DNA of 61,763 nucleotides from an uncultured Planctomycetales bacterium (GTDB lineage Bacteria; Omnitrophota; Gorgyraeia; Aquiviventales; Aquiviventaceae), in NCBI GenBank assembly GCA_964372775.1, contig CAYJRJ010000002.1, positions 1 to 61,763 on the forward strand. Reading direction: 5' to 3'. Both the position numbers and the translations under genes were made by a program. Shown in pieces: positions 1-61,763 of this stretch. The notes beneath the pieces were generated by a model. That model saw only the letters and a list, made by a program, of their open reading frames with translations. It was not told where the DNA came from and made no database searches. The stretch's first letter is position 1. Each line of letters starts with the position of its first letter.

Positions 1-2
1 AC

Positions 3-290
3 GAGATCGTCTTTGCGCCCGAAGCCGTCCGAGACGTGCGGAACTTGCGGGCGCACGTGCGATCGATAGTGCGGGACGGGATCGAAACATCCTTGCGTCA
101 CGCGCCGACAACAGTGAGCAAGAGCCGCATCAAGCGCCTGCGAGGGCTCGCCCGCCCGCAGTTCCGCTTGCGCCTGGGAGAGGTTCGGGTCTACTACGAT
201 GTCAGAGAATCGAGCGTCGAGGTTCTGGCCGTGGTGCCGAAGTCCGAAGCCGCTGCGTGGCTGATGAGACGGGAGGGAAGATCAGCATGA
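3..290 (+). CDS. RelE/ParE-family type II toxin (5' end cut by window edge)
   Basis: The frame is open from the window edge. The core IKRLRGLARPQFRLRLGEVRVYYDV...VEVLAVVPKSEA fits the RelE/ParE pattern (K-L-x-G, yRlRvGdyRviY, v-vl-v). Stop TGA 288-290 overlaps the next ATG. Confidence 0.75.
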   Translation, partial: EIVFAPEAVRDVRNLRAHVRSIVRDGIETSLRHAPTTVSKSRIKRLRGLARPQFRLRLGEVRVYYDVRESSVEVLAVVPKSEAAAWLMRREGRSA

Positions 291-535
291 AACGGATCGC
301 GCTGTCTGACGTCAAGGACGACCTGTCAAAGTATCTGCACGTGGCGGAGCACGAGGAGATTGTGATTACGCGGCACGGCAAGCCCGCCGGGATCCTCATC
401 GGCTTCACGTCAGAGGATGACTGGTTTGAGTATCGGCTGGAGCATGATCCCCGCTTCGTGCGGCGCATCGAAGCCGCGAGGAAGAGCCTGCAGAAAGGAC
501 AGGGCGTCCGATTCGAGGATGTTGACTGGTCGTAG
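287..535 (+). CDS. Phd/YefM-family antitoxin
   Basis: MKRIALSDVKDDLSKYLHVAEHEEIVITRHGKPAGILIGF is a typical Phd/YefM N-terminus. ATG 287 forms an ATGA overlap with the toxin stop. Confidence 0.8.
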   Translation: MKRIALSDVKDDLSKYLHVAEHEEIVITRHGKPAGILIGFTSEDDWFEYRLEHDPRFVRRIEAARKSLQKGQGVRFEDVDWS

Positions 536-639
536 GGAACCCCTGGAGACGCATAACCCGTCCCCCTCGGTACCCGGTCCCTCAAGCACATTCGATGCCA
601 GGTCGAGACGATCACCCGGAAGCTCCTGCGCGGGACACC

Positions 640-969
640 ATGAAGGATTGGACGGCGCTTCGAGAGCGGTATCAACAAGACGCCCCAGCAGTCCAGTTGG
701 GGGGCCTTGCGTCCCATCTGGGCCGGATCGCGTGGTGTGCGCAGCGACAGGGCCGGAACCAGGCCTTACCCCTGTTTCGGGAGAGCAAGTACTTCACTGA
801 ATGGGCCGCTCCAGCATGCACGCTGGAGCAGCAAGCCGTCCTCGCCGAGGTGCAGTTTCAGCTCGCCTGGTGGGAACGGGGGTGGGGAACGCGCGTCGCA
901 CCAGGGGGCATTGCCGAGCAAGCCCAGCAGTGGTCGCTTCGGGTATTGAAGTTCGCCGGTCTCAGGTAG
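640..969 (+). CDS. hypothetical protein (110 aa, Trp-rich, no recognised family)
   Basis: ORF with ATG at 640. Its stop is 3 nt before the sdhB-like ATG, suggesting co-translation. No motif recognised. Confidence 0.4.
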   Translation: MKDWTALRERYQQDAPAVQLGGLASHLGRIAWCAQRQGRNQALPLFRESKYFTEWAAPACTLEQQAVLAEVQFQLAWWERGWGTRVAPGGIAEQAQQWSLRVLKFAGLR

Positions 970-972
970 GCT

Positions 973-1731
973 ATGAACCTTACGCTAAAAGTATGGCGGC
1001 AGAAGAACGCGAGCGATCCAGGGCGCTTCGAGACATACGAGGCCAAGGAGATCAGCCCGGACCTCTCGTTCCTCGAGATGCTCGACCTCGTGAACGATGA
1101 CCTCCAGCGGCGCGGGATCGAGCCCATCGCGTTCGATCATGACTGCCGCGAGGGGATCTGCGGTGCGTGCTCGATGATGATCAACGGCTTCCCGCACGGA
1201 CCGGAGCCCGCGGTCGCGACCTGCCAACTCTTCATGCGCCACTTCAAAGATGGCGACACGATTATCATCGAGCCGTGGCGGGCGCAGGCGTTTCCGGTCA
1301 TCAAGGATCTCGTGGTGGATCGTAGTGCGTTCGACCGGATTCTGCAGGCCGGCGGCTACGTCTCGGTGGACACCGGTGAGGCACCAGAGGCCAACTCCAT
1401 CCCAGTGCCCAAGGCTGACGCCGAGACGGCGATGGATGCGGCCGCGTGTATCGGCTGCGGCGCGTGCGTCGCCGCGTGTCCCAACGCGTCGGCGATGCTC
1501 TTCGTCGCGGCAAAAGTCTCGCATCTCGCCAAACTGCCGCAAGGCAAGCCTGAGCGCGCCGAGCGCGCGCGACGGATGGTTGAAGCGATGGACAAGGAAG
1601 GCTTCGGCAACTGCACCAACCACTATGAGTGCATGGCTGCGTGTCCGAAGGAGATCCATGTGACGTTCATCGCGCTCATGAACCGTGAATACCTGAAAGC
1701 CTCCCTCCGGAATCCAAAATCCAAAATCTAA
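973..1731 (+). CDS. sdhB: succinate dehydrogenase / fumarate reductase iron-sulfur subunit
   Basis: Three Cys clusters are present: CREGICGAC (2Fe-2S), [12 protein letters not shown] (4Fe-4S) and [12 protein letters not shown] (3Fe-4S). Length is 252 aa. Confidence 0.9.
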
Positions 1732-2292
1732 AACGGCTTTCCTAACGCCGCCCTCGCCCTCGCCTACCTCTTCATCCGTTTCACTCGTTGACCTGGCCGG
1801 GTCCCCGCACAACCCGCTCGCTCCGGCGCGGGCTCTCCCTCGGCGCAGCTCCCGAGGCCCGCGGCCGAGGGACTAGCGCTCGGGATCCCTCAGCCAGAGA
1901 TCCCGAGGCCTCTGGCCGAGGGACGGGCGCCCGGCTGCGGCGCCCCAGCCAGGCAACTCCTCGCCCCGGTCGGGGGCTCGTCGGACAACCTGGCCGTGCT
2001 CGAGAGCGAGGGCGCCTCGCCGTGCTGAGCCCGTGCATGCGCTTCGCCAGGTTGTGCGGGGACCCAGTGAGCACCTCGAACCTCCATGGCGGCGGGTGGC
2101 AGGACATTCGCAGAGCCGCACCTGAAAATTGCGAGCGGGCACGGATCCCCCGCCAACGGCGGGGGAGAGCGAGCAATTTTGAGAGCGCAGCGCGCCACGC
2201 CGGGGCGCGCCAGCGATGCGGCGGGCGAATGTCCTGCCAGGCCCAGCCGCCATGCTCCAGGGCTGTTGGTGGTCCGGCTGCAAGTTGATTCG

Positions 2293-2322
2293 TTGACAAG
2301 GTGTCCAGCGTCTCGGTATGCT
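2293..2322 (+). promoter_or_regulatory. putative sigma70-type promoter (TTGACA-18-TATGCT)
   Basis: TTGACA lies at 2293-2298 and TATGCT at 2317-2322, upstream of the 2475 gene. The -10 overlaps the left arm of the 2320-2460 palindrome. Confidence 0.35.
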
Positions 2323-2460
2323 AGTGCCGTTCCAACTATCTCCGCCGAAGATTTCCCGTACGGGCCAGCCCCGTTCCAACGTGTTGGAACGGGGCCAGCA
2401 GGAACGGAACGGCTTCACGAATCGAACCGGAGCATTTCATCAAGTTGGAACGGCACTAGC
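2320..2460. repeat. 141-nt element with perfect 18-bp terminal inverted repeats and a central 13+2+13 palindrome
   Basis: gctagtgccgttccaact (2320-2337) is the exact reverse complement of agttggaacggcactagc (2443-2460). The central palindrome is gccccgttccaac-gt-gttggaacggggc (2368-2395). The half-site GTTGGAACGG recurs 4-5 times. Confidence 0.8.
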
Positions 2461-2474
2461 ACGGGAATAAACTG

Positions 2475-3359
2475 ATGGCTTCATCGACGACTCGGGTTGG
2501 ATTTCTCGGTCTGGGCATCATGGGCAGCGCGATGGCGACGAACCTCGCGAGGGCCGGATTCCCGCTCCTCGTCTGGAACCGGACGCCGGCCAAGGCGGAA
2601 CCACTCCTCAAAGTCGGCGCTAAGGCCGGCAAGAGTCCGGCCCATGTCGCGGCAGAGGCCGACATCGTCATTACCATGGTGTCTCAACCGAAGGATGTGG
2701 AGGAAGTTGTCCTGGGACCGAGTGGGGCGTTGGAGGGTATCAAGTCCGGCTCGGTGCTGATCGACATGAGCACCGTCTCTCCGGCGACCTCACGCAAACT
2801 CGCGGGTGCGGTGACGACCAAACAGGTCGAATTTCTCGACGCGCCCGTCGTCGGATCGAAAGGGCCGGCCACCGAAGGCGCGCTCGTGATCCTCGTTGGA
2901 GGGTTGCCGACGACGCTGGAACGCTGCCGGCCGATCCTGACGGCGATGGGCAAGACCATCATTCACGCCGGTGGCGTCGGGATGGGCTCGGCGCTGAAGC
3001 TGGCGACAAACCTGATGCTAGCACACTTGGCCGCGGGATTTTCCGAGGGGTTGCTTCTCGTGCAGCGCGCCGGCATCGATCCCAAGCGCTACCTAGAAGT
3101 GCTCGAAGCGAGCACCTTTCGCTCGCCGTGGTTTCAGACCAAAGGTGTGGGCATGATCAAACGCGATTTCTCAACCCACTTTGCGCTCAAGCACATGCGC
3201 AAGGACTTGCGACTCGTGAACGAGTTGAGCCAAGAACTCAGCCTGTCGTTGCCCATTACCATCGCGATCGAACAGCTCTTTGCTCAGTCCGAGGCCGCAG
3301 GCAAGAGCGAGCTCGATTACTCCGCCATTCTCGCCCAGCTCGAACCGCAGCCCGTCTGA
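2475..3359 (+). CDS. NAD(P)-dependent beta-hydroxyacid dehydrogenase family oxidoreductase (3-hydroxyisobutyrate / glyoxylate-succinic semialdehyde reductase-like)
   Basis: N-terminal Rossmann motif VGFLGLGIMGSAMATNL. Also DAPVVGSKGPA, and a length of 294 aa typical of the family. Confidence 0.85.
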   Translation: MASSTTRVGFLGLGIMGSAMATNLARAGFPLLVWNRTPAKAEPLLKVGAKAGKSPAHVAAEADIVITMVSQPKDVEEVVLGPSGALEGIKSGSVLIDMSTVSPATSRKLAGAVTTKQVEFLDAPVVGSKGPATEGALVILVGGLPTTLERCRPILTAMGKTIIHAGGVGMGSALKLATNLMLAHLAAGFSEGLLLVQRAGIDPKRYLEVLEASTFRSPWFQTKGVGMIKRDFSTHFALKHMRKDLRLVNELSQELSLSLPITIAIEQLFAQSEAAGKSELDYSAILAQLEPQPV

Positions 3360-6127
3360 TGGCCCGCCGCGACACGCATCAGGAAAAACTCGCGCCGCTG
3401 CGCCGCGATGTCCACTTTGTCGGTGAGCTGCTCGGGCAGGTCCTCATCCAGCAGGAAGGCCGAGCCTTTTTCGACATCGAAGAGCGGATCCGTAAGCTCG
3501 CCATCCGCGCGCGCCGGGCAGGCGCTGGCCGCGGCGATGCCCAGCTGCGTCGGCTCTTGGCGCACCTGCCGCTGGCCACCGCAGAGAAGATCATCCGCGC
3601 CTTCTCGGTCTACTTCCAGCTCGTCAACCTCGCTGAGGAAACGCACCGGTTGCGCCGCAAACGCCACTACGAGACGCTGCCCGGCTTCCATCCCCAACGC
3701 GGCTCCATCGAAGACGTGGTCCACCGCCTGGCCCAGGCGCGCATCTCCTATGAGACGCTGGCGAAACGCACGGCTGACGTGTCGATTACGCTCGTGCTAA
3801 CTGCGCATCCGACCCAAGCGCTCCCCCCGACGGTGCTGATGAAGCACCGGGCGATCTGGGAGCTGCTCATGAAGCGCCAGCTCCTCAATCCGTCCCCCAA
3901 GGAAGAGCAGGCGATCACCCGCGAGCTGCTCGAGCAGATCATGAGCCTGTGGCAGACGGATGAGCTGCGCACAAGCCGCCCCACCATCCAGGATGAAGTT
4001 GAGCAAGGGCTCTACTATCTGTCGACCGTGCTCTACGACGCGCTCGCTGAGGTCGTCATGGCGTTTCGCACCGACGTGGAGCGAGTCTATGGCCGGACCT
4101 TGCCCCTGCATCCTCTGGTGCGCGGCGGCAGCTGGATCGGCGGCGACAAGGACGGCAATCCCAATGTCACCCATGAGTCGCTGCGCTGGGCGCTGTTGCG
4201 CTACCGGCAGGCGATTCTAGAGAACTATCTCGGCTCGCTGGACCGGCTGCACGAGCATTTGACCCACTCGGATCAGCTCTGCCGCATGCTGCCCGCGTTC
4301 ATGCGCTCGCTCGCGAATGACCGGCGCAGCTTCCCGGCGCTGGTGGAATCGCTGGACCAGCGGTTCCCGCATCAGCCGTACCGGCAGAAGCTGGCACTCA
4401 TGAGCCACCGGCTGCGCCAGCTCCTGCGCTATCCGGCGGAAGGGGAAGGCGGCTACTCCAGTGTGGAGGAGTTCCTCCATGATGTGCAGCTGCTCCAGCG
4501 CAGCCTGCTGGCCCATCGCGCCGAGCCGATCGCCAACCATGACGTGGCGAAGCTGTGCCTGCAGATCTCGCTGTTCGGGTTCGCCTTCGCTCGGCTCGAC
4601 GTGCGCGACCATAGTCAACGCCACGTGGCGGCATTTGCTGAACTGGTCCGGCTCCATGAGCTTTCGCCGCAGGACCCGATGGCGATACCTCAGGCCCAGC
4701 GGCGCGAGCTCCTCGACCAGTTGCTCAGCCAGCCGCGCTACATCGAGCTGCTCAAGGGATGCTCGCCCGACACCCGGGAGGTGGTGCGCACCTTTCAGGT
4801 GATGGCGCAGCATCTCGATGACGTGGACCCGGAGGCGATCGACGGCTACATCATCAGCATGACGCGCAGTGCTAGCGATGTGCTGACCGTCCTGTGGTTT
4901 TTCCAGCAGGCGGACCTGTTCCGCCGCACGACTCGAGGCTGGTGGAGTGGGGCGAACATCATCCCGCTGTTCGAGGGGATCGAGGATCTGCGCAACGCCC
5001 CCGGCATCATGGAGGAGCTCTACCGGCACCCCGTCTATCAGCAGTACCTGCGCGCCCGTGAAGGCCGGCAGCAGATTCAGCTCGGCTACTCCGATTCCAA
5101 CAAGGACGGAGGATTTTTTACCGCGAACTGGGAGCTGTATCAGGCGCAGCGCCGACTGCATGCGGTGGCCAAGCGGCATCGCGTTGATCTCCAGCTGTTC
5201 CACGGCCGCGGCGGGGCCATCGGCCGCGGCGGAGGGCCGCTGCATCAAGCCATCCTGGCGCAGCCGCGCGGCACCCTCGAGGGTCGCATCAAAATCACCG
5301 AGCAGGGTGAGGTGATTGCCGCGAAATACTCCACGCCCATGCTGGCATTGCGCAACCTGGAGCTGGTGCTCTCGGCGGTGCTCGAGGCATCACTCATCGC
5401 CCCGAAGCTGCCGGCGCACCTTGCGGCATGGGAAGAGGCGATGGAGGAGCTCTCGCGCTTAGCCTACCAGCGATACCGGCAGGCCGTGTACGAGGACGAA
5501 TCGTTCATCCGCTATTTCGAGCAGGCGACGCCGATCGATGCCATCAGCGAATTTCGGATCGGCTCGCGGCCGGCGCGCCGCAGCGCCTCCCGACGCATCG
5601 AGGATTTGCGGGCGATTCCGTGGGTCTTCAGCTGGGTGCAGAGCCGGCAACTGTTGCCGAGCTGGTTTCCGTTCGGCTTGGCCGTGGAGCAATTCACCCG
5701 ATCGCACTCGGGAGGGCTCGACGCGCTGCGGCAGATGTACGCGGGCTTTCCGTGGTTTCACGTGATGGTCGAGTTCATTCAGATGAGCATGGGAATGGCG
5801 GATCTGCGCATCGCGCGGCAGTACGCGTCGCTGGTAAGGCCATCGGCGCTGGGCCGGCGGATCTTCGGTCTGCTGGAAGAAGAGTTCCATCGCTCGCGCC
5901 GAGCGGTCATGGCGATTACGCAGCAGCGAGAGCTGTTGGACTCCAACTATGTCCTCCAGAACGCCATCCGGCTGCGCAATCCTTATGTGGATCCCATCAG
6001 CCTGCTGCAGGTGCGGTTCTTGCAGGAGCGGCGGCAGGCAAGGGGATCGCAAGAGCGTAAACGGCTCGAGCGGCCCCTGGCGCTGACCATCAACGGCATC
6101 GCCGCCGGCATGCGACATACTGGATGA
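3359..6127 (+). CDS. ppc: phosphoenolpyruvate carboxylase
   Basis: VLTAHPTQ, GRGGAIGRGGGP and the C-terminal INGIAAGMRHTG signatures are present. ATG 3359 overlaps the upstream stop (TGATG). The longer ORF-track start at 3128 overlaps the previous gene. Confidence 0.93.
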   Translation: MARRDTHQEKLAPLRRDVHFVGELLGQVLIQQEGRAFFDIEERIRKLAIRARRAGAGRGDAQLRRLLAHLPLATAEKIIRAFSVYFQLVNLAEETHRLRRKRHYETLPGFHPQRGSIEDVVHRLAQARISYETLAKRTADVSITLVLTAHPTQALPPTVLMKHRAIWELLMKRQLLNPSPKEEQAITRELLEQIMSLWQTDELRTSRPTIQDEVEQGLYYLSTVLYDALAEVVMAFRTDVERVYGRTLPLHPLVRGGSWIGGDKDGNPNVTHESLRWALLRYRQAILENYLGSLDRLHEHLTHSDQLCRMLPAFMRSLANDRRSFPALVESLDQRFPHQPYRQKLALMSHRLRQLLRYPAEGEGGYSSVEEFLHDVQLLQRSLLAHRAEPIANHDVAKLCLQISLFGFAFARLDVRDHSQRHVAAFAELVRLHELSPQDPMAIPQAQRRELLDQLLSQPRYIELLKGCSPDTREVVRTFQVMAQHLDDVDPEAIDGYIISMTRSASDVLTVLWFFQQADLFRRTTRGWWSGANIIPLFEGIEDLRNAPGIMEELYRHPVYQQYLRAREGRQQIQLGYSDSNKDGGFFTANWELYQAQRRLHAVAKRHRVDLQLFHGRGGAIGRGGGPLHQAILAQPRGTLEGRIKITEQGEVIAAKYSTPMLALRNLELVLSAVLEASLIAPKLPAHLAAWEEAMEELSRLAYQRYRQAVYEDESFIRYFEQATPIDAISEFRIGSRPARRSASRRIEDLRAIPWVFSWVQSRQLLPSWFPFGLAVEQFTRSHSGGLDALRQMYAGFPWFHVMVEFIQMSMGMADLRIARQYASLVRPSALGRRIFGLLEEEFHRSRRAVMAITQQRELLDSNYVLQNAIRLRNPYVDPISLLQVRFLQERRQARGSQERKRLERPLALTINGIAAGMRHTG

Positions 6128-6140
6128 CGAGCAACGGAGC

Positions 6141-6192
6141 GTAACGCGTAAGGCGTAACGCGTAACGTTACGCGTTTCACGTTACGCGTTAC
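6141..6192. repeat. hairpin built from tandem heptamers (GTAACGC / GTTACGC), probable terminator after ppc
   Basis: gtaacgc gtaaggc gtaacgc gtaac | gttacgc gtttcac gttacgc gttac. The arms are near-complementary. Confidence 0.8.
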
Positions 6193-6202
6193 ACGAGCGC
6201 AT

Positions 6203-6835
6203 ATGGGTACTCTGCTCATCTCGGCGGCGTCGGTGGCGTTCTTCCACGCGCTGGCCCCGGATCACTGGGTGCCGTTCGTCGCGCTGGCCAAGAGCTCGCG
6301 CTGGAGCATGGCGAAGCTCGGATGGGTCGCGCTGCTCGCAGGAATCGGCCACGTGGTCTCCTCGCTCCTGCTGGGTCTGATCGGGTTATGGGCGGGTCTG
6401 ATGATCCACCATGTCAAGGGCGCGGAGGCGTGGCGGGGCCGCGTGGGCATCTGGCTGCTCATCGGCTTTGGCGTCGCGTACGCGCTCTGGGGACTCAAGC
6501 ACGCACAGCATCACCATCCCCACGTCTCGGTTGAAGAGGCCGTGAAGGTCTATGCCGTGCGCCGCATGTGGATGCTCTTCGCGATCATGGTGTTCGGCCC
6601 GTGCGAGCCGCTCATCCCGCTGATGTTCGTGGCGTCGGAGCAGGGGATGACGACGGTGTGGACGATGAGCGCGCTCTTCTCAGTTGTGACCGTGGCGATG
6701 GTTGTGGGGCAGAGCTGTCTGAGCTACGCCGGCGTGCGCCTGATCAATACCCCGTGGATGGAGCGCTACGCCCACGCGCTTGCGGGTCTCGTGATCGTGC
6801 TGACAGCAATCTTCGTGTTGGTGAGTGGCGTGTAA
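6203..6835 (+). CDS. RcnA/NicO-like metal (Ni/Co) transporter membrane protein
   Basis: HALAPDHW motif in TM1, His-rich loop HAQHHHPH and a second-half FGPCEPLIP motif. About 6 predicted TM helices. The family call is tentative. Confidence 0.5.
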   Translation: MGTLLISAASVAFFHALAPDHWVPFVALAKSSRWSMAKLGWVALLAGIGHVVSSLLLGLIGLWAGLMIHHVKGAEAWRGRVGIWLLIGFGVAYALWGLKHAQHHHPHVSVEEAVKVYAVRRMWMLFAIMVFGPCEPLIPLMFVASEQGMTTVWTMSALFSVVTVAMVVGQSCLSYAGVRLINTPWMERYAHALAGLVIVLTAIFVLVSGV

Positions 6836-6845
6836 CTCCGTAAAA

Positions 6846-6884
6846 CATCATCCCCGCTCCGGCATCGCCGAAGCGGGGATGATG
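6846..6884. terminator. bidirectional stem-loop between convergent genes
   Basis: catcatccccgc (6846-6857) pairs with gcggggatgatg (6873-6884) in a perfect 12-bp stem. Confidence 0.6.
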
Positions 6885-6905
6885 AAGAAGTCGAGAAGGT
6901 TGGGC

Positions 6906-7268
6906 TTAGCCGCTGAGCAGCTGCGTGCCGCCTTCAGGCAACGGCACGTCGATTTGGGGCAGGGGGAATGTCACGGTGTGGAGCGCCCCGCCGATCGTAT
7001 TGCACAGCGCATCCTTCACGCCGGCGCCAACCCCAACGAAGAAGTTACCACCCGCATCCATCGCTTCCTTTGGTTCAATGAAGAGGTCTGTCCAACCAAG
7101 CAAGAGGTTCTTCAATCCGTACCCCAGCTTGGCCTTGGCTTGATTGCCCCAGCCCGTCTCTTCGGCCCATGCGCTCGCCGCATGCCCAATCGTTGGAGCA
7201 GCCAGCACGCCAACCACGACCAGCACCGCAAGGCTGGCAACCAATCCCATTCGTCGTCCCATGTCCAC
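6906..7268 (-). CDS. small secreted protein resembling the exosortase-associated TIGR04073 family
   Basis: Signal peptide, then KLGYGLKNLLLGWTDLFIEPK and HTVTFPLP. These match the remembered KLGRGxxNxxxGWxEIP ... TFPxP pattern of TIGR04073. Confidence 0.6.
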   Translation of the reverse strand: MDMGRRMGLVASLAVLVVVGVLAAPTIGHAASAWAEETGWGNQAKAKLGYGLKNLLLGWTDLFIEPKEAMDAGGNFFVGVGAGVKDALCNTIGGALHTVTFPLPQIDVPLPEGGTQLLSG

Positions 7269-7389
7269 CTCCTATGTTGGAGGCAAGTGTAGCGACTCTG
7301 GCCGTGTCTGTCAAGTTTCTTTTTATTCTTTAAGCGTTCTTCATTGATTGTATTGACTTTTGAGCCGACTTTCCCGTAAAGTAACTGCC

Positions 7390-8580
7390 ATGCGAGCGAA
7401 CCGAACACTGATTGTCACGACCTGGTTAAGTCTTCTGGGCATGGGGGTGTGTGCCTACCTCGTCTATCTCCATATCGGCCTGATGCGGGGGGAGCTGCTG
7501 GGGGGTATCGTGTGCGGCTCCGGCGTCTTTGACTGCCATGCGGTGACGGCCGGCGCCTGGGGTTCGTTTCTGGGGATGCCGCTCGCCCTCTGGGGTCTGC
7601 TGGGTTACGTGACCGTCTTCTCGCTGTCATTGTTGGGGTTACAATCGACTGAATGGACGAACGACGTCTTGCCGGTCCTGTGTGTCGTCACCTTGGGTGT
7701 GGTCCTGCTCGATGCAGCGCTGTTTGCGATCATGGCGTTTGTCATCCGGTTCTTCTGCATCCTGTGCCTGACGACCTATTGTATCAATCTCGTGCTCCTA
7801 CTGCTCGTGTGGCGCGGGCTGGGCCGTCCAGCGCCCCAGGCGCTGCAAGCCATCGGTTCCTCACTCGCAAAGCTGCTGCCGTCCCGCCAGCGGCCGGCGA
7901 CGTCACTGTTTTGGGGCATCCTGCTGGTGGGTGCTTTCGGCACGTTCGGGGTCCATGCGGCCACCATGTTTGTCAGCCGGGGTGCGCCGGGCACCGTGCG
8001 CAAGCAGATCGGAGAGTTTGTCACCAAGCAGCAGCGGGTGCGTGTGGACACGGCGGGTGATCCCTCGCTCGGACCTGCCAATGCGAAGTTTGAAGTGGTC
8101 GAGTTCAGCGACTTTTTCTGCCCCGCTTGCCAGCGGGCTTCGAAGATGAACCACATCATGCTGGCCAGCCACCGCGGCGATGTCCGCTTCGTGTTCAAGA
8201 ACTATCCGTTGGATTCCAGCTGCAACCCCAACGTGTCCCGGATCGTGCATCCGGGTGCTTGCCGGATGGCGGCGGCGGCCGAGTGCGCCCATCTGCAAGG
8301 TGCGTTCTGGCCGTTCCACGATCTCGTGTTTGAGCACGGACACGACTACAAGGTCACCCGTCTGAACGAGGACGCGCGGCAGCTTGGAATTGATGTGGCC
8401 GCCTTCGAGAGGTGTCTCACGTCTGGAGAGGGGTCGGAGGCGGTCAAGCGGGATATCGCCGAGGCCGGCAAGGCCAGCGTCAGCAGCACGCCGACCTATG
8501 TAATCAACGGGCTGCCGATGGCCGGGCAGCTGCAGCCCTCGGTGTTTGAAGAGGTGCTGGACGTGCTGCGCAATGACTAA
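7390..8580 (+). CDS. VKOR-domain / DsbA-like thioredoxin-fold fusion thiol:disulfide oxidoreductase
   Basis: The N-terminal polytopic VKOR-like part carries CGSGVFDC and CILC. The C-terminal thioredoxin fold carries FFCPAC. The start is uncertain (TTG 7360 or ATG 7390). Confidence 0.8.
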   Translation: MRANRTLIVTTWLSLLGMGVCAYLVYLHIGLMRGELLGGIVCGSGVFDCHAVTAGAWGSFLGMPLALWGLLGYVTVFSLSLLGLQSTEWTNDVLPVLCVVTLGVVLLDAALFAIMAFVIRFFCILCLTTYCINLVLLLLVWRGLGRPAPQALQAIGSSLAKLLPSRQRPATSLFWGILLVGAFGTFGVHAATMFVSRGAPGTVRKQIGEFVTKQQRVRVDTAGDPSLGPANAKFEVVEFSDFFCPACQRASKMNHIMLASHRGDVRFVFKNYPLDSSCNPNVSRIVHPGACRMAAAAECAHLQGAFWPFHDLVFEHGHDYKVTRLNEDARQLGIDVAAFERCLTSGEGSEAVKRDIAEAGKASVSSTPTYVINGLPMAGQLQPSVFEEVLDVLRND

Positions 8581-9085
8581 GACGTCTGTGGCCGCGGGAG
8601 CTCGCGCTCCGGAATTCGCCCTCCAGACGACTGAGGGGACGTCGGCCAAGCTCTCCGAGTTCCGCGGCAAGAAGGTCGTGCTGTACTTCTATCCCAAGGA
8701 TGACACCCCGGGTTGCACCAAGGAAGCCTGCAGCTTTCAGGCCCACGGGACCGCGCTGCGCGGTGCGGGAGCAGTGGTGCTGGGGGTCAGCCGCGACAGC
8801 GTCGCCTCGCATCAGCGGTTTGCGGATAAGTACCATCTGGCGTTTCCGCTGCTCAGCGACCCGGACGCGTCGGTCTGTAAGGCCTACGGAGTCTACAAGC
8901 AAAAGTCGCTCTACGGCCGGACGTACTGGGGCATCGAGCGAACCACGTTTCTCATCGATGAGCAGGGCCGCATCACCCACATCTTCCCGAAGGTCAAGGT
9001 GGATGGCCACACCGAAGAAGTCCTCGCGGCGATCAAAGGCGCGTCCAGCTCTCCGGCGTCGGCGTTCCCTCGACTCGGGCCGTAG
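8573..9085 (+). CDS. bcp: thioredoxin-dependent peroxiredoxin Bcp/PrxQ
   Basis: FRGKKVVLYFYPKDDTPGCTKEAC active-site motif. ATG 8573 overlaps the end of the VKOR gene. Confidence 0.9.
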   Translation: MTKTSVAAGARAPEFALQTTEGTSAKLSEFRGKKVVLYFYPKDDTPGCTKEACSFQAHGTALRGAGAVVLGVSRDSVASHQRFADKYHLAFPLLSDPDASVCKAYGVYKQKSLYGRTYWGIERTTFLIDEQGRITHIFPKVKVDGHTEEVLAAIKGASSSPASAFPRLGP

Positions 9086-9098
9086 GCCCTCGCTCGGG

Positions 9099-9506
9099 AT
9101 GTCGCCCCGCCGTAGCGGGGCTCCACTCGCCACCACTAAGGCGCCAGCCCCTATCACAGACCCTCGCCTCAACGAGGGCATCGAGCTGTTCAACCACCAC
9201 CAGTACTTTGCGTGCCACGAGGTGCTGGAGCAGGTCTGGCTCAAGACCGAGGGTCGGGCCAAGGATTTCTATAAGGGATTAATCCAGGCGGCGGTGGCGT
9301 GCTATCACTGGTCGAAGGGCAATCCCGCCGGTGCGATGAGTTTGTACCGCTCGTCGAAGCGCTACCTGGATCGCTACCGTCCGGCATTTCTCGGAGTCGA
9401 TGTGGAGCAGTTCCTCACGCGATACATCGAGCTGTTCGGCTGGCTGCGGCGCCACCGGAACCGCTATGATCCGAGGCTCATTCCGCCGATTCGGTACACG
9501 GGGTAG
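9099..9506 (+). CDS. DUF309 domain protein
   Basis: GIELFNHHQYFACHEVLEQVW...KGLIQAAVACYH is the DUF309 signature. The longer ORF-track start lies out of frame over bcp. Confidence 0.75.
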   Translation: MSPRRSGAPLATTKAPAPITDPRLNEGIELFNHHQYFACHEVLEQVWLKTEGRAKDFYKGLIQAAVACYHWSKGNPAGAMSLYRSSKRYLDRYRPAFLGVDVEQFLTRYIELFGWLRRHRNRYDPRLIPPIRYTG

Positions 9507-9510
9507 TCTA

Positions 9511-9608
9511 TCGGGACAGTCCCATTTTTCGCTACGAGATGCGGTACGAATCGGGACAGTCCCCTTTTTCGCCACGAAGCCGATGATGCGAAAAAGGGGA
9601 CAGTCCCG
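9511..9608. repeat. three copies of the GGGACAGTCCC(C)TTTTT palindromic repeat (two direct, one inverted)
   Basis: tcgggacagtcccattttt (9511), tcgggacagtcccctttttcg (9551) and the inverted cgaaaaaggggacagtcccg (9589-9608). Confidence 0.85.
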
Positions 9609-9632
9609 TACTTCTACGATACAATATTCACC

Positions 9633-10199
9633 ATGAGAACGGCCGTGCAAGAACGACGCACATCCCCCCGCGGGGCGTGTCCCTCGCGCCTCGATATCAA
9701 CGTCCTGCAGCCGCGCATGGCCACACCACCCCGCAGCGTGAACTGGAGCGAAGGCGGTTTGTGCTTGCGCCTTGAGGATGTGCTGGAGGTCCGTTCCTTG
9801 GTTCGGTTCCAGCTGAGTTCGGACGCTCGATCCGTCATGTGCACCGGTCGTGTCGCGTGGGTCATCCAGCGCCTGGATCTGCGCGACAACCCGCCGTTTC
9901 TGTTTGACGTCGGTATCGAATTCGTCGATATCCCTGCGACGTTGCGCCAGTGGCTGATCCAGCGCGGCGTGAGTTCAACCAAGGTGCCAAACGTTTCGGT
10001 GAGAACCCGCCTGCTTGAACCCACGGCCCTGCACGGGCGCACCTACGTTCCCAATGTGGTCCGCGAAACGAATCAGGCCCTGCGCTGGCATCTCATCGTC
10101 TCCGTGGAGAGCGCTCCGTGCTTTAGCGGCCGCTACGCATCCGAGCGTGACGCACTGGCGGCCTGGGCCACGTTCAAGCGTCAACGGGCCCGCCGTTAA
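9633..10199 (+). CDS. PilZ domain protein
   Basis: The RRxxxR motif (QERRTSPR) and D/NxSxxG motif (NWSEGG) are present. Confidence 0.75.
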   Translation: MRTAVQERRTSPRGACPSRLDINVLQPRMATPPRSVNWSEGGLCLRLEDVLEVRSLVRFQLSSDARSVMCTGRVAWVIQRLDLRDNPPFLFDVGIEFVDIPATLRQWLIQRGVSSTKVPNVSVRTRLLEPTALHGRTYVPNVVRETNQALRWHLIVSVESAPCFSGRYASERDALAAWATFKRQRARR

Positions 10200-10203
10200 A
10201 CAT

Positions 10204-10289
10204 GATTACGCCGATTGTAACAAGCGATTCCGCCGATTTGCGCGTCACGAGCTCATCGGCGAAATCGGCCTTTAATAATCGGCGTAATC
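10204..10289. repeat. nested hairpin with repeated GCCGATT motif upstream of the ACT gene
   Basis: gattacgccgatt (10204-10216) is the exact reverse complement of aatcggcgtaatc (10277-10289). An inner gccgattt/aaatcggc pair is also present. Confidence 0.7.
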
Positions 10290-10296
10290 AATCCGC

Positions 10297-10689
10297 ATGA
10301 TTAAGATTGAAACACAGCTCGCCATTTTCCTTGACAACCGCCCCGGCATGCTCTCGAGGACCTGCCAGGCGCTGGCGAAGGCGAACATCAACATCCTGGC
10401 CCTCTCCATCGTCGACACCGTGGATCACGCCGTGGTGCGCATGGTGGTCGACAAGACGAAAGAGGCCGAGCAGGTGCTTGTCAAGATGCATGCGATGGTG
10501 CAAGGCCGCGAAGTGATCTTCATGGATGTGCCCAATCAAGTGGCGGCGATCGCCACGATCTCCGAGCGGCTGGCCGAAGCCGGGATCAACATCGAGTACG
10601 CGTACTGCACCGCCTCCACCTCTCAGGGCGTTGGGGCGCTCGTCCTGCGCACCAACGATTTGGAAGCAACGATCAACGCCCTCAGCTAA
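10297..10689 (+). CDS. tandem ACT-domain (amino-acid-binding) protein
   Basis: Two ACT-like beta-alpha-beta-beta-alpha-beta units are present (LAIFLDNRPGMLSRTCQALAKANINI... and VPNQVAAIATISERLAEAGINI...). Confidence 0.75.
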   Translation: MIKIETQLAIFLDNRPGMLSRTCQALAKANINILALSIVDTVDHAVVRMVVDKTKEAEQVLVKMHAMVQGREVIFMDVPNQVAAIATISERLAEAGINIEYAYCTASTSQGVGALVLRTNDLEATINALS

Positions 10690-10700
10690 TCGTATACGTA

Positions 10701-10758
10701 CGGGACTGTCCCCTTTTTTGCTTCCTAGCCTCCACTTGTAAAAAAGGGGACTGTCCCG
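10701..10758. repeat. GGGACTGTCCCC-T6 hairpin (same family as 9511, 11823, 35581)
   Basis: cgggactgtcccctttttt ... aaaaaaggggactgtcccg. Confidence 0.85.
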
Positions 10759-10788
10759 ATTCGTAGAGGAAAGCAGTCCGTCTCGTAG

Positions 10789-11817
10789 ATGAAAGCCGTG
10801 ATCTTCCGTCAGCATGGCGGTCCCGATGTCCTCGAATACGCCGACGTTGCCGATCCCTCCATCGGGCCGGGAGAGATCCTCGTGCGCGTCAAGGCGTGCG
10901 CGCTCAACCATCTCGACCTGTGGATTCGTCAAGGTATTCCCGCCTATCACATCACACTGCCCCATATCTCCGGATGCGATGTGGCAGGTGTCGTGGAGCT
11001 CGTGGGGCCTGGGGTGCCGCAGATGAAGGCAGGAGATCGTGTCGTCCTCGCTCCGGGCCTTAGTTGCAGTCGGTGTGTATGGTGCCTGGCCGGACACGAC
11101 AACCTCTGTGTGTCCTATCGAATCCGCGGCGCCGGCACCGACGGCGGCTACGCCGAGCTCATCACTACGAGGGCCACCGATGTCCTCTCGATTCCTTCCA
11201 ATCTTTCTTTTGAAGAGGCGGCGGCGTTTCCTCTCGTGTTTCTCACCGCCTGGCATATGCTGGTTACACGGGCCAAGCTCCAAGCCGGAGAGACCGTGCT
11301 CGTGCAGGGGGCCGGCAGCGGAGTCGGCCATGCCGCCGTGCAAATCGCCAAGCACCTCGAGGCCACGGTCTACGCCACCGTCGGCTCAGACGCGAAGGTT
11401 GCCAAGGCCATGGCGCTGGGCGCCGATGAGGTGATCAACTACCAGCGCGAAGATGTGCTCACGCGGGTGAAGGTGCTGACGAACGAACGAGGCGTGGATG
11501 TCGTGTTTGAGCACATTGGCCAGCAGACCTGGGAGGGCAGCGTACGCGCGTTGGCGAAAAACGGCCGCCTGGTGACCTGCGGAGCCACGACAGGCCCCAG
11601 CGTGCCGTTGGATCTGCGCTACGTCTTTTCGCGGCAGCTGACCATTCTTGGGGCCCTCATGGGGACGCAAGCTGAGCTGCGCACCGTCGCACAGCTGGTG
11701 TTCAAGCGTACGCTCCTGCCGGTGGTCGATACCGTGTTCCCGCTGCGCGAGGCCCGCGCGGCGCAGGAGCGCATGCTCAATCGAGACGTGTTCGGCAAGC
11801 TCGTTCTTTCTCCCTAA
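10789..11817 (+). CDS. zinc-type alcohol dehydrogenase / quinone oxidoreductase (MDR superfamily)
   Basis: The GroES-like N-terminus carries CALNHLD. Structural-Zn Cys residues CSRCVWC and the Rossmann motif VQGAGSGVG are present. Confidence 0.85.
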   Translation: MKAVIFRQHGGPDVLEYADVADPSIGPGEILVRVKACALNHLDLWIRQGIPAYHITLPHISGCDVAGVVELVGPGVPQMKAGDRVVLAPGLSCSRCVWCLAGHDNLCVSYRIRGAGTDGGYAELITTRATDVLSIPSNLSFEEAAAFPLVFLTAWHMLVTRAKLQAGETVLVQGAGSGVGHAAVQIAKHLEATVYATVGSDAKVAKAMALGADEVINYQREDVLTRVKVLTNERGVDVVFEHIGQQTWEGSVRALAKNGRLVTCGATTGPSVPLDLRYVFSRQLTILGALMGTQAELRTVAQLVFKRTLLPVVDTVFPLREARAAQERMLNRDVFGKLVLSP

Positions 11818-11822
11818 ACGTA

Positions 11823-11868
11823 CGGGACAGTCCCTCCGCCACAGTTCTTTGGCGGAGGGACTGTCCCG
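11823..11868. repeat. perfect 18-bp GGGACAGTCCC-family hairpin, probable terminator
   Basis: cgggacagtccctccgcc (11823-11840) is the exact reverse complement of ggcggagggactgtcccg (11851-11868). Confidence 0.85.
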
Positions 11869-11882
11869 AATAAGATGGAGGC

Positions 11883-12509
11883 ATGATGGCGTTTCGACTC
11901 ATTCCTAAGGAGATGTCGTTCTTCGATCTGTTTGAGCAGCTCGCGGACATCTTAGTGCGCGCCGCCGGGGTGCTGGTCGAGGCGACCGAGCATGCCGAGA
12001 CGCTCCCGGAGAGCGCGAAACGGCTGGAGCGGCTCGAACATGACGGCGACCAGGTGACGCATCAGCTCATGAAACGGCTCAACCAGACCTTCATCACCCC
12101 GATCGACCGCGAGGACATCCACGAGCTCTCAACTGCCTTGGACGACATTCTGGATCTCATTGAGGCGACGACCGAGCGCTTCATCCTCTACAAGATGACG
12201 TCCATGTTCAACGCCGCGCCGAAGCTCGCCCAGGTGATTCAGCAGCAGGTGGCGGAGATTCACCGCCTCATGCCGAAGCTGCGCCATTTGCGCCGTGAGC
12301 AGATCATGGAGCACTGTGTGGAGATCAACCGGCTGGAGAACGTGGGAGACCGGCTCCTGCGCGACGCGATGGGCGCGCTCTTCGACGGCTCGGTCGATCC
12401 GTTGGCGGTGCTCAAGTGGCGGGACATCTACACGCTGCTGGAGTCGGCGACGGATAAGTGCGAGGATGTCGCGAACGTGATCGAAGGCATCATCCTGAAG
12501 AACGCCTGA
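11883..12509 (+). CDS. DUF47 / PhoU-like phosphate transport regulator (Pit accessory protein)
   Basis: FFDLFEQ...HDGDQVTHQL...PIDREDIHEL is typical of the TIGR00153/DUF47 family. It lies immediately upstream of pit. Confidence 0.8.
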   Translation: MMAFRLIPKEMSFFDLFEQLADILVRAAGVLVEATEHAETLPESAKRLERLEHDGDQVTHQLMKRLNQTFITPIDREDIHELSTALDDILDLIEATTERFILYKMTSMFNAAPKLAQVIQQQVAEIHRLMPKLRHLRREQIMEHCVEINRLENVGDRLLRDAMGALFDGSVDPLAVLKWRDIYTLLESATDKCEDVANVIEGIILKNA

Positions 12510-12526
12510 CCGAGACGCGCCCGCGC

Positions 12527-13519
12527 ATGACGATTTCCCTCTCGCTGTTGCTGGTTTTGGCGCTGGTGTTGGCGGCCGAGTTTGTCAACGGGTGGAACGA
12601 TGCGACCAATGCGATCGCCACAGTTGTCTCCACCCGCGTGCTCTCCCCTGCGCGAGCGATTCTCATGGCCGTGGTGTTCAACATCCTCGGGGCGATGTCC
12701 GGCACGGCGGTCGCGGCCACGATCGGCAAGGGAATCATCAGCCCCGATGTCGTCAGCTTGACGACGATTGCCGCTGCGCTCATTGCGATTGTCCTCTGGG
12801 GTGGGACGGCGTCATGCTGGGGGATGCCCATCAGCATTACCCATGCGCTGTTGGGAGGGCTCGCGGGTGCCGGTATCGCCACGGCCGGGCTGCAAGTCCT
12901 CCAATCGGCCGGCTGGCGTAAGGTCCTGACCGGCCTTGCGTTTTCGACCTTCTTGGGCTTCTTCGGAGGCCTTGCGCTGATGGTGGTGATCTACCGGTTG
13001 TTCGCCCGCGTGCCGCCGGGGGCCATCCGGCGACTCTTCGGCAAGCTCCAGATCCTCTCCGCCGCGTTCATGGCCTTTAGTCACGGTTCCAATGACGGGC
13101 AAAAGTTCATCGGGGTGTTCTCATTGGTGTTGCTCCTGGGCGGCGTCCACGAGACGTTCCATGTGCCGGTGTGGGTGATGTTCGTGTGCGCGGTGACCAT
13201 GGGGTTGGGCACGTCCATTGGCGGCAAGTCGATCATCAAGACGATGGGGATGCGCATTACCAAGTTGGAGCCGGTGCACGGGTTTGCCGCGGAGACGGCG
13301 GCGGCGACCACCATCGAGATCGCTTCGCGGATGGGGATCCCTCTGAGCACCACCCATACCATCGCCACGGCCATCATGGGGGTGGGGGCGACCAGGCGGT
13401 TTTCCGCGGTGCGCTGGGGGGTGACCCGCGATATCGTCATGGCCTGGCTCCTCACGTTTCCCGCCTGCGGCCTCATCGCCTGGCTGGTGACGAAGCTTGT
13501 CCTGCTGGTGGCTACGTAG
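12527..13519 (+). CDS. pitA: inorganic phosphate transporter, PiT family
   Basis: The duplicated PiT signatures GWNDATNAIAT and GSNDGQK are present in a polytopic membrane protein. Confidence 0.9.
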   Translation: MTISLSLLLVLALVLAAEFVNGWNDATNAIATVVSTRVLSPARAILMAVVFNILGAMSGTAVAATIGKGIISPDVVSLTTIAAALIAIVLWGGTASCWGMPISITHALLGGLAGAGIATAGLQVLQSAGWRKVLTGLAFSTFLGFFGGLALMVVIYRLFARVPPGAIRRLFGKLQILSAAFMAFSHGSNDGQKFIGVFSLVLLLGGVHETFHVPVWVMFVCAVTMGLGTSIGGKSIIKTMGMRITKLEPVHGFAAETAAATTIEIASRMGIPLSTTHTIATAIMGVGATRRFSAVRWGVTRDIVMAWLLTFPACGLIAWLVTKLVLLVAT

Positions 13520-13627
13520 GATCCCCCTTGTTGGGGGGTTCCACGGTCAGGTATACTTCCTAATAGATGGATCTTTCTGAGCCCTCAGGAGGAACGCCTC
13601 TGGGGGCTTATGTCTTGTGGAGGGTGC

Positions 13628-14956
13628 ATGAACCAGCGGGGCATGGTGTACGTCGTCTCATTGGGCGTGGCGTTCATGTTGACCGTCATCGGCGCGTCCC
13701 TGCTGGTGCGCAGCGTTTCAGAACAGAGCCTGAGCCAACGATCCCGCGATCAAAGCGCCGCCCTCCATTTCGCCGAAGCGGGCGTCGACCAGGCCGCACG
13801 CAACCTTCGAACGCCGACGGATCCAGACGACGATACGACCGACAGTGACAATGCAGCGAAGATGGCCACTCGCCTGCCCGGTGGCCGATTTACGCTGGAC
13901 CCCACCTCGGCGCTTGGCAACAACCGCTATCAAGTGGTCAGTCATGGCACGAGCGATGATGATCCGAGCTATCCACGGGACATCGAAGCGACCTTTCAGC
14001 TGAAGCCCAAATCGATTTTTGATGGCCCGCTCTTTGGCGATGAGGGGGTCACCATCGGAGGTAGCGCGATCACCGACAGCTACAATTCGTGCCCCGGCGG
14101 CGTTTACAACGCAGACGGTTCATGTGCGGCTCCCAAAGGCTACAACGCCTGTTTGGCCACGAATGCTCAAACTGGTGTGTGCACCCAGTACAACAAGAAC
14201 CATAACGGCGATATCGGCACTAATGCGACAACGACGGGCGGCCTGACTGTCAGTGGGAGTATTTTCATTGATGGGCAGGTGGCAGTCGGTCCCGATGTGG
14301 TCAATCCGATCTCGGTCATTAGCTCAAACTGCAGCCCGCAGCCAAGCTGTATTCAGGCGTATATTACCGGTGGCACCTCACCTCCTAGCGATGATCAAGA
14401 CGTGTTTTCACAAGATGTGCCGCTCCCCCTGCCTGCGGTGACGCTCCCCGGCGGGCTGACCTCTTGTACGAACCAGACGATTACCGGAGGCAATACCCTG
14501 ACGCTTTCTCCCACCGGCGGTCCATTGGGCAACGGGACCTACTGTTTCAACAACCTGACCGTGCAGGGCAATGCCACCCTCACCGCGACCGATTCGGTGA
14601 CCGTGTACCTGACCGGAAAATTGACTGCTCGAGGGGACTCCGTCGTGGGTGTCACCAACAATCCCTCCGCGATGTCGTTCCTGATGACCTCCGGTGCGGA
14701 GGCGACGCTGGAGCAAGGGACCATCACCGGCCACACGACGTTCTACGGCTCTCTGTTTGGTCCGGATGCGACGATCGACATCAGTGGCAACGCGGACGTC
14801 TATGGCTCCATCGTCGCCGAGCAAATCAACGTGACTGGTAGCGCCTCTGTGCACTACGACGAGTCACTGGCCGACTGCGATCTCCACCCCGAGCATCCCG
14901 GCTGCTCGTACTCCCAGCACTTCACCACCTCCCTGGTGTCGTGGCGCGAGCTCTAA
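13628..14956 (+). CDS. PilX-N-terminal-domain protein with Thr/Gly/Ser-rich beta-helix-like C-terminal region
   Basis: MNQRGMVYVVSLGVAFMLTVIGASLL...EQSL fits the PilX_N pattern. GGAGGG lies 3 nt before ATG 13628. The C-terminal part has repetitive GNATLTA / GSASVHYD strands. Confidence 0.6.
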   Translation: MNQRGMVYVVSLGVAFMLTVIGASLLVRSVSEQSLSQRSRDQSAALHFAEAGVDQAARNLRTPTDPDDDTTDSDNAAKMATRLPGGRFTLDPTSALGNNRYQVVSHGTSDDDPSYPRDIEATFQLKPKSIFDGPLFGDEGVTIGGSAITDSYNSCPGGVYNADGSCAAPKGYNACLATNAQTGVCTQYNKNHNGDIGTNATTTGGLTVSGSIFIDGQVAVGPDVVNPISVISSNCSPQPSCIQAYITGGTSPPSDDQDVFSQDVPLPLPAVTLPGGLTSCTNQTITGGNTLTLSPTGGPLGNGTYCFNNLTVQGNATLTATDSVTVYLTGKLTARGDSVVGVTNNPSAMSFLMTSGAEATLEQGTITGHTTFYGSLFGPDATIDISGNADVYGSIVAEQINVTGSASVHYDESLADCDLHPEHPGCSYSQHFTTSLVSWREL

Positions 14957-14962
14957 TCGCCA

Positions 14963-15065
14963 CCACAGATCGCACAGATAAAGCACCCCCACAGATGACA
15001 CAGATAACACGGTCTATCTGTGCGATCTGTGGATCAGTTCATCTGTGCTATCTGATCTGTGTTAC
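14963..15065. repeat. CACAGAT-motif hairpin cluster after the PilX-like gene
   Basis: ccacagatcgcacagata (14963-14980) is the exact reverse complement of tatctgtgcgatctgtgg (15015-15032). Further CACAGAT/ATCTGTG copies flank it. Confidence 0.8.
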
Positions 15066-15071
15066 GAAATC

Positions 15072-15100
15072 TTGACAGAATTTGTAGGATATCATAGACT
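15072..15100 (+). promoter_or_regulatory. putative promoter TTGACA-17-TAGACT with GGATAT-N8-ATATCC inverted repeat
   Basis: The hexamers were read directly. The palindrome overlaps the -10 upstream of the Rrf2 gene and may be an autoregulatory operator. Confidence 0.3.
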
Positions 15101-15112
15101 ATATCCCTGCAC

Positions 15113-15610
15113 ATGAAACTGTCGACGAGATCCACCTATGGGTTACGCGCGTTGGTCGAGTTGGCCTTGGCAGGCGGACGCACACCGGTCTCAGCCGCGC
15201 TCATCGCCAAGCGCCAGGATTTGTCCGTGGCCTACCTGGAGCAGCTCCTGCATCGGTTGAAGAAGCAGGGAGTGGTGGGCAGCGTGCGAGGCCCGCGCGG
15301 AGGGTATGTCCTCGCCAAGGATCCGAGCCGCATCACGATGTCGGAGGTGGTGCAGGTGCTCGACGGGGCCAACGGCATGTCAAGTCACGTCAAGGTTCGC
15401 AATGGCGCGCGGCGCGCGTCGTCACACGGCAGTGTGTCATCGGCACGAGATCCGCACCGCCGCGCCCAGCGGATCGCGCAGGTGGTGTGGCAGTGTGTCC
15501 ACGAACGGCTCGCGCAGTCCTTGAGCGAGGTGACGCTGCAGGATCTCTGCGATGCGGTACGCGCGGAAACCGGGGACCCGCTGGACCACCGGTATGTCTT
15601 CCATATTTGA
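15113..15610 (+). CDS. Rrf2-family transcriptional regulator
   Basis: MKLSTRSTYGLRALVELA...LSVAYLEQLLHRLKKQGVVGSVRGPRGGYVL is a canonical Rrf2 winged helix-turn-helix. Confidence 0.9.
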   Translation: MKLSTRSTYGLRALVELALAGGRTPVSAALIAKRQDLSVAYLEQLLHRLKKQGVVGSVRGPRGGYVLAKDPSRITMSEVVQVLDGANGMSSHVKVRNGARRASSHGSVSSARDPHRRAQRIAQVVWQCVHERLAQSLSEVTLQDLCDAVRAETGDPLDHRYVFHI

Positions 15611-15758
15611 CACCACAGAGGCACAGAATGGACACAGAAGCACAGAGATAGTGCGGAGTTGGGAGTGCGGAGTTCGGAATAAAGCACTGATTCCGCACTT
15701 CGCACTCCGCATTCCGCATTCCTCTGATGTCTCTGTGGATTTCTGTGGTTCTGTGGTG
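15611..15758. repeat. nested repeat: CGGAATG/CGGAGTT-family hairpin (15651-15722) inside the loop of a CACAGA-family hairpin
   Basis: The outer arms are caccacagaggcacagaatggacacagaagcacagag and ctctgtggatttctgtggttctgtggtg. The inner arms are gtgcggagttgggagtgcggagttcggaat and attccgcacttcgcactccgcattccgcat. Confidence 0.85.
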
Positions 15759-15762
15759 TCGC

Positions 15763-16314
15763 ATGACGAAGGGTGAATTACGCAGTCATTTTCTACAGGT
15801 GTTGAAGCGACAAAGGGAGGACGAACGACGTCGGAAGAGTGAGGCGATTCGGCGCAAGGTCTTTCGCCTGACGGCGTTTCGGCGGGCGCACACGGTGTGC
15901 TGTTACGTGGCCCTGCCGTATGAAGTGCAGACGTGGATGATGATTGAGGAGATGCTAGCTCGAGGAAAGCGTGTCGTGGTGCCGGTGATGCAGCCGCGAT
16001 TGAGGCGGCTGCGTCTGTCGGAGGTGCGCGATCCGGGCGCGGAGCTCATCCGCGGACGGTTCGGCGTGCCACAACCGCGTCCCCGCGCGCTGCGGCCTGT
16101 GCCGCTGCGCGAGGTGGATCTGGTGCTCGTGCCGGGACTCGCCTTTGACCGGCGCGGCCACCGGCTCGGCCACGGCCTTGGGTATTTTGACCGCTTTCTC
16201 AGTCGCTTGCCGAACGCCGCCCACACCGTGGGACTGGCATTTCGGTTTCAGCTCCTCGATCGTCTGCCCACCGCTGCCCACGATCACGCCGTCCGCGCGG
16301 TCCTGACCGCCTAA
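15763..16314 (+). CDS. 5-formyltetrahydrofolate cyclo-ligase
   Basis: RRKSEAIRRKV..., the LVLVPGLAFDRRGHRLGHGLGYFDRFL signature and a size of about 183 aa. Confidence 0.85.
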   Translation: MTKGELRSHFLQVLKRQREDERRRKSEAIRRKVFRLTAFRRAHTVCCYVALPYEVQTWMMIEEMLARGKRVVVPVMQPRLRRLRLSEVRDPGAELIRGRFGVPQPRPRALRPVPLREVDLVLVPGLAFDRRGHRLGHGLGYFDRFLSRLPNAAHTVGLAFRFQLLDRLPTAAHDHAVRAVLTA

Positions 16315-16351
16315 CGCCCGCTCTGCTCTTCATTACAGAGTGAGGTGAGCC

Positions 16352-17908
16352 ATGATGGCAGTCATTGTCGGTCTTCTTGTCGTTGTGGTCATCGCGTTTG
16401 GCGCGGGGTATGCGCTTCGGGTACTCCTCAGCCGCAAGGCGCTGACCGGCGCCGAAGCCAAAGCGAAGCAGCTCGTCGAGGAGGCGACGCGCAAGGCCGA
16501 AGACACGGCCAAACGCGCGCAGTTGGAAGCGAAAGAGCAACTCCATACGCTGCGGCAGGAGTTCGAGGAGAAAACCAAAGACCGCCGCAACGAGATCTCC
16601 CAATCGGAGAAGCGGCTGCACCAGCGGGAGGAGCTACTTGACCGCAAGCTGGATTCCCTCGACAAGAAGGAAAAAGAGCTTTCGGAGCGCGATCGGCAGT
16701 TCGGGCAGCGGGAGCAAACGCTGAAAGCGAAGGATGAGCAATTGGTCCAGCTCATCGCCCAGGAGAAGGAGCAGCTTAAGACCATCGCCGGTCTTGGCAC
16801 CGAACAGGCCAAGGAGCTACTGATCTCACGGCTGGGAGAGGAGTGCCGGGCGGATGCGGGCCGGGTCATCAAGCAGGTGGAGGAAGACACCAAGCGCGAC
16901 GCGCAGATGCTCTCGAAACGCATCCTCATCGAGACGATGCAACGCTGCGCGGTCGAGTTCACCGTCGAATCCACCACGTCGGTCCTCCAGCTGCCCAACG
17001 AGGACATGAAGGGTCGCATCATCGGCCGCGAAGGACGCAACATCAAGGCGTTTGAGCTAGCGACGGGCGTCGATCTGATCGTGGATGACACGCCGGACGT
17101 CGTGACGCTCTCATCGTTCGACGCGATCCGGCGGGAAATCGCGCGCCAGTCGCTCGAGCGGCTGATGTCAGATGGCCGCATCCACCCGGCGCGCATCGAG
17201 GAGGTCGTCGAGAAGGTGAAAAAGGAGTTCAACCAGCACGTCATCCAGGAAGGCGAGAAGACGGTCAACGAGCTCGGGGCGCACGGCGTGCACCATGAGC
17301 TGATCAAGCTGGTCGGGCGGCTTCGGTACCGCACGAGCTACGGCCAGAACGTCCTGCTGCACCTGAAGGAGACCGGGTACTTGTGCGGGATGATCGCGGC
17401 GGAGCTCGGGCTGGACCAGCGCCTGGCGCGTCGCTGCGGCCTGTTGCATGATGTGGGCAAGGCGGTCAGCCATGAGGTGGAGGGGCCGCACGCGATTCTA
17501 GGAGCGGAGCTGGCCAAGAAGTACGGCGAAACGCCCGAGGTGGTGCACGCGATCGAGGCGCACCATGAGGACGTGCAGCCCAACTCGCTGATGGCCGTGC
17601 TGACCATCATCGCGGATTCCATCAGCGGCTCGCGTCCCGGGGCCCGCGGCGACACGCTGGAGAACTACGTGAAGCGGCTGCAAGCGCTGGAGGCGATCTG
17701 CGACTCGTTCACCGGCGTCGAGAAGGCGTATGCGATCCAGGCGGGCCGCGAGGTGCGCGTCATCGTCCAGCCGGAGCGCGTGACCGACCTGGAAGCCATC
17801 GCGCTCTCCCGGGAGATCAAGCGGAAAGTGGAAGGCTCGATCGAGTTTCCCGGCCAGATTAAAATCACCGTCATTCGTGAAACCCGTTCGATAGAGTATG
17901 CCCGTTAA
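16352..17908 (+). CDS. rny: ribonuclease Y
   Basis: N-terminal TM helix and coiled coil, KH motif GRIIGREGRNI, and HD domain LLHDVGK. Confidence 0.95.
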   Translation: MMAVIVGLLVVVVIAFGAGYALRVLLSRKALTGAEAKAKQLVEEATRKAEDTAKRAQLEAKEQLHTLRQEFEEKTKDRRNEISQSEKRLHQREELLDRKLDSLDKKEKELSERDRQFGQREQTLKAKDEQLVQLIAQEKEQLKTIAGLGTEQAKELLISRLGEECRADAGRVIKQVEEDTKRDAQMLSKRILIETMQRCAVEFTVESTTSVLQLPNEDMKGRIIGREGRNIKAFELATGVDLIVDDTPDVVTLSSFDAIRREIARQSLERLMSDGRIHPARIEEVVEKVKKEFNQHVIQEGEKTVNELGAHGVHHELIKLVGRLRYRTSYGQNVLLHLKETGYLCGMIAAELGLDQRLARRCGLLHDVGKAVSHEVEGPHAILGAELAKKYGETPEVVHAIEAHHEDVQPNSLMAVLTIIADSISGSRPGARGDTLENYVKRLQALEAICDSFTGVEKAYAIQAGREVRVIVQPERVTDLEAIALSREIKRKVEGSIEFPGQIKITVIRETRSIEYAR

Positions 17909-17911
17909 CCG

Positions 17912-17976
17912 GTTGGCGCGTTCCCGCGTCCCCGCGTTCCCGCGTTTTCAACGCGCCAACGCGCCAACGCGCGAAC
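17912..17976. repeat. hairpin with 8-nt periodic arms (GTTCCCGC / AACGCGCC)
   Basis: gttggcgc gttcccgc gtccccgc gttcccgc gtt ttc aacgcgcc aacgcgcc aacgcgcg aac. Confidence 0.8.
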
Positions 17977-17983
17977 ACCACGC

Positions 17984-18790
17984 ATGAAGGTTTTACTCAT
18001 CGGGGACATCATCGGCCGCCCCGGCCGGGCCATCGTCGAGCGCGAGGTGATCACTTTGCGCGAGCAGCAGCAGATTGACTTGGTGATCGCAAACTGTGAA
18101 AATGCTGCAGGTGGGGCGGGCATCACCCCGCCGATCGCTGATCAGCTGTTTCGCGCCGGCGTGGACGCGCTGACCTCCGGCAACCACGTCTGGCGCAAGC
18201 GCGAAGCGTACGACCTCCTGAAACTCGATCCCCGGGTCATCCGTCCAGCAAACTATCCCAACGGGGCGCCGGGGACCGGCTCGACGATCGTCACGACGCT
18301 CTCCGGAAAAAAAGTCGGCGTGCTCAATCTCATGGGGCGCGTGTTCATGGAGCCGCTCGACTGTCCGTTCCGCGCGGCCGAGCGGGAGTTGGCACGTCTG
18401 CAGTTGGTGACGCCGATCATCATTGTGGACATGCATGCGGAAGCCACGAGCGAGAAAGTGGCGATGGGCTGGTTTCTGGATGGCAAAGTCTCCTGCGTCT
18501 TCGGCACGCACACGCATATCCCGACAGCCGATGAGCGGATTCTGCCCAAGGGGACGGCGTTCATCACCGATGTCGGCATGACCGGGCCGTACGATTCGGT
18601 CATCGGGCGACGAGTGGATCAGATTCTCGAGCGCTTTCTCTCGAACATGCCGGTTCGCTCGGAAGTGGCCGAAGAGAATGTCCAGCTTCGGGGCTTGGTC
18701 GTCGATGTGGATGAGGCGACCGGCAAGGCGCGTGCCGTGGAGCGGCTGACGAAAACCATGAAAGGGGCGGTTCGTGGGACAGGTGACTGA
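17984..18790 (+). CDS. ymdB: YmdB-family metallophosphoesterase (2',3'-cyclic-nucleotide phosphodiesterase)
   Basis: MKVLLIGDIIGRPGR...NCENAAGG...GNH, and the conserved rny-ymdB adjacency. Confidence 0.9.
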   Translation: MKVLLIGDIIGRPGRAIVEREVITLREQQQIDLVIANCENAAGGAGITPPIADQLFRAGVDALTSGNHVWRKREAYDLLKLDPRVIRPANYPNGAPGTGSTIVTTLSGKKVGVLNLMGRVFMEPLDCPFRAAERELARLQLVTPIIIVDMHAEATSEKVAMGWFLDGKVSCVFGTHTHIPTADERILPKGTAFITDVGMTGPYDSVIGRRVDQILERFLSNMPVRSEVAEENVQLRGLVVDVDEATGKARAVERLTKTMKGAVRGTGD

Positions 18791-20045
18791 GGTCGGGCAC
18801 CCACCAGCCATCACCCCAAAGGCGCTGACCGTCGCGCAGGTCGTTTCGCGCATCCGCGCAGCGATCGAGGGCGGCTTTCCCTCGCCGATCTGGGTGGAGG
18901 GAGAGCTGACCAACTGCAGCTTTCCATCGTCGGGCCACATCTATTTTGACCTGAAGGATGAGCGGACCACTGACCGGCGCGGTCAGCCGCTGGTGCTGCC
19001 CTGCGCGTTTTTCCGCAACGCGAACGTGCATCTTAAGTTCAAGCTCGCCAACGGGCTTAAGGTCCTGTGCTTCGGCCAGATCACGACCTACGAGGCGCGG
19101 GGCCAGTATCAGCTGCAGGTGCTGCGCGTCGAGCCCAAGGGCATCGGCGCGCTGCAGCTGGCGTTTGAGCAGCTCAAGAAACGGTTGGCGGCCGAGGGGT
19201 TGTTTGACGAGGCCCGCAAGCGCGCGATTCCCAGGCTGCCGGATCGCGTCGGGTTGATCACTTCGCCGACAGGATCCGTGGTGCACGACATGGTGGCGCG
19301 CCTGCGAGGCCGTATCCACGTCATCATCCTGCCCGTGAGGGTGCAAGGAGACGGAGCCTCCGAGGAGATCGCCGAGGCGATCCGTGTGGCGAATGCCCGA
19401 CGGCTGGCGGATGTGCTGATCGTCGGGCGCGGCGGCGGCAGCCTGGAGGAGCTCTGGGCGTTCAATGAAGAGCGCGTCGCCCGCGCCATCGCCTCCTCGC
19501 GGATCCCGGTGATCTCGGCGGTCGGGCATGAAGATCACTGGACCATTGCGGATTACGTCGCTGATCTACGGGCGTCCACTCCGACGCACGCGGCACAGCT
19601 GCTGGCCCAAGAGCAGCAGCAGCTGTTGGAGCAAGCCCAGGAGCTCACGCAGCGGCTTGTGGACACCATGCAGCTGTTGCTCGACGGACACACGGACTCC
19701 GTGGCGCATCTGACCGAGCAGCTGCGATTGCTGCATCCGGCGCACCAGCTGCGCGAGTATCTCCAGCGCGCCACACAGGCGCAGGCGCAATTGGCGAAGG
19801 CGATGGACTATGCGCTTGAACGTGAAGAGAAGTTCGTCGGAGCGCTCGTAGGACGCCTGCAGGCGCTCAGCCCTCTGGCGGTGTTGGCGCGGGGCTACAG
19901 CATCACTCGGCTGCTGCCGCAGCGGCGTGTGGTGATGAGCGCCGAGCGGCTTCAAATCGGGGATGCGCTGGAGACGCTCCTGGCCCGCGGGCGCGTGACC
20001 AGCGCCATCACGCAGGTCGCGGCCGATGCGCAGGAGCCCTCCTGA
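18774..20045 (+). CDS. xseA: exodeoxyribonuclease VII large subunit
   Basis: The OB-fold N-terminus carries VWVEGELSN-like IWVEGELTNCS. GRGGGSLEELWAFN is also present. Start is GTG, overlapping ymdB. Confidence 0.9.
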   Translation: MGQVTEVGHPPAITPKALTVAQVVSRIRAAIEGGFPSPIWVEGELTNCSFPSSGHIYFDLKDERTTDRRGQPLVLPCAFFRNANVHLKFKLANGLKVLCFGQITTYEARGQYQLQVLRVEPKGIGALQLAFEQLKKRLAAEGLFDEARKRAIPRLPDRVGLITSPTGSVVHDMVARLRGRIHVIILPVRVQGDGASEEIAEAIRVANARRLADVLIVGRGGGSLEELWAFNEERVARAIASSRIPVISAVGHEDHWTIADYVADLRASTPTHAAQLLAQEQQQLLEQAQELTQRLVDTMQLLLDGHTDSVAHLTEQLRLLHPAHQLREYLQRATQAQAQLAKAMDYALEREEKFVGALVGRLQALSPLAVLARGYSITRLLPQRRVVMSAERLQIGDALETLLARGRVTSAITQVAADAQEPS

Positions 20046-20317
20046 TGGCCCAGGCCCATGAGCTCAAATATGAGGAAGCGCTCAAGCGGCTGGAGAAGCT
20101 GGTGGGTGAGTTGGACCGTTCGGAGCTGGATTTGGAGACCCGCCTCAAAAAGTTTGAGGAGGGCACCAGGCTGGCGCGGCTGCTGGTGAAAAAGCTTGAG
20201 CAGGCCAAGAAGAAAGTGGAGCTTCTGGTCAAAACCAACGTGGGCGACGTGGAGCTGGCACCCTTTGATGACGGTACACCTGAAGACACCGCTTCACCCG
20301 AAGACGAAACATCTTGA
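20045..20317 (+). CDS. xseB: exodeoxyribonuclease VII small subunit
   Basis: YEEALKRLEKLVGELD...LE..L..FEEG pattern. Its ATG overlaps the xseA stop. Confidence 0.9.
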   Translation: MAQAHELKYEEALKRLEKLVGELDRSELDLETRLKKFEEGTRLARLLVKKLEQAKKKVELLVKTNVGDVELAPFDDGTPEDTASPEDETS

Positions 20318-21113
20318 TCGCCTGACCGCGCTCGTCCAGCAGACGCTCGAGCGATGGCTGCCGAAGTCCTCGGAGCGTCCGCCGGTCGTCCATGAGGCGA
20401 TGCGCTACAGCGTGCTCGCCGGCGGCAAGCGGTTTCGGCCGCTGTTGTGCCTGGGCGGCTGCGAGGCGGCCGGTGCCCCGGCGCGCCAAGCACTCGGGGT
20501 GGCGTGCGCCGTGGAGCTCATCCACACGTACTCGCTGGTGCACGACGATCTGCCCGCGATGGACAACGCGGATGAGCGACGGGGCCAGCCCGCCTGCCAC
20601 CGAAAGTTCGGCGAGGGCAACGCCATCTTGGTCGGCGATGCGCTGCTGACGCTGGCGTTCGAGTGGCTCAGCCGAAACGGCACCACTCACGCGCCGGCCA
20701 TCATCCAGACGATCACACGCGCCTGCGGTACCATGGGATTGATCGGCGGCCAAGTGCTGGACCTGCAGATGATCAGCCAGCCGCGCAGTTCAACGGAGCA
20801 GGCCTTGGTCGATGTCGCGCAGCGCAAGACCGCCGCACTCATCACTGCCAGCGTCGTGGCGGGGGCGCTGGCCGGCGGCGGGGACGCGAAGCAAGTTCGG
20901 CTCGCCAGCCAGTACGGACAGAAGGTCGGCCTGGCGTTTCAGCTGATCGATGACGTGCATGATCAGGACGGCCTGGCGCAAGCGATGGGTATCGATGCGG
21001 CGCGCACGCGCGCCCAGCGTTTGCTGACCAGTGCGATCGACGGCCTGCGTCCGTTCGGCCGACGGGGCGATACGCTGCGGCAGCTGGCGGCCTGGCTGGG
21101 AACGACGGTATGA
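20268..21113 (+). CDS. ispA: farnesyl diphosphate synthase (polyprenyl synthetase family)
   Basis: GGKRFRP is present, with the first DDxxD in LVHDDLPAMDNADERRG and the second in QLIDDVHD. The start is uncertain, because ATG 20268 overlaps xseB by 50 nt. Confidence 0.85.
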   Translation: MTVHLKTPLHPKTKHLDRLTALVQQTLERWLPKSSERPPVVHEAMRYSVLAGGKRFRPLLCLGGCEAAGAPARQALGVACAVELIHTYSLVHDDLPAMDNADERRGQPACHRKFGEGNAILVGDALLTLAFEWLSRNGTTHAPAIIQTITRACGTMGLIGGQVLDLQMISQPRSSTEQALVDVAQRKTAALITASVVAGALAGGGDAKQVRLASQYGQKVGLAFQLIDDVHDQDGLAQAMGIDAARTRAQRLLTSAIDGLRPFGRRGDTLRQLAAWLGTTV

Positions 21114-23158
21114 AATTCCTCAAGGCGATCGAGCGTCCCGCCGACATCAAGCCACTCACCATCTCCCAGCTGGGCCTGCTCTCCCAGGAGATCCGAGAAG
21201 AGATCTTGCAGACCATTTCGCGGTTGGGCGGCCATTTGGCCTCCAGTCTCGGGGCGGTTGAGCTGTGCCTGGCACTCCACTACGTGTTTGACGCGCCCGA
21301 TGACCAGCTCATCTGGGACATGGGCTACCAGGCGTTCGCCCACAAGCTGATCACTGGGCGGCGCGACCGGTTCCGCACGCTCAAGCAGCTCGGCGGGCTC
21401 TCGGGATTCAGCAATAAAGAGGAAAGCCCCTACGACCTGTTTTCCACCGGTCACGGCGGCACCGCGCTCTCGACCGCGCTGGGCCTGGCCATGGCGCGCG
21501 ACCGAGGCGGCACCATCCACGCTGCCGAGGGAGTGTCGCGGACCGCTGGGTCCGCGACCGAGCAGGTCGACGGCTCCCGCCACGTGGTGGCGATTATCGG
21601 CGATGCCAGCCTCGGCGAAGGGATGGCGCTTGAGGCGCTCAACCACATCGGTCACATCAAGCCGAACCTGCTCGTCATCCTTAACGACAACCGGATGTCG
21701 ATCTCGCAGCCGGTGGGCGGGTTGAGCCGCTACCTCAACCGGATCATCACCAACCCGACGTACAACCGCCTGCGCGTCGACTTGACGCAGCTGATCAAGC
21801 GCCTGCCGCACGGCTCGGCGCTGGTGCGGCTCGGGCGCAAAGTCGAAGAGTCGGTCAAAGGGTTTCTGGTGCCCGGGCTGGTGTTTGAGGAGCTGGGCTT
21901 TCGCTACGTCGGACCGATCGACGGCCATGATCTGCGGGAGCTCATCACGACGTTGAAGAACGTCAAGCGGATGGAGGGGCCGATTCTCCTGCACGTCTCG
22001 ACCATCAAAGGCAAGGGGTACCGTCCGGCCGAGCAGGACCCGGAGCAATTCCACAAGATCGAGCCGTTCGACTTGGCTACCGGCCAGCTGAAGGCTGAAG
22101 GCTCAAGGCTGAAGGCGCAACCTCGTCGGAGGTCGGAGGTCGGAGGCTTGCCTCCACCCTCCACCCTCCACCCTCCAACGACGTACACGGAGGCCTTCAG
22201 CGACGAGCTCATCCGGTTGGCCGAGACGAACCGGCGCCTCATCGCCATCACCGCGGCGATGCCGGAAGGCACCGGCGTGAGCGAGTTCGCGAAACGATTC
22301 CCGCAGCGCTGCATCGACGTGGGCATGGCCGAGCAGCACGCGCTCGGTCTGGCGGCGGGCTTAGCGCGCGGCGGTTCCCGGCCCATCGTGGCGGTCTATT
22401 CGACCTTTCTCCAGCGGGCGTATGATCAGATCATGCATGAGATGTGCCTCCAGGCGCTGCCCGTCACACTGGCCATTGACCGCGCCAGCCTGGTGGGCGA
22501 GGACGGGCCGACCCACCACGGCGTCTTTGATATCGCCTACCTGCGCGTGTTGCCGAATCTTCTCGTGGCGTCGCCGAAAGATCCGGAGGAGCTGCGCGCC
22601 ATGTTGCGCTGGGCGCTCGAGCAGGATCGGCCCGTGGCCATTCGGTATGCCCGCGGCGGAATTATCTGCGGCGAACCCCTCGGCCGCTCCACGCAAATCA
22701 TCACAGGCAAGTCAGAGACGCTGCGGCCGGGCAAGGACCTGGCCCTGGTGGCCCTGGGCAGCATGGTGTACCCTGCGCTGGAGGTGGCCCAGCAACTCGC
22801 CCGCGCCGGCATTGACGCGATGGTGGTCAACGCCCGGTTCGTCAAACCGATCGACGAGGTCATGATCCGGCAGGTGGCCACACAGGTGCGGCGGATCGTG
22901 ACGCTGGAGGAGGCGCAGATCTCCGGCGGATTCGGCAGCGCAGTCTCCGAGGCGATTGATGCGCTGGGGCTGCCGGAGGTGCCGCTGCTGCGCCTCGGCC
23001 TGCCTGACGCCTTCGTTGAGCACGGCAAGCGCAGCGAGCTGTTGCAGCGTTGTCAGCTTGATCCTGAGAGCCTCACCAAACGCATCAGCCAATGGCATCA
23101 CCAACCGACGAAAGCCCCCGTTGACGAACTTCGACTCGTCACTGAATCCTCCACGTAG
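21110..23158 (+). CDS. dxs: 1-deoxy-D-xylulose-5-phosphate synthase (with two lineage-specific inserts)
   Basis: GGHLASSLG and the TPP motif GDASLGEGMALEALN are present, in the xseAB-ispA-dxs synteny. At 682 aa it is about 40-60 aa longer than typical DXS. Confidence 0.93.
   Translation: MKFLKAIERPADIKPLTISQLGLLSQEIREEILQTISRLGGHLASSLGAVELCLALHYVFDAPDDQLIWDMGYQAFAHKLITGRRDRFRTLKQLGGLSGFSNKEESPYDLFSTGHGGTALSTALGLAMARDRGGTIHAAEGVSRTAGSATEQVDGSRHVVAIIGDASLGEGMALEALNHIGHIKPNLLVILNDNRMSISQPVGGLSRYLNRIITNPTYNRLRVDLTQLIKRLPHGSALVRLGRKVEESVKGFLVPGLVFEELGFRYVGPIDGHDLRELITTLKNVKRMEGPILLHVSTIKGKGYRPAEQDPEQFHKIEPFDLATGQLKAEGSRLKAQPRRRSEVGGLPPPSTLHPPTTYTEAFSDELIRLAETNRRLIAITAAMPEGTGVSEFAKRFPQRCIDVGMAEQHALGLAAGLARGGSRPIVAVYSTFLQRAYDQIMHEMCLQALPVTLAIDRASLVGEDGPTHHGVFDIAYLRVLPNLLVASPKDPEELRAMLRWALEQDRPVAIRYARGGIICGEPLGRSTQIITGKSETLRPGKDLALVALGSMVYPALEVAQQLARAGIDAMVVNARFVKPIDEVMIRQVATQVRRIVTLEEAQISGGFGSAVSEAIDALGLPEVPLLRLGLPDAFVEHGKRSELLQRCQLDPESLTKRISQWHHQPTKAPVDELRLVTESST
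22087..22176. repeat. heptamer-periodic repeat/hairpin inside the dxs coding frame
   Basis: gctgaag gctgaag gctcaag gctgaag, then ggaggtc ggaggtc ggagg cttg cctccac cctccac cctccac cctcc. It is translated as QLKAEGSRLKAQPRRRSEVGGLPPPSTLHPP. Confidence 0.85.
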
Positions 23159-23239
23159 TTCCATGTTCCATGTTCCATGTTCCAAGTGTCACATGGGTCC
23201 GGTGCCTCAACTTCGAACTTCGAACTTGGAACCTGGAAC
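23158..23239. repeat. heptamer-periodic hairpin (GTTCCAT x4 / ACTTCGA-ACTTGGA)
   Basis: The 5' arm is at 23158-23187 and starts in the dxs stop codon. The 3' arm is at 23210-23239 and ends 9 nt before the gltX ATG. Confidence 0.8.
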
Positions 23240-23248
23240 GCACTATTG

Positions 23249-24547
23249 ATGAGCGTCCGCGTTCGGTTTGCTCCCAGCCCCACCGGCAAGCTCCACGTCG
23301 GCTCGGCGCGGACAGCGCTCTTCAACTGGTTTTTCGCCAGGCACCACCACGGCACGTTCATCCTGCGCATCGAGGACACGGATCAGAAGCGCTCCAATGC
23401 CGTCTTCCTCGACGATATTTTTGCGAGCCTGAAGTTTCTGGGGATTGAGGCCGACGAGGGTCCTCTCTACCAGAGCCAGCGGCTGCCGCTCTACCAGGAG
23501 CACGCCCAGAAACTGCTCACGACGGGCAAGGCGGTGCAGCAGGAGGGCGCAGTGGTGTTTCACGTGCCGCCCCAACAGGTCACCTGCGAGGATCTGCTGC
23601 GCGGGCCGATCACCGTCGACACGACACTGTTTGAGCAGCTCGTACTCATGAAATCCGACGGACTGCCGGCGTACAACTTTGCCTGCGTGGTGGATGATGC
23701 GCTCATGCAGATCTCCCATGTGATCCGGGGGGATGATCACATCGCCAATACACCCAAGCAGGTCGTGCTCTACCAGGCGCTCGGGTTCTCGCTGCCGGTC
23801 TTCGCGCACATTCCGCTGATCGTCGGGGCCGACCGCGCCAGGTTGTCCAAGCGTTTCGGCGCCACCTCGGTCGATGAGTACCGCCAGGTCGGCTATCTGC
23901 CGGAGGCGTTCGTGAACTATCTCGCGCTGCTGGGCTGGGCGCCCGGCGGCAACCGGGAGCTCGCCTCGCCGCAGGAGATCATCGAGCTCTTTGACCTCAC
24001 CAGAGTGCGCAAGGCCGCCGCACAATTTGACCAGCGCAAGCTCGACTGGCTCAACAGCCAGTATCTGAAGCAGACGCCTGTGCCGAAGCTGGCCCAGCTG
24101 CTCGCGCCGCGCCTCATCGAAAAAGGGCTGCTCACTCCGACGTACGACAAAGCGTGGCTCGAACGGATCGCAGCACTCGTGCAGGATCGCCTGAGGGTGC
24201 TCGAGGATATCGAAGAGGAGCACAGTTTTTTCTTTCAAGAGATGCCGGAATATCAGCCGGAGGCGGTCACCACCTTCGTGCGTCAGGACGGTGTGCCCAA
24301 GCGTCTGTTGGAGCTGCGCGACCGCCTGAGCCGGTTACCGTCCTTTGAGACCAGCGCCGTGGAGCAGGCCACGCGCGGCATGATTGCCGAATGTGGCCTT
24401 GAGTCGAAGCAGCTCATCCACCCGGTGCGCGTGGCGCTGACCGGCCGCTCCGTCAGCCCGCCGCTGTTTGAGGTGATGTCCATTCTGGGGAAGGCGCGGG
24501 TCTTGGAACGGCTAACGTACGCAGCAACAGCGCTGGCAAGGCCATGA
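23249..24547 (+). CDS. gltX: glutamate--tRNA ligase
   Basis: RVRFAPSPTGKLHVGSARTALFNW (HIGH region) and the KMSKS-like RLSKR are present. Confidence 0.92.
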   Translation: MSVRVRFAPSPTGKLHVGSARTALFNWFFARHHHGTFILRIEDTDQKRSNAVFLDDIFASLKFLGIEADEGPLYQSQRLPLYQEHAQKLLTTGKAVQQEGAVVFHVPPQQVTCEDLLRGPITVDTTLFEQLVLMKSDGLPAYNFACVVDDALMQISHVIRGDDHIANTPKQVVLYQALGFSLPVFAHIPLIVGADRARLSKRFGATSVDEYRQVGYLPEAFVNYLALLGWAPGGNRELASPQEIIELFDLTRVRKAAAQFDQRKLDWLNSQYLKQTPVPKLAQLLAPRLIEKGLLTPTYDKAWLERIAALVQDRLRVLEDIEEEHSFFFQEMPEYQPEAVTTFVRQDGVPKRLLELRDRLSRLPSFETSAVEQATRGMIAECGLESKQLIHPVRVALTGRSVSPPLFEVMSILGKARVLERLTYAATALARP

Positions 24548-24548
24548 T

Positions 24549-24646
24549 GGAAGCTAGAAGTTGGAAGTTAGAAGCTGGAAAAAACGGAGCCCTTCACTGG
24601 GTCTTTCTTGGTTTCCAACTTCTAATTTCCAGCTTCCAACTTCCAG
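24549..24646. repeat. heptamer-periodic hairpin (GGAAGYT/AGAAGYT family)
   Basis: ggaagct agaagtt ggaagtt agaagct ggaa ... ttccaac ttctaat ttccagc ttccaac ttccag. Confidence 0.85.
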
Positions 24647-24653
24647 ATTAACG

Positions 24654-25001
24654 ATGCAGGAGCGACGACACCACATCCGAATGGAGACGCCGGTCCTCAT
24701 TGAGTTTCCGAACCCCGGGACCATGACGACCGAGCGCAGCTACTCGCAGGATCTCAGCGAGTCCGGGCTGCGGTTTCCCTCGGCGGTGAGGCTTCAAGTC
24801 GGACAAGAGCTCCCCGTGACCCTGGCGCTGCCGTATCAGGAGCCGCCGCTGCACACCACCGGCGAGGTCCAGTGGGTTCGGGAGATTTCACGCCTCGGCG
24901 CGCCGCAGTATGAGGTCGGAGTGCGTTTTCGGTGGGTCGAGGATCCGGACCAACAGCGCCTGGCGCGCTACCTCTCCAGCCTGTTTCCTCGCCGCGTATG
25001 A
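24654..25001 (+). CDS. PilZ domain protein
   Basis: QERRHHIR (RRxxxR) and DLSESG (DxSxxG) are present. Length is 115 aa. Confidence 0.8.
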   Translation: MQERRHHIRMETPVLIEFPNPGTMTTERSYSQDLSESGLRFPSAVRLQVGQELPVTLALPYQEPPLHTTGEVQWVREISRLGAPQYEVGVRFRWVEDPDQQRLARYLSSLFPRRV

Positions 25002-25005
25002 TATC

Positions 25006-25113
25006 ATCCCACCCCCAGTGGCATGGCCGGCGGCCAGTCGCTGGCCCAGGGTAGGGGGGAGCATCAAGCCAGCGACTGCGTCGCCTTCGGCGACGCGCCA
25101 CAGGGGGTGGGAT
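25006..25113. repeat. 108-nt element with ATCCCACCCCC...GGGGGTGGGAT terminal inverted repeats
   Basis: atcccacccccagtgg pairs with ccacagggggtgggat with 1 mismatch. Internal stems are gccagtcgctg/cagcgactggc-like and gcgtcgcc-ttc-ggcgacgc. Confidence 0.8.
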
Positions 25114-25114
25114 A

Positions 25115-25262
25115 ATCCCACGTGCTGCGCCGCCCCGCCTGCGGCGGGGCTGAATGCCGAGGATATGTGCTATGATGTTCAAACAACTCTGGAGCCCAGC
25201 ATGCATCACGGCGGCTGTGCGTATTGACTCAAGCAGCCGCCGTGGGGCGCAGGGGGTGGGAT
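25115..25262. repeat. 148-nt TIR element (same family and length as 51160-51307)
   Basis: It shares with 51160-51307 the terminal ATCCCAC (the next 5 nt of this copy differ), the 31-nt block tgcgccgccccgcctgcggcggggcYgaatgc, tcacggcggctg, and the 3' gccgccgtgKggcgcagggggtgggat. It ends 20 nt before tRNA-Gln. Confidence 0.85.
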
Positions 25263-25282
25263 AATCCGCGAGCATCATCCAG

Positions 25283-25356
25283 TGCCCCGTAGTGTAACGG
25301 TAGCACACGAGACTCTGGATCTCGGCGTCTTGGTTCGAATCCAAGCGGGGCAGCCA
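25283..25356 (+). tRNA. tRNA-Gln (anticodon CUG)
   Basis: Folded by hand. The acceptor stem is tgccccg/cggggca, the D stem gtgt/gcac and the anticodon stem cgaga/tctcg with loop cuCUGga. The T arm is cttgg-ttcgaat-ccaag, followed by an encoded GCCA tail. Confidence 0.9.
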
Positions 25357-25372
25357 ATTCCACATACCACGC

Positions 25373-26650
25373 ATGGAACAAGTTCCCGACATCACGTTTG
25401 AATCATTCAAGCTGCATCCGGATCTGCTCCGGGGCATTCGGGCGATCGGGTTCGTCCGCCCGACGCCGATCCAGGCGCAGGCGATTCCGCTCGTCATGGC
25501 TGGCCGCGATATGATCGGCTGCGCGCAGACCGGCACCGGCAAGACCGCGGCGTTCGTGCTGCCCATTCTCCACCGGCTGCTGAAGCAATCGGCATCGCCC
25601 CGCTTTCGCGTGCTGATCGTAGCACCCACCCGTGAGCTCGCACTCCAATCCATGGAGCACCTGAAAGCGCTCTCACGCTTCGTCCCCTTGAAGGGCGCGG
25701 CGATCTTCGGAGGCGTGCCGATGGAGTCGCAGATCGCAGCACTCGCTCATGGCGTGGACATCATTTCGGCGACGCCGGGCCGGCTGCTCGACCACACCTA
25801 CTCCGGCCGCATTGATTTTGGGAACATCGAGGTGGTCGTCCTCGATGAGGCGGACCGCATGCTCGACATGGGCTTTCTGCCCGATGTGAAGCGCATCCTC
25901 AGTTTCCTGCCTATGAGGCGCCAAAACCTGTTGTTCTCGGCCACGATGCCGCCGGCGATTCTCGAGCTGACCAAGGAGTTTCTGATCAATCCGGCGATGA
26001 TCCAGATCGGCCAGCGCCAGTTGCCTGCCGAGGGCGTGCGCCAGGCGCTCTATCCCGTCTCGCGCAACCGAAAGATTGATCTGCTCGCAGAATTGCTGCG
26101 CCAGGAAGGCACCGAGTCGGTGCTGGTGTTCACCCGCACGAAGCACTTTGCCGACCGCCTGACCGACACGCTGCGCGAGCGGGGATTCAAAGTGTCCGTC
26201 CTGCACGGCGACCGCAGCCAGAGCCAGCGGCTGCGAGCGCTCGACCATTTCCGCAAGGGGCGCAGCCAGGTCATGGTGGCCACCGACGTGGCGGCGCGCG
26301 GCATCGACATCGAAGACATCAGCCACGTGATCAACTTCGACGTGCCCAACACCCCGGAAGACTACATTCACCGGATCGGCCGCACGGCGCGCGCTGAGGC
26401 CACCGGGGACGCCTTCACGCTCGTCGATCCCTCGGAGGAGCCGCAGATCGAGGCCATCGAGAAGATGCTCTCGCGCACGCTGCCGCGCGTGACGCTGCCG
26501 GGTTTCCAGGTGCCTGATCGGTTGTCGCACCCCCCGCGCCACCCGCACCATCCACCGCGGCATCAGCCTCCCCAGCACGGCCCGCAGAAGCACCGCAGGC
26601 GCGAGGGATCCCATTCGGCGCATCACGGTCATCACAGGAGGAGACCATGA
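25373..26650 (+). CDS. DEAD-box ATP-dependent RNA helicase (RhlE-like) with His/Pro/Arg-rich tail
   Basis: A Q-motif region, AQTGTGKT, DEAD (VLDEADRM), SAT and HRIGRTAR are present. Confidence 0.92.
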   Translation: MEQVPDITFESFKLHPDLLRGIRAIGFVRPTPIQAQAIPLVMAGRDMIGCAQTGTGKTAAFVLPILHRLLKQSASPRFRVLIVAPTRELALQSMEHLKALSRFVPLKGAAIFGGVPMESQIAALAHGVDIISATPGRLLDHTYSGRIDFGNIEVVVLDEADRMLDMGFLPDVKRILSFLPMRRQNLLFSATMPPAILELTKEFLINPAMIQIGQRQLPAEGVRQALYPVSRNRKIDLLAELLRQEGTESVLVFTRTKHFADRLTDTLRERGFKVSVLHGDRSQSQRLRALDHFRKGRSQVMVATDVAARGIDIEDISHVINFDVPNTPEDYIHRIGRTARAEATGDAFTLVDPSEEPQIEAIEKMLSRTLPRVTLPGFQVPDRLSHPPRHPHHPPRHQPPQHGPQKHRRREGSHSAHHGHHRRRP

Positions 26651-28308
26651 CATACGCGTGGCTCGCGGTGTGGAGCGTGCTTGGCCTGGCGGTCAGTGCG
26701 GATGCGGCGGAATCCCGGCGTGTGGAATCCCGGATTGGCGCGGTGACGGTGTTTCCCGATCGCGCCGGCATCACGCGCACTACCTCGCTCAATCTCTCGG
26801 CAGGGTCCCAGACGATCGAGTTCGCGCCGCTGCCCAGCCACGTGGAGCCAGCCTCAGTGACGGCCAAGGGCAGTGGTAAGGCCGAGGTCACACTCTACGG
26901 CGTCCGCCTGGTCACAAAACAGCTTGAAACCGCCCAGGATCCGAAGGTCAAGTCAATCGAAGAGGCGATTCGCAACGTCGGGCGCCGCCAGCAGCAGCTG
27001 CGCGACGTCAAGCAGGTGCTGGAGAAAGAGCGCAAGTACTTGGCTTCCATCCAGGCGGCGTCGAGCGAGCAGATCGGCAAGGATCTGATCACCAAGTCCC
27101 CGAGCGCGGAGGATGCCGAGAAGCTGCTCGCGTTTCTCGATGGCGCGCTCCTGAAGAATTTCGAGCGGGATCAGGAGGCCGATGAGAAGCTCGAGGAGCT
27201 GACTCGAGAGCTCGACCGGCTGCAGCGCGAGCTCGCCCAGCTCACCCAGGGGCGCTACAAGCAAGAGACGGCCATCCTCGTGGACTTGGATGTGACGGAC
27301 GACGGGAGTTTTGAGTTGGAGGTCTCCTACCGTGTGCCAGGTGCGACGTGGTCGCCGGCCTATGAAGCGCGCGCGACCACCGGCGTCGAGGCGGTGGATT
27401 TGTCCACCTCTGCGCTGGTGCGCCAGCAGACCGGTGAGGATTGGGGCGGCGTGCAGTTGACGCTCTCAACCGCCAAACCTGCGGTTGCCGGCTCGATGCC
27501 GGAGCTGGAGCCGTGGTTCTTGCGGCCATGGGAGCCGGTCTATCGCGGCGCTGAGCTAGACAAACTTGAGATGCCAGCTACCAAGGGATCACGGCTGAAG
27601 GCTTACAGTACCGTCGGGGACGCGGCGGCTCCTCCTGCACAGGAGAGAGAGCTGCAAGAAGGATTCGCAACCGTGGACACGCAGGGCCCAGCCGTGACGT
27701 TCCGGCTGCCGCGCGCCGCCTCGATTCCATCGGACTGGCAGCCGCACAAGGTGCCGATTGCTTCGCAGCAGTTTGCGGCGAGCGTGGCTTATGAGGCGAC
27801 GCCGAAATCGATGCCCTACGCGTTTCTGCGCGCCAAGGTCACCAACGTCACCGACTCGATGTACCTCGCCGGGCCGGTGTCCGTGTTCCTGGACGGCGCG
27901 TTCATCGCGACCGCCTCGCTCAAGCAGATCGCGCCGAAGGAGGAGTTCGATCTCTACCTTGGCGTTGACGAGCGCGTCAAGGTGGAGCGCAAGCAGCTCA
28001 AGGCGCACGAGGAGGTCAGCTTGCTGCCGGGCCTGCGGGGCAAGACCAAGTCCACCGACTATGAGTTCCTCACGACCATCGAAAACTTTACCGGCCGCAA
28101 GATCAGTGTGACCGTGTTCGATCAGCTGCCGGTGTCCGAACGTGAGGAGATCGTGGTCGAAGCCATTCGTCAGCTGCCCCGCGAGGTGGAAAAGGACAAG
28201 GAAAAGCCCGGCGTCTTTCGCTGGGCGCTCGACTTAGGCCCCAATCAGAGACAAGAATTGACGTTGGCGTATCGCATTCGGCATCCGGTGGACCTGCAGG
28301 TGCAGTAA
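26647..28308 (+). CDS. DUF4140/DUF4139 (MuiA-like) secreted protein
   Basis: Signal peptide, then VTVFPDRAGITR, a long central coiled coil, and a C-terminal DUF4139-like region. ATGA overlap with the helicase stop. Confidence 0.65.
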   Translation: MTYAWLAVWSVLGLAVSADAAESRRVESRIGAVTVFPDRAGITRTTSLNLSAGSQTIEFAPLPSHVEPASVTAKGSGKAEVTLYGVRLVTKQLETAQDPKVKSIEEAIRNVGRRQQQLRDVKQVLEKERKYLASIQAASSEQIGKDLITKSPSAEDAEKLLAFLDGALLKNFERDQEADEKLEELTRELDRLQRELAQLTQGRYKQETAILVDLDVTDDGSFELEVSYRVPGATWSPAYEARATTGVEAVDLSTSALVRQQTGEDWGGVQLTLSTAKPAVAGSMPELEPWFLRPWEPVYRGAELDKLEMPATKGSRLKAYSTVGDAAAPPAQERELQEGFATVDTQGPAVTFRLPRAASIPSDWQPHKVPIASQQFAASVAYEATPKSMPYAFLRAKVTNVTDSMYLAGPVSVFLDGAFIATASLKQIAPKEEFDLYLGVDERVKVERKQLKAHEEVSLLPGLRGKTKSTDYEFLTTIENFTGRKISVTVFDQLPVSEREEIVVEAIRQLPREVEKDKEKPGVFRWALDLGPNQRQELTLAYRIRHPVDLQVQ

Positions 28309-28334
28309 CACGAGTCAACTTTAGGGAGTGTGCC

Positions 28335-28745
28335 ATGGCGCAGCAGCAGCGGGGTGATGCGGCGTTGGCGTGGTTGAGGATCCTCATGGGGGTGAGTATC
28401 GCCACCCATGGGTACCAGAAGATCTTTGGCGGGGGCATCGAAGGATTTGCGCAGGGCGTCGCGCAGATGGGCTTTCCACTACCGGTGGTGTTTGCCTGGG
28501 CCGCCGCCCTATCGGAGTTCGCAGGCGGGTTGTGCGTTGCGGCGGGCTTCGGCACGCGGGTGGCCGCCTTCTTCGTCTTCTGCACGATGTCGGTGGCGCT
28601 CTTTATTGCCCACGCGAAGGATCCGTTTCGCACCAAGGAACTGGCGTACCTCTACTGGACGATTGCCAGCACGCTCATCCTCTTAGGCGGCGGCCGCTTC
28701 AGCGTCGACGCGCTCTTGGACAAGGGACGGTCCTCCCAAAAGTGA
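28335..28745 (+). CDS. DoxX family membrane protein
   Basis: LRILMGVSIATHGYQKIFGG and 4 TM helices are typical of DoxX. Confidence 0.8.
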   Translation: MAQQQRGDAALAWLRILMGVSIATHGYQKIFGGGIEGFAQGVAQMGFPLPVVFAWAAALSEFAGGLCVAAGFGTRVAAFFVFCTMSVALFIAHAKDPFRTKELAYLYWTIASTLILLGGGRFSVDALLDKGRSSQK

Positions 28746-28799
28746 GTGGAAAACCGCCGAGGCTCGTGTCATCATGGAGGCAATCACAGGAGGTGTGGG

Positions 28800-29042
28800 A
28801 TGACCGGAGGCAAAGGCTGTGCGATCTGCAACGTCGCGGGCGGGCTCGTGATTATCGGGGCGCTCAACTGGGGTGCGATCGGCATGTTCAACGTGGATCT
28901 GGTGGCGCAGCTGTTCGGCGGGCCGTCCGCCGGAGGCGCGCGGGCTCTCTACGCGCTCGTGGGTGTGGCCGGCGTGCTCAAGTTGCTCTCCTGCTTTAAA
29001 CTCTGCCCCTGCCAGAAGCAGGGCTGTGAGACGAAGAAATAA
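28800..29042 (+). CDS. DUF378 small membrane protein
   Basis: LVIIGALNWGAIGMFNVDLVAQLFG is the DUF378 signature. Confidence 0.75.
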   Translation: MTGGKGCAICNVAGGLVIIGALNWGAIGMFNVDLVAQLFGGPSAGGARALYALVGVAGVLKLLSCFKLCPCQKQGCETKK

Positions 29043-29131
29043 CATCGCCGTCATCCCGCCACATATTTCAGCCGGCTGAGGGCGAAGTCCTCAAGCTCGG
29101 ACCTCCCGCGGCCGGCGACATCGTCCTCAAG

Positions 29132-29878
29132 GTGGACCCACGCAAGGCCGGGTCCGCGTTTGCGGTAGGCACGCAGACGCTGCTGCCCGGCGCCGAAGTC
29201 CCCTCGCACCGCCATCTCTATCAGGACGAGGTGCTGTTTATCCATAAAGGGCAGGGCCGGGCAACGGTGGAGGGGCGCGGCCTGACGGTGGTGCCCGGCG
29301 TCATGGTGTACGTGCCCCGACAGGTGTGGCACAGTCTGCGCAACAACGGCACTGGCGTGCTCCACTTCACCTGGACGGTGGCACCCCCTGGCATCGAGGA
29401 GTTTTTCCGCGAGCTCTCAAAACTGGGCGCATCTCCTGGCGCCGACGCGCTTCAAGCGCTTGGACAACGCTATGGGGTAGAGTTTGGCAAGGGGGAAGCG
29501 TCCGCGGTCGCCCCGGCGGCCGCCGGAATCGCTGCGTCGAGCCCCAAAACCGGTCACGGCCGCCGCAGGCGGCATCGGCGCGGCCGTGGAGTTCGCGCCG
29601 GACAGCCGGCACCAGCGCCAGCAGCACCACCGCCGGCCTCTTCGTCTGCGCCGTCGGTACGTCCCGCGCCGTCTGCACAGGCTGCCAAACCACAACGCAG
29701 CCGCGACCAGGGTCAGCCGCGGCGGGGCCGCGGCCGGCGGGTCAAGGAAGTGTATATGGGCGGGCGTTGGGTGCCGGTGAGCGGGGAAGGTCCGGTCATC
29801 GCGCCTGGCCGGGAGCGGCCGAAGCGCGGTCGCGGGGATGAGGGCACGCCCTCCGGTCCCCTGAGCGTTCCGCTGTAG
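29132..29878 (+). CDS. cupin-domain protein with long Arg/Pro/Ala-rich C-terminal tail
   Basis: The cupin motifs PGAEVPSHRHLYQDEVLFIHKGQG and VYVPRQVWHSLRN are present. The GTG start comes from the ORF track, but cupin-like sequence continues upstream to the stop at 29039-29041 without an ATG, GTG or TTG. Confidence 0.65.
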   Translation: MDPRKAGSAFAVGTQTLLPGAEVPSHRHLYQDEVLFIHKGQGRATVEGRGLTVVPGVMVYVPRQVWHSLRNNGTGVLHFTWTVAPPGIEEFFRELSKLGASPGADALQALGQRYGVEFGKGEASAVAPAAAGIAASSPKTGHGRRRRHRRGRGVRAGQPAPAPAAPPPASSSAPSVRPAPSAQAAKPQRSRDQGQPRRGRGRRVKEVYMGGRWVPVSGEGPVIAPGRERPKRGRGDEGTPSGPLSVPL

Positions 29879-29901
29879 CGTCGGTGTCACGCCTTGGCAG
29901 T

Positions 29902-30267
29902 ATGGTCTTAGCATGCTGGATCGGGCTGGCCATCTGGATCAGCGACCAGTGGGCCTGGCTGGTGCCCGCACTCATCGGTGTGATCCTCGGGTTGTCGCTT
30001 GAGCGCGCGAGACGGTCGCAGCGACGCCAGCCGCGCGGGTTCCCGCCCAGTGAGCTCGGCCCGCTATTGATCCTGTCGAGTTTCGCGTATCTGTATGTCG
30101 TCTTCTTGATTTTTGTCATGGGGAGGGAGTCCCGATCGGTCCTCGGGTTAGTGCTCGGCATCCTGTGCTTGACACTGGCGCTGGGACTCATGATCATCAG
30201 GTGGTGGAAAGGGACCGTTCCTGCTTGGGTGTCCCGCGTGTGGGAAGCGCTGCTCAAGGAGTGGTGA
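29902..30267 (+). CDS. hypothetical 4-TM membrane protein
   Basis: The ORF has hydrophobic segments. The start is either ATG 29902 or GTG 29884. No family recognised. Confidence 0.45.
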   Translation: MVLACWIGLAIWISDQWAWLVPALIGVILGLSLERARRSQRRQPRGFPPSELGPLLILSSFAYLYVVFLIFVMGRESRSVLGLVLGILCLTLALGLMIIRWWKGTVPAWVSRVWEALLKEW

Positions 30268-30270
30268 TCG

Positions 30271-30378
30271 ATGGCTGAAGTGCGCAGCATCCTGATTGCG
30301 CTCGTGGCGCTGATCGTCGGGCTCCTGGTCATCGGCTGGGCCTACGGAGATTTCCGCCAGCCCAAGCGTCCCGCCTGA
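30271..30378 (+). CDS. possible 35-aa single-TM peptide
   Basis: The ORF encodes MAEVRSILIALVALIVGLLVIGWAYGDFRQPKRPA and starts 4 nt after the previous stop. It is below the ORF-track size cutoff. Confidence 0.3.
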   Translation: MAEVRSILIALVALIVGLLVIGWAYGDFRQPKRPA

Positions 30379-30403
30379 CCTCGCGCGCATCATTACGCTT
30401 GCG

Positions 30404-31603
30404 ATGGGCCGACAGCACTTCCGCATTATTCCCCTCCTGCTCTCAGTGCTTCTCACCCTCGCGCTGCTCGAGCTGGGGCTGCGGGTGTTCTGGGTCAAGC
30501 ACCTGGTGCTCGGTGCCGGCATTGAACATCCGCACTTTCATCACCGCCTGAAACCGTCCCAAGACCATCATTACTTTTCCGACGAGTTCGACGTGACCAT
30601 CCGCACGAACCGCTATGGGCTGCGCGGCTCGGACCCGGTCCTTCCGAAGCCGCCCGGCGTCGTCCGCATCCTCATGCTGGGCGATTCGTTTACCTTTGGA
30701 TTTCCTGTGAAAGATGAGGAGACGTTCTCGGCACTCATTGAGCAGGGTCTGCGGGCACGCGGCTACCCAGTGGAAGTGGTGAACGGTGGGGTTTCTGGAT
30801 ATTCACCGACGCTCCACTACATCTCGCTCCGGGATGAGTTCCTGACCTTTGAACCGGATCTCGTCATCCTCTGGTACGATCTCGGCGATCTGCAGGAGGA
30901 CCACTGGTTTCAGAAAAACCTGCTCTACGATGCGCAGGGACGCATTGTACGTTGCGACCCGCGCTTCGTGAACGGCCGGTTCTCCTGGCTTGAGTGGGGC
31001 AGGACTCACAGCGCCCTGGCGAAGTACCTGCAGAACAAGCTGTTCAATACGGTGAGAAAGATTCGGACGTTGGGACTCGTGGAGTATGTCAAGACGAAGC
31101 TGCGCGGCGAGCGATCGAAGGTGGCGATCGCGCGCCTCAAAGCCGCCCAACACGCCAAGGACTTGGGAGAGCACGACCGATTTCTCCTCGTCAGGGAGTC
31201 CTCGACGCCGGAGCGCGTCGCGCCGTATTGGGCGCTCAGCGCGCGCTACCTTCACATGATCCACGCACTGCTGGAGGAGCGAGGCATTCCTTTCGTCATC
31301 GGCATCTATCCCTACGGGATGCTGGTTGGCCCTAATCAGTGGGCCCAGGGCAGGACGTTCTGGGGATTTGAGCGAGGCAAGGTCTATGACGCACCGGCGG
31401 CGATCGCGCTGTTCGAACAATTTTCATCGCAGGAGCGGGTTCCGCTCATCAACACCTTTGCGAGCTTCCGCAACGCCGCCTCAGAAAAGCTGTTCTACGA
31501 TGGGGACGGCCACATGACGCCCGCCGGCCATCGAACGCTTGCCACCCACGCACTGCAAGATCGGCGCCTGCTTGAGCTAGTAAAACGAGCGAGCTCTCGT
31601 TGA
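30404..31603 (+). CDS. SGNH/GDSL-family hydrolase (membrane-anchored)
   Basis: N-terminal TM helix, block I MLGDSFTFG, block III VNGGVSGYS and block V DGDGHMTPAGH. Confidence 0.75.
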   Translation: MGRQHFRIIPLLLSVLLTLALLELGLRVFWVKHLVLGAGIEHPHFHHRLKPSQDHHYFSDEFDVTIRTNRYGLRGSDPVLPKPPGVVRILMLGDSFTFGFPVKDEETFSALIEQGLRARGYPVEVVNGGVSGYSPTLHYISLRDEFLTFEPDLVILWYDLGDLQEDHWFQKNLLYDAQGRIVRCDPRFVNGRFSWLEWGRTHSALAKYLQNKLFNTVRKIRTLGLVEYVKTKLRGERSKVAIARLKAAQHAKDLGEHDRFLLVRESSTPERVAPYWALSARYLHMIHALLEERGIPFVIGIYPYGMLVGPNQWAQGRTFWGFERGKVYDAPAAIALFEQFSSQERVPLINTFASFRNAASEKLFYDGDGHMTPAGHRTLATHALQDRRLLELVKRASSR

Positions 31604-31615
31604 GGTGACGACCAC

Positions 31616-32332
31616 ATGAAAAAAGCTCTGGCTCGTAAGCTACGTTTTCTGCTGGTGTATCCCTTGTTCATCTGGCTGTTGATTGCGGGCTACACGACCG
31701 AGCGGCACCTGCATCTTGGTATCGGGCTGGTGGTCCTTGGAGAGCTGCTGCGCCTCTGGGCTGACGGCTACGTGGGTCACGTCAAAGTCAACTGGACGCA
31801 GAAATGGCGCGGCGATCAAAAGATCGGCGCGCTCGTCACCGCCGGTCCGTATGCCTTCGTCCGGCATCCGCTCTATTTGGGGACGTTTCTCATCGGGTCG
31901 GGCTTCTGTCTCATCGCCGGTCACCTGGGGGTGAGCTTGGCGGCGTTGGGGTTCTTCCTCATCGTATACCGCCGCAAAATGGCTCAAGAGGAGATTCTGC
32001 TGCGTGACGAGGTGGGCACCCCCTTCATGGTGTACCAGGCCGCGGTTCCCCGCTGGCTACCGACCGGGGTGCGCTACCCCAACCGCCAGGGGCGGTGGAG
32101 CTGGGAAGGTGTGCGCGCCAGCAAGGAGTGGAAGACGCTCATCTGGGTCGTGGTAGTGATCATCACCCTGTACCTCCGGGAGGAGATTGTGCAGGAGCAT
32201 GAGTTCTTTCCGCCAGGCGAGTGGGTGAAGCACGTCCTCTTGCTGATCATCGCTCTTTTCCTTATCCTGACCGATGGCATGCTCGAGCTCATCTCTCGTC
32301 GCAAACGCGTTCATGCGCCATCCACATCATAG
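31616..32332 (+). CDS. isoprenylcysteine carboxyl methyltransferase (ICMT/PEMT) family membrane protein
   Basis: LVTAGPYAFVRHPLYLG...E..L is the family signature. The protein is polytopic. Confidence 0.75.
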   Translation: MKKALARKLRFLLVYPLFIWLLIAGYTTERHLHLGIGLVVLGELLRLWADGYVGHVKVNWTQKWRGDQKIGALVTAGPYAFVRHPLYLGTFLIGSGFCLIAGHLGVSLAALGFFLIVYRRKMAQEEILLRDEVGTPFMVYQAAVPRWLPTGVRYPNRQGRWSWEGVRASKEWKTLIWVVVVIITLYLREEIVQEHEFFPPGEWVKHVLLLIIALFLILTDGMLELISRRKRVHAPSTS

Positions 32333-32426
32333 GATGAAGTGCCTGCCCGCGTTGTTGCGGATTGGGACGTTGATTGGCGGGAATTCGCAGTCAGGGGATA
32401 CGATACTAAATTCCTGAGAGTTCAGC

Positions 32427-33383
32427 ATGATGTCCCCAACACCTATGGACACACGCACGCCCGTCCGGCAGATCAAGAAGGTGTGGAAGAGCATCCCGAC
32501 GATGGAGGGAGCCGGGGTGCGCCTCAAGCGCGTGTTTGGCTTCCACGAAGTGCCACAGCTGGACCCGTTTTTGCTGCTCGACTGCTTCCATTCCGACAAC
32601 CGCGACGACTACATGAAGGGCTTCCCATGGCACCCGCATCGCGGGATTGAGACCATCACCTACGTCCTTGACGGTGATGTGGAGCATCAGGACAGCCTGG
32701 GCAACCGCGGGGTCATCCGCCCTGGCGATGTGCAATGGATGACGGCGGGCAGCGGCATTATCCACCAGGAGATGCCGCAGGGCAGTCCGAAAGGCCGAAT
32801 GTGGGGGTTCCAGTTGTGGGCGAATCTGCCCAGGGCTGACAAGATGATGGACCCCCGTTACCGGGAGGTGACGTCCAAGCAAATTCCAGCGGTCAAGACG
32901 GCTGAGGGAGCGACGGTGCGGATCATCTGCGGACGGCTCGGGGAGGTGGAGGGGCCGGTGCGGGAAATTGTGACCGACCCGGAATATCTTGACGTATCGC
33001 TGCCGGCCGGTACATCATTCACGCACTCGGTGAAGCCCGGGTACACCGTCTTTGCCTATGTCGTGGAAGGCGAGGCGCACTTCGACCCTGGGCGCAACCC
33101 TTTCGACCGCGAGGCCATCGGCCAGAGCTACTTTGATATGCAGGCGTCGTGCCTCTGCGCGGAGGGCGACATCGCCCTGTATGAAACCGCCGGCGATACC
33201 GTGCTCGTGACGACCGAGAAGCAGCCGGTTCGCTTTCTGCTGATCTCCGGCAAGCCGCTGAAGGAGCCGGTCGCCTGGTACGGCCCGATCGTCATGAACA
33301 CCAAAGAGGAGCTCAAGACCGCCTTTCAGGAGTTTGAAGCCGGGACGTTCATCAAGCAGGCAAGGCCCGCTCATGCCGCGTGA
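32427..33383 (+). CDS. pirin family protein
   Basis: FPWHPHRGIETITYVLDGDVEHQDSLGN and MTAGSGIIHQE are pirin N-domain motifs. Confidence 0.9.
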   Translation: MMSPTPMDTRTPVRQIKKVWKSIPTMEGAGVRLKRVFGFHEVPQLDPFLLLDCFHSDNRDDYMKGFPWHPHRGIETITYVLDGDVEHQDSLGNRGVIRPGDVQWMTAGSGIIHQEMPQGSPKGRMWGFQLWANLPRADKMMDPRYREVTSKQIPAVKTAEGATVRIICGRLGEVEGPVREIVTDPEYLDVSLPAGTSFTHSVKPGYTVFAYVVEGEAHFDPGRNPFDREAIGQSYFDMQASCLCAEGDIALYETAGDTVLVTTEKQPVRFLLISGKPLKEPVAWYGPIVMNTKEELKTAFQEFEAGTFIKQARPAHAA

Positions 33384-33627
33384 TCCGGTCATCCTGTGGG
33401 TCGTCGTGGGTCTGAAGGCCACCGCAGCCGCTACGTTCCTCTTCGGCGTGTGGAGTGGCCTGCGCCCCGGCCAGTCGATTGCGCTGTATCAAGCGATCAT
33501 GCGGGCGTTCAATTGGCGGGTCGAGCCGATCGACCGGCCGCGGGAGCTGCTGACGACGCGCTGGCTCGGCGCGCTGCTGGCTGTGTGCAGCATCCTGATC
33601 ATGCTGCTGCTGCGGGACAAGAAGTAG
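33373..33627 (+). CDS. small 2-TM membrane protein, unknown function
   Basis: ATG 33373 overlaps the end of the pirin gene. Two hydrophobic helices are present. Confidence 0.4.
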   Translation: MPRDPVILWVVVGLKATAAATFLFGVWSGLRPGQSIALYQAIMRAFNWRVEPIDRPRELLTTRWLGALLAVCSILIMLLLRDKK

Positions 33628-33629
33628 TA

Positions 33630-34256
33630 ATGGAGCTGATCCGGCTGCTGATCAGCGCGCCCCAGCTCTTTCTCCTGTTGGCGGTGCCGCTGTTGTATTC
33701 CGTCATCGCGCATGAAGTGGCGCATGGCTTCTGCGCGAGGGCCTTCGGCGATCAGACCGCCCAGCGCGCCGGGCGGTTGACCCTCAACCCCCTGCCCCAT
33801 CTGGACCCGGTAGGCTTGCTCATGCTGTTGTTCGTGGGGTTCGGCTGGGCCAGGCCGGTGCCGGTGAGCTATGGGAGCCTGCGGCCGTTGCGTGCGGGCA
33901 TTTTCTGCGTAGCACTAGCCGGCTGCGCAACGAACATCCTCCTCGCCGGGCTGGCACTCCTGGCGCTGCAGGCACACGTGGTCAGCCCGGAATCGATGCC
34001 GGCCACCGTGCTCCTGATTGTGGCGCGGATCAATCTCATCCTCGGGGCGTTCAACCTGATTCCGATCCCGCCGCTGGACGGCTCGCGAATTCTCCTGAGC
34101 CTACTGCCTCCGGAAGGTCAGCGGGCCCTGCTGAGGCTTGAGCGTTACGGGTTCATGATGCTGATTCTGCTGCTGGTCAGCGGCCTGTTGGACCCAGTGA
34201 TCCGGGGGATGGAGCAGGCCGTCCTCTGGCTCGTCGGCCTCTTGTTGGCCATATGA
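33630..34256 (+). CDS. site-2 protease family (M50) membrane metallopeptidase
   Basis: HEVAHG (HExxH), LNPLPHLDP and NLIPIPPLDGSRIL are present. Confidence 0.85.
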   Translation: MELIRLLISAPQLFLLLAVPLLYSVIAHEVAHGFCARAFGDQTAQRAGRLTLNPLPHLDPVGLLMLLFVGFGWARPVPVSYGSLRPLRAGIFCVALAGCATNILLAGLALLALQAHVVSPESMPATVLLIVARINLILGAFNLIPIPPLDGSRILLSLLPPEGQRALLRLERYGFMMLILLLVSGLLDPVIRGMEQAVLWLVGLLLAI

Positions 34257-34354
34257 AGAGATCCGATTTTGTCGAGTATGTGGTGCAGGACGCGCTGTCA
34301 GAGCTTCACGGCGTTCGAGCCCGGGCGATGTTTGGCGGCTGGGGAAAAGGGTGA
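34253..34354 (+). pseudogene. truncated TfoX-N-terminal-domain fragment (33 codons)
   Basis: MKRSDFVEYVVQDALSELHGVRARAMFGGWGKG* carries the TfoX_N RxMFGGxG motif, then stops where full-length proteins continue. ATGA overlap with the M50 stop. Confidence 0.5.
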
Positions 34355-34438
34355 GGGATTTGAATTCAAGAGCCTACAATGCTGTAGGCTACCGAAGTGA
34401 AGAAAGGTGCCAACCATCGAAGGGCAGGCATTTCCTAG

Positions 34439-34756
34439 ATGAAGAAGCGTCTCGCGGTCATTACGTATGGCTGTTCCCTCGTCGGAGATCTCAGCCCTCG
34501 GCTTCGATCGAATGAAGAGCTACTCTAAGCTAAGTGTGGAAGGGTATTCTGGCTGCCACCTCGTCGGAGGTCTCCGCCTTGGGCGTCGACTCCTCCTCGG
34601 TATCAACCGTAGGTCTGGAGTGAGGATGGTCGCCAGATGAGCAAAACCATCTTTCTCCAGACCTACGGGTGTTCCCTCGTCGGAGATCTCGGGCTTCGCC
34701 CTCGACTCCTCCTCGGGATCACCCATAAGTTTGCGGTGGGGATGGTCCTAAGATGA
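34439..34756 (+). promoter_or_regulatory. miaB leader: three short ORFs (A 34439-34528, B 34512-34640, C 34637-34756) with hairpins enclosing each SD/ATG
   Basis: The last two units have a 116-nt period. ORF C repeats the MiaB N-terminus MSKTIFLQTYGC. B/C and C/miaB are joined by ATGA. Perfect stems lie at 34607-34620/34655-34668 and 34722-34734/34773-34785. Confidence 0.7.
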
Positions 34757-36300
34757 GCAAAACCATATTTCTGCAAACTTATGGGTGTCAAATGAACTCC
34801 CGGGATTCGGAGGAAGTGCTTGGGATGCTGACGGCGCAGGGCTACGAGATTGCTGAGCAGCCTGAGGCAGCCGACGTCATCCTCCTCAATACCTGCTCGG
34901 TGAGGCAGCATGCCGAGGAGCGGGCGTTCGGCAAGATGGGAGAGCTCTCCGAGCTGAAGAAGGAGAAGCCCGACCTCGTGCTGGGCATCATTGGGTGTAT
35001 GGCGAAACTGCAGCAAGAAGATATCTTTCGACGTCTGCCCCGGGTTGATCTAGTGGCCGGTCCTGCCGAATTGTACGATTTGCCGTATCTGTTAGCGGAG
35101 ATACAAGAGAAGCGCCAAAAAACAGACTTGGCTGAGGGTTATGGGTTGGGGGTTGGGGGCAAGAATGGTCTGCCCACAACCCCGAACCCCCAACCCCGAA
35201 CCAGGGTGGTCGCGGTGAGACGGCAGTACCGGCCACTTGAGAAGAAGCCGGTTGGCGATTACCGTACGCCTGGCGTCAACGCGTTCGTCACCATCATGGA
35301 AGGGTGCGACAAGGCGTGCACGTACTGCATCGTGCCCAAGACGCGCGGGCAGGAGATCTCGCGCCCCGCCGAGGAGATTCTTGAAGAGCTCAACCGCCTC
35401 GTTGAGGCTGGCTACCAGGACATCACGCTGCTGGGTCAAAACGTCAACTCCTACGGCAAGCGGTTTCCGGATGGCTCAGGCTACAAGGGTCCGCTTGGCC
35501 GACTGCGTCTCTTAGAGGAAGAGCCTGACTCGCTGCTCGATTTTCCGGCGCTCTTACGGCGCATCGACGCTTCGCTACGAAATGGGGACAGTCCCCTTTT
35601 TCCGAAGGGAAAAAGGGGACTGTCCCCATTACGGGTGCGGTTTACGACGAGCCATCCGTTTGACGCCAACGAGCGGCTGTTTGAGGCGATGCGCGACTGC
35701 GACTCGGTCTGCGAGTGGCTGCATTTGCCGGTGCAGTCCGGCTCCAACCGCATCCTGCGGGCGATGCGCCGGGGCTACACCGTCGAGGCTTACTTGAACA
35801 AGCTCGAGCAGCTGCGCCGCTGCGTGCCGGAGATCAGTCTCTCGACGGACATCATTGTCGGCTTCCCAGGAGAGACCGACGAAGACTTCCAGGCGACGGT
35901 GCGGCTGCTCGAGGAAGTCCGCTACGACATCGCCTACATCTTTAAGTACTCGCCACGGCCGGGGACGGATGCGGCCGCGCGCGAGGATGATGTGCCCCAA
36001 GAGGTGAAAGAAGAGCGCAACCAAATACTCCTCGCGCTGCACGAACAGATCCTGCGCGAGCTGCTGGCCGCGTTCGTCGGCCGCGAGGTCGAGCTCCTCA
36101 TCGAAGGGCCTGGCAAGATGCCCGGCCAATGGTTCGGCCGCACCCGCGGCAACTACGGCGTCATTGTGGAAAGCGACAGCCCGATCATCGGAGCGCGGCT
36201 GGATGTGACCATTGCCCGCGCCGGCTCGCGTACGCTGTTCGGCGCTCTACCCGCAGGTGAAATTTTTGTTGGACAGGGTTCACCTGTTGCGCGACAATAA
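34753..36300 (+). CDS. miaB: tRNA-i6A37 methylthiotransferase MiaB (with two in-frame palindrome-encoded inserts)
   Basis: TYGCQMN, the radical-SAM motif CDKACTYCIVP and a TRAM-like C-terminus are present, with miaA downstream. At 515 aa it is longer than the usual ~440-450 aa. Confidence 0.9.
   Translation: MSKTIFLQTYGCQMNSRDSEEVLGMLTAQGYEIAEQPEAADVILLNTCSVRQHAEERAFGKMGELSELKKEKPDLVLGIIGCMAKLQQEDIFRRLPRVDLVAGPAELYDLPYLLAEIQEKRQKTDLAEGYGLGVGGKNGLPTTPNPQPRTRVVAVRRQYRPLEKKPVGDYRTPGVNAFVTIMEGCDKACTYCIVPKTRGQEISRPAEEILEELNRLVEAGYQDITLLGQNVNSYGKRFPDGSGYKGPLGRLRLLEEEPDSLLDFPALLRRIDASLRNGDSPLFPKGKRGLSPLRVRFTTSHPFDANERLFEAMRDCDSVCEWLHLPVQSGSNRILRAMRRGYTVEAYLNKLEQLRRCVPEISLSTDIIVGFPGETDEDFQATVRLLEEVRYDIAYIFKYSPRPGTDAAAREDDVPQEVKEERNQILLALHEQILRELLAAFVGREVELLIEGPGKMPGQWFGRTRGNYGVIVESDSPIIGARLDVTIARAGSRTLFGALPAGEIFVGQGSPVARQ
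35136..35202. repeat. heptamer-periodic hairpin (GGGTTGG / CCCCRAA) inside the miaB frame
   Basis: gggttat gggttgg gggttgg ggg c aagaatggtct gcccacaa ccccgaa cccccaa ccccgaa cc. It encodes GYGLGVGGKNGLPTTPNPQPRT. Confidence 0.8.
35581..35630. repeat. perfect 23-bp GGGACAGTCCCC-family palindrome inside the miaB frame
   Basis: aatggggacagtcccctttttcc-gaag-ggaaaaaggggactgtccccatt. It encodes NGDSPLFPKGKRGLSPL between RRIDAS and RVRFTTSHP. Confidence 0.9.
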
Positions 36301-36353
36301 CAGTTACGCAAGCGAACGACCCGGGTACAGGACATACCGACAGGGGAGTTTGT

Positions 36354-37292
36354 ATGCAGCGTGTGATCGCACTGGTGGGGCCCACGGCGGTCGGCAAGAC
36401 CGCGGTGGCGGTGGAACTCGCGCACACACTGGGCGCGGAGATCGTCTCCTGCGACTCGATGCAGGTCTACCGCCACACCGCTATTCTCACCCAAGCTCCC
36501 ACGCACGCGCAGCGTGCGCAAGTCCAACACCATCTCATCGATTGCATTGAGCCCACCCAATCGTTCAGCGCCGGCGAATACCGCCGCTCGACCCTGCCGA
36601 TTATCGATCAGATCCTTGAGCGCGGCAAGCGCGTGCTGGTCGTCGGCGGGACCGGGCTGTATCTCAAGGCGATCACCGAGGGGCTCTGCGACGCGCCGCC
36701 GGCCGATATGCGGGTGCGAGAGCAGCTCTGGACCGAGTGCCATGGCGTTGGCAGCACGACGCTCTACAACCGCCTCCAGGGCATCGACTCCGTCGCGGCC
36801 TCCCGCATCCACCCGAATGACGCGCGCCGCATCGTGCGAGCGCTTGAAGTCTACGCGCTGACCGGCAAGCCGATCTCCAGCTGGTGGCGCACCGCCAGCC
36901 TTGAGCTGCTGCAGGGCCAGGTGACCGTCATCGGCCTGAACCGGGACCGCGATGAGCTCTACCGGCGGATCGATGAGCGCGTCCTCGACATGGTGTACGA
37001 GCAGGGGGTCATCAACGAAGTGCGGCATCTGCTGGGCTGGCCCCTCTCGAGGACGGTGCGGCAGGTGCACGGGCTGGCCGATCTTGAGCAGTACCTCACC
37101 GGCCGGCTCACGCTGACGCAAACCATGGAAGTGTGGCAGCAGCGCGTGCGCAACTACGCCAAGCGCCAGCTGATCTGGTTCCGTCAAACGCCGAATATTC
37201 AGTGGGTGGATGTGCCGTCCGAAGAGCATCCCTGGGAAACCGCGGCCAGGGTCCTGGAGCGTTTCCGCAGCCATCAGACCCAGTTGGTCTAG
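36354..37292 (+). CDS. miaA: tRNA dimethylallyltransferase
   Basis: P-loop GPTAVGKT, SCDSMQVYR and HHLID are present. Length is 312 aa. Confidence 0.93.
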   Translation: MQRVIALVGPTAVGKTAVAVELAHTLGAEIVSCDSMQVYRHTAILTQAPTHAQRAQVQHHLIDCIEPTQSFSAGEYRRSTLPIIDQILERGKRVLVVGGTGLYLKAITEGLCDAPPADMRVREQLWTECHGVGSTTLYNRLQGIDSVAASRIHPNDARRIVRALEVYALTGKPISSWWRTASLELLQGQVTVIGLNRDRDELYRRIDERVLDMVYEQGVINEVRHLLGWPLSRTVRQVHGLADLEQYLTGRLTLTQTMEVWQQRVRNYAKRQLIWFRQTPNIQWVDVPSEEHPWETAARVLERFRSHQTQLV

Positions 37293-37348
37293 CTGTCCCC
37301 GCTCGGTTTCTCCGCTGCTCCTGCCTGTGTTGTCCGGTATTCGTCGTG

Positions 37349-38617
37349 ATGCCTGCTGAGCGCGCGCTCTTGATCACCGTCCAACTCGATCCGCGATTCT
37401 CCAAGGGCCGAGCGCTCTGGTCGCTCGATGACGAGGCGCAGGAGCTGCGTGAGCTTGCGGTTTCCTCCGGCTGCCGCATCGTGGGAGAGGTGGCAGCTAG
37501 GCGCCACCGGCCGATGCCCGGCACCTACCTGGGAAGCGGCAAGCTCGAGGAGATTGCCGCATCGGCGCAGGAGCTGCAGCCCCACGTGGTCGTCTTCAAT
37601 GACGAGCTCTCCCCGGCCCAGCAGCGCAATATCGAAGACGCGGTGCAGGTCAAAACCATCGATCGCACCCAGCTTATTCTGGATATCTTCGCCCAGCGCG
37701 CCCGCTCGCAGGAGGGCAAGATCCAGGTCGAGTTAGCCCAGCTGCGCTATCTGCTGCCGCGCCTGGTCGGCAAGGGGATCATGCTCTCGCGCCTTGGTGG
37801 CGGCATCGGCACGCGCGGCCCCGGCGAGCAAAAACTGGAGGTGGACCGTCGGCGTATCCGCGCGCGCATCACCCGGCTGACACATGAGCTCGAGAAACTG
37901 GGCCGCCGGCGGGGCGCCGCACGCGCACAGCGCCGGGAGGCCGGCGTGCCTGTCGTGGCGTTGGTCGGCTACACGAACGCCGGCAAGACCACGCTGCTCA
38001 ACCGGCTGACCGGAGCTGCGGCCACCGCGCAGAACCAGCTCTTCACGACCCTCGATCCGCTGGCGCGCCGGCTGCGCTTGCCCGCAGGGGAAACAGTCGT
38101 CCTGACCGATACCGTGGGATTTCTCCATCATCTGCCTCACCACCTGATTGAAGCGTTCAAGGCCACGCTTGAGGAAACGCGCGACGCGGATCTGTTGCTG
38201 CACGTGCTAGATGCCAGCCACCCCTTGGTCTCGGAGCATGCGGCGGCGGTCGAAGAGGTCTTGGCGGGACTCCAGATGAAGGATAAGTCGACGATGACGG
38301 TCCTCAACAAATGCGACCGGATTGCTGATGCGCAACGGGTGGCGGCGCTTGAACTTGCCTATCAGCCGTCTGCCGCCACTTCGGCAACAACAGGGCAGGG
38401 GCTTGAGGCGCTGCTCTCACTCATTGAGCATCAACTTGGGCTCTTGCTCGTGGAGCCGGCCTCCCTGCGCATTCCCGCGGAGCGCTCCGATCTGGTGGCC
38501 CTGATCTACCGCTCAGGGCAGGTGGTGCGCCGCCAAGAGCTGGATGGGTCGGTGGAGCTGTTAGCCCGCATTCCCGGCACACTCAAAGCTTTGCTGTCGG
38601 CCTATCTTCTCTCTTGA
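37349..38617 (+). CDS. hflX: GTPase HflX
   Basis: An HflX N-domain, GYTNAGKTTLLN, DTVGF and NKCD are present. Confidence 0.92.
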   Translation: MPAERALLITVQLDPRFSKGRALWSLDDEAQELRELAVSSGCRIVGEVAARRHRPMPGTYLGSGKLEEIAASAQELQPHVVVFNDELSPAQQRNIEDAVQVKTIDRTQLILDIFAQRARSQEGKIQVELAQLRYLLPRLVGKGIMLSRLGGGIGTRGPGEQKLEVDRRRIRARITRLTHELEKLGRRRGAARAQRREAGVPVVALVGYTNAGKTTLLNRLTGAAATAQNQLFTTLDPLARRLRLPAGETVVLTDTVGFLHHLPHHLIEAFKATLEETRDADLLLHVLDASHPLVSEHAAAVEEVLAGLQMKDKSTMTVLNKCDRIADAQRVAALELAYQPSAATSATTGQGLEALLSLIEHQLGLLLVEPASLRIPAERSDLVALIYRSGQVVRRQELDGSVELLARIPGTLKALLSAYLLS

Positions 38618-38642
38618 CAGGAGAGTTCCATTCGGATATATT
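38614..38642 (+). promoter_or_regulatory. sigma70-type promoter TTGACA-17-TATATT for the hrcA operon
   Basis: Both hexamers were read directly. The -35 overlaps the hflX stop. Confidence 0.6.
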
Positions 38643-38646
38643 TGAG

Positions 38647-38673
38647 TTAGCACTCATAAGTTGTGAGTGCTAA
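38647..38673 (+). promoter_or_regulatory. CIRCE operator (HrcA binding site)
   Basis: TTAGCACTC-ataagttgt-GAGTGCTAA is a perfect match to the CIRCE consensus TTAGCACTC-N9-GAGTGCTAA. Confidence 0.95.
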
Positions 38674-38686
38674 ATAGTAGAGGAAT

Positions 38687-39739
38687 ATGAGCGTAACTGA
38701 CTTTGATACAAGGAGAAACAAGATCCTCGAGATCATCATCGAGGCCCATGTGGAGACCGCGGCTCCCGTGGGTTCTGAGCTGGTGGCCAAGAAATTCCGC
38801 CTGAGCCTGAGCCCGGCGACCATCCGCAACGTGATGGTGGAGCTGGAGGAGATCGGCTACCTCGAGCAGCCCCACACCTCGGCGGGCCGGGTGCCGACCG
38901 ATCGGGGCTACCGCTATTTTGTGGATGCGGTGATGGATATCCGCCACCTCTCACCCGAAGAGCTGCGCCGGATGGAAGCGCTGCTGAATCAGCAGGAGCA
39001 GGACGTGGAACAACTGCTCGAGCGGGCCGGCTCCATCCTTTCGGAGCTAACACAGCAGGCTGCGTTTTCAGTGGTGCCCACCGTGAAACAGAGCACGGTC
39101 AGGCAGATTGAACTGGTGCCGCTGGGCGTGCGCAAGCTGCTGTGCGTGATGATCACCAATGAGGAGATCATCGCCTCGCACGTGGTGGAGATTGAAGGGA
39201 CCATGACCCGTGATGAGGCGGCCGCGCTCGCGCGATTCATCAACACCGAGCTCGTCGGCCTGCCCTTCAGCGATCTGCTGGATTCGCTTGAGCGGAGGAT
39301 GCTGGCCCAGACGGATTCGTTTTATCACCTAATCAAACGGTCGCTCGATATTCTCGAGCATGCGCTTTCGACCGAGCCGGAGGAACGGCTGTTTCTGGAT
39401 GGCGCTAGCTATGTGGTGTCGCAGCCGGAGTTTAGCCGCGACCCGCGCAAGGCCTACGAGTTGGTGAAGGGGCTGGATGCGGAAGGGCTCTTGCTGGAGC
39501 GGGTACGTCAGGACATCGCCGCCGACGGTGTTCGGGTGCGCATCGGCCGTGAGGTGGGTGTGCCCGGGCTGGATGAGTGCAGTTACCTGACCGCGCCGTT
39601 CACCATGGGGCAAGAGGTGATCGGCGGGATCGGGGTGATCGGCCCGAAGCGCCTGGACTATCCCCGGACACGCGCGCTCGTTGAAGGCATGGGCCGCTGC
39701 GTGAGCAAACTGCTGGGCCGCTGGAGCGGGACTCCATGA
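38687..39739 (+). CDS. hrcA: heat-inducible transcription repressor HrcA
   Basis: R..IL..II..Y..T..PVGS..L... S.ATIRN.M..LE..G pattern (RRNKILEIIIEAHVETAAPVGSELVAKKFRLSLSPATIRNVMVELEEIGYL). Confidence 0.93.
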   Translation: MSVTDFDTRRNKILEIIIEAHVETAAPVGSELVAKKFRLSLSPATIRNVMVELEEIGYLEQPHTSAGRVPTDRGYRYFVDAVMDIRHLSPEELRRMEALLNQQEQDVEQLLERAGSILSELTQQAAFSVVPTVKQSTVRQIELVPLGVRKLLCVMITNEEIIASHVVEIEGTMTRDEAAALARFINTELVGLPFSDLLDSLERRMLAQTDSFYHLIKRSLDILEHALSTEPEERLFLDGASYVVSQPEFSRDPRKAYELVKGLDAEGLLLERVRQDIAADGVRVRIGREVGVPGLDECSYLTAPFTMGQEVIGGIGVIGPKRLDYPRTRALVEGMGRCVSKLLGRWSGTP

Positions 39740-40311
39740 GCGACAAGCGGCACCACGAGCCTGTCGTGGCGCACGATGAGCTCGAGCGGCTTCGGCAGGA
39801 AGCCGCCACGGCCAAGGATCAGTACCTGCGGACATTAGCCGAGTTTGAGAATGCGAAAAAGCGGCTTCATCGCGAGAAGGAAGAGTTTTCGAAGTACGCG
39901 GCGGAGTCGCTGGTGCGGGAGCTGCTGCCGATTATGGACAGCTTGGACCAGGCACTCGTGGCCGTCGATCCCTCGACTCGCCCCGCCATGGCGGGGCTCG
40001 CTCGGGACTCCGCCCCTGCGGGGCTTCGTAAACAGCCGGACATGGAGGCGATCCTCAAAGGCATCCAGCTCATTCACCGACAGCTCTTGAAGCTGCTCGA
40101 GAAAGAGGGCGTCCAGCGAATTCCGACGGTGGGTGAGGCGTTTGATCCGCACCGGCACGAAGCCGTCGCGCAAGTGGAGCCCAGTGATGGGCAAGCGGAC
40201 AACACCATTGCGGAAGAAGTGCACGTCGGCTACACCATGCACGGGAAGGTGATTCGGCCGGCGATCGTGAAAGTGGCGAAACGAGGTCAGAAGTTGGAAA
40301 CTGGAAGCTAG
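39736..40311 (+). CDS. grpE: nucleotide exchange factor GrpE
   Basis: LR..AEFENAKKR..RE and GY..HGKVIRPA.V.V are present. Its ATG overlaps the hrcA stop. Confidence 0.92.
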   Translation: MSDKRHHEPVVAHDELERLRQEAATAKDQYLRTLAEFENAKKRLHREKEEFSKYAAESLVRELLPIMDSLDQALVAVDPSTRPAMAGLARDSAPAGLRKQPDMEAILKGIQLIHRQLLKLLEKEGVQRIPTVGEAFDPHRHEAVAQVEPSDGQADNTIAEEVHVGYTMHGKVIRPAIVKVAKRGQKLETGS

Positions 40312-40368
40312 AAGTTGGAACTGCGGTTGCTTTTTCTAACTTCCAGCATCCAATGTCCAACATCCAAC
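40289..40368. repeat. heptamer-periodic hairpin (AGAAGTT/GGAAGCT family, same as 24549) overlapping the grpE 3' end
   Basis: agaagtt ggaaact ggaagct agaagtt ggaa ... ttctaac ttccagc atccaat gtccaac atccaac. The 5' arm encodes the last residues of GrpE (QKLETGS*). Confidence 0.85.
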
Positions 40369-40402
40369 ACGAACGGCTGTAAGTAACGAGGAGGTTCTTG
40401 CA

Positions 40403-42280
40403 ATGGCTAAGGTCATTGGGATCGATCTCGGAACGTCCAACTCAGCCTGTGCGGTGATGGAGCAGGGGCGGCCGGCGATCATCCCGTCAGCGGAAGGGAC
40501 AAGCGTCGGCGGCAAGGCGTTTCCGTCCTACGTGGCGTTCACGAAGGACGGGCAGCTCTTGATCGGTGAGCCGGCCCGTCGGCAAGCGGCCACCAATCCG
40601 GAAGGGACGGTGCAGGCGGCCAAGCGGAAGATGGGCACCGACCATGTCTATCGGATCAGCGGCAAGGAGTACACGCCGCAGCAGATCTCGGCGTTCATCC
40701 TGCAGAAGGTCAAGCGGGATGCCGAAGCTCACCTGGGTGAGCCGGTCAAAGAGGTGGTCATCACCGTGCCCGCGTATTTCAACGACAACCAGCGCCAGGC
40801 CACGAAAGATGCGGGGGCCATCGCTGGCTTGGAGGTGCTGCGCATCATCAATGAGCCCACCGCCGCGTGTCTGGCCTACGGGCTCGACAAGGCGGGCAAA
40901 GAGCAGAAGATCCTCGTATTTGATCTGGGTGGCGGCACGCTTGATGTGACCATCATGGACATGGCGCAGGGGGTCTTTGAGGTGAAGTCCACCAGCGGCG
41001 ATACGCAGCTGGGCGGCACCGACATGGATCTGGCGTTGGTGGACTACATCGCCGGTGAGTTCAGGAAGGAAACCGGCATTGACGTGCGCCAGGACAAGAT
41101 GGCGGCCCAGCGCATCCGCGAAGCGGTGGAGAAGGCGAAGATCGAGCTCTCCAACGTGCTGGAGACGGATCTGAACCTGCCGTTTATCACTGCGGATGCC
41201 TCTGGCCCCAAGCACCTGACGACGAAGTTGACCCGCGCGACGCTGGAACGGTTGATCGAGCCGATCATCGGCCGCTGCCGCGCTCCGGTGGAGCGCGCGC
41301 TCTCGGATGCCAAGCTGCGTCCGTCGGACATTGACCGGATCATCCTGGTGGGCGGGCCGACCCGCATGCCCATCGTCCAGAAGTTCGTGGAAGAGGCGGT
41401 CGGCAAGAAGGTGGAGCGCGGCGTGGATCCGATGGAATGTGTCGCCATGGGTGCCGCCATCCAAGCCGGCATCATCAAGGGGGATGTGAAAGACATCCTG
41501 CTCTTGGATGTCACACCGCTCTCCCTGGGGATCGAGACCATGGGCGGCATCTTCACCAAGCTCATCGAGCGCAACACGACGATTCCGACGAAAAAGAGCA
41601 ACGTCTTTTCCACGGCGGCCGACAACCAGCCGGCCGTGACGGTGAGCGTCTCTCAGGGCGAGCGGCCCATGGCGGCGGACAACACGCGCCTGGGCCAGTT
41701 TAACCTCGAGGGCATCCCGCCAGCACCCCGCGGCGTGCCGCAGATCGAGGTGACGTTCGACATCGACGCCAACGGCATCGTGCACGTCTCGGCGAAGGAC
41801 CTGGGAACCGGCAAGGAGCAGTCGATCAAGATCAGCGCGCCGCAGAAGCTCGCGAAGGATGAGATCGAGAAGATGGTCAAGCAGGCCGAGCAGTTCGCCG
41901 ACGACGACAAGAAGCGCCGCGAGCTGGCCGAGGCCAAGAATCAGGCGGACCAGCTCGTCTACTCGACGGAGAAGAGCCTCAAGGATCTCGGCGACAAAGT
42001 GAGCCAGTCCGACCGGCTCGCCATCGAGCAGGCCGCGCGCGATCTCAAGGACGCCATCAAGTCGGACGACGCCGAGAAGATCACGCGAGGCACCGACGCG
42101 CTGACGCAAGCGTCGCACAAGCTGGCGGAAGAGGTGTACAAGAAAGCCCAGGCGCAGGGGGCGGGGGGCAAGGGGCGTGGGGCGGGGGAAACCGCCCAAG
42201 AAGAACCGGCAGAGAAGGGCCGCGGGAAGGACGACAAGGTCGTCGACGCCGAGTTCAAAGTGCAGGACGACAAAAAGTGA
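40403..42280 (+). CDS. dnaK: molecular chaperone DnaK (Hsp70)
   Basis: [19 protein letters not shown] and the remaining Hsp70 signatures are present. Confidence 0.97.
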
Positions 42281-42367
42281 GCGTTAGCCTGTTAGCGCGT
42301 TTGCGAGTTAGCGTGTTGCCGAGGAACCTCAACCCGCAAACGCGATAACGCGCCAACGCGCAAACGC
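42281..42367. repeat. 8-nt periodic hairpin (GCGTTAGC / GCGCAAAC type)
   Basis: gcgttagc ctgttagc gcgtttgc gagttagc gtgttgcc ... cgcaaac gcgataac gcgccaac gcgcaaac gc. Confidence 0.8.
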
Positions 42368-42371
42368 TGTC

Positions 42372-43502
42372 ATGCCGACGACGAAACGTGACTATTACGA
42401 GATCCTCGGGGTGCCCAAGGGCGCCTCGGTCGAGGAGATCAAGAAGGCGTACCGCACGCTCGCGCTGAAGCACCATCCGGACCGCGTGGGCGCCGACAAG
42501 AAGAAGGACGCCGAGGAGCAGTTCAAAGAGATCTCCGAGGCCTACGCGGTGCTCTCCGATTCCCAGAAGCGCTCGGTGTACGACCAGTACGGCCACTCCG
42601 GCTTCGACCAACGCTACTCGACGGAAGACATCTTCCGCGGCGCCGATTTCTCCAGCATCTTCGAGGACCTCGGCTTTGGCGGCTCGATCTTTGAGAGCCT
42701 CTTCGGCGGGGGCGATCTGTTCGGCGGCGGGGGTCGGCGGAGTACTCGTGGCTCCGATCTGGAGTTCGAGCTGCCGCTCACGTTTGAGGAAGCCGCCAAG
42801 GGCATCACCAGGACCGTGACTGTGCCGCGGCGAGAGACCTGTCCCGATTGTCGGGGTGGGGGGGGTGAGCGGTCGACCTGCTCTGCCTGTGAGGGTAGAG
42901 GCCAGATCCGCCAGACCGCCGGCTTCATGGTCATCGCGCGCACGTGCAGCCGCTGCGGCGGGGCGGGCAGCACGGTGAAGAAAGCCTGCGCGCATTGCCG
43001 GGGCGAGGGTCGTATCCGCGTAGAGCGCAAGATTCAGGTCAAGGTGCCCGGCGGGATCGAGTCCGGCATGCGCTTGCGGCTGGCCGGCGAGGGCGAGGCC
43101 GGCAGCCGTGGACGCGGTGATCTCTACGTCCACGTCATCGTGAGCGAGCACCAGGTGTTCCATCGTGAAGGGCCGCATTTGATGGTGGAGTATCCCATCA
43201 GCCTTGCGCAGGCAGCGCTAGGAGCCGATGTGGACGTGCCCACGCTCAACGGCCGCGTGTCGATGAAAGTGCCCGCCGGCACCCAAAGCGGCACGGTGTT
43301 TCGGGTGCGCGGCAAGGGGCTCCCTGACGTGCACGACGGGCGCACCGGCGACCTGCTCGTTCGGGTGGCCGTGGAAACGCCCACGCATCTCAGCGCCACC
43401 CAGCGGCGGGCCGTCGAGGAGCTTGGGAAAGCGTTAGGGGACGATGTGTATCCGTCCCGTCAATCATTTCTTTCGAAAGTGAAGGACCTTCTGAGACGAT
43501 GA
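42372..43502 (+). CDS. dnaJ: molecular chaperone DnaJ
   Basis: J domain with HPD (KHHPDR), a G/F-rich linker and four CxxCxGxG zinc-finger repeats. Confidence 0.96.
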
Positions 43503-43506
43503 GCAG

Positions 43507-43539
43507 AATGCGGAGTTCGGAATGCGGAGTTCGGAATGC
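43507..43539. repeat. single arm of the CGGAATG/CGGAGTT heptamer family
   Basis: aatgcgg agttcgg aatgcgg agttcgg aatgc. No complementary arm follows. Confidence 0.75.
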
Positions 43540-43564
43540 TACGATGCTCTTCAGCGCTTGAACG

Positions 43565-43855
43565 ATGCCGACGTACGAATACCAGTGTCAGAAGTGCAAA
43601 AAACGCCACGAGGCGTTTCAGTCCATCACCGCGCGGTCGCTGACCAAATGCCCCACGTGCGGCGGCCGGCTCAAGCGGGGGCTTGGCAGCGGCTCAGGCT
43701 TTCTGTTTAAGGGCGGCGGCTTCTACATCACCGACTATCGGAGCAAAAAGTATCTCGACGCCAAGAAGAAAGATCAACCGAGTGCCTCCAAACCCTCCTC
43801 CGCATCATCCGGCAGCGGGGGAACCTCAAGCTCCTCCGGCAGCGCTGCGAATTAG
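43565..43855 (+). CDS. FmdB-family zinc-ribbon protein
   Basis: MPTYEYQCQKCKKRHE...KCPTCGG is the TIGR02605-type CxxC...CxxC ribbon. Confidence 0.85.
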   Translation: MPTYEYQCQKCKKRHEAFQSITARSLTKCPTCGGRLKRGLGSGSGFLFKGGGFYITDYRSKKYLDAKKKDQPSASKPSSASSGSGGTSSSSGSAAN

Positions 43856-43892
43856 CTCACGCTCGTCGTTCCCGCGTCGCTGGTGGACCCTC

Positions 43893-44222
43893 GTGGGCGC
43901 CTACGCCGCGCTGGTGCTGGCACTCTCGGTGCTCCCCGGCGATGTGGGGCCCAAGATCCCTCACCTTGACAAGGTGCTGCATCTTTGCGAGTATGCTCTC
44001 TTCGCGTGGTTGTTGACCCGGGCCATCCGCGCTACCGCAAGCCCCCCGCACGCGAGCTCCTACGTCCTTTGGGCCTGGCTGTATGCCACGAGCTACGGGT
44101 TATTGATGGAGGTCATTCAGCGTCTGGTGCCGTGGCGCTCGGCTGACCTGATGGACGCCGTCATGAATACGCTGGGAGCGGCGCTCGGCGCGAGAATCGG
44201 CAGAAAAGGGCGAAGACGATGA
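43893..44222 (+). CDS. VanZ-like membrane protein
   Basis: DKVLHLCEYALFAWLL and SADLMDAVMNTLGAALG are VanZ-like. The start is uncertain. GTG 43893 was chosen to avoid overlap with the FmdB gene. Confidence 0.6.
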   Translation: MGAYAALVLALSVLPGDVGPKIPHLDKVLHLCEYALFAWLLTRAIRATASPPHASSYVLWAWLYATSYGLLMEVIQRLVPWRSADLMDAVMNTLGAALGARIGRKGRRR

Positions 44223-44345
44223 AGCACCAAATTCCAAATCCCAAATTCCAAATAAATTCCAAGCGCCAAGCACCAAACGCACGGTGTTTGAAATTTGGAA
44301 CTTGGTGCTTGTTTGGTGCTTTGGATTTGGTGCTTGGAATTTGAA
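44222..44345. repeat. long heptamer-periodic hairpin (TTCCAAA/CACCAAG family), 'empty' copy
   Basis: aagcacc aaattcc aaatccc aaattcc aaataaattcc aagcgcc aagcacc aaacgc -acgg- tgtttga aatttgg aacttgg tgcttgt ttggtgc tttggat ttggtgc ttggaat ttgaa. Confidence 0.85.
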
Positions 44346-44361
44346 CGTAGAGTATCTCAAC

Positions 44362-45003
44362 ATGTCAAAGAGATGGCAGCTGCTGGTCACGGAATTTACG
44401 CATCATCTGCCCTATACGATCGTCGGATCGCTCATCGCGATGGCGGCGGTCTGGTGGTATGGCACACAGCAATTGAGCCGCGGTGATTCGGCGGTGTTGT
44501 TCGAGCAGTCCCGCTCCGCCTTTCACCTGTTTCACCCCCTGCACATCTGCCTGAGCGCGATTGCGACCACCTCGCTCTTCTGGCGCCATGAGCGCCACGT
44601 TGTGCGCGGCATCGTCGTCGGAGCGCTGGGCACGATCATCCCGTGCGGGCTGAGCGATTACGTCTTCCCCTATATCGGGGGGCTGCTCATGGGCCAACCG
44701 ATGGATCTGCATGTCTGCATCGTGGATCATCCGCAGCTCTTCTTTCCGTTCCTGGCGCTCGGCATCATCGGCGGTTTCTGGGCCGAGGAGCGGCTGACCG
44801 GCAGCCACCTGTTCTCCCACGGCGCGCACGTGTTCGTCAGTAGCGCGGCGTCGCTGTTGTATCTCATCTCTTTCGGGTTTACGAGTTGGATGTCGGATGT
44901 GCGGCTGGTGTTTCCGGCGTTTCTGATCATCGTGCTCGCCGTGTGGATCCCCTGCTGTGTCAGCGACATCGTCGTCCCGACGGCGGCCGCGCACTCCCAT
45001 TGA
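44362..45003 (+). CDS. polytopic membrane protein with conserved His/Cys positions, family not recognised
   Basis: About 6 hydrophobic helices. HHLPYT, HPLHICLS, CGLSD, HVCIVDHP and CCVSD hint at metal binding. Confidence 0.5.
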   Translation: MSKRWQLLVTEFTHHLPYTIVGSLIAMAAVWWYGTQQLSRGDSAVLFEQSRSAFHLFHPLHICLSAIATTSLFWRHERHVVRGIVVGALGTIIPCGLSDYVFPYIGGLLMGQPMDLHVCIVDHPQLFFPFLALGIIGGFWAEERLTGSHLFSHGAHVFVSSAASLLYLISFGFTSWMSDVRLVFPAFLIIVLAVWIPCCVSDIVVPTAAAHSH

Positions 45004-46226
45004 TGGTCGCCATCGCGCCCTTTGCGGCGCTGCGGTATGACGCGCAGCGGATCCCCAACCTCAGTGACGTGCTCTCGCCCCCCTACGACGTGATCGGCGC
45101 GCAGGAACAGGAGCGGCTCTACGAGGCGTCTCCCTACAACGTGGTGCGGCTGATCCTGGGCAAGCAGTACTCGAACGATACCCCTCAGGAACACTGGTAC
45201 CGCCGCGCGCAGCGCGACTTCCAGGCGTGGTGTGATAACCGCATCCTCGCCCGCGACCCCTCGCCCGCCCTCTACCTGATCGAGCAGGCTTTCGATGATC
45301 ATGGCCAGGCCCGCTCGCGCCTCGGGTTCCTCGCGGCGTTGCAGCTTGACGAAGCGGTCATGCGGGTGGTGCTGCGCCATGAGGCGACGCTGGTTGCTCC
45401 CAAGGAAGACCGTACGCGGTTGCTCGAGGCCATCCCGGCGAACCTCGAGCCGATCTTTTGCGTCTACCCGGACGCCGGCCGCAACATCCAGCATGTGCTG
45501 GAAGACTACCGCTCGCGTGTGCGTCCTGCGGTCTCGGCCGTGTTTCAGGGCGGCCCGCTTCGACTCTGGCCGATCACCGAAGCCGGCACCATTGACGCCA
45601 TCGCCAAGCGGTTGGCCCCATCAACCGTGCTGATCGCCGACGGCCACCACCGGTTTGAGGTGGCCTGCGCCAATCGATCCAAGCACGGCACCCTGATGAC
45701 CTATTTCGTCTCGATGGAGGATCCCGCCCTGCTGCTGCAGCCGATCCACCGCGTCATTGCAGGGCAAGTCCCGATGGATCCGCAAACCCTGCGCACCCTG
45801 TGCCGCTTGGAACCCGCGTCCAGTCTGGAGGACGTGCTGGGGTGGCTCGAGCGCGACACCGGCCAGGGGCGTTTCGGCTACTACGACGGGGCTGCGCTCT
45901 ACCGGGTGGTTGTGCAGGAGACGGCGCTGGCCCGGTGGCTGATGACCCCTTCGGTGCCGCAGCCGTTAGCGGCCTTGGACGTCTCCATTCTGCACGGGCT
46001 CCTCTGCCCGCAGGCGGGTCTCAACGCAACCGAAGTCCGCTACACGGCGGATCCTATCCGGGCGATGGATGAGGTGAAGGGCGGCCAGGGCCGCGCGGCC
46101 TGGCTGCTGCGGGCGATCCCGTTGACCCAAGTCTACGCGCTGGCGGCTCAAGGGCTGCGACTGCCGCCTAAGTCCACCTACTTTTATCCCAAGGTCCCCT
46201 CCGGGCTGGCGATCAATCTCTTTTGA
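45003..46226 (+). CDS. DUF1015 family protein
   Basis: The N-terminal signature I.PF.ALRY...........PPYDVI is present (VAIAPFAALRYDAQRIPNLSDVLSPPYDVI), followed by ADGHHR. Confidence 0.8.
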   Translation: MVAIAPFAALRYDAQRIPNLSDVLSPPYDVIGAQEQERLYEASPYNVVRLILGKQYSNDTPQEHWYRRAQRDFQAWCDNRILARDPSPALYLIEQAFDDHGQARSRLGFLAALQLDEAVMRVVLRHEATLVAPKEDRTRLLEAIPANLEPIFCVYPDAGRNIQHVLEDYRSRVRPAVSAVFQGGPLRLWPITEAGTIDAIAKRLAPSTVLIADGHHRFEVACANRSKHGTLMTYFVSMEDPALLLQPIHRVIAGQVPMDPQTLRTLCRLEPASSLEDVLGWLERDTGQGRFGYYDGAALYRVVVQETALARWLMTPSVPQPLAALDVSILHGLLCPQAGLNATEVRYTADPIRAMDEVKGGQGRAAWLLRAIPLTQVYALAAQGLRLPPKSTYFYPKVPSGLAINLF

Positions 46227-46264
46227 CGATCTGCCTTAGCCTGTGTTAGCATAATTGTCTCCCA

Positions 46265-47155
46265 ATGAAGCTCTTCCATCGGCATCCATCCACGACGGCG
46301 CGCAAGTCCAAGCGGGAAATCCCGGCTGGGCTGTGGACGAAGTGCGAGTCGTGCGGCCAGCTCCTCTATAACAAGGCGCTCGAGGAGAACCTGCGCGTCT
46401 GCCCCAAGTGCGACTTCCATTTTCCCCTCACCGCGCCCCAGCGCATCGCCCTGACGCTCGATGAAGACACCTTCGAAGAGTGGGATGCGGACCTCTCCTC
46501 GGTGGACCCGTTGCAGTTTGGCGTCCCGCGGCCCTACGCCGAGAAAATCCGCGAGGAGCAGCGCGCCTGCGGCCTGACGGATGCCTGCATCACCGGCCGG
46601 GGGATGCTCCAGGGTCATCCGGTGGTGATCGGGGTCACCGATTCCCGGTTCATGATGGGCTCCATGGGTTCGGTGGTGGGTGAGAAGCTCACCCGGGCCA
46701 TCGAGCGCGCCGTCGAGCTGCACCTGCCGCTGATCATCATCTCCGGCTCAGGCGGCGGGGCCAGAATGCAAGAAGGGGTCTTAAGCCTCATGCAGATGGC
46801 GAAGACCTCTGCGGCGCTCAAGCGCCTGGATGTGCAGGGCGGCCTGTTCATCTCAGTGCTCACGCATCCGACGATGGCGGGGGTGCTGGCGAGCTTCGCC
46901 ACGCTGGGCGATCTGATCATCGCCGAGCCTAAGGCGTTGATCGGCTTCACGGGTCCTCGCGTCATCGAGCAGACCATCCGCCAGAAGCTGCCTGAAGGCT
47001 TTCAGCGATCCGAGTTTCTGCTGGACCACGGTCTCATCGACCTGATCGTGCTCCGGCGTGAGATGAAGGCGACCCTCGCGCGGCTCCTGGAGCTGTGTGC
47101 GAGGGGTGCGACCCTCAGGTCCGACCGCCTGGCGCTCCAATCTTGGGGCTCGTGA
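46265..47155 (+). CDS. accD: acetyl-CoA carboxylase carboxyltransferase beta subunit
   Basis: Zn ribbon CESCGQ...CPKCDFH, followed by a carboxyltransferase domain (GSMGSVVGEK). Confidence 0.93.
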   Translation: MKLFHRHPSTTARKSKREIPAGLWTKCESCGQLLYNKALEENLRVCPKCDFHFPLTAPQRIALTLDEDTFEEWDADLSSVDPLQFGVPRPYAEKIREEQRACGLTDACITGRGMLQGHPVVIGVTDSRFMMGSMGSVVGEKLTRAIERAVELHLPLIIISGSGGGARMQEGVLSLMQMAKTSAALKRLDVQGGLFISVLTHPTMAGVLASFATLGDLIIAEPKALIGFTGPRVIEQTIRQKLPEGFQRSEFLLDHGLIDLIVLRREMKATLARLLELCARGATLRSDRLALQSWGS

Positions 47156-47168
47156 CCCTTCCAACCGC

Positions 47169-48272
47169 ATGGCACAGGTCAGTCTGCGCAACGTCACGAA
47201 GGTCTACGACGGCGGTGTCGTTGCAGTCAAGGAAGCCAACCTCAACGTCGAGAGCCGTGAGTTTTTGGTCATCGTCGGCCCCTCCGGCTGCGGCAAATCG
47301 ACGCTGTTGCGCATGATCGCCGGTCTCGAAGAGGCCAGCGACGGCCAGATCTGGATCGGCGGCAAGCTGGTGAATAACGTCCCTCCGAAAGACCGTGACA
47401 TCGCGATGGTGTTCCAGAACTACGCGCTCTATCCCCACATGAGCGTGTTTGACAACATGGCCTTCGGGTTGCGCCTGCGGGGCTACGGCAAGCGGGAGAT
47501 CGAGCAGCGCGTCAAGGAGGCCGCCGGCATCCTCGGCATCGAGCCGCTCGTCGGCCGCAAGCCGAAGGAGCTCTCGGGCGGCGAGCGCCAGCGGGTCGCG
47601 GTGGGCCGCGCCATCGTGCGCAAGCCGCTGGTCTTTCTCTTCGATGAGCCGCTCTCCAACCTCGATGCCAAGATGCGCGTGCAGATGCGCACCGAAATCC
47701 GTAAGCTGCACTTGAAGCTGCAGACGACGATGGTCTACGTGACGCACGATCAGACCGAAGCGATGACGATGGGCGACCGTATCGTCGTCATGAACAAAGC
47801 CGTGGTCCAGCAGGCCGCCGACCCGCTGACGATCTACGAGCATCCGGCCAACCGCTTCGTCGCCAGCTTCATCGGCTCGCCGCCCATGAACTTCATCAAG
47901 GGCCGGATTATGCGCGTGGGGGAAGGGCTCTACTTCACGGAAGGCACGCTCCGGCTGCGGGTCGTCGATGAGATGGCCGCGCGGGTCTCTCCGTATGAAG
48001 GCAAACCGGTGGTCTTCGGCATTCGCCCCGAAGATCTCTACGACAAACTCTTCATCACCGATGCGCCCGGCGACTGCATCGTCACCTCCACCGTTGAGCT
48101 GGTCGAGCCGCTCGGGGCGGAGGTGTATCTCCACCTGAAGGCGGGGCCGCACGCGGTGATCGCGCGTGTGGGTCCGCACGACCGGCCCGAGGTGAACCAG
48201 GACATCGACCTCGTCTTCGACATGGGCAAGGCCCACTTCTTCGACAACGATTCCGAGACCGCGATCGCGTGA
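47169..48272 (+). CDS. carbohydrate-type ABC transporter ATP-binding protein (MalK/UgpC/MsmX-like)
   Basis: Walker A GPSGCGKST, LSGGERQRVA, Walker B FLFDEPLSNLD and a C-terminal TOBE-like domain are present. No permease or binding protein is adjacent. Confidence 0.9.
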   Translation: MAQVSLRNVTKVYDGGVVAVKEANLNVESREFLVIVGPSGCGKSTLLRMIAGLEEASDGQIWIGGKLVNNVPPKDRDIAMVFQNYALYPHMSVFDNMAFGLRLRGYGKREIEQRVKEAAGILGIEPLVGRKPKELSGGERQRVAVGRAIVRKPLVFLFDEPLSNLDAKMRVQMRTEIRKLHLKLQTTMVYVTHDQTEAMTMGDRIVVMNKAVVQQAADPLTIYEHPANRFVASFIGSPPMNFIKGRIMRVGEGLYFTEGTLRLRVVDEMAARVSPYEGKPVVFGIRPEDLYDKLFITDAPGDCIVTSTVELVEPLGAEVYLHLKAGPHAVIARVGPHDRPEVNQDIDLVFDMGKAHFFDNDSETAIA

Positions 48273-49735
48273 TGCCCCCCACCCCGCCGCCCCATCGCTT
48301 CATCCGGTTGACGGTTGCCCTGGGCAGCGTCGGACTGTGCGCGCTGCTGGTCGCCTCCGTGTCGCGGCCGGCGCAGTTGCCGGTCGGTGTGTCCCATACC
48401 CTCAGCGTGCTGGTGATCACGTTGGTCGTCTACGCGTGGGGACTCTTCTCTACCGCCGGCAGCGTGTTCCTGGGTGTCGTCGCGCTGCTCTGTCAGGGCT
48501 GGGCGTGGGCCGCTAGCGGCACGTCCGCGCTGGGCATCGACATCGCAGCACTCCTGGCACTCTTGGCCATCGCCGCCAGCCATCAGCGACGGCAGCTGCG
48601 GCGGCTGCGCCGCATGCAGCAGTTGCTGGATGATGTGGAGGAGGAGCAAACGGTCAAGCATCAGGCCATCACGGTCGCGCAGCAGACCCGCGGCGCCCTG
48701 CAGAAGAAACTGGCCCGCTACACTCAGCTGCAGGCGATCGCCGATGAGCTGAGCAGCCTCACCGATCTGACGGCTATCACCCAGCTGGCGGTGGAGCGGG
48801 CGTTTTCACTGATCGGCAAGTCCGATGTGTGTCTCTTATTCCTCATCGATCAGGAGCGCCAGGAGCTCTCCCTCTTCGCCTCCAAGAAGCGCGAACCGGT
48901 CGCGACCATCCGGGCCAAGCACGGGGATCAATTCGACCGCTACGTGCTGCGGACCCACCGGCCGCTGCTGGTCAACGACGTCCGGAGGGATTTTCGTTTC
49001 ACCGTGCCGATGTCGTCGGAGCGCACGGTCACTTCGGTGATCGCCTGTCCCGTCTTCATCGGCCAGACCCCCGAAGGGGTGCTGCGGCTTGACAGCGCGC
49101 AGGCTGGCGCCTACACACAGGACGACCTGCGCTTCCTCGACATTCTCTTGGATTTGGTCTCCACGGCGGTGACCAACGCCCGCCTGTTCGCGCAGACGCA
49201 GCAACTGGCGATGACCGACGGCCTGACCGGCCTGACGCTGCGCCGGCCGTTTCTCGAGCAGCTCACCCGAGAGGTCGCGCGCGCCGGCCGCAGCCGCGAG
49301 CCGGTGTCGGTGGTCATGCTCGACGTCGACCATTTCAAGGCCTATAACGACACCTTCGGGCATTCGGCAGGAGATCTCGTGCTCAAGTCCGTCGCCGAGA
49401 TGCTGCGCGAAGCCGCACCCCCCGGTGCGGTGATGGCCCGCTACGGAGGAGAAGAGTTTGCCGTGCTGCTACCGCGAATCGCACGCCCGCAAGCGGGTGA
49501 GATCGCGGAGCGCATCCGGCATCTGGTGGAGCGCGGTACCCAGGGCGGCAGCCATCCGATGGGGCGGGTCTCGGACGCCGCCGGGCCGGAGGCGCAGGGG
49601 GGTGCGGTGACCGCGTCGCTGGGGGTGGCCACATTCCCTGACGATGCGCAGGCGGACATGGAGCTGCTGCGCATTGCGGATGAGCGGCTCTACGCGGCGA
49701 AGCACGCCGGGCGCAACCTGGTGATGTCTGTGTAA
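48269..49735 (+). CDS. membrane-anchored GAF-GGDEF diguanylate cyclase
   Basis: N-terminal TM helices, a central GAF-like region, and GGDEF with an intact RYGGEEF site. Confidence 0.85.
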   Translation: MMPPTPPPHRFIRLTVALGSVGLCALLVASVSRPAQLPVGVSHTLSVLVITLVVYAWGLFSTAGSVFLGVVALLCQGWAWAASGTSALGIDIAALLALLAIAASHQRRQLRRLRRMQQLLDDVEEEQTVKHQAITVAQQTRGALQKKLARYTQLQAIADELSSLTDLTAITQLAVERAFSLIGKSDVCLLFLIDQERQELSLFASKKREPVATIRAKHGDQFDRYVLRTHRPLLVNDVRRDFRFTVPMSSERTVTSVIACPVFIGQTPEGVLRLDSAQAGAYTQDDLRFLDILLDLVSTAVTNARLFAQTQQLAMTDGLTGLTLRRPFLEQLTREVARAGRSREPVSVVMLDVDHFKAYNDTFGHSAGDLVLKSVAEMLREAAPPGAVMARYGGEEFAVLLPRIARPQAGEIAERIRHLVERGTQGGSHPMGRVSDAAGPEAQGGAVTASLGVATFPDDAQADMELLRIADERLYAAKHAGRNLVMSV

Positions 49736-49746
49736 CAGCACCATGA

Positions 49747-49820
49747 GAATTCGGAGTTCGGAATTCGGAATGCGGAATACCCGGATGGCCATTCAGCATT
49801 CCGCACTCCGCATTCCGCAC
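49747..49820. repeat. heptamer-periodic hairpin (CGGAATK/CGGAGTT family)
   Basis: gaattcgg agttcgg aattcgg aatgcgg aat ... attcagc attccgc actccgc attccgc ac. Confidence 0.85.
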
Positions 49821-49837
49821 TGCAGGCAGTCATTGGT

Positions 49838-51133
49838 ATGTTAGTGGTCATCGGATGTTGGGTGCTGGCGATGTGCGCGGGGCTGTTGTGGTCCCGCTGG
49901 TGGACCGGCGTGTGCACGGCCATCGCCGCTGCTGCGTTTGTCGCACTCCAAGGCTCGAGCCTGGCGCACTGGAGCGGCTGGGCCACATTGGCCAGCATGC
50001 TGCTGGGCCCCTGGCTGCTGGCCGCGCAGCAGGAGCGCCATGAGCAATTCCTGAAGGGCCTCCATGTCGAGGAGGCGAAGCGCATGACCCGCCTCTCGGA
50101 GTCCACGCGCTCCCTCCTGGCGCTGCAGCAGTCGCTCCAGGATCTCGAGGCCCAGATCGCGTCGATCACCGATGTGTACCACGTGACCAAGGCGACGGCC
50201 AAGGCGCTACGTCTCTCGGAGCTCTTCAGCGGATCGCTCGATATCGCCCCGCGGTTTCTCGACGCCAGAGGCTTGCGGCTCATTGATCTCTCCCAGGAGG
50301 CGCCGCACGCCTTCCGCGCGTCGAAGGCCGCCGATGGGCGCATGGTGGCCGCCCAGGAAGAGCCGGTGCTCAACGAGGTGGAGCACTCGGTCGTGGAGCA
50401 GCTGCGCTCCGCCGCGAGCCGGCCCTCGAATGGCGCGGCGCACATGCTCTCCTGCGCCGTCGAAGGGCTCTCGCACGTGGCGTGGGCGCCGCTGTGGCGC
50501 GAGCAGCAACCGATCGGGGTGCTGGTGGCGGACGAGCTGCCCGAGGGGCAGTTGAAGATGCTGGCCATGATCGCCAATCAGCTCTCGCTGCAGCTCTCCC
50601 GCATCCGGTTGTATGAGAAGGTGGAAGCACTTGCGGTGACGGATGCGCTCACCGGACTCTCCGTACGCCGGCACTTCATGGAGCGGGCCGAGGAGGAGCT
50701 CAAGCGGTCGCAGCGCCATGAGCTGCCATGCACGATGCTCATGGTGGATCTGGACCGCTTTAAGGAGAAGAACGATACCTACGGGCACCTTGTGGGCGAT
50801 GTCGTGCTGAGGGATGTGGCGCGCTTGCTCAAACGGAATCTGCGCGACATCGACCTGATCGCGCGCTTCGGCGGGGAAGAGATCATCATGCTGCTGATTG
50901 AGACTGGTTTGGAGCAGGCGATTCCCATCGCCCAGCGGTTCAAGCAGCTCGTCGAAGTCCACCCGATCCGCGCGTACGACGAGCTGCTGATGCAAACCGT
51001 GAGCATCGGCCTGGCGGGTTTCCCGGATGACGGCGGGACACTGCACGCACTCATCGAGCGCGCCGACAAGGCGCTCTATGCGGCCAAACGCGCGGGGCGC
51101 AATCAAGTTGTGCGATGGACGACGGCATGTTAG
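49838..51133 (+). CDS. membrane-anchored sensor GGDEF diguanylate cyclase
   Basis: N-terminal TM helices, a coiled-coil/GAF-like middle region, and GGDEF with RFGGEEI. Confidence 0.85.
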   Translation: MLVVIGCWVLAMCAGLLWSRWWTGVCTAIAAAAFVALQGSSLAHWSGWATLASMLLGPWLLAAQQERHEQFLKGLHVEEAKRMTRLSESTRSLLALQQSLQDLEAQIASITDVYHVTKATAKALRLSELFSGSLDIAPRFLDARGLRLIDLSQEAPHAFRASKAADGRMVAAQEEPVLNEVEHSVVEQLRSAASRPSNGAAHMLSCAVEGLSHVAWAPLWREQQPIGVLVADELPEGQLKMLAMIANQLSLQLSRIRLYEKVEALAVTDALTGLSVRRHFMERAEEELKRSQRHELPCTMLMVDLDRFKEKNDTYGHLVGDVVLRDVARLLKRNLRDIDLIARFGGEEIIMLLIETGLEQAIPIAQRFKQLVEVHPIRAYDELLMQTVSIGLAGFPDDGGTLHALIERADKALYAAKRAGRNQVVRWTTAC

Positions 51134-51159
51134 GCTGGAATGGTTGAGGTGACGCGATG

Positions 51160-51307
51160 ATCCCACCCCCTGCGCCGCCCCGCCTGCGGCGGGGCCGAAT
51201 GCACGAGAGGCAAGCGAGCCCTTTAGGAATGACGAGTACGGCCGCATTCGTCACGGCGGCTGCGTGTGATCACCTCATCTGCCGCCGTGTGGCGCAGGGG
51301 GTGGGAT
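51160..51307. repeat. 148-nt TIR element (same family as 25115-25262) overlapping the tal start codon
   Basis: atcccaccccctgcgcc pairs perfectly with ggcgcagggggtgggat over 17 bp. Internal hairpins are gccccgcc-tgc-ggcggggc and cacggcggc...gccgccgtg. The tal ATG (51306) lies in the right end of the 3' TIR (its A and T are the last two element bases). Confidence 0.85.
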
Positions 51308-51980
51308 GAAACTCTTTTTGGACTCGGCGAATCTCAAGGAAATCCGCGAGGCGGTGAGTTGGGGAGCCATAGATGGGGTGACGACCAATCCGAGTCTCGT
51401 GGCGAAGGAGCAGCAAGACTTTTTCGACCTGCTCAAAGAAATCTGTGAGACGGTCAACGGCCCCGTCAGTATGGAAACGACCTCGCGCGATGCGCAGGTC
51501 ATGATCGAGGAGGGGCGGGTGTTCGCTAAGCTGCACCCGAACATCGTCGTCAAATGCCCGCTCACGAAGGATGGACTCAAGGCGACCCGCCAGCTGGCGC
51601 AGGAAAAGATCCGCGTCAACGTGACCCTCTGTTTCTCCGCCAGCCAGGCGCTGCTGGCCGCCAAGGCGGGCGCCTATTTCGTCTCGCCCTTTGTGGGCCG
51701 CCTCGATGACATCAGCGCCGACGGCATGGGGCTCATCCGCGACATCAAGACGATCTACGCCAACTATCGGTTTTCGACGCAGATTTTGGTCGCCAGCGTG
51801 CGCCATCCGATGCACGTGGTCGAGGCCGCGCGCATCGGCGCCGACATTGCGACGATGCCCTTTAGCGTCCTCGAGGCGCTCGTCAAGCACCCCCTGACGG
51901 ACAGCGGCCTTGAACGGTTCCTCAAAGATTGGGAACAGCTGCCGTCGCAGGTCGTTTCCGCCGCAACGAGTCGACGGTAA
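51306..51980 (+). CDS. tal: transaldolase / fructose-6-phosphate aldolase (short, type 3B)
   Basis: [13 protein letters not shown]....[11 protein letters not shown] and the Schiff-base Lys region VVKCPLT are present. Length is 224 aa. Confidence 0.92.
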
Positions 51981-51992
51981 CACGGTGGTGGT

Positions 51993-54923
51993 GTGAAGCG
52001 GACGTTCCCGGCCCTCGTCGTGAGCGGTGTGTTGCTCGGGCTGCTTCTGCACGCCGAGGCCGCCGTCATTCCCCACGGTCAGCCCGATCTCCAGCGCCAC
52101 TGGCAAGACGTGAAATCCTCCCTCAAGCAGGGCGCGTATCTCGACGCGCTGCAGACCCTCGAAGTGCTCCTGACGATCACACCCGATGATCCCTGGGCGC
52201 AGCTCTACCGAACCCTCTGCGAGACCCGCCTGCGGACGCCCTCGCCGTTTACGCAGCTCTCACCGGCGCAGCTGGCTGCACTCCATGAACAGCTGCGCCA
52301 GGAAGAGGGGGCGCAGCGTCGCACGACCGCTCAGAATGCTGCGTTGGAGCGCGCCATCCGTCAGGAGCAGGTGCGGTGGGATCGCGAGCTGAAGACACTC
52401 CAGCGGCAGGTGAAAGCCGAGACGATCGAGCAGACCCAGCGCGCGCAAGCACAGGAGCGCCTCTTGGCGCGCGAAGAGGCGGTGCGCCGCGTGTCAGCCG
52501 ACCAGCCGGAGCCCTCCGCAGAGGGTCCGTCGGCTCCGCCGGGCGAGACCATGCCGCCGCGCGTTCCTCCGACGACGCCGTCGACTCCTGGGCTTGAGCG
52601 GTCCGTTGAGCTGGCACCCGTGACGGTGTCGACCGCGACACCTGAAAAGGCTGTCCCCACCCCGAGCCTAGTCGGTCGTCCGAAGCCTCCGCCGGGGGCG
52701 GTGCAGATCGACGCCCAGCAGATGCGTGTCTCGCCGGAGCGCGCGCTGGCCATCGCCGAGGGCAACGTCGAGATCGTGTTTGAAAACGCCATCTTGACCT
52801 GCGATCACGTGACGCTGTTCACCGACACCAAAGATGTGTACGCCGAAGGCCACGTCCGCCTGGAGGAAGGCACCCAGGTCTTCCGCGGCGAGATGGTCCA
52901 CTACAACTTTGAGACCAAGAAGGGGCGCTTTCTCCAGGGCACCGTCTCCTCGCCCCCGTGGCATGAGCATGGCCGCTCCGTCGAGCACATCGCCGAGGGG
53001 GTGTATCAGGTGACGCCGGGCTATGTGACCTCCTGCGACCAGGAGCCGCCGCACTTTAAGTTCTACGGCCGCCGCGCGATGGTGTTTGCCGACGACAAGC
53101 TGGCGCGCGCGCGCAACGTCGCCCTCATCGTGGAGCGGCTGCCGTTTCTCTATTTGCCCTATCTGTCGTTTGCCGACCGGCACATGCCGTTTTACATCAT
53201 CCCCGGCAAAAAGAAGCCGTGGGAGCAGTTTGCGCTGATGGGCTACCGGTACGAATTACCGGTCGAGGGCAACCATAAAGGGACGGTGAAACTGGACTGG
53301 CGCCGCGCGTTTGGATGGGGCGTCGGAATGGATCATCAATTTGACTCAGCGCAACTGGGCAAGGGCCTGTTGAAACTCTATTACAATGAGGAACAGAACC
53401 GCCGGGAACCTCGCTCCGCGCTGCCCAAGGGCGCCGACGTCAACCGGTACCGCGCGCTGTGGCGCCATCGCTGGCAGCCGCTAGAGGACACGACGATGAT
53501 TACCGACCTGCAAAAGTACAGCGACGTGAACTTCCGTCGGGAGCTACTGTTCCGAGAGGAGTTCGATACGGACGATCAGTTTGAGGGTTTCGTTTCTTCG
53601 GTGACGAATACTCCTGATTATACGCTGAGCGCGTTGGCCAAGAAGCGGCTCAACCGATTCCAGTCTGTCAGCGATGCGTTGCCCCAGGTGACCCTCAATG
53701 TGCGCGAGCAGCGTATCGGCGAGACGATGACATTCTCTCAGACGACGTTTGATATCGGGAACTTCCAGACGAAGAACGCACACTCCGATAACGATGCCGA
53801 TGTCGTCCGGGTCGATTGGTTCCAGCAGCTCAGCTACGCGCTCAACCTCTTTCGGCCGATCTTGGTGACCCCCAGAGCCGGAGTCCGCCAAACCTATTAC
53901 ACCAAAGACATCCAGGGTGGGAGCGAACGGCCCAATGGCAATCGCGATGTTCTCAGCGGACAGTTCTCCATGGGGGCGGATGCCAGCCTCAAGCTGTTTC
54001 GCATCTTTCCGATCGTCTCAAACGTCCTCGGCATGGATCTTCACTGGCTGCGGCATGTGCTCACCCCGACGGTCGCCTACAGCTATGTCCATCAGCCCAC
54101 GGTGCCCAACAGCCTGCTCAACTTCGCGGCCGCCAGCGGCGCCACGAACCAGCTGTCGTTCGGCATCGAGAACAAGCTGCAGACAAGGCGTTCGGAAGGC
54201 GGGGCGGGGAAGCTCCGCAACGTGGATCTGGCGCGTTTCCTGCTGTCGATCCCCTACACATTTCAGGGGAACGGGAATAAGCAGGGCGGGCGCATTGGTG
54301 ATTGGTCTTTTGATCTGGAGCTCTATCCGTGGCCATGGATGCGTCTGGAGACCGATTGGGTCACCCCCAGTCATTTCGTCAAGGGCACGCGGGATGATCG
54401 CATTCAAACGTGGAATGTTGATCTCGTGTTGGTGGGGGGCAAGGGAGAACTCAATGCTGAACAGGCGTCCGATATCCAAGCTCCCTCTCGTGAGGCGTTT
54501 ATTCCCGGACCGCGCGGCGCGCTGGTCGCTCTGCTGAAGCCCCAAGGGCAGTGGTATCTGGGGCTCGGCCAACGGTACTCCCAGAATGCGAAAACGGAGA
54601 GCGTGGTCCAATTCGACTGGCGGCTGACGCAAAAATGGGAGATCGGCACGTTTCATCGATTTACCTGGAAAGAAGTGTCAGGTACGTCCAAACGTTTTAA
54701 CAATATTCGCGAGTACCAGTACGTCCTCCGGCGGGATCTGCATGATTGGATCGCCGAGCTCGTGTACCGGGTCGACCGTGAGTTCGGCGAGGAGCTCTTC
54801 CTCACGTTGACCCTTAAGGCGTATCCCAATCTTCCCGTGGAGGTCGGAGAGTCCTACCACCAGCCGAAGATCGGCTCCCAGAGCAGTCCGTTTTCTCCCA
54901 TTCGCGTCGGCACGACACCCTGA
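51993..54923 (+). CDS. lptD: LPS-assembly protein LptD with extended N-terminal coiled-coil / Pro-rich region
   Basis: Signal peptide, an OstA-like segment (AEGNVEIVFENAILTCDHVTLFTDTKDVYAEGHVRLEEG...) and a large C-terminal beta-barrel region. Start is GTG. Confidence 0.8.
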   Translation: MKRTFPALVVSGVLLGLLLHAEAAVIPHGQPDLQRHWQDVKSSLKQGAYLDALQTLEVLLTITPDDPWAQLYRTLCETRLRTPSPFTQLSPAQLAALHEQLRQEEGAQRRTTAQNAALERAIRQEQVRWDRELKTLQRQVKAETIEQTQRAQAQERLLAREEAVRRVSADQPEPSAEGPSAPPGETMPPRVPPTTPSTPGLERSVELAPVTVSTATPEKAVPTPSLVGRPKPPPGAVQIDAQQMRVSPERALAIAEGNVEIVFENAILTCDHVTLFTDTKDVYAEGHVRLEEGTQVFRGEMVHYNFETKKGRFLQGTVSSPPWHEHGRSVEHIAEGVYQVTPGYVTSCDQEPPHFKFYGRRAMVFADDKLARARNVALIVERLPFLYLPYLSFADRHMPFYIIPGKKKPWEQFALMGYRYELPVEGNHKGTVKLDWRRAFGWGVGMDHQFDSAQLGKGLLKLYYNEEQNRREPRSALPKGADVNRYRALWRHRWQPLEDTTMITDLQKYSDVNFRRELLFREEFDTDDQFEGFVSSVTNTPDYTLSALAKKRLNRFQSVSDALPQVTLNVREQRIGETMTFSQTTFDIGNFQTKNAHSDNDADVVRVDWFQQLSYALNLFRPILVTPRAGVRQTYYTKDIQGGSERPNGNRDVLSGQFSMGADASLKLFRIFPIVSNVLGMDLHWLRHVLTPTVAYSYVHQPTVPNSLLNFAAASGATNQLSFGIENKLQTRRSEGGAGKLRNVDLARFLLSIPYTFQGNGNKQGGRIGDWSFDLELYPWPWMRLETDWVTPSHFVKGTRDDRIQTWNVDLVLVGGKGELNAEQASDIQAPSREAFIPGPRGALVALLKPQGQWYLGLGQRYSQNAKTESVVQFDWRLTQKWEIGTFHRFTWKEVSGTSKRFNNIREYQYVLRRDLHDWIAELVYRVDREFGEELFLTLTLKAYPNLPVEVGESYHQPKIGSQSSPFSPIRVGTTP

Positions 54924-54935
54924 GCCGGTCAGGAC

Positions 54936-54964
54936 TTGCGAGGGCCGGCGAATATCCCTATAAT
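54936..54964 (+). promoter_or_regulatory. sigma70-type promoter TTGCGA-17-TATAAT upstream of ugd
   Basis: The hexamers were read directly. It is preceded by the stem gccgg...ccggc after lptD. Confidence 0.5.
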
Positions 54965-55016
54965 AAGGTCTCTTTTCCCACCGAACGTCTTGCCATCTCA
55001 AGGGATGTGAGGAGTC

Positions 55017-56327
55017 ATGGATATTAGTGTCGTCGGCGCGGGCCATGTCGGGTTGGTGACCGGCGCGTGCTTTGCGGACTTGGGCCACCAGGTCGTCGTG
55101 GTGGACAACGACGCCAAGCGGATTACCAACCTCAAGCGCGCCGTCATGCCGTACTACGAGCCGGGGCTGGAGGAGCTGGTCGAGCGCGGCGTCAAAGAGC
55201 GCCGGCTCTCCTTCACCACGTCGCTCAAGGAAGGGGTCGACAAATCCACCATCATCTTTATCGCGGTGGGCACCCCGCAAAAGGCGACCGGCGAGGCCGA
55301 GCTGGCGTACGTGGAGAGCGTCGCGCGCTCCATCGCCGAGCATCTGCCCGGCTACCGGCTGATCGTCGAGAAATCGACCGTGCCTGTGCAGACCGGCCTG
55401 TGGATCGAGCACACCATCAAGACCTACCTGAAGAACAAGCATCCCTTTGACGTGGCATCCAACCCCGAGTTTTTGCGCGAAGGCACCGCGATTCAGGATT
55501 TCATGAAACCGGACCGCGTGGTGCTCGGCGTGCAGTCCAAGCGGGCCGGCGATCTGCTCAAAACGCTCTACAAGCCGCTGGGGGCACCCATCGTCCTGAC
55601 CGACATCGCCAGCGCTGAGCTCATCAAGCACGCCTCCAACTCGTTTCTCTCGATGAAGATCTCCTTCATCAACGCCGTCGCACAGATCTGCGAGCGCTGC
55701 GGCGCGGACGTCGAGCAGGTGGCCGAGGGCATGGGGTTGGATCCCCGGATCGGCCGCTCGTTCTTGAACGCCGGCGTCGGATATGGGGGCTACTGCTTTC
55801 CCAAAGACCTCGATGCGTTCATCCATATCGCGGAGCAGTTAGGCTACGACTACGAGCTACTCAAGGCGGTGCGCAGCATCAACGAGCACCAGAAGCGCAG
55901 CTTCGTGGAGAAAGTCCGCAAGGCGTTGTGGGTGGTGAAAGGTAAGACCATCGGGGTGCTTGGGCTCTCCTTCAAACCCAATACCGACGATATGCGTTTC
56001 GCCCCTGCGCTCGATATCATCGAATATCTGCAGGGAGAGGGTGCCACGATCAAGGCGTTCGATCCCCAGGCGATGAAGGAAGCCGAGCACCTGCTGCCCA
56101 AGGTGAAGATGTGCAAGGACCCCTACGAGGTGGCCCGCGGCGCCGATTGTCTGGCGGTCTTGACGGAGTGGAACGAGTTCAAGGAGCTGGACTTCAAGCG
56201 GATCAAAAAGCTCATGCGCCAGCCGCTAATCGTGGATGGACGCAACGTCTACGACCCGAAGCGCGTGCGCGCGCTCGGCTTTCGCTATCTCAGCATGGGG
56301 CGCCAGCGCACCGAAGAGAGGACGTGA
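55017..56327 (+). CDS. ugd: UDP-glucose 6-dehydrogenase
   Basis: VVGAGHVGLVTG, the catalytic GGYCFPKD and a length of 436 aa. Confidence 0.92.
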   Translation: MDISVVGAGHVGLVTGACFADLGHQVVVVDNDAKRITNLKRAVMPYYEPGLEELVERGVKERRLSFTTSLKEGVDKSTIIFIAVGTPQKATGEAELAYVESVARSIAEHLPGYRLIVEKSTVPVQTGLWIEHTIKTYLKNKHPFDVASNPEFLREGTAIQDFMKPDRVVLGVQSKRAGDLLKTLYKPLGAPIVLTDIASAELIKHASNSFLSMKISFINAVAQICERCGADVEQVAEGMGLDPRIGRSFLNAGVGYGGYCFPKDLDAFIHIAEQLGYDYELLKAVRSINEHQKRSFVEKVRKALWVVKGKTIGVLGLSFKPNTDDMRFAPALDIIEYLQGEGATIKAFDPQAMKEAEHLLPKVKMCKDPYEVARGADCLAVLTEWNEFKELDFKRIKKLMRQPLIVDGRNVYDPKRVRALGFRYLSMGRQRTEERT

Positions 56328-56333
56328 GTCGCG

Positions 56334-57647
56334 ATGGGATCGCTGGGACAGCTCGCCAATCGGATTGAGCGTCGTCGGGCCAGCGTCGGGGTCATCGGGC
56401 TCGGCTACGTCGGGCTGCCGCTGGCGGTGGAATTTGCGCGCGAGGGCTTCCGGGTCACCGGTATCGATCTGGACCGCTCGCGCATCAAAGGGGTCAACCG
56501 CGCCCGCTCCTACATCGGCGATGTCTCCAGCGACGACCTGCGCACGATGCGCCAGGCGAAACGGCTCTCGGCCACCCGCTCCTTCGACGCGCTGGCCCGG
56601 CAGGATGCGATCATCATCTGCGTGCCCACCCCGCTGCGCAAGACCCGCGAGCCGGACATGTCCTACATCGTCTCGGCCACCAACGAGATCGCCAAGCGCG
56701 TGTGCCGCGGCCAGCTCATCGTGCTCGAAAGCACGACGTACCCCGGCACGACGGATGAAGTGATTCTGCCGGCGCTTGCGGCGCGCGGCCTGAAGGTGGG
56801 CCGCGACTTTTGCCTCGCGTTTTCACCGGAGCGCATCGACCCCGGCAATCCCACCTACACGACGCGCACGATTCCCAAAGTCATCGGCGGGGTCACGCCC
56901 CTGTGCACGCGGCTCGCCAACGCGCTCTACGGCAGCATCATCCACCGGACCGTGCCCGTCACCTCGACGAAAGCCGCCGAGATGGTCAAGCTGCTGGAAA
57001 ATACCTTCCGCGCGGTCAACATCGGCCTCGTCAACGAGATCGCCATCATCTGCAATCGGCTGGGCATCGACGTGTGGGAAGTGATCGATGCCGCGAAGAC
57101 CAAGCCCTTCGGCTTCATGCCGTTTTATCCGGGTCCTGGCATCGGAGGCCACTGTATTCCAAGCGACCCGGTGTACCTAGCGTGGAAGGTGCGCGTGCAC
57201 GGCTCTGAGGCGCGCTTCATCGAGCTGGCGACGCACATCAACGGGGCGATGCCCGAATACGTCGTCGAGAAGGTGGTGACGGCGCTCAACGAGCGACGCA
57301 AGTCGCTCAAGGGTTCCCGCGTGCTGCTGCTGGGGCTCGCGTACAAGAAGGACGTCAACGATCTGCGGGACTCGCCGGCGTTTGACGTGGCGCGGATTCT
57401 GCAAGAGCGCGGCGCGATCGTGGCGTATCATGACCCGCACGTGCCCAGCACGATGCTCAACGGGAGGCCGCAGCGCTCGGCGCCGCTGAGCCCCTCGACG
57501 CTGCGACGCTGCGCCTGCGTGGTGATCCTCACGAACCACTCGAAGGTGGACTACAGCTTGCTGCTGCGCCATGCCACGGTGATCGTCGATACGCGCAACC
57601 AGTACGGGTACCTCTCGCGGCCCTCGGCAAAGGTGGTGAAACTCTAA
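56334..57647 (+). CDS. UDP-N-acetyl-hexosamine 6-dehydrogenase (WbpA/WecC/TviB-like nucleotide-sugar dehydrogenase)
   Basis: GLGYVGLPLA, ERIDPGN and GGHCIPSDP are present. Exact substrate cannot be assigned from sequence alone. Confidence 0.85.
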   Translation: MGSLGQLANRIERRRASVGVIGLGYVGLPLAVEFAREGFRVTGIDLDRSRIKGVNRARSYIGDVSSDDLRTMRQAKRLSATRSFDALARQDAIIICVPTPLRKTREPDMSYIVSATNEIAKRVCRGQLIVLESTTYPGTTDEVILPALAARGLKVGRDFCLAFSPERIDPGNPTYTTRTIPKVIGGVTPLCTRLANALYGSIIHRTVPVTSTKAAEMVKLLENTFRAVNIGLVNEIAIICNRLGIDVWEVIDAAKTKPFGFMPFYPGPGIGGHCIPSDPVYLAWKVRVHGSEARFIELATHINGAMPEYVVEKVVTALNERRKSLKGSRVLLLGLAYKKDVNDLRDSPAFDVARILQERGAIVAYHDPHVPSTMLNGRPQRSAPLSPSTLRRCACVVILTNHSKVDYSLLLRHATVIVDTRNQYGYLSRPSAKVVKL

Positions 57648-58591
57648 TGGCACGCTACTTGGTGACAGGCGGGGCAGGGTTCATCGGCTCGCACGTCGTG
57701 GATCGGCTCGTCAGCGAAGGCCATCAGGTCCGCGTGCTCGACGATCTGTCCAGCGGCAAGCTCGAGAACCTCGCCGACGTGCGCTCCAAGGTCGAGTTCA
57801 TTCAAGCCGATCTGCGGGATCGCGCCGTTGTGACAAAAACCTGCGCAGGGATTGAGTGCATCATCCATGAAGCCGCCTGGCGTAGCGTGCCCAAGTCGAT
57901 GGCCGATCCGGTCGGCTACACCGACGTCAACGTCATGGGCACCGCCTACTTGCTCGATGCGGCGGTCCAAGCCAAGGTCAAGCGGATCGTAGCGATCTCC
58001 TCCAGCTCGGTCTACGGTGACACCGAGACCATGCCCCTGCGGGAAGACCAGCCCTGCCTGCCTATTTCGCCCTACGCAGCTTCTAAATTGCTCAATGAAG
58101 TCCAGTGCGGTCTCTACGCGCGCGCGTTCGGCCTGGAGACGGTGGCGGTGCGCTACTTCAACGTCTTCGGTCCCCGCCAGAGCCTCGAGAACCAGTACGC
58201 GGTCGTCGTGCCCAAGTTTATTGTCTGCCTCTTGCGCAAAGAGTCGCCGCCGGTCTATGGCGACGGCAAGCAGTCGCGCGACTTCACCTATGTCGACAAC
58301 GTGGTCGACGGCACCCTGCTGGCCGCGCGCGTGCCCGGGGTGAGCGGGGAGGTGTTCAACATTGCGCTCGGGGAAGAGCACACCGTGTTGGATTTGCTCA
58401 AAGAGATCAACGAGATCATGAAGTGCTCTGTCGCGCCGACATTCGAGCCGCCCCGCGCCGGCGACATGCGCCGCACGTTTGCCGACTCCTCCAAGGCCCA
58501 GCGCCTGCTCGGATGGAAGGGGAAGGTGAGTTTCTCCGAGGGCCTGCGCCGCACCGTCTCCTGGTTCCGTGAGCATCCTCCTAAGACGTAA
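57647..58591 (+). CDS. NAD-dependent nucleotide-sugar epimerase (SDR family, WbpP/TviC-like)
   Basis: GGAGFIGSH and catalytic YAASK are present. Its ATG overlaps the previous stop. Confidence 0.88.
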   Translation: MARYLVTGGAGFIGSHVVDRLVSEGHQVRVLDDLSSGKLENLADVRSKVEFIQADLRDRAVVTKTCAGIECIIHEAAWRSVPKSMADPVGYTDVNVMGTAYLLDAAVQAKVKRIVAISSSSVYGDTETMPLREDQPCLPISPYAASKLLNEVQCGLYARAFGLETVAVRYFNVFGPRQSLENQYAVVVPKFIVCLLRKESPPVYGDGKQSRDFTYVDNVVDGTLLAARVPGVSGEVFNIALGEEHTVLDLLKEINEIMKCSVAPTFEPPRAGDMRRTFADSSKAQRLLGWKGKVSFSEGLRRTVSWFREHPPKT

Positions 58592-58630
58592 ATTCCAAGC
58601 ACCAAGTTCCAAATTCCAAATAAGCACCAA
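58591..58630. repeat. left arm of TTCCAAA/CACCAAG-family inverted repeat flanking the four-helix-bundle gene
   Basis: aattcca agcacca agttcca aattcca aataagcaccaa. It runs into the ATG at 58630. Confidence 0.85.
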
Positions 58631-58995
58631 TGGCCAATATTCCAAACACAAGTCGTCGCTATGATCTTGAGGAGAGAACCCTTAGGTTCGCTCAAAACAC
58701 CATCAAACTATGCCAGTTATTACCTCAGCATGTCGTGAACCGTGAGCTTGTCAGTCAGCTTGTCCGAGCAAGCGGTTCGGTAGGCGCCAATTACCGAGAA
58801 GCAAACGAAGCTTTAAGCAAGAAAGACTTTGGACATCGCATCAAGATTGCGCGCAAGGAGGCGAAAGAGGCTTACTATTGGCTGCAGTTGCTGGAGGGAG
58901 CCAACCCGAGCACGAGCGACGAGACAACGAGGTTGCTTCAGGAGGCTCTTGAACTGAGAAAGATTTTGTCTACGATCGCTGATCGTGCTTCGTAG
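58630..58995 (+). CDS. four-helix-bundle protein of the '23S rRNA intervening sequence protein' family (TIGR02436-like)
   Basis: YDLEERTLRFA...I.L...LP........QL.RA..S...N..EA....SKKDF.....IA.KE..E..YWL.L pattern. It is visibly more AT-rich than its neighbours. Confidence 0.8.
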   Translation: MANIPNTSRRYDLEERTLRFAQNTIKLCQLLPQHVVNRELVSQLVRASGSVGANYREANEALSKKDFGHRIKIARKEAKEAYYWLQLLEGANPSTSDETTRLLQEALELRKILSTIADRAS

Positions 58996-59051
58996 TTTGG
59001 TGCTTGGTGCTTGGGGTTTATTTGGTGCTTGGGATTTGGTACTTGGGATTT
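58996..59051. repeat. right arm of the inverted repeat flanking the four-helix-bundle gene
   Basis: tttggtgcttggtgcttggggtttatttggtgcttgggatttggtacttgggattt. It is an imperfect complement of the left arm and of the 44222-44345 family. Confidence 0.85.
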
Positions 59052-59056
59052 AGCGA

Positions 59057-60178
59057 ATGCCGAACATCCCGCTGATTGATCTGCGCGCGCAATACCAATC
59101 CATCAAGAATGAAATCGACGCTGCCATCCAGCGCGTGCTCGATAGCGGCCAATTCGTTTTAGGTCCGGAAGTCGAAGCGCTCGAGCGGGAAATCGCCGCC
59201 TACTGCGGCACACAGCACGCGGTCGCCGTCGCCTCAGGCACGGACGCGCTCGAGCTCTCGCTGCGCGCCTGCGGGATCAAGCCAGGCGATGAGGTGCTCA
59301 CCACGGCCTACAGCTTTATCGCCACCGCCGAAGCCATCGTGGCGGTCGGCGCGCGGCCAGTCTTTGTCGACATTGAGCTAGCCACCTACAATCTTGATCC
59401 CGCGCAGCTCGAGGCCCGCATCACCCACAAGACTAAAGCCATCTTGCCCGTCCACCTCTACGGCCATCCCTGCGACCTGGACGCGGTGCTCAAGCTCGCC
59501 AAGACCCACAAACTCAAGGTGATCGAGGACTGCGCCCAGGCCATCGGCGCTCGCTATCGCGGCCGGCGCGTCGGCTCCTTCGGTGATGCGGCGGCGCTGA
59601 GCTTTTTTCCCAGCAAGAACCTCGGCGCCTACGGCGACGGCGGCATGGTCGTGACCAATGATCAGAAACTGGCGGAGCAGGTCAAACTCCTGCGCGTGCA
59701 CGGCAGCCGCCAGCGCTACCAGCATGAGGCGTTGGGCACTAACAGCCGGCTCGATGCGCTCCAGGCGGCCATCCTGCGCGTCAAGCTGCGCCATCTCGAC
59801 GCCTGGACGAAGACCCGCCGCGCCCATGCTAGCACCTACACCGAGCGGCTGACGCAGGCCAACATCCCCGGCCTCGTCCTGCCCCAGGAGCGCGAAGACT
59901 GCGAGCACGTCTATCACCTCTACTGCATCCGCGCCAAGCACCGCGACGAGCTTCAGCAGTCGCTGGCGAAGCAGGGCATCGCCACCCAGATCGCGTACCC
60001 CTCGCCGCTGCCCGTCCAACCCGCCCTCACCCCGTATCTCTCCGGCCGCCCTAGTTACCCCAACGCCGCCGCCGCCTCCCGCTCCATCCTCGCTCTCCCC
60101 CTGTACCCCGAATTGACTCCCGAGCTGATCGACACCATCACCCACGCCGTCGCTGACGCTCCAGCGATTCACGCGTGA
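59057..60178 (+). CDS. DegT/DnrJ/EryC1/StrS-family sugar aminotransferase (WbpE-like)
   Basis: GPEVEALEREIA, DALELSL and the PLP-Lys region SFFPSKNLGAYGDGG are present. Confidence 0.9.
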   Translation: MPNIPLIDLRAQYQSIKNEIDAAIQRVLDSGQFVLGPEVEALEREIAAYCGTQHAVAVASGTDALELSLRACGIKPGDEVLTTAYSFIATAEAIVAVGARPVFVDIELATYNLDPAQLEARITHKTKAILPVHLYGHPCDLDAVLKLAKTHKLKVIEDCAQAIGARYRGRRVGSFGDAAALSFFPSKNLGAYGDGGMVVTNDQKLAEQVKLLRVHGSRQRYQHEALGTNSRLDALQAAILRVKLRHLDAWTKTRRAHASTYTERLTQANIPGLVLPQEREDCEHVYHLYCIRAKHRDELQQSLAKQGIATQIAYPSPLPVQPALTPYLSGRPSYPNAAAASRSILALPLYPELTPELIDTITHAVADAPAIHA

Positions 60179-60196
60179 ATTTTTACTGACTCAATT

Positions 60197-60218
60197 TATA
60201 TTATAGATGATATAATAT
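60197..60218 (+). promoter_or_regulatory. AT-rich inverted repeat (atattata-N5-tataatat) containing a TATAAT box
   Basis: tatattata-gatga-tataatat(g). TATAAT at 60211-60216 abuts ATG 60217, so transcription may start near the second ATG (60226), giving a leaderless mRNA. Confidence 0.4.
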
Positions 60219-60711
60219 GAGTACTATGACTTTCGGGGCGCTTGCAATCCCGGTCCGGCTGCTGCGCAAGACCAGAGGGCTGAGCCAAGTTGAGTTAGCT
60301 GCCCGAGCAGGGATCACGCAAGCGGCGGTCTCCGAGATTGAGCGCGGGGGGCGTCTGCCGACCCTGCGCACGCTGGGCCGACTCAGCCAAGCACTCGACG
60401 TCGCCCCGGCTATGCTCCTGGAGTCCTCTGAGCGGTCCTCGCCGTCACGCGAGGCCACCGACCGCATTGCACGGGCGATCCTCCGAGGGCAGCGCGCGCT
60501 TCCGCCAGACGAGCAGCGCCTGGCGGACGCTGTGGGGTCCCTGGTGATTCAGAAACTCCGGGCGCACGCAGCGCCGGGTGTGCGACGGTACAGCAGGGGG
60601 CGCTGGGAAGCGCCGTGGCGGCCGATCTGGGTGCGCCGCACGTATGGTGAGCGCACGGTGTCCCAGTTGTTGCGTCGACTTGAAGTACTGCTCGCGATAG
60701 GCGCCTTCTGA
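60217..60711 (+). CDS. XRE-family helix-turn-helix transcriptional regulator
   Basis: LRKTRGLSQVELAARAGITQAAVSEIERGGRLPTLRTLGRLSQAL is a canonical HTH_XRE. The C-terminal ~90 aa are unassigned. Confidence 0.85.
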   Translation: MSTMTFGALAIPVRLLRKTRGLSQVELAARAGITQAAVSEIERGGRLPTLRTLGRLSQALDVAPAMLLESSERSSPSREATDRIARAILRGQRALPPDEQRLADAVGSLVIQKLRAHAAPGVRRYSRGRWEAPWRPIWVRRTYGERTVSQLLRRLEVLLAIGAF

Positions 60712-61310
60712 TGCAAGAGGAACAATTACGACATTTTTTCAAGGAACTTGGCGAGGCGTGGCCCCACAAGACCACGGTCCTGGTCACCGGGGGCGCCGCG
60801 GCGTTGCTCCTCGGGGGGGCGCGGCCGACTGACGACGTGGATTTCGAGGTCCAGTTTCATACGAGAGGCGCATCGTGGGAGGGTTTTGCGATTGCGGTAC
60901 AACGGGTGTCCGAGTCCACAACGATCGGCGCGCAGTACGCGGAGTCCATCGACCGCTGGACGCAGGTCACCCTGTTGGATTATCGATCGCATACTCAACG
61001 GATTGGCCGGTTCGGCGCCATTGAGGTGCGCCTGCTCGACCCGATCTACTGGAGCATCGGCAAGGTGTCCCGGTACGAAGACCGGGATATCCAGGATCTC
61101 ATCGCGGTGTTCCGGCGTCATCAGCCTGATCCGGCCGCGGTGGCTCGCCTATGGCACCGCGCGCTCCGGAAGAGTCCCAAGTCCACCCAATTGCGCCTGA
61201 CCCTGGAACAGGCGTTACATTTCTTCCGGACGCACGGCAAGCGCATTTGGGGTCCCACGTTCTTGCTCGCCACCGTCGAAGCCATTCTCACCTCTGCTGC
61301 GCGAAAGTAG
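60711..61310 (+). CDS. minimal nucleotidyltransferase-fold protein (Pol-beta superfamily; DUF6036/AbiEii-like)
   Basis: VLVTGGAAALLLGGARPTDDVDFEV fits the hG[GS]-x9-13-DhD NTase signature. Its ATG overlaps the XRE stop (TGATG). Confidence 0.55.
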   Translation: MQEEQLRHFFKELGEAWPHKTTVLVTGGAAALLLGGARPTDDVDFEVQFHTRGASWEGFAIAVQRVSESTTIGAQYAESIDRWTQVTLLDYRSHTQRIGRFGAIEVRLLDPIYWSIGKVSRYEDRDIQDLIAVFRRHQPDPAAVARLWHRALRKSPKSTQLRLTLEQALHFFRTHGKRIWGPTFLLATVEAILTSAARK

Positions 61311-61409
61311 GAGGGAACAGTAACCTGCCATTCGTCTCTTCCGCCGCGCCTTCACCTGCTGACGCTCGAAAAAAGGTAGACGTCCCCATTTCCGAGCGAC
61401 CGCAACAAT

Positions 61410-61436
61410 AAAGCCGCCCTTTGGCCGGGCGGCTTT
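61410..61436. terminator. bidirectional stem-loop terminator between convergent genes
   Basis: aaagccgccc-tttggcc-gggcggcttt forms a 10-bp stem. A T-run follows on the minus strand. Confidence 0.65.
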
Positions 61437-61456
61437 CATGTTGGCAAGCGGGCGAC

Positions 61457-61763
61457 TTAGTGCTTGATGGAGCGGCGGCGGGTTATCGAGCCAAGTCCGG
61501 CCCACCCGAGGCCAAGCAGCAGCCACGAGGAAGGCTCCGGCACCGCCGCGCCGTCCGGCTGCCGGAAGAGCAGCGTCAGGCGCGGCCCGCTGACGCCAGG
61601 ATCAGGCGAGTAGGGTGGGGAAACTTCGCCAGCGCTGAGGTAGGCGGTTTTGACATCCGCCTCGATTCGAAACTCCAGGTAGGACCAGCCGGCATCCAAG
61701 ATGTCTTGCGCATGAGCGGTCACCGGCAGTTCGAAGAAGCTCAGATTGTAGGGAAATTGCGTC
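61457..61763 (-). CDS. PEP-CTERM-anchored secreted protein (N-terminus beyond window)
   Basis: The C-terminus VPEPSSWLLLGLGWAGLGSITRRRS is a PEP-CTERM sorting signal (PEP, TM helix, basic tail). The frame is open to the window edge. Confidence 0.8.
   Translation of the reverse strand, partial: TQFPYNLSFFELPVTAHAQDILDAGWSYLEFRIEADVKTAYLSAGEVSPPYSPDPGVSGPRLTLLFRQPDGAAVPEPSSWLLLGLGWAGLGSITRRRSIKH

Follow-up and report, generated by a model that had tools for sequence, protein, structure and literature searches.

The closest described system to the locus reported here is the ORF-bearing intervening sequence (IVS) of 23S rRNA, known from Coxiella burnetii and Leptospira and, as 23S_rRNA_IVP ORFs, from the 16S/23S rRNA of CPR. 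In the Coxiella IVS, heptamers are located 5' of the S23p ORF, and a 28-bp terminal stem is cut by RNase III in vitro at the first repeat, with the ends mapped; its authors consider production of S23p in vivo improbable (PMC4990558). The S23p (four-helix-bundle) family, a very large one, has been without a known function since the 1990s. RNase III hairpins between cistrons are also found in phage T7 early mRNA and rRNA operon spacers, in which cleavage yields separate mature RNAs. By fold, S23p resembles Avd of diversity-generating retroelements (DGR), which binds a structured RNA stem-loop (bioRxiv 10.1101/2023.10.23.563531), and siting of Avd genes in heptamer hairpins is not described. Tandem heptamer arrays, recurrently noted and unexplained in many bacterial genomes, are common as intergenic simple repeats (PMC4692102, PMC4679880, PMC2700814): the cyanobacterial STRR-type, GGGAATC of Xanthomonas, TAACTGA of Beggiatoaceae, Microcystis and Bacteroidetes, and paired MTYCTGA of Geobacter. 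Like the arrays described below, they consist of tandem 7-nt intergenic units, often just before start codons and with a patchy phylogeny; however, they have been reported as simple repeats or regulator sites, with neither an enclosed gene nor inverted pairing mentioned. In the literature searched, we found no link between dispersed heptamer arrays and PF05635 genes, and no description of an association of the four-helix-bundle gene with hairpin arrays outside rRNA.

The window analysed in this study is a whole stretch of 61,763 nucleotides from an uncultured Planctomycetales bacterium (GCA_964372775.1, contig CAYJRJ010000002.1, positions 1-61,763), and the features relevant to the following analysis are:

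44219-44345, no strand assigned: ORF-less hairpin of the same heptamer type as the arms below, with an A/C-rich arm (44219-44283) and a T/G-rich arm (44284-44345).
55017-56327 and 56334-57647, co-directional with and upstream of the epimerase gene: two UDP-sugar dehydrogenases.
57647-58591, + strand: NAD-dependent sugar-nucleotide epimerase/dehydratase, the host gene 5' of the insert and the end of the co-directional run.
58589-58637, + strand: left arm, a G-poor array of NNNCCAA heptamers with an AAATAA phase break, extending over the opening codons of the ORF.
58630-58995, + strand: four-helix-bundle protein gene of 121 aa (PF05635 / TIGR02436; S23p / Avd-like), assigned by HMM and fold.
58996-59052, + strand: right arm, a C-poor array of TTGGNNN heptamers with the mirrored TTATTT phase break, abutting the stop codon of the ORF.
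59057-60178, + strand: DegT/DnrJ/EryC1 aminotransferase, the host gene 3' of the insert.

An earlier note on this DNA had placed the ORF at 58630-58995 in the IVS four-helix-bundle family and described it as AT-richer than its neighbours, and both statements were borne out. The 121-aa protein scored above the cutoffs for PF05635 (68.9 bits, E 5e-19; cutoff 33.8) and TIGR02436 (85.1 bits, E 4e-24; cutoff 24), and GC content was 0.50 in the ORF, against 0.63 and 0.65 in the flanking genes and 0.63 in the window; the composition of the cassette (arms and ORF) is foreign to the host. The AlphaFold2 monomer model (pLDDT 90.7) was a four-helix bundle, and its top PDB matches were 2RLD and 2GSC of the S23p family (Foldseek: E 7e-6 for 2RLD; TM 0.80-0.85 for 2GSC), followed by Avd (4DWL and 8UB7; TM 0.69-0.78), while a phmmer comparison with 2RLD gave an E value of 1.7e-13. 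In the PDB depositions, 2RLD, 2GSC and 4DWL each contain five chains. The protein is small and basic (pI 9.4), as is Avd, although sequence identity between them is only about 15% and, unlike in DGR, neither an adjacent reverse transcriptase nor template/variable repeats were present, the neighbours being sugar enzymes and an HTH protein. No Pfam domain other than PF05635 was found in the cassette ORF, including any nuclease, recombinase or transposase domain. Synonymous sites of the gene were saturated (pS 0.93), with pN of 0.20; identities at codon positions 1, 2 and 3 were 0.75, 0.85 and 0.31, respectively, and 37 columns were invariant in an alignment of 20 homologues. Judged from these substitutions, the protein is under strong and clear purifying selection, in contrast to the apparently decaying S23p of Coxiella.

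Among the best 8000 candidates for the family, 7992 were at E <= 0.001, and at least 552 stretches encoding relatives were confirmed in species-representative genomes, whereas no homologue was found among viral_contigs, which would have indicated phage carriage. The nearest homologue (73% identity) is located between the genes for HycI and TatA. Many homologues lie on contigs of ~1 kb.

The long, imperfect inverted repeats of heptamers that had been described on both sides of the ORF were recovered as complementary arms (58589-58637 and 58996-59052) of about 6-7 repeats each. Over 49 nt, 58589-58637 and 59004-59052 were 76% complementary, with several pairing registers of about equal quality; the strongest inter-arm RNA duplex comprised 58 pairs (-70.9 kcal/mol), and the fold of 58570-59075 had a z value of -4.3 against shuffles. 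The array detector found this heptamer type in the window only at 58589-59052 and 44219-44345, plus a short unpaired run at 1703-1739, and found no heptamer array in shuffled copies of the window. A long direct repeat pair around the gene was not found. The ATG at 58630 falls within the left array without a Shine-Dalgarno sequence, and residues 1-9 of the protein, encoded by this array, are predicted to be disordered.

The epimerase stop codon (58589-58591) forms the first bases of the left arm, and only 4 nt separate the end of the right arm from the aminotransferase ATG (59057). The epimerase-aminotransferase spacer is wholly taken up by the module of arms and ORF (58589-59052, roughly 464 bp), and, as had been proposed, the gene splits an otherwise contiguous pair. 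In relatives with the same dehydrogenase-epimerase-aminotransferase order, which the earlier note had suggested comparing, neither the four-helix-bundle gene nor the repeats were present, and the epimerase-aminotransferase junction consisted of a 55-nt spacer (L081/L082) or of overlapping genes (L084). For this reason, the module of arms and ORF is an insertion into the sugar-nucleotide operon, and the cassette is present or absent as one unit. These relatives are only 70-75% identical, too divergent for exact insertion boundaries, and no target-site duplication was recognised. By Rfam, a single tRNA was the only match in the window, with no rRNA, and the cassette itself gave no match at the gathering score or at E <= 10; the element sits between two protein-coding genes. 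The opposite reading, that the gene is an ordinary, ancestral member of the operon and the repeats are unrelated slippage-prone or REP-type spacers, is hardly credible and already contradicted: heptamer arrays are indeed common as intergenic simple repeats and are stable between strains, but the syntenic relatives lack both gene and repeats, and the GC content of the gene is 13-15 points under that of its neighbours.

Flanking repeats were then compared around other copies of the family, with unit-shuffle, cross-locus and direct-versus-inverted controls for the arm match. At 70 of the 83 homologous loci, which span many phyla, the inverted flank match exceeded the direct one, with a period of 7: a left arm shared a mean of 11.7 6-mers with the reverse-complemented right arm and 2.8 with the right arm in direct orientation, and cross-locus arm pairs shared 6.2 against 11.7 at their own locus (p = 4e-10). 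Lag-7 autocorrelation of the flanks was 0.48, compared with about 0.30 at non-multiple lags, and the mirrored order of repeat units gave a median z of 1.75 relative to the unit-shuffle control (z > 2 in 36 of 78 loci). In 90 of 92 loci, the predicted duplex between the arms reached 20 bp or more (median 48). The strict detector misses arrays (48 and 38 of 80 loci), and the k-mer test gives the more reliable figure. Arm heptamers varied by lineage, with complementarity across the gene maintained: CCAA/TTGG, ACAA/TTGT, CTAA/TTAG and CGAA/TTCG. The loci with inverted arrays include 12 of 15 from cultured strains (cyanobacteria, Bacteroidota and Chloroflexota), in which the heptamer pairs included GTCGGAG/CTCCGAC, AATTCGT/TTACGAA, AATTCAA/TTGAATT, CCAGTGA/TCACTGG and GATGAAG/CTTCATC; in the remaining three (Bernardetia, Treponema and Pseudanabaena), the arrays were direct instead. 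On either side of the Planktothrix and Euhalothece cassettes are arrays of AATCCCC and TCACTGG, the very kinds known as dispersed heptamer repeats. These results strongly support the suggestion that the gene accompanies hairpins in general, whether in rRNA or not. They also stand against an ordinary resident gene, because the inverted match is locus-specific, homologues everywhere lie beside unrelated genes, and, family paralogues aside, only two other genes among several hundred at 80 loci were bracketed by such arrays. No neighbour function was shared: 133 neighbouring proteins contained 174 Pfam families, each in 4 proteins or fewer, with no enrichment.

Compared with the 23S rRNA IVS, the present cassette carries an ORF of the same S23p / PF05635 family, enclosed by a long stem of terminal inverted repeats, with heptamers directly before the start codon; its GC content is likewise below that of the host, and its distribution is sporadic and horizontally spread. 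As with the IVS, which is promoterless and carried on host RNA (PMC4990558), neither a promoter nor a terminator consensus of its own was found at the cassette in a consensus scan, and no intrinsic (Rho-independent) terminator was found on the + strand at either hairpin of the window. The upstream gene was co-directional at 72 of 77 loci against a background of 75% (p = 3e-5), the median distance from its stop codon to the ATG was 66 nt, and a GGA-type Shine-Dalgarno sequence was absent at 69 of these 77 loci. The differences are that the host RNA is a polycistronic sugar-nucleotide mRNA rather than rRNA, and that the arms are ~49 nt long and degenerate, whereas the stem of the rRNA IVS is 28 bp long and near-perfect.

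These features are consistent with a selfish, IVS-type cassette in an mRNA operon, in which the ORF is the loop of a heptamer hairpin that is read through and cut by RNase III, and to this reading, which we prefer, we give an even chance of being correct. Read-through from the sugar-nucleotide operon would transcribe the cassette, and the arms would pair on the transcript into a duplex of roughly 50 bp. By analogy with the rRNA IVS, for which RNase III excision has been demonstrated, this stem probably serves as a substrate of RNase III. Cleavage, as in the homologous 23S rRNA IVS, would release a monocistronic four-helix-bundle mRNA and part the epimerase and aminotransferase cistrons, and such processing of the stem would account for the tolerance of insertions in operons. 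The long intercistronic duplex in a polycistronic transcript resembles the RNase III hairpins of T7 and rRNA spacers, although the stems of the latter enclose rRNA or nothing, are not made of repeats and are immobile, whereas cleavage in the present case is hypothetical. Among arm mismatches at 77 loci, G.U-type (154) were not in excess over A.C-type (140; p = 0.45), with 661 of the transversion type, so selection at the RNA level, as opposed to a palindrome in the DNA, cannot be claimed from the sequences; the sense duplex was modestly more stable than the antisense duplex (46 vs 31 loci, p = 0.008). A specific pairing of the 3' arm with the start-codon region (TTTTGGTCAT motifs) was considered and rejected: own arms scored 9.2 and foreign arms 9.0 of 14.

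The earlier note had also pointed to 44222-44345 as an 'empty site' carrying the same repeat family as a hairpin with a short loop. The hairpin was found (44219-44345; -47.1 kcal/mol, z = -4.8), occupying the gap that separates a VanZ-like gene (43683-44222) from the next co-directional ORF (44362-45003), but its emptiness is uncertain and the interpretation may be backwards, as ORF-less tandem units at another locus (L235) are internal-deletion derivatives of a gene-bearing unit that keep the ATG and about 10 codons. ORF-less hairpins numbered 11 among 80 genome loci, and matches to CCAAATTCCAAATAA in metagenomes comprised 39 ORF-less hairpins and only 2 gene-bearing ones. ORF-less 6-mers agreed with gene-bearing arms of the same genome (0.47) better than with those of other genomes (0.25; p = 0.01), and adjacent arrays were ordered A-rich then T-rich 36 times and the reverse 3 times. 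We infer that the hairpins without an ORF are relatives of the cassette, either non-autonomous or decayed, as is shown at one locus. That all of them are deletion derivatives is unsupported, since ORF remnants were confined to L235 and none was found in the 51 other ORF-less hairpins examined, including that of the window.

Short intergenic palindromes that outnumber a related gene-carrying unit are also characteristic of MITEs and of REP/REPIN (RAYT); in MITEs, too, ORF-less units can be internal-deletion derivatives (as at L235) and occupy spacers between co-directional genes, as do the hairpins in successive intergenic spacers at L036. These likenesses favour a mobile element acting at the DNA level, whose arrays would extrude as a hairpin or cruciform, a substrate for copying or insertion, with the four-helix-bundle protein as the only trans-acting factor, gene-bearing units autonomous, and ORF-less units non-autonomous in the manner of MITEs or REPs. 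Such an element would account for the excess of ORF-less units, the repeat type common to both kinds of unit in one genome, the tandem amplification of derived units at L235, the series of hairpins at L036, arm mismatches without RNA-type bias, and the patchiness across phyla with closest homologues in unrelated operons. It is nevertheless unlikely: unlike in MITE/REP systems, the fold of the sole protein is not that of a transposase or nuclease (and it lacks a recombinase domain), its characterised homologue being an RNA-binding cofactor; the arms are tandem heptamers and not a unique inverted repeat; and neither target-site duplications nor identical copies in differing contexts were seen. 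The co-orientation with upstream genes is likewise not predicted, though selection for expression could yield it. No recent transposition was seen: identical proteins on up to 16 contigs always had identical neighbours. Phase variation was rejected: across 6+6 independent samples, the arrays of two cassettes were unchanged and thus showed no variation in copy number.

The constant period of 7, maintained while the repeat sequence varies by lineage, speaks for a regulator, in which an oligomeric protein would bind 7-nt RNA repeats, autoregulate its translation, and act on ORF-less hairpins at other genomic sites as a post-transcriptional regulon, the hairpin being an operator and not a processing site. 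The position of the start codon inside the array with no Shine-Dalgarno sequence, the basic pI, and the sharing of one repeat type by gene-bearing and ORF-less units of the same genome would agree with this, as would homologues that form pentameric barrels and the binding of a specific RNA stem-loop by Avd. However, arms differ in their repeat count (13 in Euhalothece, about 6-7 in the window and 4 in several cyanobacteria), so a rule of one repeat per pentamer subunit does not hold; in addition, paralogues within the single genome of Nostoc flagelliforme use differing heptamers, and neighbouring genes lack the common function expected of a regulon. We consider a regulator quite improbable, somewhat more so than a DNA-level element.

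The structural homology to Avd, an obligate reverse transcriptase cofactor (TM about 0.7 to 4DWL/8UB7), raises one further scheme, in which, as in DGR, a reverse transcriptase acting in trans would copy the excised hairpin-bounded RNA, the Avd-like protein being its cofactor, and the cDNA would enter other transcribed spacers or rRNA helices. In favour of this scheme, the element always lies within a host transcript, and the family is found in both rRNA and mRNA contexts. On the other hand, no reverse transcriptase gene, template or variable repeat adjoins the cassette, no RT-like family was among the top 25 neighbour Pfam families at 80 loci, and no poly-A, truncated copies or other signatures of retro-copying were seen. 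It is entirely speculative and very improbable.

Beyond the IVS-type cassette itself, gene-bearing cassettes and the far commoner ORF-less hairpins may constitute one unrecognised, cross-phylum class of selfish hairpins, on which the Avd-like protein, the product of their sole gene, would act in trans at the level of RNA or DNA, perhaps together with a reverse transcriptase or RNase III of the host; this is offered tentatively and we regard it as rather doubtful. If true, this class would account for rRNA IVSs and dispersed heptamer arrays (STRR, TAACTGA, GGGAATC and others like them) as products of a single system. Typically, the gene forms the loop of a hairpin built of heptamer arrays, hosted by rRNA or by any operon spacer, and this joins the puzzle of the S23p family to that of the arrays. 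If the stems are RNase III sites, an unannotated processing signal would uncouple cistrons in thousands of operons; if the protein acts on hairpins, it would represent a new type of element, mobile or regulatory, with ties to Avd, the cofactor of DGR. In annotation, genes of this family should not be taken for operon members, and the repeats break assemblies. The question can be tested directly in culturable cyanobacterial carriers, the cassettes of which have perfect arms of 28-35 bp, for example in Nostoc flagelliforme and Dolichospermum.

A profile search assigned the product of the 121-codon ORF to PF05635 (68.9 bits) and TIGR02436 (85.1 bits), both far over the cut-offs, and this HMM check upheld the four-helix-bundle family proposed in the earlier note; the AT-richness remarked on there corresponded to a GC content of 50%, compared with 63% and 65% in the neighbours. 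The genes concerned are as follows.

Genes of the sugar-nucleotide operon
upstream of the epimerase gene, + strand: two UDP-sugar dehydrogenase genes
57647-58591, + strand: NAD-dependent sugar epimerase gene, upstream neighbour
58630-58995, + strand: four-helix-bundle ORF, 121 codons
59057-60178, + strand: DegT-type aminotransferase gene, downstream neighbour

In the AlphaFold2 model (input, 20 homologues; pLDDT 90.7), the protein formed four helices, and only residues 1-9 were disordered. The top structural matches were BT_0352 (2RLD) and Xcc0516 (2GSC; TM 0.80-0.85), followed by Avd (4DWL/8UB7; TM about 0.7), the accessory protein of diversity-generating retroelements (DGR), which is a pentameric basic barrel and binds a stem-loop in DGR RNA. 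The window protein, also basic (pI 9.4), is a structural homologue of Avd, and PF05635 has been described as Avd-like. In a comparison with the closest homologue (73% identity), whose gene is flanked by HycI protease and TatA genes, synonymous sites were saturated (pS 0.93; pN 0.20) and identities at codon positions 1, 2, and 3 were 0.75, 0.85, and 0.31, respectively. This pattern indicates that the cassette encodes a constrained protein: its gene is functional and under purifying selection, not a relic.

The left arm consists of NNNCCAA heptamers, the first triplet of which is the epimerase stop codon (58589-58591), and because the run reaches 58637, it includes the ATG of the ORF at 58630. 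The right arm, of TTGGNNN heptamers, extends from just past the ORF stop codon to 59052, four bases short of the aminotransferase ATG. The arms (49 nt) were 76% complementary and shared a mirrored phase break (AAATAA/TTATTT). The predicted inter-arm RNA duplex had 58 pairs (-70.9 kcal/mol; longest uninterrupted run, 19 pairs), several registers being nearly equal in quality, and the fold of the 506-nt cassette region beat 100/100 shuffles (z = -4.3). A second hairpin of this type, at 44219-44345, had a short loop and -47.1 kcal/mol (z = -4.8). A period-7, strand-asymmetric array detector found the repeat type in the window only at these two sites and in a short unpaired run (1703-1739), and found none in shuffled windows; the earlier observation, including the inverted repeats and the second hairpin, was correct in every particular. 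The short, A-rich run (AATCCAAAATCCAAAATCTAAAA), at the 3' end of ORF 973-1731, resembles the repeat family and has no inverted partner nearby. Neither window hairpin matched Rfam, and a consensus scan found no sigma-70 promoter or intrinsic terminator near either. The predicted duplex overshoots the arrays, 58563-58570 pairing with 59059-59066 and thereby joining the end of the epimerase gene to the first aminotransferase codons (ATG 59057). This pairing may be due to chance; if real, the downstream start would be occluded until the stem is cut.

The closest homologues of the aminotransferase pointed to an Omnitrophota-like host. In two relatives (72% and 70% identity), the dehydrogenase, epimerase, and aminotransferase genes stand in the same order, with neither the four-helix-bundle gene nor heptamers, the epimerase and aminotransferase genes being separated by a 55-nt spacer (L081/L082) or overlapping (L084). 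This comparison agreed with the earlier view that the gene splits a contiguous pair; judging from these junctions, the window cassette is an insertion, a compact arm-ORF-arm unit gained or lost whole. The reading as an ordinary operon gene beside unrelated repeats is contradicted and scarcely credible. At the other end of the operon, an XRE-type HTH protein (60217-60711) and then an overlapping 199-aa ORF with no Pfam match follow the aminotransferase, in place of which the L083 relative carries an AbiEii toxin-antitoxin-like pair; this end (60217-61310) seems to be variable.

When one genome per species was scanned, at least 552 relatives of the gene emerged. Among the best 80 of these loci, from Omnitrophota, Patescibacteria, Chloroflexota, Desulfobacterota, Planctomycetota, Nitrospirota, and others, nearly all had A/C-rich period-7 arrays ahead of the ATG and T/G-rich ones past the stop codon. 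Array identity was 0.48 at lag 7 and 0.42 at lag 14, compared with about 0.30 at other lags. The left arm had 11.7 six-mers in common with the reverse-complemented right arm, compared with 2.8 when read directly and 6.2 for cross-locus arm pairs (p = 4e-10). The inverted match exceeded the direct match in 70/83 loci, so that this survey of other copies bore out the idea that the gene of the intervening-sequence (IVS) protein goes with hairpins beyond rRNA. The mirrored order of repeat units exceeded a unit-shuffle control (median z 1.75; z > 2 in 36/78 loci), and in 90/92 loci the two arms could pair over 20 bp or more (median, 48). Repeat cores of the two arms covaried across lineages (CCAA/TTGG, ACAA/TTGT, CTAA/TTAG, and CGAA/TTCG), and paralogues with less than 40% identity were also bracketed by arrays (L018 4587-4964 and L015 1155-1586). 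In the homologous loci, the array keeps register with the ATG and runs about 24 nt into the ORF, which accounts for an N-terminus that is variable and disordered. Symmetry of the arms is not universal: in some cassettes (L091-L096 and L097-L102, in the latter about 150 nt downstream of the gene), the 3' array is far longer than the 5' array and is divided into two or three blocks. A large share of the close homologues were on contigs of 0.5-1.5 kb, suggesting that flanking arrays commonly break short-read assemblies.

The cassette probably depends on host read-through transcription. The upstream neighbour was co-directional in 72/77 loci, against a background of 75% at the same loci (p = 3e-5), and the downstream neighbour in 61/74; the upstream stop lay a median of 66 nt from the ATG, just the arm, and a GGA-type Shine-Dalgarno motif was absent in 69/77 loci. 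Functional linkage with the neighbours was not detected among 133 neighbouring proteins (174 Pfam families, each in at most four proteins), and operons of every kind were split, e.g., those for AIR synthase, permeases, tRNA synthetases, pilus genes, and glycosyltransferases. In L010, a tRNA-Val gene (2805-2877) is located about 100 nt upstream of the cassette (2986-3333), which is therefore embedded in another kind of processed transcript. Support for current mobility was lacking: identical proteins were never found in new contexts, with neighbours unchanged in up to 16 contigs; arrays did not vary between samples; and no carriers were found among viral contigs. The homology to Avd may bring retro-mobility with an RT to mind, which we regard as highly improbable.

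A tblastn search of plasmids gave 30 records, mostly Nostocales, and inverted arrays were present in 12 of the 15 cultured loci read, with heptamers unrelated to those of the window.

Arms of cultured loci
Nostoc punctiforme: GTCGGAG/CTCCGAC
Planktothrix: AATCCCC plus AATCGTA vs CGATTTA plus GGATTTG
Chlorohelix: GATGAAG/CTTCATC
N. flagelliforme and Dolichospermum: AATTCGT/TTACGAA, four perfect units abutting the ORF
Further cultured loci: AATTCAA/TTGAATT
Euhalothece: CCAGTGA/TCACTGG, 13 units
Gloeocapsa: TTTTAGA/TCTAAAA

The other three (Bernardetia, Treponema, and Pseudanabaena) had mainly direct arrays around the gene. Conservation of period and inverted symmetry with free sequence is the signature of a structural rather than a sequence constraint. 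Cyanobacterial plasmid cassettes were repeatedly found inside defence loci (L085 1492-1839 and L224 392-748, from Anabaena cylindrica and Nostoc sp. TCL26-01; L087, L090, L223, L228, and L231): on the opposite strand between cas2 and cas1, ahead of cas1, or between DrmD and PglX, helicase and N6-methylase, or DUF1156 and HEPN genes.

The 23S rRNA IVS of Coxiella occupies helix 45, is 428-444 nt long, and has a terminal stem of 28 bp. Its S23p protein gene starts right behind three to four tandem heptamers (GACAGAT), RNase III cuts the element at the first repeat, and its GC content is below that of the genome (PMC4990558). The module is that of the window cassette, placed in another host RNA; 23S_rRNA_IVP ORFs likewise occur in CPR rRNA insertions. 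The finding is real and more general than the earlier note could know: an IVS-type cassette outside rRNA. By analogy with rRNA, the most likely inference, to which we give roughly an even chance, is that the two arms pair on the read-through operon transcript and RNase III cuts the duplex. Such a cut would release the cassette as a separate RNA, part the cistrons on either side, and allow rRNA helices or operon spacers to tolerate an insert. Counting against this mechanism, arm mismatches showed no G.U bias, the sense duplex was only modestly favoured over the antisense, and start-codon-specific pairing of the arm failed its control. A hairpin element that acts in DNA, the protein serving as trans factor, is not very likely; the rival readings are not mutually exclusive. 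Dispersed heptamer arrays have been reported, with no explanation offered, in Xanthomonas and Nostoc (PMC4692102) and in Beggiatoaceae, Microcystis, and Bacteroidetes (PMC4679880), as have paired arrays on opposite strands in Geobacter (PMC2700814). None of the papers cited here or retrieved by full-text search linked such arrays to four-helix-bundle genes outside rRNA, which is no proof of novelty; credibly, though this is unproven, the cassette may stand for a broad class of undescribed elements that ties S23p/Avd-like proteins to the heptamer arrays of bacteria.

ORF-less relatives accompany the cassette: 11 A-rich then T-rich hairpins without the gene occurred in the best 80 of at least 552 loci. 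In the reverse test, a 15-mer common to both window sites (CCAAATTCCAAATAA) had 124 matches in metagenome contigs, comprising 39 ORF-less hairpins, 2 gene-bearing units, 22 partnerless arrays, 44 probable chance matches, and 17 cut off at a contig end. Adjacent arrays were ordered A-rich then T-rich 36 times and oppositely 3 times. Six-mer sharing of ORF-less hairpins with cassette arms was 0.47 within their own genome and 0.25 with other genomes (p = 0.01), the window hairpin ranking 5th of 77. A repeat-binding autoregulator or regulon, with which such matching would be consistent, is improbable. In L235 (GCA_004196315.1, SDBT01004351.1; 1980-2926), a gene-bearing unit follows two ORF-less tandem units of 207 nt, all in one register. 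Each ORF-less unit still carries the left arm together with the ATG and some 10 codons (MPITKHSFDLE), which run straight into the stop codon and the right arm; by this sequence they are unambiguous internal-deletion derivatives of a gene-bearing unit. Such a remnant was absent from 51 other hairpins, including 44219-44345. The 'empty site' proposed for the latter is therefore no more than a possibility; the opposite, decay from a gene-bearing unit, is documented once, in L235.

Two ORF-less hairpins of L036 (4373-4471 and 5156-5287) share their first 40 bases, 9 of which lie outside the array (TACACGAAC), and fill consecutive spacers in a run of three co-directional genes. A gene-bearing cassette is less than 2.5 kb away, and the distribution is like that of REP elements. 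Small GC-rich palindromes (e.g., CCGCCAAAGCGCTCTGGCGG) are nested in the loops of AT-rich metagenome hairpins (L121, L125, and L138) and in the right arms of gene-bearing cassettes (L031, L044, and L066), as if a small element of a second kind used the heptamer hairpins as targets for insertion. The loop of the L107 hairpin contains a block of other short repeats (GTTTAAG/GTTGAAT units) in place of the palindrome.
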